Assembly (NCBI GenBank): GCA_964484565.1
Contig: CAZAGG010000001.1
Location: 25,066-89,065 of the forward strand
Direction: 5' to 3'
DNA length: 64,000 bases
From: an uncultured Rickettsiales bacterium
GTDB taxonomy: Bacteria; Pseudomonadota; Alphaproteobacteria; Rickettsiales; CAZAGG01
The position numbers and the translations under genes are program-made. Under the pieces are notes generated by a model. That model saw nothing but the letters and a program-made list of their open reading frames with translations, was not told where the DNA came from and did not search any database. Shown here in pieces: positions 1 through 64,000 of this stretch. Numbering within the stretch: the first letter of the stretch is position 1; the number at the start of each line of letters is the position of its first letter.

Positions 1-1
1 T

Positions 2-490
2 CTTAAAGAGAAAACTAAGTTTTATCTTATTCTAAGAACAAGCTGGGTTTATGACGATCATGGCAAAAACTTTGTTGATACCATGTTAAAACTTGGTGCA
101 GAGAATGAAGAAATCAAAGTGGTTAATGATCAGTTTGGTGCACCGTCATACGCGCCACATCTTGCATCCGCTGCTGAATATGCAACCGATTTTGTAAGAA
201 CCCGATTCAATCAATCTGGAATATATAACCTTTGTAATGCAGGCGTTACAACTTGGTATGATTTTGCGGTAGCAATCTTTGACGAAGCAAGGAAATATGG
301 TATTCCACTTAAGGTTAAAAGGGTTATTCCTATCTCAACAAATGAATTTCCAAGACCTGCGAAGCGTCCTCTAAATTCAAGGTTAGATTCTTCAAAACTA
401 AAGAAAATCATGAAGATAGAATTAGAAGATTGGCAAGAAGGCCTTCGTCAGTATATGGAACACAGATCAGGCTGTAACCACCACCATTAG
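2..490 (+). CDS. rmlD: dTDP-4-dehydrorhamnose reductase, C-terminal part (5-prime end outside window)
   Basis: Frame is open from the window edge (LKEKTKFYLILRTSWVYDDHGKNFVDTMLKLG...VVNDQFGAPSY...). The RTSWVY and DQxGxP(S/T)Y stretches are typical of RmlD/RfbD. The listed ORF 83..490 is only the part after an internal Met. Confidence 0.8.
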   Translation, partial: LKEKTKFYLILRTSWVYDDHGKNFVDTMLKLGAENEEIKVVNDQFGAPSYAPHLASAAEYATDFVRTRFNQSGIYNLCNAGVTTWYDFAVAIFDEARKYGIPLKVKRVIPISTNEFPRPAKRPLNSRLDSSKLKKIMKIELEDWQEGLRQYMEHRSGCNHHH

Positions 491-495
491 ACTTC

Positions 496-1143
496 TTATG
501 TAGTTACTTCAGCTTGTTTGATGCTATTGATTAATTCAGTCACGGCATATTTAGAGCCTTTTTCGTGATTCCAAACGGCTGTGACAACTGCGATGAAGTC
601 TGCTTTTGCCTTAACGAGTGGTGCGAGGTTGTGAGCCTTGATTCCACCAATTGCAACACTTGGAAGAACGGTATACTCTCTCCACCAGCTTAGAATTTCC
701 GGCTCTGGTCTGCCTCGCGGAGTTTTGGTTTGGGTGTCATAAAATGCACCAAATGCAACGTAATCTGCACCTGCTTCACCTGCATCAAATGCAAGGTCTC
801 GGCTTGCGTAACAACTAGCTCCGATTACGACATCTTCGCCTAAAAGTTTTCTTGCATCTTTGATTGGCATATCATCAATGCCTAAGTGAACGCCGTCTAC
901 ACCAATATTTGCTGCAACTGAGATGTAATCATTGAGAATAAAAACGGCACCATTATCGCGGGCTATTGGCATTATAGCCTTTGCATATTCTTCAACTTCA
1001 TTTTCAGAAAGGTTTTTAACCCTTAGTTGCAAGGCTGCGATGTATCCGCCGCTGAATGCATCTTTTAATTGCTTAGTAAAATCTGAGAGAACAAACTTCT
1101 CAGGAGTGATTAGATACAATTCGCATTGATTATTGGCATTCAT
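496..1143 (-). CDS. thiE: thiamine-phosphate synthase
   Basis: 215 aa with LYLITPE...LQLRVKN...GVHLG...IGGI, the ThiE TIM-barrel pattern. Its start overlaps the folC stop by 14 nt. Confidence 0.85.
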   Translation of the reverse strand: MNANNQCELYLITPEKFVLSDFTKQLKDAFSGGYIAALQLRVKNLSENEVEEYAKAIMPIARDNGAVFILNDYISVAANIGVDGVHLGIDDMPIKDARKLLGEDVVIGASCYASRDLAFDAGEAGADYVAFGAFYDTQTKTPRGRPEPEILSWWREYTVLPSVAIGGIKAHNLAPLVKAKADFIAVVTAVWNHEKGSKYAVTELINSIKQAEVTT

Positions 1144-2437
1144 TTAAGACTTCTCCCGCAAGGTATAGTGAGCCACATATTATAACATCTGCATTTTTGA
1201 TATTGTCGCTTGCTAAGGCAACGGCTGATTTAATGTTATTTGCAGTTTTTACATTTAAATTTATCTTTAGATTGATGGCAATTTCTTCTAGCTCTTCTTT
1301 GCGGTAACATTTGCTCTCGTTAGGTATATCAACCGCAATTAGCATTGAGATTTTCTTGGCAAGCTCTTTGATGAATGAGTTTGCATCTTTTCCTTTTAAC
1401 ATTCCGACTATTGCAATTGAACCATGAGAAATGTTTTCAGCAATAACTTTTGCAGCAGATTGATTATGGCCGCCATCAAGATATAATTTTGCTTTTCCAC
1501 AAAGTGGAGTTGCAAGTTTAGTATTTGATATGTCTTGCATTCTGGCCTTCCAGATAGCTGATTGAATTCCTGTTTTTATATGCTCAACAGATATATTTAG
1601 GTTATGAATTTCTCTTAACCTGCTTATGCAAGCAATTGCAGTTGCTGCATTTTGATATTGATGACCTCCATTAAGTGAGGGTAGGGGGATTTCCATCCGC
1701 AAACCATCTTTTCGCTTTTCGCTGTATAAGTTACCATCTAAAAACCATTGCTTAGAATGAAAAAACTTTGCCGCGTTAAGTTCATCGCATTTTCTATCTA
1801 TAACGCTAAGTGCTTCTTCACATTGCAAGCCAGAAATGCATTCAGCCCCAGCTTTTATGATTCCAGCTTTTTCAGAGGCTATTTTTTCTAGGGTATCTCC
1901 CAGAAACTCCATATGGTCGAAAGATATTGGCGTAATTGCAGTTAGCGAAGGGTTTTTTATAATGTTCGTTGCATCAAGCCTTCCGCCCATTCCGACTTCT
2001 AGCAAGGTAAAATCTGCCTGTGTTTGTGAAAATGCTATAAATGCAGCAGCGGTTGTAATTTCAAAGAATGTGACAGGCTGAATTCTTGCAACTTCTTTGC
2101 ATTTTTCAAGAATTGGAAGCAGATATTCATCTGCAATTTCTTTATCCTTAACAACTATTCTTTCATTAAACTTAACCAAATGCGGCGAGGTATAAACATG
2201 GGTGGACAAACCCGCTGCATTCAAAATTGATTTGATATAGGCAATCAGCGAGCCTTTTCCGTTGGTTCCTGCAACATGAATGACTCTTGGAATTCGCTCA
2301 TGGGGATTTCCAAGTAAATCCATAAACCTATACATACGAGATAGAGAAAGATCGATTTCCTTTAATTCAGGATGGTAAAACCCTGCCAGTAAGTCATTGA
2401 TTTTACTTGCTATGTGTTTTGACATAATCCATACCAA
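1130..2437 (-). CDS. folC: bifunctional folylpolyglutamate synthase / dihydrofolate synthase
   Basis: 435 aa with the Mur-ligase P-loop HVAGTNGKGS and a FolC-like body. An alternative start at Met5 (2425) is possible. It overlaps the folP 3-prime end. Confidence 0.9.
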   Translation of the reverse strand: MVWIMSKHIASKINDLLAGFYHPELKEIDLSLSRMYRFMDLLGNPHERIPRVIHVAGTNGKGSLIAYIKSILNAAGLSTHVYTSPHLVKFNERIVVKDKEIADEYLLPILEKCKEVARIQPVTFFEITTAAAFIAFSQTQADFTLLEVGMGGRLDATNIIKNPSLTAITPISFDHMEFLGDTLEKIASEKAGIIKAGAECISGLQCEEALSVIDRKCDELNAAKFFHSKQWFLDGNLYSEKRKDGLRMEIPLPSLNGGHQYQNAATAIACISRLREIHNLNISVEHIKTGIQSAIWKARMQDISNTKLATPLCGKAKLYLDGGHNQSAAKVIAENISHGSIAIVGMLKGKDANSFIKELAKKISMLIAVDIPNESKCYRKEELEEIAINLKINLNVKTANNIKSAVALASDNIKNADVIICGSLYLAGEVLNECQ

Positions 2438-3216
2438 GTTTTAATGGCATTAAGATTGCCTTTAACATCATGCACTCTAAGATAGTCTATTTCTTCGTTT
2501 GCAAGATAAGCTGATATGACATGGCTCTCAGCATCTCGTGATTTCGCATCGATATTGCCAGATAATTCTTTGATGAAAGATTTTCTGGAATGCCCTAGCA
2601 TAGTTTTAATTTGAGCATGTTTTAGTTGAGAGGCCTTTTTAATTATCTCAACGGATTGTGCTGAACTTTTGCCAAAGCCAATGCCTGCGTCGAATATTAT
2701 TCTATCGCTTTTAATTCCAAGCTGATTTAACTCAAGGGTTTTATCATCACGCCACTTAATAAGATATTGAATTATATCATTACAATCCACATATTCGCCA
2801 ATTTTCACTGGAATGCTGAGGCTGTGCTGCAAAACATAATGAACCGCTGGATTTTCAGCAATAATTGAGAGCAGCTCTTTATCTTTACCGCCACTTACAT
2901 CGTTGATTATATTGGCTCCATGCTTTATTGCGAGTTTTGCCGTTGCAGCATTTCTGGTATCGATGCTTAGTAACTTTCCTCTTTTGATGCAGATAGAAGA
3001 AGCTAAATCGATGCATTTTTCTAGTCTCAGCCACTCTTCTTGAACTGAAATAGCCACCGCATTTGGCCTAGTAGATTCCGCGCCAAGCTCTATTACATCT
3101 GCGCCTTCACCTATTAACTTTTCTATCGATTCTTCGGAATGAACAATTGTTCCACCATCTGAAAAAGAATCAGGTGTTAAGTTTACCACCCCAACAATCT
3201 TAGGAAATGTCATCAA
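2410..3216 (-). CDS. folP: dihydropteroate synthase
   Basis: 268 aa with GVVNLTPDSFSDGG near the N-terminus, DIGAESTRP-like ELGAESTRP, and DAGIGFGK: the pterin-binding DHPS signature. Confidence 0.9.
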   Translation of the reverse strand: MMTFPKIVGVVNLTPDSFSDGGTIVHSEESIEKLIGEGADVIELGAESTRPNAVAISVQEEWLRLEKCIDLASSICIKRGKLLSIDTRNAATAKLAIKHGANIINDVSGGKDKELLSIIAENPAVHYVLQHSLSIPVKIGEYVDCNDIIQYLIKWRDDKTLELNQLGIKSDRIIFDAGIGFGKSSAQSVEIIKKASQLKHAQIKTMLGHSRKSFIKELSGNIDAKSRDAESHVISAYLANEEIDYLRVHDVKGNLNAIKTWYGLCQNT

Positions 3217-3220
3217 ATAT

Positions 3221-3754
3221 CTAAAACTTTCTAAAAATCACGGTATTAGAAATATCTTTTGTCTTTACAAGTTCTGCGATTTGCTTTGCACTATATTTTT
3301 CATGAAATGGATTTTCAAGTATAAGTTCTGGCTCAATTTCTGCAAGAGGAAGCATCACAAAGGCGCGCTCAAAAAGTCTGGCGTGAGGTATTATTAGTTC
3401 GCTCTCCGTAACAATATTATCTTTATATATCAATATGTCTATGTCAATTTCACGGGGTGCCCATGTCCCCCTATCTTTTCTTCCAATTTCAAGTTCCAGA
3501 TTCTTGATTGCCTGAAGAAGTAAATGCGGTGAAAGATTAGTATATCCCGAAATTGCGGCATTTAGATAGGGCATTGACTGCCACTTACTGGGTGAATTAG
3601 GAAGCGTAACTGCATCAGAAATATATAAAGATGAGGTTTTATAAATTTCACTAAAAATATTGTTTTCTAAAATTAGGTTGATAGCAGAATTTATAAAACT
3701 TTCTCTATCGCCATAATTTGAGCCAAGTCCAAGAATGACTCTATCAAATTTCAT
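3221..3754 (-). CDS. folK: 2-amino-4-hydroxy-6-hydroxymethyldihydropteridine diphosphokinase
   Basis: 177 aa with LGLGSN.GDR, REIDIDIL and IPHARLFERAFVMLPL, the classic HPPK motifs. It overlaps the hslO stop by 4 nt. Confidence 0.85.
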   Translation of the reverse strand: MKFDRVILGLGSNYGDRESFINSAINLILENNIFSEIYKTSSLYISDAVTLPNSPSKWQSMPYLNAAISGYTNLSPHLLLQAIKNLELEIGRKDRGTWAPREIDIDILIYKDNIVTESELIIPHARLFERAFVMLPLAEIEPELILENPFHEKYSAKQIAELVKTKDISNTVIFRKF

Positions 3755-4698
3755 GAAAAGATTTCAGCTTTATTGCAAAACTGGCATGTAACGGTAATCT
3801 TGCCATCAACTTTCATATCTTCAATGTCTTGCTCTGGCATTGAATCCAGAATTCCTTGTATCTTTTCTCTTGAACATCTGCAACCAAATGAGACTTTTTT
3901 CTCATCGAACACCCAAACCCCATCTTCATGAAAAAGTCGATATGCAAGCTGCTTAGGTTCAATATTATTGCTGGTTAATTCATCGCTTGTAACTGTATCG
4001 ATATATAGCTTAAGTCTTGTCCAGTCATCGTCATCTTTCTGGCTATCATATCTGTTATTAGCTTTTTGGTTATCGCCATTCGTTCCGCCCTCTTCAGGCA
4101 TTCTTTCGAGCATTATGCCACCCGCTATCCATTTTTTGCCTGACTTTTTGACTGCAGTTTTAACAGTAACCTGAAGTTGCTCTGAGTTAATGAAGTATTG
4201 ATGAACGCAATCAGAAAAAGATTTGCCTGATAGTTCAACGATTCCTTGATATCTATCCATATTTGCACCAGGATCAAATGTAATAACCAGATAGCCTTTA
4301 CCGAGTAGGTTTTTAAAGGAAGGTTTTTTTCGAGATTTATTCGGAAAACTCTTTTCATATTCATCTTCTGAATATTCCGCATAGCCTCTAACATCGCCAG
4401 TTGAGGTGGAATCTGCAACCATCATTTTAATGATTCCATCAGATTTAAGTTGGATGGTTAGAATTCCATTTATCTTTAAATTTGCACCAAGTAATGATGA
4501 AATAGTTATCAATTCGCCAAGCAATTTTGAGATAGAATCAGGATAGTTATGACGCGATATAATGGTTGTGACGCTATCTTGTAGTCTTGCGATTCTGCCG
4601 CGCATAGATGTTTTGTCAACCATAAATGGCTGCACTATATCATTGTGCTTTTCCTTGCGGCGGCGTTCAGAATGTGGCTTAAAATCAATAACTGTCAT
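3751..4698 (-). CDS. hslO: redox-regulated chaperone Hsp33
   Basis: 315 aa with the C-terminal zinc centre CRCSREK...CQFCNK (CxC...CxxC) characteristic of Hsp33. It lies downstream of argF, as in many alphaproteobacteria. Confidence 0.9.
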   Translation of the reverse strand: MTVIDFKPHSERRRKEKHNDIVQPFMVDKTSMRGRIARLQDSVTTIISRHNYPDSISKLLGELITISSLLGANLKINGILTIQLKSDGIIKMMVADSTSTGDVRGYAEYSEDEYEKSFPNKSRKKPSFKNLLGKGYLVITFDPGANMDRYQGIVELSGKSFSDCVHQYFINSEQLQVTVKTAVKKSGKKWIAGGIMLERMPEEGGTNGDNQKANNRYDSQKDDDDWTRLKLYIDTVTSDELTSNNIEPKQLAYRLFHEDGVWVFDEKKVSFGCRCSREKIQGILDSMPEQDIEDMKVDGKITVTCQFCNKAEIFS

Positions 4699-4710
4699 AG
4701 CTATAAAAAA

Positions 4711-5616
4711 CTAATATTTCCCCAAACACCAGAGAATAATTGCCTTTTGGACATGCAGACGATTTTCAGCTTCATCTAATACCACTGACTGCGAACCATC
4801 TATAACTTCTGAAGTTACTTCTTCTCCTCTGTAAGCAGGAAGGCAGTGCATGAACAAAGCATCTTTTGCCGCAAATTTCATAACTTCTTCGCTTACTCTA
4901 TATCTCTGGAATGTACGCTTTTTTAGTTCTGGCTCTTCATCGCCCATTGATACCCAAGCATCTGTCATTACGCAATCAACTGAATCAACGGCGTCATAGG
5001 GATTATCAGTAACTTTAACATTTGCATTAAGCATATCTTGAGAAGGTTGATATTTCTTCGGACAGGCAATGTTAAGTTTGAAATCAAACTTTTCCGCAGC
5101 ATGAATCATTGAAGCAGAAACATTGTTTGCATCGCCAATCCACGCGAAGGTTTTACCTTTAATGCTTCCTCTATGTTCGATGTAAGTCATTACATCTGCC
5201 ATTACCTGACATGGGTGACTTTTATTTGTAAGCCCGTTTATCACAGGAACTGTAGCATTCTCTGCAAGTTCAACTAACGTTTCATGATACATCGAGCGCA
5301 ACATTATTATATCTAAATATCGAGATAAAACTTTTGCAGTATCCCCAATAGTTTCACCCCTACCAAGCTGTAAATCACTTCGGCTAAGATAAAGAGCATC
5401 TCCGCCAAGATGACGCATTCCAACCTCAAATGAAACACGAGTTCTGGTTGAATTTTTCTCGAATATCATTCCGAGTTGCTTGTTAGGCAAAAGATTGCTG
5501 TGATCTGTGCCAGACTTAAACTCTTTCTTCATTTTAAGAGCAAAGTCTATAATTCTTGAGAGTGTTTCTGCTTCCTGCAAATGCAGGTCTAAAAAATGTC
5601 TTAATTGATTTGGCAT
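4711..5616 (-). CDS. argF: ornithine carbamoyltransferase
   Basis: 301 aa with STRTRVSFE (carbamoyl-phosphate site), DAWVSMG and HCLPAYRGEE motifs. Confidence 0.9.
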   Translation of the reverse strand: MPNQLRHFLDLHLQEAETLSRIIDFALKMKKEFKSGTDHSNLLPNKQLGMIFEKNSTRTRVSFEVGMRHLGGDALYLSRSDLQLGRGETIGDTAKVLSRYLDIIMLRSMYHETLVELAENATVPVINGLTNKSHPCQVMADVMTYIEHRGSIKGKTFAWIGDANNVSASMIHAAEKFDFKLNIACPKKYQPSQDMLNANVKVTDNPYDAVDSVDCVMTDAWVSMGDEEPELKKRTFQRYRVSEEVMKFAAKDALFMHCLPAYRGEEVTSEVIDGSQSVVLDEAENRLHVQKAIILWCLGKY

Positions 5617-5645
5617 AATATCTTTATTTATAGTTTTTAAATCTC

Positions 5646-6599
5646 TTAACCGAACCGCAGCGAAATGAATCTTGGAGAAATTGGCCCTTTGTTCATTGCA
5701 TGAAGATATTTTGCATTGAACGCGGTTCTTTCAGTTCTATTGTCATATTCCCTGAGGAGATATGAAACAAGATCATACGAGTGATACATATCATGTAATA
5801 TCACGGCTGCTTTTAATAATTCTTCATTTGAATATAACTCAAGTCGAGAAAAGTCACGCACAAAAATTGAATCTGACCATAAAACCTGACTCATAGGAGT
5901 TGTATAATCTCTCAAAAAGGCAGGGTTTGTAATGTCTATCGGTTGATTTGGCTCTGAGCTCATATACATTGGGGCGAAGCACCTTCCAGCCATATCCACA
6001 AATTTGTGGAACAAAAAGCCTTGAGACTGCAAAAATAACTGAATATCGCCAAAAACAGGCTGATTTTCATACATTTTCAGAAATTCTGTTTCTATCTCAA
6101 TTACCAAAACGTTTTTTAAAACTTCTTTTGCATTTGATAATGCATCAAGTTCCGCACCTTGAATATCTATCTTAATATAATCTGGTTTAGGAAATTCGGA
6201 TGCAATGTCATCTAGGCGTTTTGTTTGAACTTTATGTTTTTCTTTTACGGCAAAGTTACCTTCTCCCGTAGTAGACATTGAGGTAAACAAATCAATGATT
6301 TGACTAGATGGCTCATAAATCGAGCAACAGCCAGGATAATAAGTTATTCTAAGTTCTGCAACGTTTCCATCACCAACAAAATATGGCATAAAAACACAGT
6401 CAAAGTCTTTGGTTTGTTCTTTTAGCTTATCAAGATAGTGCGTATTTGGCTCGAATGCAGTAACTCGGCAAAGTTTTTTTAGCATCATTTCCTGATATCT
6501 CGGCTTTCCATCAAGGGGAGAAGCCCCAATATCCATCACCTCAATTTTGGGAATCGCATCACCTAGAATTCTTTCTATTTCAAAACTGTCTTCGCCCAT
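5646..6599 (-). CDS. FkbM-family SAM-dependent methyltransferase
   Basis: 317 aa with DIGAS...FEPN...IKIDIQGAELDAL, matching the FkbM methyltransferase domain pattern. An extra C-terminal region of about 130 aa has unknown function. Confidence 0.7.
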   Translation of the reverse strand: MGEDSFEIERILGDAIPKIEVMDIGASPLDGKPRYQEMMLKKLCRVTAFEPNTHYLDKLKEQTKDFDCVFMPYFVGDGNVAELRITYYPGCCSIYEPSSQIIDLFTSMSTTGEGNFAVKEKHKVQTKRLDDIASEFPKPDYIKIDIQGAELDALSNAKEVLKNVLVIEIETEFLKMYENQPVFGDIQLFLQSQGFLFHKFVDMAGRCFAPMYMSSEPNQPIDITNPAFLRDYTTPMSQVLWSDSIFVRDFSRLELYSNEELLKAAVILHDMYHSYDLVSYLLREYDNRTERTAFNAKYLHAMNKGPISPRFISLRFG

Positions 6600-6630
6600 A
6601 AATCCAACCTTTGTTTATTCTTAATCGATT

Positions 6631-7167
6631 TTAGAATCTAACTTTTGTATTGGTATAATTGGGAACCCAGCCATCCATACCCGAAAAATATCTTACTGCT
6701 TTGGTTCGTCTCTTTTCGCTTAAATGAAACCAATGCTCTGCATTCTTGGGTACGTTGATAAACTCTCGAGCCTCAACAGTCAACTCTACCTGTGAATTGT
6801 CTGGCATTACAAAACCAAACACACCTTCGCCGTCAATAATATAGCGAACTTCATCATCATCATGAGTATGGCATGGTGTGAATTTCGCAAGCATTTCGTC
6901 AAGATTCGGAATTCCGTCGTGAATAACAATCAAATCTCTGCTTTGATAACCAAGCTCATTTTTAAGTTTTTCAAAATAGTGATCGAGCTTTACAAGAACT
7001 ATCTCTTTTTCGCTGTCGCTTAAAGAACTTTTAGAAAGAAGACCTTCTAGCTCGGCATCATTTCCAATATCCCAAAACGATAAAGTAACATTGATTTGCT
7101 CAAGATACTGATTAATCTTGCTAAGATCTGTGATTGTGCTTCCATCTTCAAACAAAAGTTTCGCCAA
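6631..7167 (-). CDS. mtnD: acireductone dioxygenase (ARD, cupin)
   Basis: 178 aa with HTHDDDEVRYIIDGEGVF...AEHWF, the cupin metal ligands in the ARD arrangement. It uses a TTG start preceded by a strong SD (GGGAGGG, read on the minus strand at 7171-7179). Confidence 0.75.
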   Translation of the reverse strand: MAKLLFEDGSTITDLSKINQYLEQINVTLSFWDIGNDAELEGLLSKSSLSDSEKEIVLVKLDHYFEKLKNELGYQSRDLIVIHDGIPNLDEMLAKFTPCHTHDDDEVRYIIDGEGVFGFVMPDNSQVELTVEAREFINVPKNAEHWFHLSEKRRTKAVRYFSGMDGWVPNYTNTKVRF

Positions 7168-7345
7168 TCAACCCTCCCTAATTTTCTTTTTAAGAAGGCA
7201 CTATATATCGCAAAGCTATTCTATCTCAATAAAATTATTCACTGCCAGAATATGATTAAGTCATTATAATTAATTCATGAATTTTTTATGAATCTATTAT
7301 TTTATAAATCTCAAGATTGCCTGTAAAGCTAATTAGCCGATAACC

Positions 7346-8416
7346 CTAAATCTCGGTGATGTCGGCGAGTTTGGCAGCATTATCTTCTGTAATGAGATTG
7401 TCGATTATTTCGTCAATGTCGCCATTGATAAACTCTGGAAGTTGGTAAAGTGTTACGTTGATTCTATGATCGGTAACTCTGCCTTGAGGGAAGTTGTAGG
7501 TTCTGATGCGTTCAGATCTATCACCTGATCCTACTTGGTTTTTGCGATCTTCGGCTCTGGCATTGTCTTTGGCCAAGCGTTCCATCTCGTAAAGTCTTGC
7601 TCTAAGAACTTTCAAGGCTTTTGCCTTATTTTTATGCTGTGATTTTTCATCTTGTTGTGTGACGATTAACCCCGTTGGAAGGTGGACAATTCTAACGGCA
7701 CTATCTGTTGTATTAACGTGTTGGCCACCTGCACCAGATGAGCGATAAACGTCTATTCTAAGGTCTTTGTCTTCAATTTTAATATCAACTTCCTCTGCCT
7801 CTGGAAGCACTGCAACTGTTGCTGCTGATGTGTGAATTCTTCCACTGGATTCGGTTGTTGGAACGCGCTGCACCCTATGAACTCCAGATTCATATTTGAG
7901 TCTTGCAAAAACGCCATTGCCCGTAATGTTTGCCGATGCCTCTTTGTATCCACCAATTCCAATTTCAGATATATCCATTATCTCGAAACGCCAGCCCTTC
8001 TTTTCGCTATATCGTTGATACATTCTAAAAAGATCGGCAGCAAATAATGCTGCTTCGTCACCGCCAGTTCCAGCTCTAACTTCTATGATAACGTTTTTAT
8101 CGTCATCGGCATCTTTTGGAATCAGCGCGAGCAGAAGATTTTTTTCAATATCAGGAAGTTTTTCCTCAAGCGAGATAAGCTCTTCCTGAGCTAGCTCTTT
8201 CATATCAGGATCTGCAAGCATTTCCTGAGAAGATTTTATATCGCTTATGGTTTGATTATATGAATTAATTCGTTCCACAATTGTTTCTAAATCGGAATAT
8301 TCCTTTGAAGCCTTTGCAAACTCATCCGCTGAGAGATTTGGGCTTGCAAGCATATCTTGCAGCTCTTTATGTCGATTTGTAATTGCGTCGAGTTTATCTT
8401 TAAGTTTGTCTAACAT
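7346..8416 (-). CDS. prfA: peptide chain release factor 1
   Basis: GGQ motif ([16 protein letters not shown]) and RF1-type tripeptide region [17 protein letters not shown]. The start was moved to Met50 of the listed ORF (ATG at 8416). The longer form is hydrophobic junk and overlaps glyS on the opposite strand. Confidence 0.9.
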
Positions 8417-8490
8417 TTGCGCTCTTGAACTTGAATATTCCTTGTGCCATATATGTGGCGAATTGAACTTATATTGACTGAAAAGAAAAC

Positions 8491-10494
8491 ATGCAAGATT
8501 TACTAATTGAATTATATTCAGAAGAAATACCAGCGGGGCTGCAAAAGGCGGCGGCAGAATCAATTTGTGAATCTATAATCAAGAAGTTATCAGAGCAAAA
8601 GCTATCGCATGGCAAGAGCGAAGTCTTTTATTCTCCGCAGAGAATTGCGCTTATTATCAAGGATATTCCTGAAAATCAACCAGATGTAACAATAGAACGC
8701 AAAGGCCCAAGAACTAATGCTCCTGCGCAAGCTATAGAAGGGTTTTTGAAGTCAACAGGTTTAAGCCTAGCTGAGCTTACCGTTGAGGGAGATACATATT
8801 TCGCAAAGATTGAACAAAAAGGACGTGATTCAAAGTTGGTTCTTGCAGAAATAGCAAACTCGGCGATTGCAGGTTATACATGGCCTAAATCAATGCGTTG
8901 GGGGGAATATGAAGTTCGCTGGGTTAGGCCGTTACACTCGATTATTGCAATATATGGAACACAGATTTTAGATGTCTCTTATGGCCATATAAAGGCTTCA
9001 AATCACACCGTTGGGCATAGGTTTATGAGTGCAAATAGCATTACTATAAATCATGCTTCTGAGTATGTCGAAAAACTGCTCGCAAATAAAGTTATTGTAA
9101 ATCAAAATGACAGAAAGAATGTAATATCAAAGCAAATTGCAGACATATGCAAAGAAAATAATGTAACTCTCCGTGAAGATGCTAATCTGCTTGATGAGAT
9201 AAATAATCTCGTTGAATATCCCGTTGCTATTATTGGTCGCATTCATAACGATTTCATGGCCTTACCAGAAGAAGTTTTAATGACAGTTATGAAAAACCAT
9301 CAGCGTTATCTGAGCGTTAGCGATAAGAGTGGCAAGATGGCTCCATATTTCATTACCGTGTCAAATGTGAAAACGGCTGACAATCAGCAGGCGATTATTC
9401 AGGGTAACGAGCGTGTAATTCGCGCTCGCCTGTGGGATGCTAAATTCTTTTGGGAAAGTGATATTAAAACGCCACTTATGGATAATCTATCTAAGCTAGA
9501 TAACATAGTTTATCACGCCAAATTGGGCAGTGTAGGGGAGAAGGTAAATCGCATCGTTTTTCTTGCAATTGCACTATGTAAAGTTACTGGATGTGATGTT
9601 ATGACGGCAGAAAAAGCGGCACTTTTAGCAAAGACTGATCTTGTTTCTGGAATGGTTGGAGAGTTCGGAGAACTGCAAGGTATAATGGGCGGATATTATG
9701 CAAAAGCGCAAGGCGAATCAGATGATATTGCTATAGCAATAAAGGAGCATTATAAACCACAGGGTGCGAATGACGATGTTCCCACAAATAAAGTTAGTGT
9801 AACTATTGCTCTTGCTGATAAAATTGATTCTCTAGTATCACTTTGGAGCGTTGGCGAAAAGCCAACTGGCTCAAGAGATCCATTTGCTCTAAGACGTTCT
9901 GCAATTGCTATTATAAGGCTAATCATAACTAATAAACTATCATTTAATTTACGCGAGTTTTTAGCCGCCGAACCTTCTATTGTAAACGAGATAGAAGGCT
10001 TCATGATAGATAGGCTAAAAGTTATCTTAAAGGATATGGAAATTAGACATGATTACATAGATTCAGTAATTGGAAGTAACAAGCAATCTATTGATATATA
10101 TGACATATACACCAGAGCTAATGCTCTTAAAGAATTCTTGAAAACAGATGAAGGGATAAATCTTTTATCAGCATATAAACGTGCAGATAACATTTCAGCA
10201 GAGCATAAGGAATTTCAGGCAATAGATGTGAAGATTTGTAATGATACTCATGAAAAAGAATTAGCTAAGGCCATTGAAGAACTGCAAATTAGTGTAGATG
10301 AGCATCTTAAAAAGCGAAATTATATTGCAGCAATGCAAGAGCTATCAAAGGTTCATAAACCACTTGAAAGTTTCTTTAACAACGTGATGGTCAATTCTGA
10401 TGATATGGCAGTTAGAAATAACCGACTATCAATTCTAAAAGCAGCGGTAAATCTTACAAATGTGATTGCTGATTTTAGATTCATAGAAAGTTGA
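8491..10494 (+). CDS. glyS: glycine--tRNA ligase beta subunit
   Basis: 667 aa. The N-terminus [16 protein letters not shown] is typical of GlyS, and the length and anticodon-binding C-terminal region are consistent. Confidence 0.9.
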
Positions 10495-10557
10495 ACTAAT
10501 TTTTAACACTTCTTTGTTATTGCTATAATGTTAACTTTGTAAACCACAGGTTGTGTT

Positions 10558-12234
10558 ATGGTAATTGACGCTGAACGCTGTATAAAGATAGAAGATGGCT
10601 GGCTTGCTGCTGCAAATCCGCCAGAAGAAAAGCACCGCCTAAAAGAATTATATCGCTATAAAGTTCTTGATACGCCACATTCTAATAATTTTGACAACAT
10701 AACAGAGTTGTTAAGCAGACAGCTTAAGACTGCATTTGCACTTGTTTCACTCATAGATACAGATAGGCAATGGTTTAAATCAGCATGTGGAATTGATGCA
10801 GTTGAGACGCCTAGAAATCAAGCATTTTGCGCCCATGCGATATGGGGAAATGAGCCATTTATAGTTCTTAATGCGCTAGAAGATGAAAGATTTCGTAAAA
10901 ATCCGCTTGTGAGTGGCGCGCCGCATATTCGTTTTTATGCGGGAATTCCGTTAATCACCGAAAGGGGATATAAACTCGGAACTCTCTGTGCTATTGATAC
11001 AAGGCCTAGAGCTAGTTTAAGTGATGATGAGATTCACCTTCTCAAATCACTTGGAAAAGTTGTTATAGACGAGCTTGGACTGCATTTATCAAATATTGAG
11101 CTTGCTGATCAATCGAAATCAAAATCAATATTTCTAGCAAATATGAGTCATGAGATACGAACTCCTTTAAATGGTGTAATAGGGATGGCCGATCTACTCA
11201 AAACAACCAATCTTAATGAAGAGCAAAAGAAATATACCGAAACGATTATTAATTCAGGTGAATTACTTCTTGAAATCGTTAATGATGTGCTAGATGTCTC
11301 TAAGATAGAGGCTAATCAGTTAAAGCTAGATTCCATCTGTTTTGATATGCTTTCCTCTATAAAAGAGGTTGTCGAGATTTTAAAGCCGAGGGCTAAAGAC
11401 AAAGGAATTGAAGTTATTCTTGATTACCCAGCAGAAGTTGTCTCACACTTTAAGGGGGATCCATTAAGAATTAGGCAGATAGTAATGAATCTGCTAAGTA
11501 ACGCGATAAAATTCACCAATAAAGGCAGTGTTGCAATTCGAATTAAGCAAATTGCAAGAAACATCGATAATGCAACAATTAAACTTGAAGTTGAAGATAC
11601 TGGAATTGGAATGAGTGCCGCAGTTCAAGAAAAAATATTCCAAGATTTTATGCAGGCTGATATTTCCACCACCCGCGAGTTTGGTGGAACAGGTTTAGGG
11701 CTTTCCATATGTCGCCACCTTGTCACCATGATGGGAGGGGAAATCAGCGTTCATAGTATAGTCGGGAAAGGTTCAACTTTTCAGGTAACCGTTACAATGC
11801 CTATTGCAGAGGAAAATAATATATCCTCTCAAGATAATAGCTCAGTCGTGCGAGCAAAAAATCAGTTACAAGGAATTAAGGTTTTAATTGCTGAAGATAA
11901 CATAGTTAATCAAATGGTTATTAGTCAGATTTTAACTAATATTGGTTGTGAAATTACAGTTGCAAACGATGGTGAAGAAGCTCTCAATAAAGCAACATCT
12001 GCGGAGTTTGATATTATATTGATGGATTGCCACATGCCTAAAAGAGATGGGCAAGAAGTTACCCGAATACTTCGTTCAAATAATAAAACAAAAGATAGAA
12101 TAATAATCGCATTAACGGCAAGTGCATTAAAAGAAGATAAAGAAGCCTGTTTAAACTCAGGAATGAATGACTTCTTAAGCAAGCCAGTAAAACAAAATCA
12201 AGTGATTGATATGCTTTGTAAATGGGCTGTTTAA
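10558..12234 (+). CDS. hybrid sensor histidine kinase (GAF - HisKA - HATPase_c - REC)
   Basis: 558 aa. It has an N-terminal GAF-like region, H-box FLANMSHEIRTPLNG, N/G boxes (LLSNAIKFT, DTGIGM, GGTGLGLSI), and a C-terminal receiver (KVLIAEDN...ILMDCHMPKRDG...ALTASA). Confidence 0.85.
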   Translation: MVIDAERCIKIEDGWLAAANPPEEKHRLKELYRYKVLDTPHSNNFDNITELLSRQLKTAFALVSLIDTDRQWFKSACGIDAVETPRNQAFCAHAIWGNEPFIVLNALEDERFRKNPLVSGAPHIRFYAGIPLITERGYKLGTLCAIDTRPRASLSDDEIHLLKSLGKVVIDELGLHLSNIELADQSKSKSIFLANMSHEIRTPLNGVIGMADLLKTTNLNEEQKKYTETIINSGELLLEIVNDVLDVSKIEANQLKLDSICFDMLSSIKEVVEILKPRAKDKGIEVILDYPAEVVSHFKGDPLRIRQIVMNLLSNAIKFTNKGSVAIRIKQIARNIDNATIKLEVEDTGIGMSAAVQEKIFQDFMQADISTTREFGGTGLGLSICRHLVTMMGGEISVHSIVGKGSTFQVTVTMPIAEENNISSQDNSSVVRAKNQLQGIKVLIAEDNIVNQMVISQILTNIGCEITVANDGEEALNKATSAEFDIILMDCHMPKRDGQEVTRILRSNNKTKDRIIIALTASALKEDKEACLNSGMNDFLSKPVKQNQVIDMLCKWAV

Positions 12235-12319
12235 CTGTTTATAGAAATATATAATTTACATCTTGCAACAATTGGTTAATATAACTGATGCCAATTCTTA
12301 ACATATTGCAAAGCTATTT

Positions 12320-13069
12320 GTGCGCGTAGACTTAAAAAATAAAATTATATTCCCTAATTCAATTGATCCTGAAACGGAGGCAAGAACTATCAAGTTTTTT
12401 TGTGGCAATTGTGATAAAGAAGAATCAGAAGATTTAATCAATCAAGTTATATGCCATGAAGCTATTTTTAATGTCAGTGGAGACTTTTGGCTAAATGCAT
12501 TGTTTTACATCTCATACTATTATATTGATTTAATTCCTGTCATGATTAAGAAAGGTTCCGATTTAGAATCTAGGGGAGTGAACAATAGAACTATTTTAAT
12601 TTACACCACCTTTTCAAAACATTTAGAAGAACTTTTTCCGTGCCTTTTGAGTTTGGGTGCAAATGTATATGCACAAGATTTTGATGGAAGTAGCTCGGAA
12701 AGAGTAGTTTCTGATTTAAAAGAAAGAGAGTTGGCCTATAAAAATTTTTATGAAAGAAAAAGCGTAGAAGAAGAGGGCGACTACATACCCAAATGTGCTT
12801 CTGATGTTTTTCGCTTAATGTCAGTGTATCCAATTCCGTTTTGTGATAGGAGGCAGAAAATTAATTATTCTGATAATCTTCTTAAGATTATGAGGCATGT
12901 GGAGTGGGAAAAACTTCCAGATGGCAATCAAAGACTTGCGAATATATTGGATGAAATAAGAGAAACTGGCGTTATTTCAGAGCTCACAAAAAATCAAATA
13001 TACAACATCTGTACACCTGAGCTTGCATATAATCGCAACCTTTCTAGAGCAGTGATTTCACGTTTCTAA
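12320..13069 (+). CDS. hypothetical protein, possibly with two degenerate ankyrin-like repeats
   Basis: 249-aa ORF with a GTG start and no convincing SD. The segment LIPVMIKKGSDLESRGVNNRTILIY...LFPCLLSLGANVYAQDFDGSS loosely resembles the ANK consensus. I recognise no other family. Confidence 0.4.
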   Translation: MRVDLKNKIIFPNSIDPETEARTIKFFCGNCDKEESEDLINQVICHEAIFNVSGDFWLNALFYISYYYIDLIPVMIKKGSDLESRGVNNRTILIYTTFSKHLEELFPCLLSLGANVYAQDFDGSSSERVVSDLKERELAYKNFYERKSVEEEGDYIPKCASDVFRLMSVYPIPFCDRRQKINYSDNLLKIMRHVEWEKLPDGNQRLANILDEIRETGVISELTKNQIYNICTPELAYNRNLSRAVISRF

Positions 13070-13145
13070 AAATCAATTGATAAAAGCATTTTCAATATAT
13101 ATTCTCCATAATGAATTGTAAGGTAAATTTTATTTAGAGTATAAC

Positions 13146-13448
13146 TTGGAAAATAAGCACACCGAGATGTTAGAGATGAAAAAGGTTACGATTTACCTTT
13201 TTCTAAAAACGCAAGATGCAACTGGGCAAGATGCATTTTATTATCTTGCAATGAAAGCCAGTAAATTTCCCGAATTTAAAAAAAGAATGCTTGGCTCTCA
13301 GGATGTAAACCTAAAGCAATATGCTGAGATTTTATATTCGGGATACGGCACTAATCCATCTCCCGAAGAAATAAAAAAGATGGAAGATGAATATGGCTTT
13401 AAACACGATAATGTAATTACTCTCGACCTCACTAGTGATAACGGATAA
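13146..13448 (+). CDS. hypothetical small protein
   Basis: 100-aa ORF with a TTG start as listed; in-frame ATGs at 13170 and 13179 are alternatives. It ends 6 nt before the next gene. No recognisable motifs. Confidence 0.4.
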   Translation: MENKHTEMLEMKKVTIYLFLKTQDATGQDAFYYLAMKASKFPEFKKRMLGSQDVNLKQYAEILYSGYGTNPSPEEIKKMEDEYGFKHDNVITLDLTSDNG

Positions 13449-13454
13449 ACAATA

Positions 13455-14174
13455 ATGAAACATAGCAAACCATTAATTGGCCTCACACTTGATCACGAAA
13501 ACGGTGGCGGATATTCAAAAATGCCTTGGTATGCAATAAGAGAAAATTATTGCACAAGCGTTTCAAATGCTGGCGGAGTGCCGTTTCCACTTCCATATGA
13601 TTTAGATAATGTTTCTGTTTATATAAACATGCTCGACGGATTGGTTGTTACTGGCGGGGCTTTTGATATTGATCCATCCTTATTTGGTGAGAGTAATAAA
13701 CATGAAAAGACATCGCCAAAAGAAAACCGTACTCGCTTTGAATATCTTCTTACAAAAGGAATGATTGATAGCAATAAACCAGTTCTAGGCATATGTGGCG
13801 GCGAGCAATTAATAAACGTAGTTCTCGGTGGAACACTAATTCAGCATATTCCTGATGAAATTGAAAACTGTTTAGAGCATGAACAGCCAAACCCAAGAAG
13901 CGAAGCTGGCCACAGTGTTGAAATAATTGAAGGAACTTTGCTGCATAAAATAACCAATCAAAATATTATTGAGGTAAACACAGCCCATCATCAGGCAGTA
14001 AAAAAGGTTGGAAGCGGCGTTGTGATAAATTCTTACTCCCCCGATGGAGTTATTGAAGGAATTGAATATCCAGCAAATAAGTTTTGCTTGGGCGTTCAGT
14101 GGCATCCTGAATATCATGTTACAAATGCGGATACTAAAATATTTGAAGCGTTTATAAGCTCGTGCTCAAAATAA
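13455..14174 (+). CDS. class I glutamine amidotransferase-like peptidase C26 (gamma-glutamyl-GABA hydrolase family)
   Basis: 239 aa with the nucleophile elbow LGICGGEQL and a GVQWHPE histidine motif. Confidence 0.8.
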   Translation: MKHSKPLIGLTLDHENGGGYSKMPWYAIRENYCTSVSNAGGVPFPLPYDLDNVSVYINMLDGLVVTGGAFDIDPSLFGESNKHEKTSPKENRTRFEYLLTKGMIDSNKPVLGICGGEQLINVVLGGTLIQHIPDEIENCLEHEQPNPRSEAGHSVEIIEGTLLHKITNQNIIEVNTAHHQAVKKVGSGVVINSYSPDGVIEGIEYPANKFCLGVQWHPEYHVTNADTKIFEAFISSCSK

Positions 14175-14872
14175 AAGTTCTAACTATATTTCCAGATATA
14201 TTTGCTGGCGCATTGGCATATTCCATTACTGGAAAGGCTATGGATAAAGGGTTTTGGAGCTTGCAGGCAATTAATATTCGAGACTTTGCCCGCGATAAAC
14301 ATAAAAGCGTTGATGACACCCCTTACGGTGGAGGGGCGGGAATGGTAATGCGAGCAGATGTTCTAGGTGATGCATTTGAAGAGGCCGTCAAGGATTTAGA
14401 GTCATATCATGCGATATATCTATCTCCCAAAGGTAACGTTTTCTTGCAGCAAATGGCGAAGAAATTTTCCGAGCTAGATAACTTGATTATTATTTGTGGA
14501 AGATTTGAAGGAATAGATCAAAGATTTCTAGATCATTACGGAATCTCAGAAGTTAGTATTGGAGACTATGTATTAACAGGCGGAGAAATAGCAGCAATGG
14601 TAATAATCGACGCTTCAGTAAGGTTAATTCAAGGGGTTGTGGGTGATAATCACTCCTTAAATGAAGAAAGTTTTAGTTTAGATGAAAATTTTTCTAGCCT
14701 TTTGGAATATCCTCAATATACTAAGCCGCCCGTTTGGAATGAAATTGGGGTTCCAGAAGTTTTGCTATCAGGAAATCACTCTCTAATTAACAAATGGCGA
14801 TATGAAAAATCGCTGGAAATTACAGAGATTCGCAGACCTGACTTGCTTAAAAAGCATTTGGAAAATAAGTAA
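14162..14872 (+). CDS. trmD: tRNA (guanine37-N1)-methyltransferase
   Basis: 236 aa with VLTIFPDIF, DDTPYGGGAGMVM, ICGRFEGIDQR and VLTGGE motifs. It has a GTG start overlapping the previous gene by 13 nt. Confidence 0.9.
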   Translation: MLKIKVLTIFPDIFAGALAYSITGKAMDKGFWSLQAINIRDFARDKHKSVDDTPYGGGAGMVMRADVLGDAFEEAVKDLESYHAIYLSPKGNVFLQQMAKKFSELDNLIIICGRFEGIDQRFLDHYGISEVSIGDYVLTGGEIAAMVIIDASVRLIQGVVGDNHSLNEESFSLDENFSSLLEYPQYTKPPVWNEIGVPEVLLSGNHSLINKWRYEKSLEITEIRRPDLLKKHLENK

Positions 14873-14930
14873 AGTTCTGCTAACAAAGCAGAGTTACATA
14901 GAACGTTAAAATTATGCAAGGTATAGAGCT

Positions 14931-15323
14931 ATGAACCTTTTACAAAAAATAGAACAAGAGCAACTTGAGAAAGTTAGCGCAGGCAAGCAGTTTCCAGATT
15001 TCAAACCAGGTGATACTGTGCGCGTCAACGTTAGAATTATCGAAGGAAATAATGAACGCGTTCAGGCATATGAAGGCCTTTGCATAGCAAGACGTAATAG
15101 AGGCCTTAATTCCTCTTTCACTGTTCGTAAAATTAGTCATGGTGAAGGTGTTGAAAGGGTTTTCCCACTTTACTCTCCTCGTCTAGAGAGCATCCAATTG
15201 GTTCGTCGTGGTGATGTTCGCCGCGCAAAACTCTATTATATTCGTGACCTTTCAGGTAAAGCTGCAAGAATTAAAGAGAAAATGGACTTTAATCGCGGCA
15301 AAAAACAAGCTGAATCTGCATAG
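14931..15323 (+). CDS. rplS: 50S ribosomal protein L19
   Basis: 130 aa with [26 protein letters not shown]...[16 protein letters not shown]. Confidence 0.95.
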
Positions 15324-15379
15324 TTTGTTTATTAAGGTTGATATAAGAAAATCGATAATAAAATTAATAAGGTTATAGG

Positions 15380-16786
15380 ATGTCCTCTGCAAGAACGCTT
15401 TATGATAAAATCTTTGATAATCATTTAGTGCACGAGGCGGAGGATGGAACCTGCCTTTTATATGTAGATAAGCAACTTCTTCATGAAGTAACCAGCCCAC
15501 AGGCATTTGAAGGCTTAAGAGTTGCTGGCAGAAAACCTAGAAGGCCAGATGCAGCTCTTGCCGTTGCGGATCATAATGTTCCAACCACAGACAGATCAAA
15601 AGGTATAGCCGACGAGACATCCAGAATTCAGGTAGAGACACTAGAGAAAAACTGCGCTGAATTTGGAATCGAATATTATTCTTTAAGTGATATCAGGCAG
15701 GGAATTGTTCATATTGTAGGGCCAGAGCAAGGTCTTACACAACCAGGAATGACAATAGTTTGTGGAGATAGTCACACCTCAACTCATGGAGCCTTCGGCG
15801 CACTCGCGTTTGGGATTGGAACAACAGAAGTTGAACACGTTCTTGCAACTCAAACTCTTATTCAAAAACGTGCAAAGAATATGCTTATCGAGGTCACAGG
15901 AACATTACCTCAAGGTGTTACCGCGAAGGATATTGTTCTTGCGATTATCGGTAAAATCGGCACGGCTGGCGGCACTGGATACGTCATGGAATATGCAGGC
16001 GATGCAATCACAAGTCTTTCTATGGAAGGAAGAATGACCGTTTGCAACATGTCTATCGAAGCAGGCGCAAGAGCAGGCTTAATTGCGCCAGATGACAAAA
16101 CATTTGAATACCTTAAAGGCAGGCCGCTTTCTCCACACGGAAGCGATTGGGATAAGGCCGTTGCTTTCTGGAAATCTTTACCATCTGATAAAGGTGCAAA
16201 GTATGATAAAGTTGTAAAGCTCGATGCATCAGAAATTATACCTCAAGTAACTTGGGGAACTAGCCCAGAAGATGTTCTGCCAATTACGGGTAAAACTCCA
16301 AACCCAGCGATAGAAAAAGATGAGTCTCGCCGCAAACAAATTGAAAGAGCCCTCGATTATATGGGCTTACAACCTGATTTACCGCTAACAGAGATTAAAT
16401 TTGATAAAGTGTTCATAGGTTCTTGCACCAACGGCAGAATTGAAGATTTAAGGGCGGCAGCAACGGTTGCAAAAGGCAAAAAAGTTGCAGATAACATTAA
16501 ACTTGCAATGATAGTTCCAGGTTCAGGGCTAGTTAAGAAACAAGCAGAAGAAGAAGGCTTACACAAGATATTCATTGAAGCAGGTTTTGAATGGCGCGAG
16601 CCAGGTTGCTCCATGTGCCTTGCAATGAATGCTGATAAGTTAGAGCCTGAAGAAAGATGTGCTTCTACTTCAAACCGCAACTTTGAAGGAAGACAAGGAA
16701 GAGGTGGCAGAACTCACCTAATGAGTCCAGCAATGGCGGTTGCAGCGGCAATTACAGGCAAAATGACCGACGTAAGAGAGTTGTAA
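15380..16786 (+). CDS. leuC: 3-isopropylmalate dehydratase large subunit
   Basis: 468 aa of the aconitase family with VCGDSHT, GSCTNGR and CSMCL(A)MN cluster-ligand motifs. The N-terminus [10 protein letters not shown] is typical of LeuC. Confidence 0.95.
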
Positions 16787-16871
16787 CATTAAACTTTAAT
16801 TATTAATACTTGCTATTAATTATAAACCCTAATAAATGTTTAATCTTTAGACATTTCTTGGAGGGTTTTTT

Positions 16872-18074
16872 ATGAGTTCAAATGGACAAGCTGCAAGCAT
16901 TTACGAGCAGATTGAAAAAGAACTCTCTGATCGTTTAGACATTAAAAAATTTGAAAGACTTCATCACTTCCATCAGATTATTAAGTTATCTATTTTGGGC
17001 TGCTCTGATTTATTGATTAAAATAGATTCCTTTATTGGTGATTATTTAGCCGAGATGGCGAGGGATGAATATAAAATTAATATACCAAGTTTAGATGTTA
17101 TTTATGAGAGAATTAAAGGTATATCTAGCGATATTAACATTTTATTAGGGCAAGATATTGAATCTGATATTAATATCCTTTCTAATTTAGTGAGCAAACT
17201 TTGTGAATATCACGAGGAATTATATGCATGTAAAGATGCGATTGATGAATTTGCACAGGATGCAACTTTTAGCACAAACCAATACGAAAGAGTTCGTAAA
17301 ATACAACAGGATTTTAGTTCAATGACGACTGATTTTTCAGAAATTATCAGCGAGATTGTAACCTATCGCCATCCAATAGCAATTCCCTCTATCCAAACAG
17401 ATATAAAGTCTGAGATTGGACGATTTAGACAAAAGTTTAACGGAGACGCCGATGTAAATAAGTTAGCAGCTTATGTTAATCAAGCTCTTGAATCAGTAAA
17501 ATTTCTTTATGAAGAATCACCCCAGATTATTAATGAAAGTCTTGCTTTAGAAATTTTGGCCGGTGGTATGAAACCAAGTAATATTTATCGCATATTAGAA
17601 GAATCTGCTGATAGGGTCTCTTATCAAGGTAGGAAAGCAACTATAAAACTGCCTGAAATTATGAGCGAAGCACTCAGATTTATAGAACAATTTGGAATTC
17701 GTGACGCTGGATATTTGCGCGTTACCCAAACCTATATATTTGACGCCGCCGAACAATTTAATCAGCTTTATGGGATGATGCAATCTGCATCGAGAGGAGA
17801 GGTTGATATTGCAGAGTTAACTTCACCAAAAGGTGCAGCTACACTTGCAGTTCAAAAGCTAAATAACATAATGGAAAACATCCATAATAATATCTCTGGT
17901 CTTCAAGGTAAATATTCTGAAGAAAAATATGGAATCAACGCCATCTTGAAAAAATTACAGAAACAAATTGAGGCACTGCAAGGCAAAGACATTGTCGAAT
18001 CAGCTAATGTTACAATAGCTGGCAGAGAAAGTAGAGCTGGTGGCATTAGCGGCGCAGTAAATCCTTTTGCATAA
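16872..18074 (+). CDS. hypothetical protein (helical/coiled-coil rich orphan)
   Basis: 400-aa ORF. It has a strong SD (GGAGGG) 7 nt upstream of the ATG and is followed by a clean terminator hairpin. No recognisable domain. Confidence 0.6.
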   Translation: MSSNGQAASIYEQIEKELSDRLDIKKFERLHHFHQIIKLSILGCSDLLIKIDSFIGDYLAEMARDEYKINIPSLDVIYERIKGISSDINILLGQDIESDINILSNLVSKLCEYHEELYACKDAIDEFAQDATFSTNQYERVRKIQQDFSSMTTDFSEIISEIVTYRHPIAIPSIQTDIKSEIGRFRQKFNGDADVNKLAAYVNQALESVKFLYEESPQIINESLALEILAGGMKPSNIYRILEESADRVSYQGRKATIKLPEIMSEALRFIEQFGIRDAGYLRVTQTYIFDAAEQFNQLYGMMQSASRGEVDIAELTSPKGAATLAVQKLNNIMENIHNNISGLQGKYSEEKYGINAILKKLQKQIEALQGKDIVESANVTIAGRESRAGGISGAVNPFA

Positions 18075-18103
18075 GAACAAAACCCAGAGCCAAATACAAA
18101 AAA

Positions 18104-18127
18104 GCCTCACTAAATTGATAGTGAGGC
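18104..18127. terminator. bidirectional rho-independent terminator between the 400-aa orphan and rpmE
   Basis: Perfect 9-bp stem GCCTCACTA / TAGTGAGGC with a 6-nt loop. It is followed by CTTTTATAT on the plus strand and TTTTTTGT on the minus strand. Confidence 0.7.
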
Positions 18128-18164
18128 CTTTTATATATGAGTTAAAAAATAAAAACTTATCTTA

Positions 18165-18440
18165 CTAGTTTTTATTCTCCTCTTCGTTTTTATTCTCTTC
18201 TTCTTTCTTAGCAGAAGATGCAGAGCCAATGCTTCCAAACATATTGTTGAACCTAGCAATACGGCTAGCTTTTTGGTTTACAGACGAGCCGCCGCCATTC
18301 CATGCTGGGTGACTGATTGGGTCAATATCTAATTGAAGGGTATCCCCCTCTTTTCCATAGGTGGAATAAGTTTCAAATTTGGTTCCATTTGTCATGACTA
18401 CAGTTATCTTGTGATAATCTGGGTGAATTCCAGCTTTCAT
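18165..18440 (-). CDS. rpmE: 50S ribosomal protein L31 (no CxxC zinc motif) with acidic/lysine C-terminal tail
   Basis: 91 aa. [10 protein letters not shown]...[13 protein letters not shown] matches L31. The tail ends in [12 protein letters not shown], encoded by an 18-nt tandem duplication. Confidence 0.9.
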
Positions 18441-18598
18441 TGACTTAATACTCTCAGTTTAAGTTATTTTTATAATTACGAACGAGGGTTTCTACTTCAA
18501 GATAACCACAATTGCAAGAAAAATCACAAATCACTTTGACGCACATTTTTTTTAACGATATAGCTAATTGCTAGATAATGATAACAGGGGTCTATATA

Positions 18599-19087
18599 AT
18601 GAGTAAAGTATATATTCTATTGCTCGCTTTGGTTGCGATATTTACACCAAAACTATCGAATGCTGGTGAGAGCAACTACTTAACGCTTGGTGCGGGCATA
18701 TATGAAATTGGAGATGATTACTCCAGCGGTGAATATCGCGCAGAATATAGACATAGCAATATATGGAAGCAGCTTTATCCAATTGCGGGGATAAATGCAA
18801 ACACAGATGGCGGAATTTATGGCTTTGGTGGGCTTGCCTACGATTTTTATTTAGGAGATAGTTTCGTAATTATCCCAGCTTTTGCTGTCGGCGCATATGA
18901 AGAGGGCGACAGCAAAGATCTTGGCGGCACACTCGAGTTCAGATCTCAACTTGAATTTGCCTATCAGTTTAAGAATATGTCAAGGCTAGGCATATCATAT
19001 AGTCATATGTCAAACGCAAGTTTATATGAACATAACCCAGGTCAGGAATCTCTTGTTTTGAATTACTCAATTCCTCTTTCAAAATAA
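18599..19087 (+). CDS. outer-membrane acyloxyacyl hydrolase / lipid A 3-O-deacylase (PagL-like)
   Basis: It has a signal peptide (MSKVYILLLALVAIFTPKLSNA), beta-barrel-like alternation, and a C-terminal HMSNASL...NPG motif (the His-x-Ser-Asn catalytic pair of the PagL family). The start was moved to Met8 of the listed ORF. Confidence 0.7.
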   Translation: MSKVYILLLALVAIFTPKLSNAGESNYLTLGAGIYEIGDDYSSGEYRAEYRHSNIWKQLYPIAGINANTDGGIYGFGGLAYDFYLGDSFVIIPAFAVGAYEEGDSKDLGGTLEFRSQLEFAYQFKNMSRLGISYSHMSNASLYEHNPGQESLVLNYSIPLSK

Positions 19088-19096
19088 GATTAGGTA

Positions 19097-22000
19097 GTGC
19101 ATATGCAACAAAATAAAAAAGTGTTTGCAAGTGCATTAATAAGCGAAGCGACGGCTGTAAATTCACTTATAGATAAAATAAGTGTGTTTAATGATAATTT
19201 TCAAAGTATTTATGAGCAGGCAAAAGCATTAGTTGAGAATATGCGCTCAATCGAAGCATCGAGTCAGCTTGAGGCGTTTCTTAAAGAATATAGTTTAGAG
19301 ACGAATGAAGGCGTTGTGATTATGTGTCTTGCTGAGGCACTTCTTAGAATTCCAGATTCTGAAACAGCAGATAAACTAATTCATGATAAACTAAAATATG
19401 CCGACTTCGAACAACATATGGGAGAAAGCGATTCTCTGCTAGTTAATGCATCCACTTGGGGGCTTTTGTTATCTGGAAAGGTCGTAAATCTTGGTGAAGT
19501 TCAAGAAAAAGGTGTGAGCGCAACCTTTGGCAGGTTAATTTCAAAGCTGGGTGAGCCAGTAATTAGAAATGCACTTAAAAGCGCGATGAAAATTATTGGC
19601 GGTCAATTCGTATTAGGTGAAACGATAGAAAGCGCAATCAGTAATGCCAAAAAAGATAAGGGCTATTTACATTCTTTCGATATTTTAGGAGAAGCTGCAA
19701 GAACTCAAGCGCAGGCAAGCTCTTTTCATCAGGCATATCTTGATGCAATTGACGTAATTTCTGCTCACTATGGCGATGCAAAATCGCTTTATGCAAACAG
19801 TGGAATATCAGTTAAGATATCAGCCCTTGATCCGCGTTATGAGCCTCTTAAGAGAGAGCAAATATATTCCAACCTTTTTCCACGCTTGGTTGAGATAGTT
19901 GAAAAAGCTGCAAAGCATAACATCAATATCACACTAGACGCAGAAGAGGCTTTTAGACTAGGAATTAGTTTGGAGCTTTTTGATAAATTACTCGAACTTG
20001 ATAGCCTAAAAGGATTTGAAGGACTAGGTATCGCAGTTCAGGCATATCAAAAAAGAGCATATCAAACCGTTGAGCATATCGTTTCGCTATCGCAGAAATA
20101 TTCTCGCAGAGTCCCTGTTAGGTTAGTAAAAGGCGCGTATTGGGATTATGAGATTAAACGCGCTCAGATAATGGGTTTAGAGGGATATCCCGTTTTCACT
20201 GTAAAACAACATACCGATATTTCGTATATCGCAGTGATGGAAAAAATGTTTGCAGAACACAAGCATATCTACCCGCAGATTGCGACTCACAATTCATTAT
20301 CTATAGCCGCCGCAATAGAGATTTCTAAGGGTCGTGAATTTGAATTTCAAAGACTTCACGGAATGGGCGAAAAATTATACGACCAGATAAAGAATAATTA
20401 TCCATGCAGGGTTTACGCTCCTGTGGGAAGGCACGAAGAGTTACTCGCTTATTTAATCAGAAGATTACTAGAAAATGGGGCAAATACCTCTTTTGTGCAT
20501 CTCTTAGTTGATAACTCAAAGCCTTATGAGGAATTGCTACAAAATCCTATATATCTTGCGGTTTTGGGCAATGAGTCACCTAATCCTAAAATTCCGTTGC
20601 CAAAGAATATCTATCAGGACAGGCTAAACAGCAGGGGCTTTGAACTTGGCTATAAAGAACATCTGGAAATCATTACAAAATCGCTCGCAGTTTATAACGG
20701 AAAAAATAACTGGGAAGCTCACTCGATTATTAATGGCGAAAATATAACATCGGCAATTCCTGCTACTATTTGCGATAAATCCACTGGCGAAAAGATTGGC
20801 ACGGTTTACATAGCACCCCCAGAGTCGGCAGAAAAAGCTGTAAACTCAGCAGAAGAATTTTTTCATGAGTGGTGCCTAACTGATGTATCATTAAGAGCAG
20901 AGATATTGGAAAAAGCAGCCGATATTATGGATGATAAAATTGACGAAGCAGTTGTTTTGCTCATAAAGGAGGCAGGCAAGAATTTATCGGATGCGATGGG
21001 AGAATTCAGAGAGGCTATAGACTTCATGCGTTATTATGCAAATCTTGCAAGAAGCATGATGTCTAAACCTGCTTTAATGGGCGGATACACAGGTGAGCGC
21101 AATGAGTTATCCTATCATGGAAGAGGCGTTTTTGTTTGTATTAGTCCTTGGAACTTCCCTCTAGCAATCTTTACAGGGCAAATTGCAGCAGCTTTAGTAA
21201 CTGGCAATACAGTTGTTGCAAAACCTGCTGAGCAAACTCCTCTAATAGCATCTTTCATGGTTAATATTTTGCATGAAGCAGGAATTCCTAAGCAGGCTTT
21301 ACATATTTTACATGGTGAAGGCTCTATAATTGGTGCAAAACTAACAAGTTCAGCAAAAGTTTCTGGGGTGGTTTTTACAGGTTCAACTGACACTGCAAAT
21401 ATAATCAACAAGTCGCTTGCAAGTCGTTCTAGTAAATATCCCATACCTGTTTTTATAGCAGAAACAGGTGGACTAAATGCTATGATAGTTGATTCAACCG
21501 CCCTTCCAGAGCAAGTTGTGGATGATGTTATAATATCTGCCTTCAACAGTGCAGGCCAAAGATGTTCGGCTCTTAGGGTTTTATATCTGCAAGAAGAAAT
21601 TGCGGGTATTGTTCTTGCAATGCTTGAAGGAGCGATTGCAGAACTAGAAATAGGAGATACCAACGATCTTTCTACCGATATTGGCGCGGTGATTGATATT
21701 GAGGCACGAAACAAGCTGTTTGACCATATTTATCAGATGAAAAGCAAAGGAAAGTTGCTGTTTTCTTCAGATAAGAGGATTAAGCCATCTGGCGACCTTT
21801 ATGTTTTGCCGCATGTTTTTGAGGTTAAATCAATACATGATATTGGAGGGGAGGTCTTTGGGCCAATTCTACATGTTATAAGATATAAAGAATCTGATAT
21901 TGACAAGGTAATATCCGAAATAAATTCAGTGGGATACGGCTTAACATTAGGAGTTCATTCAAGAATTGAGAATATGGCTACTAAAATTAGGAAAGATGCA

Positions 22001-22192
22001 AGGGTTGGCAACTTATATATAAACAGGTCTATGATTGGTGCGGTTGTTGGAACTCATCCATTTGGGGGAGAAAACCTTTCAGGAACTGGCTTTAAAGCTG
22101 GGGGGCCAAATTATCTTATGCGCTTTGTAACAGAGCGAACTTTTACTGTTAATACTGCTGCAATTGGTGGTAACTTAGAATTATTATCGTAG
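19097..22192 (+). CDS. putA: bifunctional proline dehydrogenase / L-glutamate gamma-semialdehyde dehydrogenase
   Basis: 1031 aa with an N-terminal PRODH barrel region and a C-terminal ALDH domain (ISPWNFPLAI, AETGG, GQRCSA). GTG start as listed; an ATG 2 codons later is also possible. Confidence 0.9.
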   Translation: MHMQQNKKVFASALISEATAVNSLIDKISVFNDNFQSIYEQAKALVENMRSIEASSQLEAFLKEYSLETNEGVVIMCLAEALLRIPDSETADKLIHDKLKYADFEQHMGESDSLLVNASTWGLLLSGKVVNLGEVQEKGVSATFGRLISKLGEPVIRNALKSAMKIIGGQFVLGETIESAISNAKKDKGYLHSFDILGEAARTQAQASSFHQAYLDAIDVISAHYGDAKSLYANSGISVKISALDPRYEPLKREQIYSNLFPRLVEIVEKAAKHNINITLDAEEAFRLGISLELFDKLLELDSLKGFEGLGIAVQAYQKRAYQTVEHIVSLSQKYSRRVPVRLVKGAYWDYEIKRAQIMGLEGYPVFTVKQHTDISYIAVMEKMFAEHKHIYPQIATHNSLSIAAAIEISKGREFEFQRLHGMGEKLYDQIKNNYPCRVYAPVGRHEELLAYLIRRLLENGANTSFVHLLVDNSKPYEELLQNPIYLAVLGNESPNPKIPLPKNIYQDRLNSRGFELGYKEHLEIITKSLAVYNGKNNWEAHSIINGENITSAIPATICDKSTGEKIGTVYIAPPESAEKAVNSAEEFFHEWCLTDVSLRAEILEKAADIMDDKIDEAVVLLIKEAGKNLSDAMGEFREAIDFMRYYANLARSMMSKPALMGGYTGERNELSYHGRGVFVCISPWNFPLAIFTGQIAAALVTGNTVVAKPAEQTPLIASFMVNILHEAGIPKQALHILHGEGSIIGAKLTSSAKVSGVVFTGSTDTANIINKSLASRSSKYPIPVFIAETGGLNAMIVDSTALPEQVVDDVIISAFNSAGQRCSALRVLYLQEEIAGIVLAMLEGAIAELEIGDTNDLSTDIGAVIDIEARNKLFDHIYQMKSKGKLLFSSDKRIKPSGDLYVLPHVFEVKSIHDIGGEVFGPILHVIRYKESDIDKVISEINSVGYGLTLGVHSRIENMATKIRKDARVGNLYINRSMIGAVVGTHPFGGENLSGTGFKAGGPNYLMRFVTERTFTVNTAAIGGNLELLS

Positions 22193-22211
22193 TTTAGGGT
22201 TTGAATAATTT

Positions 22212-24023
22212 ATGCAGAAATACTTTTTATATGGTTTGATTGTCGCGTTGCTTTCTCTAAATTCTGCCAATGCTTCAGTTGGAATCGCAATGTTCGGTGA
22301 ACCTAAGTATAAAGAGGGCTTCAAGCATTTTGAATATGTTAATCCAGATGCTCCCAAAGAAGGTGATATAAAATTTGGAGTAATAGGAACATTTGATAAC
22401 TTAAATCCTTTTATTCTTAAAGGAATTGCCGCAACTGGCAGTGATCTTGTATTTGAGACTTTATTAGAAAAATCAAAGGATGAACCATTTAGCGCATATG
22501 GATTGATTGCCGAAGATATTTCAATTGCTCCAGATAAATCATCTGTAACTTTTAAAATTAGAAAAGAAGCCAAGTGGGAAGATGGCACACAGCTAACCCC
22601 TGATGATGTTATTTTCTCTTTTAACATATTGAAAGAAAAAGGCCATCCCGCATATCGCAGTTATTATAAAGATGTTGCAAATGCCGAAAAAGTTGGAAAT
22701 CACAGCGTGCGCTTTAACATAGCAAATAAAGAGAACAGAGAGCTACCATTGATACTTGGAGATTTGCCAGTTCTTTCAAAGAAATTTTTTGAGACAAATG
22801 ACTTCACTAAAACCACAATGCAAAGAGTTATGGGCAGCGGACCATATAGAGTTGAAAAGGCAGACGCTGGAAGAAGCATCACCTATGTTAGAAGAGACGA
22901 CTATTGGGGCAAAGATTTACCTGTGCAAAAGGGACGTTATAATTTTAGAACAATAACTTATGATTATTATAGAGATGAAACGGTTGCTGTTCAGGCAATC
23001 AAGGCTGGAAGCTATGATATGAGACTAGAAAATATTGCTCGTGTGTGGTCAACAGCCTATGAAGTGCCTGCGGTTAAGGCTGGAATGCTTAAAAAAGAAG
23101 TCATAGAACATCAAGTCCCAAGCGGAATGCAGGCTTTCATTATTAATAATCGGAGAGAGAAGTTTTCCGATATTAACACGAGAAAAGCTCTATCTCTAGC
23201 TTTCGACTATGAATGGGCGAATAAGAATTTATTCTACGGCTTATACAATAGAATGAAGAGTTTTTATACTAACTCGGTTTTTGCAAGTTCTGGATTGCCT
23301 CAAGGAAAAGAGTTGGAAATCTTAGAGAAATATAAAGATAAAATTCCGCCAGAAATATTTGCAGAGGAATATAAAAATCCCGAGACAGATGGTACGGGAA
23401 ATAATAGAGAAAACCTTAAAAAGGCTAGTGAACTTCTTGCAAATGCAGGTTGGGTTCTAAAAAACGGCAAGTTATATGACAAAAATGGCAATCATTTTAG
23501 TATTGAGTTTCTAATAGATTCACCCGTTTTTGAAAGGGTATTTTCAAATTACGTCAAGAACCTTGCGATACTTGGAATTACGGCAAATATTAGAAATGTT
23601 GATAGCGCACAATTTCAAAAACGTTTAGAAGAATTTGATTTTGATATTACCGTCAGGGTGTTTCCTCAATCCCTTTCACCAGGTAATGAGCAAATAGATT
23701 ATTGGCATTCCAGTCGTGCAGATGTTAAAGGAAGTCGCAACTTGGCAGGAATCAAAAATCCTGTGATAGATGAACTTGTCAATAAAATTATCACCGCTAA
23801 GGATTATGACACACTTCTCGCATCAACCCACGCTCTAGATAGAGTTTTGCTGTTTAACCACTATGTAATTCCTAATTGGCAATCAAAATTCTGGCGTATT
23901 GTTTATTGGGATAGATTTGGAAGACCTCAAGTTCCAGCAAAATATGATTTAGGATTTGTTGATACATGGTGGATTGAATCAGATAAAGATGCTAGAATAC
24001 AGGAGTATTTAAAAAGGAAATAA
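22212..24023 (+). CDS. ABC transporter substrate-binding protein, family 5 (YejA/oligopeptide-like)
   Basis: 603 aa with a signal peptide ending SANA. The length and sequence pattern match the cluster-C peptide/microcin-type SBP family. No permease or ATPase genes lie adjacent. Confidence 0.8.
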   Translation: MQKYFLYGLIVALLSLNSANASVGIAMFGEPKYKEGFKHFEYVNPDAPKEGDIKFGVIGTFDNLNPFILKGIAATGSDLVFETLLEKSKDEPFSAYGLIAEDISIAPDKSSVTFKIRKEAKWEDGTQLTPDDVIFSFNILKEKGHPAYRSYYKDVANAEKVGNHSVRFNIANKENRELPLILGDLPVLSKKFFETNDFTKTTMQRVMGSGPYRVEKADAGRSITYVRRDDYWGKDLPVQKGRYNFRTITYDYYRDETVAVQAIKAGSYDMRLENIARVWSTAYEVPAVKAGMLKKEVIEHQVPSGMQAFIINNRREKFSDINTRKALSLAFDYEWANKNLFYGLYNRMKSFYTNSVFASSGLPQGKELEILEKYKDKIPPEIFAEEYKNPETDGTGNNRENLKKASELLANAGWVLKNGKLYDKNGNHFSIEFLIDSPVFERVFSNYVKNLAILGITANIRNVDSAQFQKRLEEFDFDITVRVFPQSLSPGNEQIDYWHSSRADVKGSRNLAGIKNPVIDELVNKIITAKDYDTLLASTHALDRVLLFNHYVIPNWQSKFWRIVYWDRFGRPQVPAKYDLGFVDTWWIESDKDARIQEYLKRK

Positions 24024-24060
24024 TGAAATCACCTAAATTCGGAATAAGGATGAGAAAAAA

Positions 24061-24240
24061 CGCTCCCCCTTTATGGGGGAGCCATGATGAGCAAGGCGAA
24101 GCTGCCGCTCGATTTGGTGGGGTACTACATGCTTTCAACATTCTTTTCAAATGTTTTGAAAGGAATGCGAAAACCCCCACAGAATCGCTTTCGATTGCTT
24201 AGCAATCTTAGCTCTTCCGCTCCCCCATAAAGGGGGAGCG
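24061..24240. repeat. 180-bp MITE-like or sRNA-like element bounded by 22-bp perfect inverted GC-rich hairpins
   Basis: The left end 24061-24082 is CGCTCCCCCTTTATGGGGGAGC. It equals the reverse complement of the right end 24218-24240 (CGCTCCCCCATAAAGGGGGAGCG) over 22 nt. Each end is itself an 8-9 bp GC stem with a 5-nt loop. The interior is much more GC-rich than its surroundings. Confidence 0.55.
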
Positions 24241-24310
24241 TATAATGCTCTGTTTTTTATCTCGAATTGATGTTATAATAACGAAATCACTAAAATTTGG
24301 GAGTTTAAAA

Positions 24311-24808
24311 ATGGCAAAAGATCTTGTTACGGTTAGTAAAAACTATCCTTCAGTCGATACAGTTAGTGAAAAATTGCAGTTACTTTTAGCAGATTCATAT
24401 TCAACACTACTCTTAACCCACAACTATCACTGGAACGTTGAAGGAAGGCTGTTTTATTCCCTGCATAAAATGTTTGAAGAGCAATATAACGAGCTATTTG
24501 CAGCCGTTGACGAAATTGCAGAAAGAGCAAGAGCTTTAGATTCTTATGCTTTTGTTGGGGGTTATCAAGATATGCTTGCATCTACAACTTTTAAAGCGGC
24601 AAAATTGCCTTTTGGAAAAGATGCCGATAAGGTGGCGATGCAGATGGTTGAAAATCTCGTATTAGCAAATGAGGCAATTGTAAAATCTGCTAAACTTGCA
24701 AGAAAAGCAGCCGAGACAGCTGGAGACGATGAAACAGTTGACCTAACTGTTGAAAGAGTAACATTGCATCAGAAAAATATCTGGATGCTTAAAAGCCATT
24801 TGAAGTGA
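24311..24808 (+). CDS. dps: Dps family DNA-protection / ferritin-like protein
   Basis: LLADSYSTLLLTHNYHWNVEG..F..LH..FEEQY.EL...DEIAER is the Dps ferroxidase-site pattern. The start was moved to the ATG at 24311, which has a GGGAG SD 8 nt upstream. Confidence 0.85.
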   Translation: MAKDLVTVSKNYPSVDTVSEKLQLLLADSYSTLLLTHNYHWNVEGRLFYSLHKMFEEQYNELFAAVDEIAERARALDSYAFVGGYQDMLASTTFKAAKLPFGKDADKVAMQMVENLVLANEAIVKSAKLARKAAETAGDDETVDLTVERVTLHQKNIWMLKSHLK

Positions 24809-24821
24809 TGCAGAGATTTTA

Positions 24822-25670
24822 GTGGTAGATATTTCGAGGATTATAGAACTAGCGCTCGCAGAAGACGTTGGTGAGGGGGATATAGCAACCAACCTGACGA
24901 TTCCAGAATCGCAAGATGCAACTTTATCTTTTGTTACCAGAGAAGACATTGTGGTTTGCGGAATTCCATTTATAAATCAGATATATGATAAGTTATCTGG
25001 TAAAGCAAACTTTATCAAATGCGAACCTAAATTCAAAGAAGGTGAAATAGCAAAAGCTGGCTCGGTTTTAGCCACAGCTTCTGGGAATGCAAGAACATTA
25101 TTAACAGGCGAGAGGGTTGCGCTTAACATTATCCAGCGGGCATCTGGCGTTGCAACCATTACCCGAAAATATGTCGATGCAATTAGAGGCACAGGCGTTA
25201 CATTGCTGGATACGCGCAAGACAATGCCAGCTCTACGCGTTCTTGATAAATATTCGACCCAAATTGGTGGGGCAAAGAATCATAGAATGCGCCTTGATGA
25301 TGGAATTATTATTAAAGATAATCATATTGCAATTGCTGGAAGCATTACTCAGGCGGTCGCAAGAGTCAAAGCGGGTTCTAAAATTCCTGTTGAAGTTGAG
25401 TGTGATAATCTTGAGCAAGTTAATGAAGCTGTAAATTCAGGTGCTGATATAATCATGCTAGATAATATGAGCATTAAAACGATTGAAGATGCAATCAAGA
25501 TGATTAACGGCAAAGCAAAAGTTGAAGTATCTGGTAATATTAATCTTGATAATATAAGGGCTTACGCTCTCAAAGGCGTTGATTATATATCAGTTGGCAA
25601 AATTACTCATTCCGCTCCTGCGGTTGATATTGGCCTTGATTATAACTGGAACTATAGCAGTTTTAGCTAA
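24822..25670 (+). CDS. nadC: nicotinate-nucleotide diphosphorylase (carboxylating)
   Basis: 282 aa with LTGERVALN, LDTRKT.P, IMLDNM and ISVG motifs of QPRTase. GTG start. Confidence 0.9.
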   Translation: MVDISRIIELALAEDVGEGDIATNLTIPESQDATLSFVTREDIVVCGIPFINQIYDKLSGKANFIKCEPKFKEGEIAKAGSVLATASGNARTLLTGERVALNIIQRASGVATITRKYVDAIRGTGVTLLDTRKTMPALRVLDKYSTQIGGAKNHRMRLDDGIIIKDNHIAIAGSITQAVARVKAGSKIPVEVECDNLEQVNEAVNSGADIIMLDNMSIKTIEDAIKMINGKAKVEVSGNINLDNIRAYALKGVDYISVGKITHSAPAVDIGLDYNWNYSSFS

Positions 25671-25774
25671 TTGCTCATAGAGATTCACAAGAAAATTGCG
25701 TCATGCTAATTAAATATTAACCTGCGGTTGTAACAATTCGTTTTGTTTAAAAATAAATAAGGCGTTTTGAGCTT

Positions 25775-27232
25775 ATGAGCGATACTACAAAAATTACAGT
25801 TGCGTATGGTGATGGAATTGGCCCTGAAATTATGGAGGCAACTCTTAGAATACTAGCAGAATTCAGAGCTAGAATTACCGTTGAAACTATTGAAATAGGC
25901 GAATTACAATATACGCACGGTTATTCTTCAGGCATTACTCCTGAAGCGTGGGAAACGGTAAAACGTAATAAAATTCTCCTCAAAGCACCAATAACAACGC
26001 CGCAAGGCAAGGGATATAAAAGCCTTAACGTGACTCTTAGAAAATCGCTTGGGCTATATGCAAACGTCCGCCCGTGTGCTTCATATCCGCCATTTGTGAA
26101 AACTAACGCGCCTAATCTGGATGTGGTGATTGTTCGTGAAAACGAAGAAGATTTATACGCAGGCATGGAATATAAATTCACCGATGACGACACTCTCGCT
26201 CTAAAGGTTATAACAAGGCCAGCAAGTGAGAAAATCGTTCGTTATGCATTTGAATATGCAGTAAAAAATGGCCGCAAGAAAGTTACTTGTTTCTCTAAAG
26301 ATAACATCATGAAAATAACGGATGGCATGTTCCACCGTGTTTTTGATGAAATCGGCAAAGAATATCCGCAGATTGAAAAAGATCATTACATAGTTGATAT
26401 AGGCTCAGCAAGACTAGCCGTAAAACCACAAATATTTGATGTAATCGTTACCGAAAATCTTTATGGCGATATAGTTTCAGATATAGTTGCGGAAGTTTCT
26501 GGCTCGGTTGGAATCGCAGGCTCTGCCAATATCGGTGATGACTTCGCGATGTTCGAGGCAATTCATGGCTCGGCTCCTGACATATCGGGGCAAAATATAG
26601 CAAACCCAGCGGGATTATTAAATGGCGCGTGCATGATGCTTGTGCACATCGGTCAACCTGATATTGCTGAAGAGATTCAAAACTCATGGAGATACACTCT
26701 TGAGCAAGGCATTCACACCGCCGATATTTATCAAGAGGGCTTAAGCAAACAAAAAGTGGGAACAAAAGAATTCGCAGACGCCGTTATAGAAAATATGCTT
26801 AAAAATCCAACAATGCTTCCAGTAGTGAAATATAATCGCGATATAAAGGAAACAAAAAGTAAGAGCGTTGAACACAAAGCCTCAAAACGCGACTTAGTGG
26901 GCGTTGATGTTTTTGTAAAATGGGATGATAAATCAAAAGATCCTAAAAAATTAGCAGATGCACTAAAACTTCCAGATAGCAGCAAGGTTGTTTTGCAAAG
27001 CCTTGTGAATAGAGGGCTTGTTGTTTGGCCGTCGGAAGCACCCGCTGCAAACATGGATTCTATCTGGCGTTGCCGCTTCATGGCAACTGAAACTGCTAAA
27101 GTTATTACGCAAAAAAATATTGTTGAGCTGATTTCAACACTAACCGATAGAAATATTGAAATAACCCATAGCTTTAGCCTTTTCTTATTTAATGATAACG
27201 AAGCTGGCTTCAGCATGGGGCAGGGTGAGTAA
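25775..27232 (+). CDS. icd: NADP-dependent isocitrate dehydrogenase (long, ~480-aa form)
   Basis: It has the isocitrate/isopropylmalate dehydrogenase fold (GDGIGPEI, SLNVTLRK, NLYGDI.SD, GSAPDI). A C-terminal extension of about 140 aa resembles that of the long Icd of Rickettsia-like alphaproteobacteria. Confidence 0.9.
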   Translation: MSDTTKITVAYGDGIGPEIMEATLRILAEFRARITVETIEIGELQYTHGYSSGITPEAWETVKRNKILLKAPITTPQGKGYKSLNVTLRKSLGLYANVRPCASYPPFVKTNAPNLDVVIVRENEEDLYAGMEYKFTDDDTLALKVITRPASEKIVRYAFEYAVKNGRKKVTCFSKDNIMKITDGMFHRVFDEIGKEYPQIEKDHYIVDIGSARLAVKPQIFDVIVTENLYGDIVSDIVAEVSGSVGIAGSANIGDDFAMFEAIHGSAPDISGQNIANPAGLLNGACMMLVHIGQPDIAEEIQNSWRYTLEQGIHTADIYQEGLSKQKVGTKEFADAVIENMLKNPTMLPVVKYNRDIKETKSKSVEHKASKRDLVGVDVFVKWDDKSKDPKKLADALKLPDSSKVVLQSLVNRGLVVWPSEAPAANMDSIWRCRFMATETAKVITQKNIVELISTLTDRNIEITHSFSLFLFNDNEAGFSMGQGE

Positions 27233-27257
27233 GGTGTAGGTTCTTGTTATTCACCGC

Positions 27258-27305
27258 TTGATATATCAATCATAAAAGTATATACTCTTTTCGAGGAGTA
27301 TATAC
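27258..27305 (+). promoter_or_regulatory. vapBC promoter with two palindromic candidate operators
   Basis: The promoter is TTGATA (27258-27263), a 17-nt spacer, then TATACT (27281-27286). The -35 lies in a perfect 12-bp palindrome, TTGATATATCAA (27258-27269). A perfect 10-bp inverted repeat GTATATACTC/GAGTATATAC (27278-27287 / 27296-27305) spans the -10 and the GAGGAG SD. Confidence 0.5.
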
Positions 27306-27306
27306 C

Positions 27307-27552
27307 ATGCCACTTTATATCAAAGATGAAGAAGTAAGCAAAATAGCTCGCGAACTAGCAGCTATTAGAGGAGTTAGTATAACTGAAGTTTTGCGAAGTT
27401 CCTTAAAAAAAGAAGCAGATGAAAAAAATAAGGAAAGCTATAATAAATTTCTCGCTAAAATAAAGGTTATTCAAGAACAAGTAGCTGCCTTGCCAGATCG
27501 TGATTCGCGCTCTATCCAAGAAATTGTTGATGAAGTTAATGATGTAAATTAA
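27307..27552 (+). CDS. vapB: type II antitoxin, VapB-like (PSK-operon / Rv0623-like family)
   Basis: 81 aa. MPLYIKDEEV..IARELA...G.SITEV is the N-terminal pattern of antitoxins paired with PIN toxins. Its stop overlaps the vapC ATG (TAATG). Confidence 0.75.
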   Translation: MPLYIKDEEVSKIARELAAIRGVSITEVLRSSLKKEADEKNKESYNKFLAKIKVIQEQVAALPDRDSRSIQEIVDEVNDVN

Positions 27553-27950
27553 TGATTATTGACACATCAGCGATTATAGCAATTCTTCAAAATGAGCATG
27601 ATTATGAAAAATACGCACAAGCTATTTATAATTCACAAGAAAAATATATTTCTTCGGTAAACTATTTTGAAGCTAAAATTGTGATGATTGGTAAGAAAAT
27701 TGACTACATTCAATCTCGCATAGATATACTTTTAATTGAGTCTAATATTGAAGTTTATGAAGTTAATCAAAATCTTGCCAATATTGCCGCAAAAGCCTAT
27801 GAAAAATATGGCAAAGGAAGGCACAAAGCCGCATTAAACTTTGCTGATTGCTTTTCATACGCGCTAGCAAAGCATATGAAAATGCCCCTGCTTTTTAAGG
27901 GCGATGACTTCAGCCTCACTGATGTTAAAAAAGTTAAAATATTTGGGTAA
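27552..27950 (+). CDS. vapC: type II toxin, PIN-domain ribonuclease VapC
   Basis: 132 aa. It has MIIDTSAIIAIL (first acidic residue D4), a later conserved E (YFEAK), and a C-terminal FADCFSYALA...LLFKGDDF motif typical of VapC. Confidence 0.85.
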   Translation: MIIDTSAIIAILQNEHDYEKYAQAIYNSQEKYISSVNYFEAKIVMIGKKIDYIQSRIDILLIESNIEVYEVNQNLANIAAKAYEKYGKGRHKAALNFADCFSYALAKHMKMPLLFKGDDFSLTDVKKVKIFG

Positions 27951-28013
27951 CCTATATGGCATAGTGAAAGGCTGGGGATATATACAACTCACTTTCATCA
28001 CAAAATTGCGGAT

Positions 28014-28120
28014 CGACTTGTTAAACGAAGCCTTAGCGTAGTTTAAATGTGAAGCGATCCAAAGAAACTAGCTTTCTATTTCTGGATCGCCTCATCGCTA
28101 AAGTAAATCACGAAGACAAC
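28014..28120. repeat. GC-rich intergenic repeat, copy X (inverted relative to copy Y at 47262-47362)
   Basis: The 28-nt core CGACTTGTTAAACGAAGCCTTAGCGTAG (28014-28041) matches the reverse complement of 47335-47362 at 26/28 positions. Weaker similarity continues for about 70 more nt. It contains a 13-bp interrupted hairpin (28054-28090, GCGATCCA.AGAAA / TTTCTGGATCGC). Confidence 0.5.
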
Positions 28121-36959: not shown

Positions 36960-38339
36960 CTATTTATCTTTGTAAGGATTATCAGTTTTTCTAATGCTTA
37001 ACCTTATCGGCACGCCAGGTAATTTAAATGACTCACGCAGAGAGTTAAGCAAATATCTTATATATGAGCTAGGAAGTTTTTCAGGTCTGCTGCTAAAAAT
37101 AATGAAAGATGGTGGGCGGCTTTTGGTTTGAGTAGCATATTTAAGTCTTACTTTTCTACCCATCACAGCAGGAGGGGGATTATTAGTCTCAACCTCAGAA
37201 AGCCATTGATTTATCTGGCTTGTAGATATTTTTCGGTTCCATATCTCATAAAACTTTAGACAGCTTCTTACAAGTTCCTTGATATTTTTTCCTTGTTTTG
37301 CTGAAATTGTAATGACTGGTACACCCTTAACTTGCGGGAGGACATTGCTCAACCTTCCTTCTAACGCACGCATATAAGTTTCTTTGCTAACTTCAACTTT
37401 ATCCCATTTATTAATTGCAATTACTAAGGCTCTTCCTTCATCAATAACTAGCCTTGCAATATTTAAATCCTGTTTTTCAAGGGGAATTTCCGCATCAAGC
37501 AGAAGGATAACCACATGTGCATATTGAATTGTTCTGAGGGTATCTTTCACAGCCATGCGCTCTAAGCCCTCGTTTACTTTGGCTCTTCTTCGCATTCCAG
37601 CGGTATCGACAAGTTTAATCCTACTTCCCTCAAATTCCCATTCTACCGCTATTGAATCTCTGGTTAAACCCGGTTCTGCGCCAGTTAAAACTCTGTTTTC
37701 ACCGATTAAAGCATTCAGAAGTGTAGATTTTCCAGCGTTTGGCCTGCCAACTATTGCAATTTGAATAGCTTTTTCTTCATCTGAATCATCATCTAAATCC
37801 ACATCTATTTCTGAGCTAAAATTATCTGAATCTGCATCATCTTCTTCGGGTTGGTTTTCTGCAACTGCTTGATATAAGTCTAACATTCCATCGCCGTGTG
37901 CTGCTGATATGCAGACTGGCTCTCCAAAGCCAAGTTTCTGAAATTCTGCGATTGCCGTTTGATATGATGACTGCTTTTCCGCTTTATTGGCAACTAGAAT
38001 AATCTTCTTGCCACTTTTTCTAAGCCAGTTGGCAAAGAACTTATCCTGCGGAGTAATTCCTTCTTTTGAATCAACTACAAAGAAAGCAAAGTCACATTCG
38101 TTAAGCGCAATTTCTGTTTGTTCCATCATGCGTTTTTGAATGCTTCCTTTGTCTCCATCATCTAACCCTGCCGTATCTATCACCTGAAATTTTAGCTGTC
38201 CTAGTGATGCCTCGCCAAAACGTCTGTCACGCGTAACCCCTGGTTCATCATGAACAAGAGCATGATGCTTACCTGTTAAGCGATTGAATAAAGTCGATTT
38301 TCCGACATTAGGTCTTCCTATAATTGCAATCTTGGTCAT
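36960..38339 (-). CDS. der: ribosome-biogenesis GTPase Der (EngA)
   Basis: 459 aa with two tandem G domains (GRPNVGKST...DTAG...NKAE and GRPNAGKST...DTAGMR...NKWD) plus a KH-like C-terminus. An acidic linker (EEDDADSDN...DLDDDSDEE) joins the G domains. Confidence 0.95.
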   Translation of the reverse strand: MTKIAIIGRPNVGKSTLFNRLTGKHHALVHDEPGVTRDRRFGEASLGQLKFQVIDTAGLDDGDKGSIQKRMMEQTEIALNECDFAFFVVDSKEGITPQDKFFANWLRKSGKKIILVANKAEKQSSYQTAIAEFQKLGFGEPVCISAAHGDGMLDLYQAVAENQPEEDDADSDNFSSEIDVDLDDDSDEEKAIQIAIVGRPNAGKSTLLNALIGENRVLTGAEPGLTRDSIAVEWEFEGSRIKLVDTAGMRRRAKVNEGLERMAVKDTLRTIQYAHVVILLLDAEIPLEKQDLNIARLVIDEGRALVIAINKWDKVEVSKETYMRALEGRLSNVLPQVKGVPVITISAKQGKNIKELVRSCLKFYEIWNRKISTSQINQWLSEVETNNPPPAVMGRKVRLKYATQTKSRPPSFIIFSSRPEKLPSSYIRYLLNSLRESFKLPGVPIRLSIRKTDNPYKDK

Positions 38340-38363
38340 TTGATTATTATTTTTATTCTAAAT

Positions 38364-38684
38364 TTACTTTGTTACCGTGTTTTCAACCATCCACTTTGCA
38401 TAGCCCTCATTAATCGCATCGGCTGATATTTCAATAATTGCGGGGCATGAGTAAGGATGAAGCCTTTCAATCGTATTCCTAACATCATTTACTTTATGGG
38501 CAGTGGTTTTGGCAAGCATAATCACCTCTTGGTCTTCAACTATATCGTCATTCCAGCGATATGATGAAAAAACATTTGCAATAATATTAACACATGCAGC
38601 AGCATTTTCGGCAATAATCTCTCTTGCCACGACATCAGCAGATTCTTTATTTGGAAAAGTAGAGTATATAAGTGATATTTTCAT
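38364..38684 (-). CDS. cutA: divalent-cation tolerance protein CutA
   Basis: 106 aa with AACVNI...SSYRW......E..ML.KTT......HPYS.PAI, the CutA1 pattern. Confidence 0.85.
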   Translation of the reverse strand: MKISLIYSTFPNKESADVVAREIIAENAAACVNIIANVFSSYRWNDDIVEDQEVIMLAKTTAHKVNDVRNTIERLHPYSCPAIIEISADAINEGYAKWMVENTVTK

Positions 38685-38725
38685 TTCTGAATTGATTTAA
38701 TCTCAATAGGGTTTATAGCTTAATC

Positions 38726-39226
38726 ATGACTGAAAGATGGACAACTATAGAGCTTTTTAAAGAGAGTTTCAAATTCTCTGCGGGGCATTTTACTATTTTT
38801 GATGAAAAGAATAGAGAAAATATTCACGGTCATAACTTCTCTTTATATGTTTCCTTTGATGCCCTAATTGAGAGAGACGGAATTATCTTTGATTACAGCC
38901 TTGCCAAGCAATACATTCAAAATTTATGCGGGGAGTATAATGAGTTTTTCTTAGTTCCTGAGAAATCTAGACATTTACGTATAGAAAAGGATTCTAACTA
39001 TACATATCTGCATTTTAATAACGAAAAAATTCCGTTTTTGCATAGGGATGTGAAATTTCTACCAGTTGAGAATATTACCGTTGAGGATCTCTCGCAATAT
39101 TTTCTGGATATTATCGTCAAAGACTTTGTTCTAAAGAATAATTTTGCTATTAGAGCGGCAGAAGTAAAGGTATTTTCAGGGCCAGGGCAGTGCTCAAATG
39201 CAAGATGGGTGAAGAATAAATCATGA
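38726..39226 (+). CDS. 6-pyruvoyl-tetrahydropterin synthase (PTPS/QueD) family protein lacking the catalytic Cys
   Basis: 166 aa. FKFSAGHF...RENIHGHNF matches the FSAAH...HGH zinc-ligand pattern of the PTPS fold. The Cys of the usual CxxxHGH is absent (the sequence is R-E-N-I-H-G-H). Confidence 0.7.
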   Translation: MTERWTTIELFKESFKFSAGHFTIFDEKNRENIHGHNFSLYVSFDALIERDGIIFDYSLAKQYIQNLCGEYNEFFLVPEKSRHLRIEKDSNYTYLHFNNEKIPFLHRDVKFLPVENITVEDLSQYFLDIIVKDFVLKNNFAIRAAEVKVFSGPGQCSNARWVKNKS

Positions 39227-39918
39227 AAAACCTTCTCATTATCACGGGAGCGAGCAGGGGCATTGGCCTGAAAACAGCAGAATTATTTAAAGATAGCGGT
39301 TGGGATGTTATTAATATCTCACGCTCTATCTGCGATATAGATTCCGTTAAAAACTATCAGATAGATTTGGCTGATTTAAAATCAGTTGCAGATATTTGCA
39401 GTGAAATTTCTAGCGAGATTAAAGAATATTCGAAGGTTTCTATAGTTCATAATGCATCTATACTTCAGAAGGATAGCTATAAGAATCTAGATCAGGCAAG
39501 TTTTGAGCGAGTCATGCGGGTAAATGTAATTTCCGCTCAAGTTATTAACATGCAACTTGTTGATTTGCTGCCAAATGGCTCATCTGTGATTTTTGTAGGC
39601 TCAACTTTGTCTGAGAAGGCGGCTCCGAATTCTACTTCTTACACCGTTTCAAAACATGCAATCGCTGGGGTTATGAAGTCACTCGCGCAAGATATTTCTG
39701 GTAAAAACATACACACAGCCTTAGTTTGCCCTGGTTTTACAGAAACAGAAATGCTTATGGCACATCTAAATAATGATAAAGAAGTTATAGAGGCTGTTAA
39801 GCAAATGGTTTTAATGAAGCGACTCATAAAACCTGAGGAAATAGCCTCTCTCATTCTCTTTGCAGCAAATAACCCAGTAATTAACGGCTCAGTTCTTCAC
39901 GCAAACTTAGGGCAGTGA
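39223..39918 (+). CDS. short-chain dehydrogenase/reductase (sepiapterin-reductase-like context)
   Basis: 231 aa with the TGASRGIG cofactor motif and YTVSKHA (YxxxK) catalytic motif. The start overlaps the PTPS-like stop (ATGA). Confidence 0.8.
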   Translation: MKNLLIITGASRGIGLKTAELFKDSGWDVINISRSICDIDSVKNYQIDLADLKSVADICSEISSEIKEYSKVSIVHNASILQKDSYKNLDQASFERVMRVNVISAQVINMQLVDLLPNGSSVIFVGSTLSEKAAPNSTSYTVSKHAIAGVMKSLAQDISGKNIHTALVCPGFTETEMLMAHLNNDKEVIEAVKQMVLMKRLIKPEEIASLILFAANNPVINGSVLHANLGQ

Positions 39919-39934
39919 GAAGACAGATTATTTG

Positions 39935-40444
39935 CTATCTATTTCGTGCGCTTTGCTTTGCCATTGCAACATCATTACTTAGCTCGCCCATGAATAGTTT
40001 AAGACAATGAGGATTAGAAAGTATATCTAGTATTACGTTACAATTATCTACTTCTACCTTAAGTCCAATTTTTGATAAAAATTCTTTTAAAGTTCGCGCT
40101 TCCTCATTGTTATTTAAAGCAAATATGAAATGAGTAGCAATATGATCTTTTAAAGATCTAATAGATCCGTTTGATTGTCTGCCACTTATTAAATCACTTA
40201 CTTTTTGCTCTCTGGCATTTATAGTTATATGTGCAGAATCTCTTCCAAGATCAGGAACTCTGTTATTTTGACTCCTAGCATAAGATATATTCTTATGGCC
40301 TATTTTGTCATCTCCAGTAGCTGATTCATTAACTGGATGAAACAGTGTTGATTCATAATTTATAAAAGAAGCCAAAACATTTAATTCAAGTTTCAATTTT
40401 GCATATTCTTCAATTAGCAGGCAATCTCTTCTTTTTGTAGACAT
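39935..40444 (-). CDS. hypothetical protein
   Basis: The listed ORF runs to 40570 and overlaps bioF. I prefer the internal ATG at 40444 (MSTKRRD...) because AAGGAAAAGAG lies just upstream. This gives 169 aa with no recognisable motifs. Confidence 0.45.
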   Translation of the reverse strand: MSTKRRDCLLIEEYAKLKLELNVLASFINYESTLFHPVNESATGDDKIGHKNISYARSQNNRVPDLGRDSAHITINAREQKVSDLISGRQSNGSIRSLKDHIATHFIFALNNNEEARTLKEFLSKIGLKVEVDNCNVILDILSNPHCLKLFMGELSNDVAMAKQSARNR

Positions 40445-40536
40445 ACTCTTTTCCTTGTAAGAATTATGGCATAACACATATGCGCTGAAAACATGTCTAG
40501 TATATTTTGTGTAAAAATATCTGTTAAGTGAATTAT

Positions 40537-41649
40537 TTATGACAACAAAAATTCTTGCAAAGTGTTGCAAAATCTCACTATATCATCATCGTTGTGGCTT
40601 GCTGAAAATGCTAAACGAAGGCGCGAAGTATTTGCGGGAACGGTGGGGGGTCTGATTGCCGAAACAAGAAAGCCATATTCTTCTAATTTTCTTGAAATCT
40701 CGACTGTTTTGGTCGCTTCTCCAATGATTATTGGCACAATCTGGGTTTCTACCTTAAGTCCTATACTTTCCAGCATTTTAGCTTTTCTTAAAGGCTCTTT
40801 AAGAGTGGATGGATTTTGTTCAATATATTGAACGGCTCCAATTGCAGCAGCTAGCGCAGAAGAGGGGAGTGCGGTTGTAAAAATTATACTGCGCGCTGAA
40901 TTTATAAAATAATCTTTTACAACTTTACTAGAACATATATATCCGCCATATGATGCGAAAGTTTTGGAGAGTGTTCCGACTAATATATCTGCTTTGCTGC
41001 ATCCAAAGTCTAAGTTGTGTGCGTCATCAACTAAAAGCCATGCATCAAAGTTTTTTGCTAGGTTTGATATATTATCAATGTCAGCTTTATCGCCATCCAT
41101 GCTAAATACCGATTCAGTTACAATAAGACACTTATTATATTTATATCTTTCATTTTTAAGAATATTCTCGAGATGAGCAATATCGTTATGTTGATAGCGG
41201 AATATTTTCGCGCCTGACAATATTGCAGCGTCAATCATGCAGGCGTGTGAGAGCTTATCCAAAATTATTATATCGCCAGAAGAAACCAAAGATGTAATTG
41301 CGGCAAGATTTGCAAGATAACCGCTTCCCGCAACTAGGCTTGCTTCATATCCCTTCAATTTTGCAAGTCTATCTTCCAGTATGCCATATAATGGGCAAGA
41401 GCCTGTAACCAGACGAGATGCACCCGCACCAGTTCCATATTCATTAATGGCAGAAATCATTAATGATTTTATTTCATGATTTTGAGTGAGTCCCAGATAA
41501 TCATTACAGGAAAACGATGTTAGAATTCTTCCATCATCGGTTTTGATATAGGGATATTCAGCTCGGTTAAATTGCCTGATTACTCTTTTGCAGCCTTTAT
41601 TTTCGGCGGCTATTAAAGATTTTACGGCAAATTCATCAATACTTTTCAT
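40537..41649 (-). CDS. bioF: 8-amino-7-oxononanoate synthase
   Basis: 370 aa of the alpha-oxoamine synthase family, with a PLP-lysine context (GTLSKTFASYGG) and SNDYLGL-like CNDYLGL. It is divergent from bioB. Confidence 0.85.
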   Translation of the reverse strand: MKSIDEFAVKSLIAAENKGCKRVIRQFNRAEYPYIKTDDGRILTSFSCNDYLGLTQNHEIKSLMISAINEYGTGAGASRLVTGSCPLYGILEDRLAKLKGYEASLVAGSGYLANLAAITSLVSSGDIIILDKLSHACMIDAAILSGAKIFRYQHNDIAHLENILKNERYKYNKCLIVTESVFSMDGDKADIDNISNLAKNFDAWLLVDDAHNLDFGCSKADILVGTLSKTFASYGGYICSSKVVKDYFINSARSIIFTTALPSSALAAAIGAVQYIEQNPSTLKEPLRKAKMLESIGLKVETQIVPIIIGEATKTVEISRKLEEYGFLVSAIRPPTVPANTSRLRLAFSASHNDDDIVRFCNTLQEFLLS

Positions 41650-41685
41650 AAAAAAGTGTTATCACATAGTTCGATTTGAGTATAT

Positions 41686-42735
41686 ATGTTAGCTCACAAA
41701 AAATTAAGCGGATTAAAAATGCTAGTCGAAGAAAAGCAGAAACAAGATATTGTCACTGATAATTCCCATTACAGCGGGGATAAGTCCTACGATGAAAATA
41801 TTAGACATGACTGGAAGAAAAACGAAGTTATGGCTTTGTTCAATATGCCGTTTATAGATTTGATATTTAAAGCGCAAAGTATTCATAGGCAATATTTTGA
41901 TGCAAATTCGGTTCAACTATCTACACTTCTTAGCATTAAAACTGGTGGATGCGCTGAAGACTGTGCTTATTGTCCACAGAGCGCAAAGTATGACACTGGC
42001 CTAAAAGCCGATAAATTGATGGATAAAGATTCCATTGTATCCGCTGCGCAAAATGCTAAAGATGCTGGTGCTTCTCGTTTTTGCATGGGTGCAGCGTGGA
42101 GAGAGCCCAAAGATAGAGATATGGATAAACTTGCAGAAATTGTTGAAGCTGTCAAATCTCTGGGACTTGAAACATGCATGACACTTGGAATGCTCAAAAA
42201 AGGGCAGGCGGAAAAGCTCAAAAATGCTGGTCTTGATTATTACAATCATAATATAGACACATCTGAAGAGTTTTATGATAAAATCATTACCACCAGAACT
42301 TACTCAGACAGACTTGAGACTTTAGAAAACGTGCGCAACTCAGGCATGAAGGTTTGCTGTGGTGGAATAGTAGGAATGGGCGAAACTCTTGAAGACAGGG
42401 CAGGGATGTTGATTACTCTAGCCAATCTTCCAGAACATCCGCAGAGTGTGCCAATTAATATGTTGGTGCAGGTTGAGGGAACTCCTCTATCACAAGCTGA
42501 AAAACTCGATAACTTTGATTTTATCAAAACCATTGCAGTAGCAAGAATCATGATGCCCAAGTCTTATGTAAGACTTTCAGCTGGAAGAGAGAATATGGCT
42601 GAGGAAGCGCAAGCTCTATGCTTTATAGCAGGTGCAAACTCTATATTTTATGGAGAAAAACTTCTCACAACGAAAAACCCTGAGCAAAATAAAGATGCAA
42701 AGTTATTCGTAAAACTAGGCATAAACGCCGTTTAG
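41686..42735 (+). CDS. bioB: biotin synthase
   Basis: It has the radical-SAM motif [11 protein letters not shown] and the downstream YNHN and SxGxxxxR regions. The N-terminus is about 40 aa longer than E. coli BioB, so the true start may be Met12 (41719). Confidence 0.9.
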
Positions 42736-42970
42736 TTTTATCGAATTGACACATACAGAATTTCTGCACACTCATCAAAAGAATAACTTATTCTTATATT
42801 CTTACACTTTTTTGTATTTTTTTTCTTTTTTTTCTTAATTCTTTACACCTTTGCGTTAGTCGCATAATATATATTATGGAAGAAATGGGTGGGGTGAGAA
42901 CAAATTATGAGTGTTGTAAAAATGGATAATTGAATAGGTTGAAAAGGAAGAATGAGTAAACAAAATAAAA

Positions 42971-43855
42971 TTAACGTCCACTGAGTTCGCGTGCATTTTC
43001 ATCTGATCTAGCTTGCTTTTGCGATGCATATTGTGCGGCGATTTTATATTTACAAGACTCTATTAGCTTTGCTGATTCATCCTCATTAATAACCTTGCGT
43101 TCCTTTAGTGCGTCTATGAGATTATACGCTTGATCTAAACCCCAATCTTTATTCCAAAACATGCTTTTAAGTATCTTCATTTTCGGAAAAGGCTCTCTAT
43201 TATCTGATGGGGCAATTGGGTGAAATGCAAGTAGCTTTAAAACATCTTCAACATTATTTGGGCATTCTGTGCTTGTTTTATAACCTTTATAAAACTGCGT
43301 AGCTTTATCTAGCAGTTTATTATAATAATCTTCACCAAGTTTTTCTTTTATGTAATACTTAGCTGTTTTGCTGTATTTATCAGCTAAATAAATATTCGCT
43401 CCAGCAGCAATAAGAGCTTCAACAATTTCTGTGTGGCCCTCTTGAGCAGCCCTCATTAGTGCTGTATTGCGATCATTAAGATCTGCCCCAGCAGCTATAA
43501 GAGCTTTAACAACTTCTGTATGACCTCCAGTAGCAGCTAAAATTAATGAGTTACTACCAAAATTATTTTTTGCATTAACATCTGCTCCTGCTTTGATAAG
43601 AGCTTCAACAACTTTTGTATACCCTTTAGTAGCAGCCCAGATTAGTGCTGTATAGCCATTATCATCAAATGCTTTAAAATCAATAATGTTTTTAACAAGA
43701 GTTAATAACTCATCTTCTCTTGCTAAAAGCTCTTCCTTATATTCTTTAGAACTTTTGTCTTGGTTTTCATGTTTCTTATAAACAAGATCAAAAAACTCTT
43801 CAGTTCTTTTCTTTACTTCTTCGCTGATGTTAGGTGAGAATTTTAAATTAGCCAT
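42971..43855 (-). CDS. ankyrin-repeat protein
   Basis: 294 aa with at least three or four tandem ANK repeats (GYTALIWAATKGYTKVVEALIKAGADVNAKNN / GSNSLILAATGGHTEVVKALIAAGADLNDRN / TALMRAAQEGHTEIVEALIAAGANIY). These are flanked by non-repeat N- and C-terminal regions. Confidence 0.9.
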   Translation of the reverse strand: MANLKFSPNISEEVKKRTEEFFDLVYKKHENQDKSSKEYKEELLAREDELLTLVKNIIDFKAFDDNGYTALIWAATKGYTKVVEALIKAGADVNAKNNFGSNSLILAATGGHTEVVKALIAAGADLNDRNTALMRAAQEGHTEIVEALIAAGANIYLADKYSKTAKYYIKEKLGEDYYNKLLDKATQFYKGYKTSTECPNNVEDVLKLLAFHPIAPSDNREPFPKMKILKSMFWNKDWGLDQAYNLIDALKERKVINEDESAKLIESCKYKIAAQYASQKQARSDENARELSGR

Positions 43856-43942
43856 TCTTAGTGCAAATTATATATATTATTAAAATTACACGCAATATAA
43901 CACAGCAATATTAACCTTTTGTGACGTAAATAGAGCTAAAAA

Positions 43943-45631
43943 CTAAAAACAATCTTTATTATAATGCTCTAGCCATTCGAGTTCTTCTGAAGTTAGCATA
44001 GAGAAATCTACCGACTCTTCATCTATAGGAACTTTGGTAAGTGTTTCAAAGCCTAATAGCTTTTTACCATTTTCCATTTTACCGCAGTCTATAACTAAAA
44101 CCAGATTTTCAATTCTGATTCCATATTCCCCAGCTTTGTAATAACCAGGTTCGTTTGAAAGTATCATTCCCTCTCGGAGAATAACATTGCTTGCAAGACG
44201 GCTTATTCTTTGCGGCCCTTCATGAACGGATAGAAAGCTCCCTACCCCATGCCCTGTGCCATGATCAAAATCTTTGCCATTTTGCCAGAGAAATTGTCTG
44301 GCTAAAATGTCTATATGCGCTCCTGTTGTGCCTTCTGGAAATCTAATTCGCGCTATTGCAATGTGCCCTTTTAAAACCAATGTAAAATTACGCTTTTGTG
44401 ATTTTGTGGGAGTGCCTATAGAAATCGTTCTGGTAATATCAGTTGTAGCATCAAGATATTGCCCGCCTGAATCGACAAGATATAGGCCGTCTCCCTTAAC
44501 CAAAATATCTTCGCCTTTTTTCGCTCTGTAATGCACAATTGCGCCATTGCTATTATAGCCAGAAATCGTTGCAAAACTTGGAGAGACATATAAATCTTGC
44601 TTAGAGCGATAAGAATCGAGAATTTCAGCAAGCTCACTCTCACTGTAATATTTCTGGTTCTTAAGCTCTTCCTTGAGCCATTTAATGAATGCAGTTACAG
44701 CTTTGCCATCTCTAATGTGGGCATTTCGCATGCCTTGAATTTCAACCTGATTTTTGCATGCCTTTGGCATTTGACACGGGTCTGCCATTTCAATATATGC
44801 CGCAGCTCTACTAAATATTGCTGATGGAGCGATTGAAGGGTCAAGCGCAATTCTTCCCAACTCACTAATATTATTCTTGAAATTTCCTATATTCTTAACC
44901 GTAACCCCCTGCCCTAAATGCTCGAGTAATTCAGGTTTTAACTTATCATGATCAGAGTTTAAAAATAGCGTTGAACTTCCATCCGCCTTTATTGCGGCGT
45001 ATCCCAGCACGAATGGGGTGTATGGAACATCCCTCCCCCTAATGTTATATAACCAACATAAAGAATCAGGTGCAGTAATTATAAGTGCATCAGCACCAGA
45101 GCTTTTTACCTGTGATGCAAGAGCTGCAATTTTATCTTGATGATGAACCCCAGAATATATAAGGGGATGCGGAAATATCTCGCTAGAATTTGCCTTTGGT
45201 TTCTCATACCAGATCAAATCAACAAGATTTTCACATGCTCGCATATTAAGAGTTGCATATCTTCTAAGCTGAGAACGAGTAAACAGCCAGTCATCATACG
45301 CGACAACATCATTTAATGAGGCGTTTACGGAAAGCCATTCTTCTGGCATTAGGTCTGCAACATTGTGTATTTCAAATATGGTTTTATCAACCTGAAATCC
45401 TGCTTGCAGGGTGTATCTGCCATCAACAAATATTGCAGCTTTATCACGAGTTATAACTACTGTTCCAGAAGAGCCACTAAATCCAGTTAACCACTCAACC
45501 CTTGCCGAATGAGCTGGCAGGTATTCATTCTGAAATTCATCATGCACTGGTTGAACAAATGCAAATAGATCTCTTTGCTCTAACTCATCTCGTAACTTTT
45601 TAACTTTTTCTATGCAGTCAATCATTGGCAA
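43943..45631 (-). CDS. pepP: Xaa-Pro aminopeptidase (M24B, aminopeptidase P family)
   Basis: 562 aa with a C-terminal pita-bread domain (DSGGQY.D.TTDITRT, HGTGHGVG, EPGYY, RIEN metal ligands). Confidence 0.85.
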   Translation of the reverse strand: MPMIDCIEKVKKLRDELEQRDLFAFVQPVHDEFQNEYLPAHSARVEWLTGFSGSSGTVVITRDKAAIFVDGRYTLQAGFQVDKTIFEIHNVADLMPEEWLSVNASLNDVVAYDDWLFTRSQLRRYATLNMRACENLVDLIWYEKPKANSSEIFPHPLIYSGVHHQDKIAALASQVKSSGADALIITAPDSLCWLYNIRGRDVPYTPFVLGYAAIKADGSSTLFLNSDHDKLKPELLEHLGQGVTVKNIGNFKNNISELGRIALDPSIAPSAIFSRAAAYIEMADPCQMPKACKNQVEIQGMRNAHIRDGKAVTAFIKWLKEELKNQKYYSESELAEILDSYRSKQDLYVSPSFATISGYNSNGAIVHYRAKKGEDILVKGDGLYLVDSGGQYLDATTDITRTISIGTPTKSQKRNFTLVLKGHIAIARIRFPEGTTGAHIDILARQFLWQNGKDFDHGTGHGVGSFLSVHEGPQRISRLASNVILREGMILSNEPGYYKAGEYGIRIENLVLVIDCGKMENGKKLLGFETLTKVPIDEESVDFSMLTSEELEWLEHYNKDCF

Positions 45632-45691
45632 TATTCTCAGTTTATATTATACTAGTGAAGGATAGTAAAAATATTGATAACAGGGCAAAAA

Positions 45692-47251
45692 ATGCAGCTA
45701 CCAAGAGTAACATATACAAATTACAACGTAGATTTTTCGCCACTTCATGATTATCTTGACAGGTTAATTCCTGAATTTAAAAGAGATTATCTCGGTAAGA
45801 CTTATCCCAATATAATTGATGGGTTGGAAAGCAAAACAGGCGATTTATACAAACTTTCAAGCCCTATAAGCTCAGAAATAACACTTGGCAGCTTTTATTC
45901 AGCAAATAAACAAGTTGTTTCTGATGCTATTACATCCGCAAAAAATACCTATAAAACTTGGAGCGGCCTTAACTGGCGCGAAAGAGTTATGATAATGCAA
46001 AGAGTTGCACATGAGCTTGATAAATACAAATATATTTTAGGTCTTGCAGCTCTTTATGAGGTTGGCAAATCTCGTTTGGAAGCAATTGGAGAAACAGAAG
46101 AAGCCGCGGATTTTGTGAAATACTACTGCGATGAAATGGAGAAAAATAATGGCTATAGTGGAAATACTTCAAGGGCTTATCCCAATGAAGATGCGAAATA
46201 TATTTTAAAGCCTTACGGAGTTTTTGCCGTTATTTCGCCGTTTAACTTTCCCGTTGCAATGGCCGTGAACATGATTACAGGCGCAATACTCACGGGAAAT
46301 ACATGTGTTTTTAAACCTAGCCCAAATTCTGCATTAACCGCCTCAATTCTGGTTGATGTGCTGCACAAAGCTGGCCTTCCAAAAGGAGTGGTAAATCTTG
46401 TTTGTGGAGGCGATGAAACAGGAAAAGCACTAAGCGATAGCCCAGATATTGACGGTATTGTATTCACAGGCTCATATAAAGTTGGCATGGAGTTATGCAA
46501 GAAAATGACTTCAGGCAATTATATCAAGCCTTGTATTGTTGAAATGGGCGGCAAAAACCCATCCTACGTTACGGCAAAAGCTGACATTGAAGCTGCAGCA
46601 TATGGGGTTATGCGTTCTAGCATGGGCATGTGTGGCCAGAAGTGTAGTGCGAATTCAAGAGTTTATGTTGAAAAATCAATCGCTGCATCATTTAAAGAAA
46701 GGCTTATATCATTAATTTCACAGATAAAAATTGGAAATCCTGAGAATAAAGACATCTATCTTGGCCCAGTAATCGATGATAATGCAGTCTCAAGATATAA
46801 GAAAGTGGCAGACGAAGCTAGAAAAGATGGCAACATAATATTTGGCGGCAACGTAATAAAAGATAAATACGTTGAGCCAATGGTTATTGAAAAACTAGAA
46901 TGGTCGCATCGTTTAAATCGTGATGAACTGTTTCTGCCGATATTATCAATTCTAGAATATGATAACCTTGAAGATGCAATTAAAGACGGAAACTCAGTAA
47001 ATTATGGATTAACCGCAGGTTTCTATAGCCTTGATTCAAAGGAAGTTGAGACTTTCACAAATCTTGCAGAGGCTGGAGTTCTCTATATCAACCGAGCAAG
47101 CGGCGCAACAACAGGCACTTGGCCGGGAACTCAAACCTTCACTGGATGGAAAGGCTCAGGCGGCTCAGGAAAAGGTGGAATGGGCCCTTTCTACCTTCCT
47201 CAATTTATGAGGGAACAAAGCCAAACTCGCTGGTTCGGCTTAATGCTATAG
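45692..47251 (+). CDS. aldehyde dehydrogenase family protein, 1-pyrroline-5-carboxylate dehydrogenase-like
   Basis: ALDH motifs are present: ISPFNFPVAM, VEMGGKNP and CGQKCSANSR (the GQKCSA variant typical of P5CDH). The start was moved to the ATG at 45692, which has AGGG upstream. Confidence 0.8.
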   Translation: MQLPRVTYTNYNVDFSPLHDYLDRLIPEFKRDYLGKTYPNIIDGLESKTGDLYKLSSPISSEITLGSFYSANKQVVSDAITSAKNTYKTWSGLNWRERVMIMQRVAHELDKYKYILGLAALYEVGKSRLEAIGETEEAADFVKYYCDEMEKNNGYSGNTSRAYPNEDAKYILKPYGVFAVISPFNFPVAMAVNMITGAILTGNTCVFKPSPNSALTASILVDVLHKAGLPKGVVNLVCGGDETGKALSDSPDIDGIVFTGSYKVGMELCKKMTSGNYIKPCIVEMGGKNPSYVTAKADIEAAAYGVMRSSMGMCGQKCSANSRVYVEKSIAASFKERLISLISQIKIGNPENKDIYLGPVIDDNAVSRYKKVADEARKDGNIIFGGNVIKDKYVEPMVIEKLEWSHRLNRDELFLPILSILEYDNLEDAIKDGNSVNYGLTAGFYSLDSKEVETFTNLAEAGVLYINRASGATTGTWPGTQTFTGWKGSGGSGKGGMGPFYLPQFMREQSQTRWFGLML

Positions 47252-47261
47252 CTTAGGCTCT

Positions 47262-47362
47262 TCTGATAGCGGACGGCTTTATCGGCGTAATAATCCAAAA
47301 AGCACGATTTTTTCTGAATTGCTTCGCCTTTAACCTACGCCAAGGCTTCGGTTAACAAGTCG
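47262..47362. repeat. GC-rich intergenic repeat, copy Y (inverted relative to copy X at 28014-28120)
   Basis: 47335-47362 (CTACGCCAAGGCTTCGGTTAACAAGTCG) is the reverse complement of the X core with 2 mismatches. Flanking similarity continues leftwards. Like X, it sits between convergent genes. Confidence 0.5.
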
Positions 47363-47470
47363 GCTCAGAGTGGTGAAAATTCCGAAAATCAATGCGTTCA
47401 TAATAAAATGCAGGGGAATGAGCACTTGAGGGAAAGCGGTTTTGAAATTAATATGACTATTTTGTGAATT

Positions 47471-48544
47471 TTATTTGTAACTTCTTAATCTTAACAAATG
47501 ATCTGCCAGAGTGATTGCAAGCATAGCCTCACCAACTGGAACGGCGCGAATGCCAACGCATGGGTCGTGCCTGCCTTTAGTAATTAGGTTGGTTTCGTTT
47601 TTATTTTTATCTATTGTTGCCACACTTTGCAGAATTGAACTTGTGGGTTTTACTGCGAATCTCACCACAATATCTTGCCCGCTTGAAATTCCGCCTAAAA
47701 TTCCACCTGCATTATTTGATAGAAATATTGGATTGCCATTGTCATCCACCCTAATTTCATCAGCGTTTTGTTCGCCGCGAAGTTCGGCGGCAGCAAAGCC
47801 TTCACCAATTTCAACCGCTTTAACCGCATTAATGCTCATCATTGCTTTTGCTATATCAGCATCGAGTTTATCATATACTGGCTCACCAAGCCCAACTGGA
47901 ACGCCCTCAGCCACAACCTCTATAATTGCACCAACGGAAGAACCTGCCTTTCTAACTGAATCGAGATAGTCTTCAAAATGCTTTGCGGCTTCTTTATCAG
48001 GACACCAGAATGGATTGTTTTCTACCTCACCCCAATCCCAGTTATTGCGATTTATTTTTTCTGTTCCCATTTGCACTAACGCGCCACGAACTTTGATGTT
48101 TGAGCCTAGAATTTTTCTGGCAATTGCTCCTGCTGCAACGCGCATTGCGGTTTCTCTGGCACTTGAACGTCCACCGCCCCTATAATCTCTGATTCCATAC
48201 TTCATAAAATATGTATAATCGGCGTGCCCTGGACGGAATTTATCTTTTATATCGCCATAATCTTTGGAGCGTTGATCTTCATTGAAAATCAGCAGACTTA
48301 TTGGAGTTCCTGTGGTTTTGCCCTCAAAAACCCCCGACATTATTTTAACTGTGTCGCTCTCTCTGCGCTGAGTGGTGAATCTTGAAGTTCCTGGTTTACG
48401 GCGGTTTAGCCAAAACTGAATATCCTCTTCACACAAATCTATGAGTGACGGAACGCCGTCTACCACCGCGCCTATAGCTTCGCCGTGGCTTTCGCCCCAT
48501 GTTGTGAAATTGAAAACTTTTCCAAAACTATTAGATGATGACAT
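47471..48544 (-). CDS. aroC: chorismate synthase
   Basis: The N-terminus is [15 protein letters not shown], with GRSSARETA and RHDPCV motifs. The start was moved to the ATG at 48544, because the 23 extra codons of the listed ORF overlap yraN. Confidence 0.95.
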
Positions 48545-48548
48545 ATTA

Positions 48549-48917
48549 TTATAAAGTCCACGCTGATTTGATATGATGTGGAAGTTTATAAGGCGATATG
48601 GCAATCGCATCAAGCCTTATATTATAATTTGCATATTCACTTTTGCTATTCAAATAATACTCAGCCGCTCTTAAGATTCTACCTTGCTGCTTTTGCGAGA
48701 TTGATTCAAAGGCGCTATCAATGTTTGGACGATATTTAATCTCGCAGAAAACTATAAACCCGCCTTTTTTGGCGATTAAGTCAATTTCACCAACTTTGGT
48801 TTTATATCTTCTTTCTAAAATTCTGTATCCTTTTAAAAGCAGATATATTGCGGCAACTAACTCTGCAATAACGCCGTTTTTATATGATTTTTTGCCGTTT
48901 TCCGATTTTCTAAGCAA
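48549..48917 (-). CDS. yraN: YraN family (UPF0102) endonuclease-like protein
   Basis: 122 aa with GEIDLIA......VF.EIKYR, a PD-(D/E)xK-like pattern. Confidence 0.8.
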
Positions 48918-49020
48918 CTCATTATCCCCAATATGCAGGCTGTTAATACTGAATAATTATATTGAAAATGCAATATATTCATTATATAAGCCTCGCTCAC
49001 TTTAAAAATGTGAGGCAAAA

Positions 49021-49443
49021 ATGACAGTGATTGAACTTCCTGAGAATTACACTCCAAGCGATTCAGAAGAATATATGAATCCTAAGCAGTTAGAGTATTT
49101 TAGAAGAAAACTTCAAAGCTGGAAGGATGAGTTGCTATCAGAATCAAGAGCAACTCTAGAGAACCTCAAAAATGAGAATTGGCACGAAGCCGATATTGCA
49201 GATAGAGCTTCACTAGAAACGGAAGCAGGCGTTGAACTTAAAACTCGCAATCGCTATTTAAAATTAATCGATAAAATAGATGCTGCACTTAAAAGAATTG
49301 CAGATGGCGACTACGGATATTGCGAAGAAACTGGCGACCCGATAGGTTTAAAACGCTTAGAAGCAAGACCAATTGCCACCATGACCATTGAAGCGCAAGA
49401 GCGTCACGAGAAGATGGAAAAGCAATACTCTGACGAAGATTAG
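49021..49443 (+). CDS. dksA: RNA polymerase-binding transcription factor DksA (zinc-finger cysteines mostly replaced)
   Basis: 140 aa with a coiled-coil tip region (DIADRAS.E) and a C-terminal YGYCEETGDPIGLKRLEARP.A. Only the first of the four canonical Cys residues is retained (C, T, T, A). Confidence 0.85.
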   Translation: MTVIELPENYTPSDSEEYMNPKQLEYFRRKLQSWKDELLSESRATLENLKNENWHEADIADRASLETEAGVELKTRNRYLKLIDKIDAALKRIADGDYGYCEETGDPIGLKRLEARPIATMTIEAQERHEKMEKQYSDED

Positions 49444-49465
49444 TGATTTAGAGCCAACACAAAGG

Positions 49466-50887
49466 CTAAGTTGGGTTTTTGCCAGCACTCTTTGCAATGA
49501 TGATTTTATCAGCAATTTGTTCAAAGTCGGCTCTGAAGTGAACAGAGCTTTTGAGAACTATCACTCTCAACTTTTCTGGTTCTAGGCCAAGATGCCTAAA
49601 TATTGATCTGTCGGCAGCTTGCTGTTTAATGCTTGAAATTAAGATATTTACACCACCTTTTTTGAGCAATGCCATTTTGCCTAGATTCATATTTGAGCCG
49701 CCATACATCTTGCCAGTTGCTTTAAATGAGCCGTCAGTGACTTTAATGACTTCAAACTCACCTGTTACAGGGCTTCCAAATTCAGGCGAAATCTTAGCAC
49801 CGATTGAGAATTGCGCCTTCCCTCCTTCCCCTATTTCATGGGCGTAAGCTGCTGATTCTGGGTCGCATATCAATGCGATAGCAGAATTTGCTAAGTTAGC
49901 CGCCAGCATTTCATGTAAAATTCCTGTGGTGTCAGAATCACCTCCCGCACCGGGATTATCTTGAGTATCCACAATAATTAGTGGTTTGCTGGAATTATGT
50001 TTTAAAGCGATATCAATAGCTTCCTTTTCACTATAAAATATAGTCTCAAAGTTGTCTTTATGAGCATTGAATAGGTTTTCAACATTCCTTACTTTATCAC
50101 TTAAGTATTGAGTGGTCTTATATAATGAATATGCATAAATTGAGGGGTATGCAAATTCTCCACCAGAAGGTGGAAAGCCAAAACTCGCAGAAATAATTAT
50201 ATCCTTGCTTTCTGAGATTTTCTCAACAAGCTCTTTAATATGAATTGCAGGTTTAGATAATGTGCACTGACTGGTTACTCTAATCTGAAAATCAACTCGG
50301 CTGAATGCTTTATGAATTATTGGCCTTCTTAAGCTATTCCAATTGTTTATAAATTTTGCAACTCTCGCGCCAGTTGCCGCCATATCAATATGTGGATATT
50401 CCCTATAGCAGGTTATAAAGTCAGCAAGATTAAACATTTCATCTGAAACATTCGCATGAAAATCAAGTGCTACGAAAATAGGAATATTCGGATAAATTTT
50501 TCTAATTCTTTTTAATAACTCACCCTCACCATCAGGAAAGTTTTCCACAACCATCGCGCCGTGTAAGTCTAGAAATATGGCATCTAATGAGCGGGATTGC
50601 TTTAGTATATCAATAATTTGATTTGATATTTGCTCAAAGGCATCAGTCTCAACATAAGAAGATGGCTGTGCAGAGCACCACAAAACTGGAATTAGTTCAA
50701 AATTATATTCCTTACTTTTTTCAATAAATCCCGCTATTGGTATGTTGACGCCATCAACATTATTTATTAGGGCATCTCCAATCGAGAGTGGAGGCCAGCC
50801 ATCCGCAATTTTAAAGTCATCAAAACTAGCTTTACGGCTAGCTAAAATATTTGTTTCATGGTGAAAACCAGCAATAGCAATTTTCAT
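49466..50887 (-). CDS. M81 family metallopeptidase (MlrC-like)
   Basis: 473 aa. The N-terminus MKIAIAGFHHETN and the LDLHGAM motif are typical of the MlrC N-terminal domain. Confidence 0.75.
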   Translation of the reverse strand: MKIAIAGFHHETNILASRKASFDDFKIADGWPPLSIGDALINNVDGVNIPIAGFIEKSKEYNFELIPVLWCSAQPSSYVETDAFEQISNQIIDILKQSRSLDAIFLDLHGAMVVENFPDGEGELLKRIRKIYPNIPIFVALDFHANVSDEMFNLADFITCYREYPHIDMAATGARVAKFINNWNSLRRPIIHKAFSRVDFQIRVTSQCTLSKPAIHIKELVEKISESKDIIISASFGFPPSGGEFAYPSIYAYSLYKTTQYLSDKVRNVENLFNAHKDNFETIFYSEKEAIDIALKHNSSKPLIIVDTQDNPGAGGDSDTTGILHEMLAANLANSAIALICDPESAAYAHEIGEGGKAQFSIGAKISPEFGSPVTGEFEVIKVTDGSFKATGKMYGGSNMNLGKMALLKKGGVNILISSIKQQAADRSIFRHLGLEPEKLRVIVLKSSVHFRADFEQIADKIIIAKSAGKNPT

Positions 50888-50926
50888 AGCAAATCTTTAA
50901 TATATTCAAACAAGAAAGAATAAAAC

Positions 50927-52243
50927 TTAAGCGTATTTTTGTGTTACAGCAACGTCTTTGTTATGAATATTAGGAGAACCAGCAATCTTAGGTTTGGAAG
51001 ATTGTTCTGTTGCATTCGCAGAGTTAATATCCCTATCTGTTATATTATGCTGATGGCTTGTTTTACCTTCTACAAAATTCTGCTGCTGTGTTACAGCCTC
51101 ACCTTTATGCCTTGCAATAAGAAAATCTCTTGAAACATTTATCGAGTGCTCTTTTGCGACATCTTCAACAGTTTTTTTGCCACTTGAAATATCATCTCTT
51201 GCCTGAATTACTGTTTTAAAATCTTTCAAATGAAGTAATTCAATATAAAGCATTGTTTCTTCAAGGTTATCAGGATTTATTAGAGAAACTTTTGCGTATG
51301 GATCATTTCTAAACCCAAGCCTATTCATAACCCTTCCAAAGAAATCCATTCTGCCTTTTCTTTCTGCTCTTGGAACTTCTTTTTGCGTACCAAGCAGGCA
51401 GATAAAGTGCGACAAGTCAAAATCGTTTTTGATTGGATATAAGTTTTGATCTTTATAGCTTTTTTCGAATAATTTTGAAATGTGCGAAAAAATAATATTT
51501 GAGTTGAATTGTCGTTCTGCAATTCTTTTATCATCTTTTATATCAACATTATAAGGCTCAAAATCATCACAATATTTTTGATATAACCTGTAGAGATTGT
51601 TTACATCGCCTTTAACAATCAAATTTTCCTTACTGCTATATTCATCTCCAATAACAGCTTGAAATGCTTCAAAAAAGGTTTGTGGCCTTCCAACTAACTC
51701 ATAGGCGTAAAGCGATCCAGATACTCCCAAAGCAAGCATTGTAGAGTCTAGTTTATCAAATAGTTTGAGCCCTAATAACCTTGAAACTGGTCTTAAAAAC
51801 GCAGTTGAGCTTGCGACTACCCTAAGAGCATTATAGCTGAATAAATTACTTCTAGTTCTTTGAACAATAACATTTTGAGACTTTGCAAGATCATTCCAAG
51901 TTACATCTTTTGAATCTTTATCGAATTCTATTCCTACCGCTTCAGAGTATCCTTTTTTGACGAGTGATCTAGTTCTAAAGTAGTGTGAACCAACGACACT
52001 CAATGCAACGCTTCCAGTTACTAAATCAGTAATATGGCCAACATCTTCATAAGTAACTTTATCTTTATCTTTAAACTGTGGAAAATGGTTTTTAATAAAC
52101 TCTTGAGTTTTTTCCCATTTAAGGATTGACTCTGTAGTATATCTCGACGCAGTTCCGACAAGAGTAAGCCATAGACGCCATATCTCAGGCGTATCCTTCC
52201 TGTTCTCAACGTTTTGATGCTGTCTTTCCAAACCTACTCTCAC
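50927..52243 (-). CDS. hypothetical protein (large orphan with several hydrophobic segments)
   Basis: 438-aa ORF with a GTG start and no SD, so the start is uncertain. There are no recognisable motifs. Hydrophobic stretches near residues 70-90, 130-160 and 165-185 are followed by a polar Q/N/S-rich C-terminus. Confidence 0.5.
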   Translation of the reverse strand: MRVGLERQHQNVENRKDTPEIWRLWLTLVGTASRYTTESILKWEKTQEFIKNHFPQFKDKDKVTYEDVGHITDLVTGSVALSVVGSHYFRTRSLVKKGYSEAVGIEFDKDSKDVTWNDLAKSQNVIVQRTRSNLFSYNALRVVASSTAFLRPVSRLLGLKLFDKLDSTMLALGVSGSLYAYELVGRPQTFFEAFQAVIGDEYSSKENLIVKGDVNNLYRLYQKYCDDFEPYNVDIKDDKRIAERQFNSNIIFSHISKLFEKSYKDQNLYPIKNDFDLSHFICLLGTQKEVPRAERKGRMDFFGRVMNRLGFRNDPYAKVSLINPDNLEETMLYIELLHLKDFKTVIQARDDISSGKKTVEDVAKEHSINVSRDFLIARHKGEAVTQQQNFVEGKTSHQHNITDRDINSANATEQSSKPKIAGSPNIHNKDVAVTQKYA

Positions 52244-52558
52244 AAAAAATTAGCCTATCCTGCTCGAATGATAACATTAAATTGTTTCAGTTTTACTACT
52301 AATTTTGAAAATAATTTAATTATAGTATTTCTATTTTTATCTGATAGCGGCGCATTTCATCGGTCTCACCGTGCTCACTTATTATTCATAAGCTCCGCGC
52401 GCCTCGCCTCGAAACACTTGCTCTCAAATAAAACTAGAAACGCTATATTTCTGGCTTATTCTTCCAGTTTGAAAAGAGTGATACACTATTTCTATTACAG
52501 TTTAATTACAAAAACAATATTTGTTTTAATATTCGAAAAGGTGGCAAAAAGGCTTTCC

Positions 52559-53167
52559 TTACTTTTTCAATAATTCCTTGTATTTGCTATATACCTTTTT
52601 GTATAGAGGCTCTTGATTAACCTTAATGCCAAATTTACTTATGACATAAGTTCCTAAGATGTGGTCGTGCAAACCTCTTTTCTTCTTATCAAAGCCTATA
52701 CAGATAAACCCTATCATAATTGGCAACAGAGAAATTATATATGAAAGCATTCTGAGTATTAATTTAGTATTGGAAGGTTTTTGCATAGTTTTGGAATCTA
52801 CAATTCTTGCTCCAACTAAAAATTTACCAGGGCTTGATGCAAATTTTAGCCAAAACGGAAGAATGAAGGCCGAATAAATTAAAAATGAAATAATAAAATC
52901 AATAATCATTTTCTTTAGTAACCCTGACTCTGATATTAAAATGTACAAATCAGATAAAGTAATGACAGAGGCAAGATTATGTCTGTAATATCCCATATTA
53001 ACCTGAATATTTAGCAGGCTATGTATAAATTCTGTTGCGGGAACAATTGCAAAACTAAATAATCTAATAATAAGCAATAAGATAAGTGCATCAATCATTG
53101 TGGCAATAACTCTTGCATTAAATGATGAGTAGTTTACCTCATTTGATTCATCGCTCATTAAAAACAC
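52559..53167 (-). CDS. RDD family membrane protein
   Basis: 202 aa. ARVIATMIDALILLLI opens an RDD-type domain with about four predicted TM segments and a late R..HD motif (KKRGLHDHILGT). It overlaps the bioD 3-prime end by 11-20 nt. Confidence 0.7.
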   Translation of the reverse strand: MFLMSDESNEVNYSSFNARVIATMIDALILLLIIRLFSFAIVPATEFIHSLLNIQVNMGYYRHNLASVITLSDLYILISESGLLKKMIIDFIISFLIYSAFILPFWLKFASSPGKFLVGARIVDSKTMQKPSNTKLILRMLSYIISLLPIMIGFICIGFDKKKRGLHDHILGTYVISKFGIKVNQEPLYKKVYSKYKELLKK

Positions 53168-53834
53168 CTATGGAATGTAAAATGTTTGGAGATTCTCTCC
53201 AATTTGAATCTTTGATTCTAGGAATAACTATTATAGGAAGTGCATGAAAGCTCATTATAGTCATTATAATTTCATTTACATCATCTTCATCATTAGTTTT
53301 TGAGATAAGTAAGGATGATATGGTTATCCCCCTTGCCTTAAGAGCCTCTATTGCTGTAAGCGTGTGGCTTATTGTTCCCAAATAGCTGCCTGCAACTAAT
53401 ACAGCAGGTATTCCCAACATTTTTATTAAATCAGCATTTGCATTTAAACTAGTTAGAGGTGTTAAGACACCTCCCGCTCCTTCTATCAACAGATAATCTG
53501 TGCCTTCGCGCATTTTAAGGCAGAAATCTTTGACTTCATCTATATTGATTGAAATGCCTTGCCTTTCAGCCGCAATATTTGGTGATAGCGGCTCTTTAAG
53601 TCGCCATGGAGAAACTTTCTCAATGTCTTCTTCCGAGCAAGCAAGCATTAACTCTGAAGTATCAGTATTAATATTCTCAGAGTAGCCACTTATAATCGGT
53701 TTAATTGCCCTTACTTTCTTGCCCAAAGCAGATAATTGATTTGACAGAGCGCAAGTAACAAAGGTTTTACCAATATCTGTGCCTGTTGATGTTATAAAAA
53801 AAGTCTTACTGGGAGGAGTTGACATATAAACCAT
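53148..53834 (-). CDS. bioD: dethiobiotin synthetase
   Basis: 228 aa with the P-loop-like ITSTGTDIGKTFVT and the LIEGAGG motif. Confidence 0.8.
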   Translation of the reverse strand: MVYMSTPPSKTFFITSTGTDIGKTFVTCALSNQLSALGKKVRAIKPIISGYSENINTDTSELMLACSEEDIEKVSPWRLKEPLSPNIAAERQGISINIDEVKDFCLKMREGTDYLLIEGAGGVLTPLTSLNANADLIKMLGIPAVLVAGSYLGTISHTLTAIEALKARGITISSLLISKTNDEDDVNEIIMTIMSFHALPIIVIPRIKDSNWRESPNILHSIGVFNER

Positions 53835-53845
53835 CCCCTTAATTT

Positions 53846-55627
53846 TTATAAATCTGCATAGACATATTTTTCGCCTTCACCACCTGGGTGTGTCACCGCC
53901 CCTAAGTAGGCAGGGCCAACTAATTGTGCATATTTCCAGATTGTTCCAGAGCCGAAACGGTTTTCTCCCGCCCTTGTAATATGTTTAGAGCCGCCATTCT
54001 TAACCCATTCAGAATGTCTTTCAAACATTTCTTGCTTAGAAATTGCAACGTCAATGGTTCCTTTCTCGCAGTCGATAGTAATTTCATCGCCATCTTTGAC
54101 TAGTGCTATTGGCCCGCCAACTGCCGCTTCAGGCCCTGCATGGCCTATGCACAAGCCTCTGGTTGCTCCACTAAACCTTCCATCAGTTATTAGTGCAACT
54201 TTATCTCCAGTTCCTTGACCGTATAGGGCGGCAGTTGTTGAAAGCATTTCACGCATTCCTGGCCCGCCTTTTGGCCCTTCATAACGAATAATAATTACAT
54301 CGCCTTCTTCATATTCACGGTTTTCAACTGCTTTAAATGCATCTTCCTCACAATCGAAGCAGCGAGCTTTTCCTGTAAATTTCTGATTTGTAAGGCCTGC
54401 AACTTTAACGATTGCCCCATCTGGCGCAAGATTTCCAAATAGCGTGACAACGCCGCCAGTTGCAGAAATAGGCTTATTTGCTTCTCTAACAATCTGCTGA
54501 TTGCTATTGAATGTCACTGAAGCTAGGTTTTCTGCCACTGTTTTACCTGTTACGGTTAGGCAGTCTCCATGCAGATAACCGTGTTGCAAGAGAGTTTTCA
54601 TGATTTGTTCAACGCCGCCAATTTCGAATAAATCTTTGGCTACATACTTTCCACCTGGTTTGAGATCTGCAATGTAAGGAGTTTTGCGGAAAATTTTACC
54701 AACATCCTCCAAATTAAAGCTAATTCCAGCCTCATGCGCAATTGCGGGAAGATGGAGTGCAGCGTTTGTTGATCCACCAGTAGCTGCAACTACAGTTGCT
54801 GCATTTTCTAATGCTTTGAGTGTAACAATATCTCGTGGCCTGATTTTAAGAGCCAGAAGTTTCATCACGGCCTCGCCAGATGAATAGGCGTACCTATCTC
54901 GCTCTTCATATGGGGCAGGTGCGCCACTTGAATTCGGAAGCGCAAGGCCTATAGCTTCAGAAACGCAGGCCATAGTATTCGCTGTGAATTGCCCGCCGCA
55001 AGAGCCAGCAGAAGGACATGCAACTTTTTCTAACTCATATAGCTCATTTAAAGAGAACTGTCCGCAAGCGTGTTTTCCCACCGCTTCAAAAACATCCTGA
55101 ACCGTGACATCATTTCCTTTATATTTACCTGGTAAGATTGAGCCGCCATACATAAAAACGCTGGGAATATTAAGCCTTACCATTGCCATCATTAATCCTG
55201 GAAGTGACTTATCGCACCCCGCAAGACCAACGAGAGCGTCATAACAATGGCCTCTGACTGTTAACTCTACAGAATCAGCAATAACATCGCGCGAAACAAG
55301 AGAGGATTTCATTCCCTCATGTCCCATTGCAATGCCATCTGTAACGGTGATTGTTGTAAATTCTCTTGCTGTTCCGCCCGCTTTGGCAACGCCTTTCTTG
55401 GCGACTTCTGCCTGACGTTTTAAAGCTATGTTACATGGTGCAGCCTCATTCCATGTTGAAACAACACCAACTAAAGGTTGATTTATATCATTCTCAGATA
55501 GTCCCATTGCGTAATAGTAACTTCTGTGAGGCGCGCGCTCTGCGCCATCTGTTACATGTCTACTTACTAAACGTGATTTTCCATAAGTTTTAACGTTTTT
55601 ATTATTTTCTGCGGTATTATCTGACAT
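53846..55627 (-). CDS. ilvD: dihydroxy-acid dehydratase
   Basis: 593 aa with [19 protein letters not shown] and [14 protein letters not shown] motifs. Confidence 0.95.
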
Positions 55628-55639
55628 ATTCTCTTCATT

Positions 55640-55714
55640 TTAAAATAATCTGGTAACGGCCTTAACACTGTAATAAATTCCAGCGGCAATCATAACGAAT
55701 ATTATATTTTCCAT
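55640..55714 (-). CDS. candidate 24-aa hydrophobic mini-protein upstream of ilvD
   Basis: Not in the ORF track because it is too short. ATG at 55714-55712 is preceded by TGAGGTTTGT (a GAGG SD 5 nt upstream). The translation is MENIIFVMIAAGIYYSVKAVTRLF-stop, ending 12 nt before the ilvD ATG. Confidence 0.3.
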   Translation of the reverse strand: MENIIFVMIAAGIYYSVKAVTRLF

Positions 55715-55768
55715 ACAAACCTCATTTGTTGTAAGCCTAGAAGAAATTTAGCTGAGTGAGTGAAGATG

Positions 55769-64000: not shown

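Follow-up and report, generated by a model that had tools for sequence, protein, structure and literature searches.

The window, meaning the whole 64-kb stretch of DNA that was analysed, is compact, carries housekeeping genes and has a G+C content of 37.7%. At the locus considered here all genes are located on the plus strand, in the order putA, the gene of a periplasmic substrate-binding protein (SBP), a foldback element, dps, nadC, icd and a vapBC-like toxin–antitoxin pair. This pair (PSK_trans_fac plus PIN; ~27307–27950, plus strand; 3096–3597 of L001) is found directly downstream of icd. The features of the spacer between the SBP gene and dps are collected in Table 1.

Table 1. Features at the SBP–dps locus (positions in the window; a dot marks features without strand).
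Feature	Position	Strand	Description
Upstream neighbour	22212–24023	+	Periplasmic substrate-binding protein, PF00496 (SBP_bac_5)
Direct repeat, left copy	24019–24042	+	AATAATGAAATCACCTAAATTCGG; overlaps the SBP stop codon
Foldback element	24060–24241		182 bp, extragenic, in the SBP–dps spacer; two hairpin arms plus 136-nt spacer
Left inverted-repeat arm	24060–24082	.	Perfect 23-nt repeat, hairpin in itself
Left hairpin	24062–24069 / 24075–24082 (stem)		Loop TTTAT
Spacer	24083–24218	.	136 nt, 44.9% G+C, self-complementary
Right inverted-repeat arm	24219–24241	.	Hairpin 24218–24240, 9-bp stem, loop ATAAA
T6 run	24253–24258	+	Downstream of the right hairpin
Extended −10 promoter candidate for dps	24271–24279	+	TGTTATAAT; between element and dps
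Direct repeat, right copy	24277–24300	+	AATAACGAAATCACTAAAATTTGG; in the dps 5´ leader, just before the RBS GGGAG
Downstream neighbour	24311–24808	+	Dps, PF00210, ferritin-like; ATG at 24311

Among 5.8 billion proteins, the closest homologues of the two neighbours share ~61–62% identity with the SBP and 59% with Dps, and the names under which homologues are recorded point to uncultured Alphaproteobacteria or Rickettsiales. The exact SBP and Dps proteins are present only in one NCBI contig and in the Logan assemblies of SRR12997673. The homologues of the SBP (~61%) and of Dps (52–59%) occupy other gene neighbourhoods, with no orthologous spacer or empty site among them; at one Dps homologue locus, the spacer upstream of dps measures just 30 nt.

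Elsewhere in the window, an ankyrin-repeat protein is encoded on the minus strand (42971–43855; Pfam Ank, E = 7e-25), which suggests that the organism probably has a host-associated or intracellular life style. A 42-nt direct repeat of 90% identity (32883–32924 and 34240–34281), with a G8/G5CGG tract, flanks a 1.36-kb segment containing an ORF of 380 aa (33055–34197) that has no Pfam match; this segment may be an insertion with att-like repeats or involve a phase-variable homopolymer. Moreover, other intergenic spacers are also high in G+C (41–42%), namely 27951–28166, 47252–47470 and 34198–34254. They have no Rfam match and could contain unannotated small genes or RNAs.

Anatomy of the foldback element

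The arms of the element are complementary at 23 of 23 positions, one end being the mirror of the other across 136 nt. A sequence-only reading of this DNA had described the terminal inverted repeat as perfect over 22 nt, and the repeat proves to be perfect over 23. The left 22-mer, CGCTCCCCCTTTATGGGGGAGC (24061–24082), has its exact reverse complement at 24219–24240, and the same search of the 64-kb window gave no such inverted match in any of 100 shuffles. The arms form, by a wide margin, the strongest inverted repeat of the window. Continuation of the repeat past 23 nt, into the adjoining A and T runs, is not significant, since 844 of 2000 shuffles scored equally.

Each arm is also a G/C-rich hairpin of 8–9 bp, in agreement with the sequence-only reading. 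The left one comprises an 8-bp stem, seven of whose pairs are G–C, and a 5-nt loop (−18.6 kcal/mol), and the right one a 9-bp stem with eight G–C pairs (−20.3 kcal/mol). Hairpins with perfect stems of 7 bp or more, four or more pairs being G–C, are scarce, with about six in all 64 kb.

The spacer is itself organised as a foldback. It contains a central hairpin (24139–24167), extendable to GGTGGGG at 24117 and CCCCCAC at 24180, and one small hairpin per arm; the small hairpins pointed out earlier, AATCG-CTTT-CGATT and ATTGC-TTA-GCAAT, are present at 24183–24206. Global alignment of the spacer with its own reverse complement yields a score of 52, compared with −6.7 ± 13 for shuffled sequences, none of 500 shuffles reaching 52. 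The two halves of the spacer are ~70% alike, with indels. The spacer being self-complementary, the whole element is therefore a single long imperfect palindrome.

The minimum free energy of the element is close to −100 kcal/mol on either strand (z ~ −10), and in 200-nt sliding folds the element falls 8.3 standard deviations below the G+C-corrected mean (non-overlapping windows, only ~3 standard deviations). It is the sole extreme folding outlier in the 64 kb. Taken separately, the interior folds to −45.6 and −48.2 kcal/mol on the two strands, with three G–U pairs on each. Such equal folding of both strands is expected of a palindrome at the DNA level, rather than of an RNA selected on one strand.

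The element also stands apart by composition. Its overall G+C content is 50.0%, and the immediate flanks have 30.6% and 24.6%, values that the interior exceeds as well, as had been observed from the letters alone. For comparison, the other intergenic spacers of the window range from 20 to 42% and its coding DNA stands at 38.1%.

No target-site duplication is found directly beside the arms, which confirms the earlier impression; with the boundary marked by a slash, the flanks read ...GAGAAAAA/A... and ...T/ATAATG. At a greater distance, the element is bracketed by a 24-nt imperfect direct repeat, identical at 20 of 24 positions (83%). Its score was reached by 4 of 2000 shuffles (p ~0.002) and by 12 of 3000 random pairs of genomic segments. 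The two copies stand 17 and 35 nt off the arms, without abutting them, and could represent a duplicated target or leader, a regulator-binding site or a chance match. An ATG follows each copy after ~8–11 nt.

Transcription signals around the element

Six T residues (24060–24055) come directly after the left hairpin when it is read on the minus strand, the full sequence being GTTTTTTCTC. With an 8-bp stem (seven G–C pairs) running into GTTTTTT, this site is predicted to be a canonical intrinsic terminator, as the sequence-only reading had proposed. On the plus strand, the right arm is separated from its T6 run by 11 nt (24242–24252, ATAATGCTCTG). Because of this distance, the right hairpin is expected to act as a weaker, non-canonical terminator, having the features of an intrinsic terminator only in part. 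A weak alternative hairpin (24235–24251) is located directly in front of the plus-strand T6 run.

The TATAAT that had been noted at the right end of the element does exist (24241–24246), without a usable −35 hexamer. dps is more likely to be transcribed from the candidate extended −10 promoter of Table 1. The sequence GTTATAATAAC at 24271–24281 forms a 5-1-5 palindrome that overlaps this candidate −10 box, and it may be an operator for a dps repressor. Within the element, a weak promoter-like site, TTGAAA-18-CAGAAT (24156–24185), agrees with the consensus at 9 of 12 positions. A consensus scan of the minus strand near the element gave no promoter-like site, the best candidates being TATTAT at 24280 and GTAACA-17-TAAACT at 24307, with a best match of 8 of 12 positions.

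In its G/C stems of 8–9 bp, its 5-nt loop and the T6 run after the left hairpin (minus strand), the element resembles intrinsic and bidirectional terminators. It differs from the bidirectional type in that two sequence-identical hairpins stand 136 nt apart, each at the exit side of a long palindrome. A bidirectional terminator of the usual, classical kind is found in the same window at 18104–18127 (AAAAAA-GCCTCACTA...TAGTGAGGC-CTTTTAT), where it opens the largest intergenic spacer of the window (18075–18577, 503 nt).

The minus-strand terminator could belong to a small RNA, the second of the two interpretations offered by the sequence-only reading. Such an RNA would be ~190–245 nt long, starting at or to the right of the right hairpin and ending at the left hairpin plus U6; its start could possibly fall inside the dps 5´ leader, in which case the transcript would be antisense to the dps RBS. 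Two parts of this proposal stand: the locus has a single canonical intrinsic terminator, formed by the left hairpin and GUUUUUUCU, and no minus-strand gene lies upstream of it for ~4 kb. Furthermore, non-coding RNA genes typically stand out from A+T-rich intergenic DNA as G+C-rich, highly structured islands, and the sites at 24280 and 24307 offer weak promoter candidates. Other observations count against it. Besides the weakness of these promoters, Rfam gives nothing at gathering thresholds across the whole window and only sub-threshold noise at E ≤ 10 for 23900–24400, so the check for a known RNA was negative. The interior folds alike on both strands, and the terminator may be a mere mirror image made by the inverted repeat. 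The nearest relatives share only ~60% protein identity. Overall, a minus-strand small RNA is the main rival of the reading favoured below, although a rather unlikely one.

Copies, relatives and comparable elements

At up to three mismatches, neither a second copy of the 22-mer or its hairpin nor any other foldback was detected in the 64-kb window. The hairpin was also scanned as the pattern GCTCCCCCWWWWWGGGGGAGC, which occurs at 47 loci in 185,579 reference genomes and at 73 loci in JGI metagenomes. All of these loci are lone hairpins in unrelated organisms, often beside A or T runs, and this adjacency indicates a terminator-type position. No relative of the spacer was found at the 47 and 73 loci, in collections that do not include the source genome. 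A blastn search in distant mode against plasmids and phages likewise gave no match.

The protein level was covered in the same way. Three reading frames are open across the element, and openness on both strands is a by-product of its G+C-rich palindromic sequence. Among the ORFs of the element that were looked up, the only one on record has 59 aa (24023–24202), gene-called in the NCBI record and forming a singleton cluster. The idea that the interior might be the remnant of a known gene was not upheld, as the open frames have no match in Pfam or NCBIfam and no homologue: a phmmer search of 1.84 billion representatives returned, apart from the 59-aa ORF, just a spurious tandem-repeat protein of 2,760 aa, and a five-frame profile of the element, run against 5.8 billion proteins, only its own 59-aa ORF. 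In 5.8 billion protein clusters, no called ORF overlaps another copy of the element and no other ORF shares peptide words with its five frames. Finally, a Pfam scan of 30 ORFs of the window detected no transposase or recombinase, including PF01797 (Y1/RAYT).

A different type of evidence comes from assembly ends. The Logan contigs carrying the SBP gene (L049) and dps (L001) both break inside the element, the former ending at 24113 and the latter starting at 24212, 98 nt apart; the contigs that end in the element are SRR12997673_202394 and SRR12997673_142242. Logan contigs are built from 31-mers, with k-mers seen once discarded, and are longer than 150 bp with all their 31-mers distinct (PMC12424806). 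Since no 30-mer branches within the window itself, the breaks must be due either to a gap in coverage or to other sequence among the reads. By our own reasoning, contigs run k−1 = 30 nt into a shared segment, which would then be 24084–24241. On the right, this hypothetical segment would stop exactly at the outer limit of the right arm; on the left, it would begin 2 nt beyond the inner limit of the left arm. This hints at a second copy, differing at 24083 and in its flanks, with which the breaks would fit. It is also possible that they reflect low read coverage over a strong palindrome, or an allelic variant at 24114–24211. The far end of the dps contig falls inside the ankyrin gene, with no repeat visible there in the window.

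Foldbacks of this design are known from REPINs, which combine a pair of inverted REPs with a hairpin-forming spacer of lower conservation (PMC3337134). REPINs are REP doublets mobilised by RAYT transposases (Bertels & Rainey; PMC3337134). The present element has two REP-like palindromes in inverted orientation, with arms complementary at 23 of 23 positions and asymmetric loops (TTTAT/ATAAA) that mark the orientation, and its spacer forms a hairpin and is less conserved than the REP-like units. Its extragenic place and the lack of a target-site duplication are also REPIN-like. However, REPINs are found in tens to hundreds of copies per genome, as opposed to one in the 64 kb studied here, and they come with a RAYT gene, usually one with REPs at its flanks, which was not seen among the 30 window ORFs scanned. 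The spacer of 136 nt exceeds the 34–110 bp listed for Pseudomonas fluorescens SBW25, and the REP-like units are perfect-stem, terminator-type hairpins with no similarity to any known REP.

The sequence-only reading had considered the element MITE-like, and this was upheld for its architecture, size, non-coding nature, foreign G+C content and foldback spacer. The 23-nt perfect terminal repeats, the length of 182 bp and ORFs without family or homologue are as in MITEs derived from DDE transposons. It was not upheld for copies, target duplication, relatives or transposase: the only direct repeat is the 24-nt one, 17 and 35 nt off the arms, and neither copies nor a parent IS were found in the window, in the 185,579 reference genomes and the JGI metagenomes as scanned with the hairpin pattern, or in the plasmids and phages, the source genome lying outside those collections.

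Among well-known bacterial examples, the Correia elements of Neisseria are non-coding MITEs of ~100–200 bp, with terminal repeats of ~23–26 nt and a TA target duplication. They lie between genes, where they can contribute promoters or terminators and give rise to RNA duplexes open to cleavage by RNase III. The element described here is similar in size, non-coding nature, perfect terminal repeats and intergenic place. In contrast, its arms are themselves hairpins, its interior is palindromic, and neither an adjacent duplication nor a multi-copy family or parent IS was found. ERIC/IRU sequences of enterobacteria and the palindromic elements of Rickettsia are multi-copy families defined by sequence. 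An imperfect palindrome of ~100–180 bp is common to them and to the present element, whose host, like Rickettsia, is alphaproteobacterial, but no extra copy of the latter was found and the likeness is one of description only.

Where they were sought, neither further copies nor a matching transposase was found, nor was the target duplication that MITEs carry next to their ends. The element is therefore not classified as a REPIN or a MITE; it can be said to be built like one. Extragenic palindromes with terminator-like ends are already known as a kind, and the present one, which has no sequence relative anywhere searched, appears to be single-copy.

Possible origin and role of the element

Membership of a currently multi-copy REPIN/RAYT or MITE family, with further copies outside the 64-kb window, has about the same standing as the small RNA and is, in our view, rather improbable. 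The architecture is identical to that of a REPIN, and the combination of perfect arms with a spacer ~70% symmetric has the look of a young copy. The Logan contigs of the SBP gene and dps (k = 31) point the same way, as they end inside the element in a window free of branching 30-mers, and breaks caused by a repeat would give a shared segment with edges near the arm ends. Against this, the 64 kb hold not even a second single hairpin, the searches of 5.8 billion protein clusters and 1.84 billion representatives led back to the element's own ORF (plus the spurious tandem-repeat protein), and the 30 window ORFs scanned include no Y1 or other transposase. Moreover, the breaks have the other possible causes named above, and the dps contig ends, at its far side, in a gene with no visible repeat.

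A more specific version, to which we give somewhat less credit still, is that of an undescribed REPIN-like 'peel-and-paste' family with terminator-shaped REPs, in an uncultured, probably host-associated alphaproteobacterium with a compact, A+T-rich genome. The mobile unit would then be the spacer plus the 3´ hairpin (24084–24241), cut just 3´ of each hairpin. This unit is the one that would follow from the Logan contig ends, and it agrees with the excision reported for Pseudomonas REPINs.

The element might instead never have been mobile and have arisen when the SBP terminator was duplicated locally in inverted orientation, for instance through template switching, with an interior that decayed and terminal hairpins that were kept by selection. 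Its single-copy state wherever copies were sought is compatible with such an origin, as are the interior arms, ~70% alike with indels next to perfect stems, and an interior comparable in its divergence to the flanking direct repeat (83%). Three features make it a quite doubtful option. The spacer, at 45% G+C, is unlike the local intergenic DNA (20–35%); the identity of the arms extends to their loops and non-stem bases; and the hairpin with the good U-run points away from the SBP gene.

An inverton, that is, an invertible promoter switch, or a gene for a small protein of 48–59 aa framed by the hairpins are both very unlikely. The inverted repeats do flank a promoter-like site, but this site is weak (9 of 12 positions) and no recombinase occurs among the 30 window ORFs scanned; by our reasoning, k = 31 contigs interrupted by an inversion at the arms would end at 24082 or 24089 rather than at 24113, and a simple circle junction (24241 to 24084) would also place the breaks elsewhere. 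As for a small protein, the three open frames and the gene-called 59-aa ORF are explained as a by-product of the G+C-rich palindrome, open on both strands, and have neither a Pfam/NCBIfam match nor a homologue in the protein collections. An integron attC site was rejected, given that the ends AAAAAAC ... GTTTTTT do not fit GTTRRRY, the R' core site that an attC palindrome carries opposite R'' (RYYYAAC), and neither an array nor, among the 30 window ORFs, an integrase is present.

The best reading, which we hold tentatively, takes the element to be an inserted foldback of single or low copy number, with ends that would keep the SBP gene insulated from dps. The element consists of two inverted REP-like G/C hairpins joined by an imperfectly palindromic spacer and appears to be non-coding. 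It would have entered the SBP–dps spacer by insertion or inverted duplication, an origin suggested by a G+C content foreign to the locus and by the 24-nt direct repeat on its two sides. A mobile origin is no more than possible, as the 64-kb window showed no adjacent target duplication or second copy, and the 30 ORFs scanned included no transposase.

Once in place, the element would be crossed by transcripts from either side, which would stop at the hairpin on the far side. RNA of the minus strand would end at the left hairpin plus U6, and read-through from the SBP gene would end, less efficiently, at the right hairpin, with the U-run 11 nt beyond the arm. By the terminator consensus, on which termination and insulation are judged, the element would thus behave as a two-way insulator between the two genes. 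The SBP mRNA would probably also gain a very stable 3´ structure (~ −100 kcal/mol) with a possible perfect duplex of 23 bp, and dps would be driven by its own extended −10 promoter (24271–24279). Two points count against the insulator. The SBP gene would need the plus-strand terminator, which is the weaker of the two, and the canonical one faces a strand without an upstream gene, a configuration that fits a small RNA better.

Should the element be no more than a single-copy palindrome that ends in terminators, it would be a curiosity of this locus, illustrating how a single inserted foldback can provide stops for transcription from both sides and keep a transporter gene apart from the stress gene dps where the genome is compact. 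A minus-strand RNA antisense to the dps leader, if real, would add a new regulator to the control of an oxidative-stress gene. The element would matter more if copies and a cognate transposase exist elsewhere in the genome: a little-known lineage of Alphaproteobacteria would then have yielded a new REPIN-like family, an example of mobile hairpins that double as terminators.
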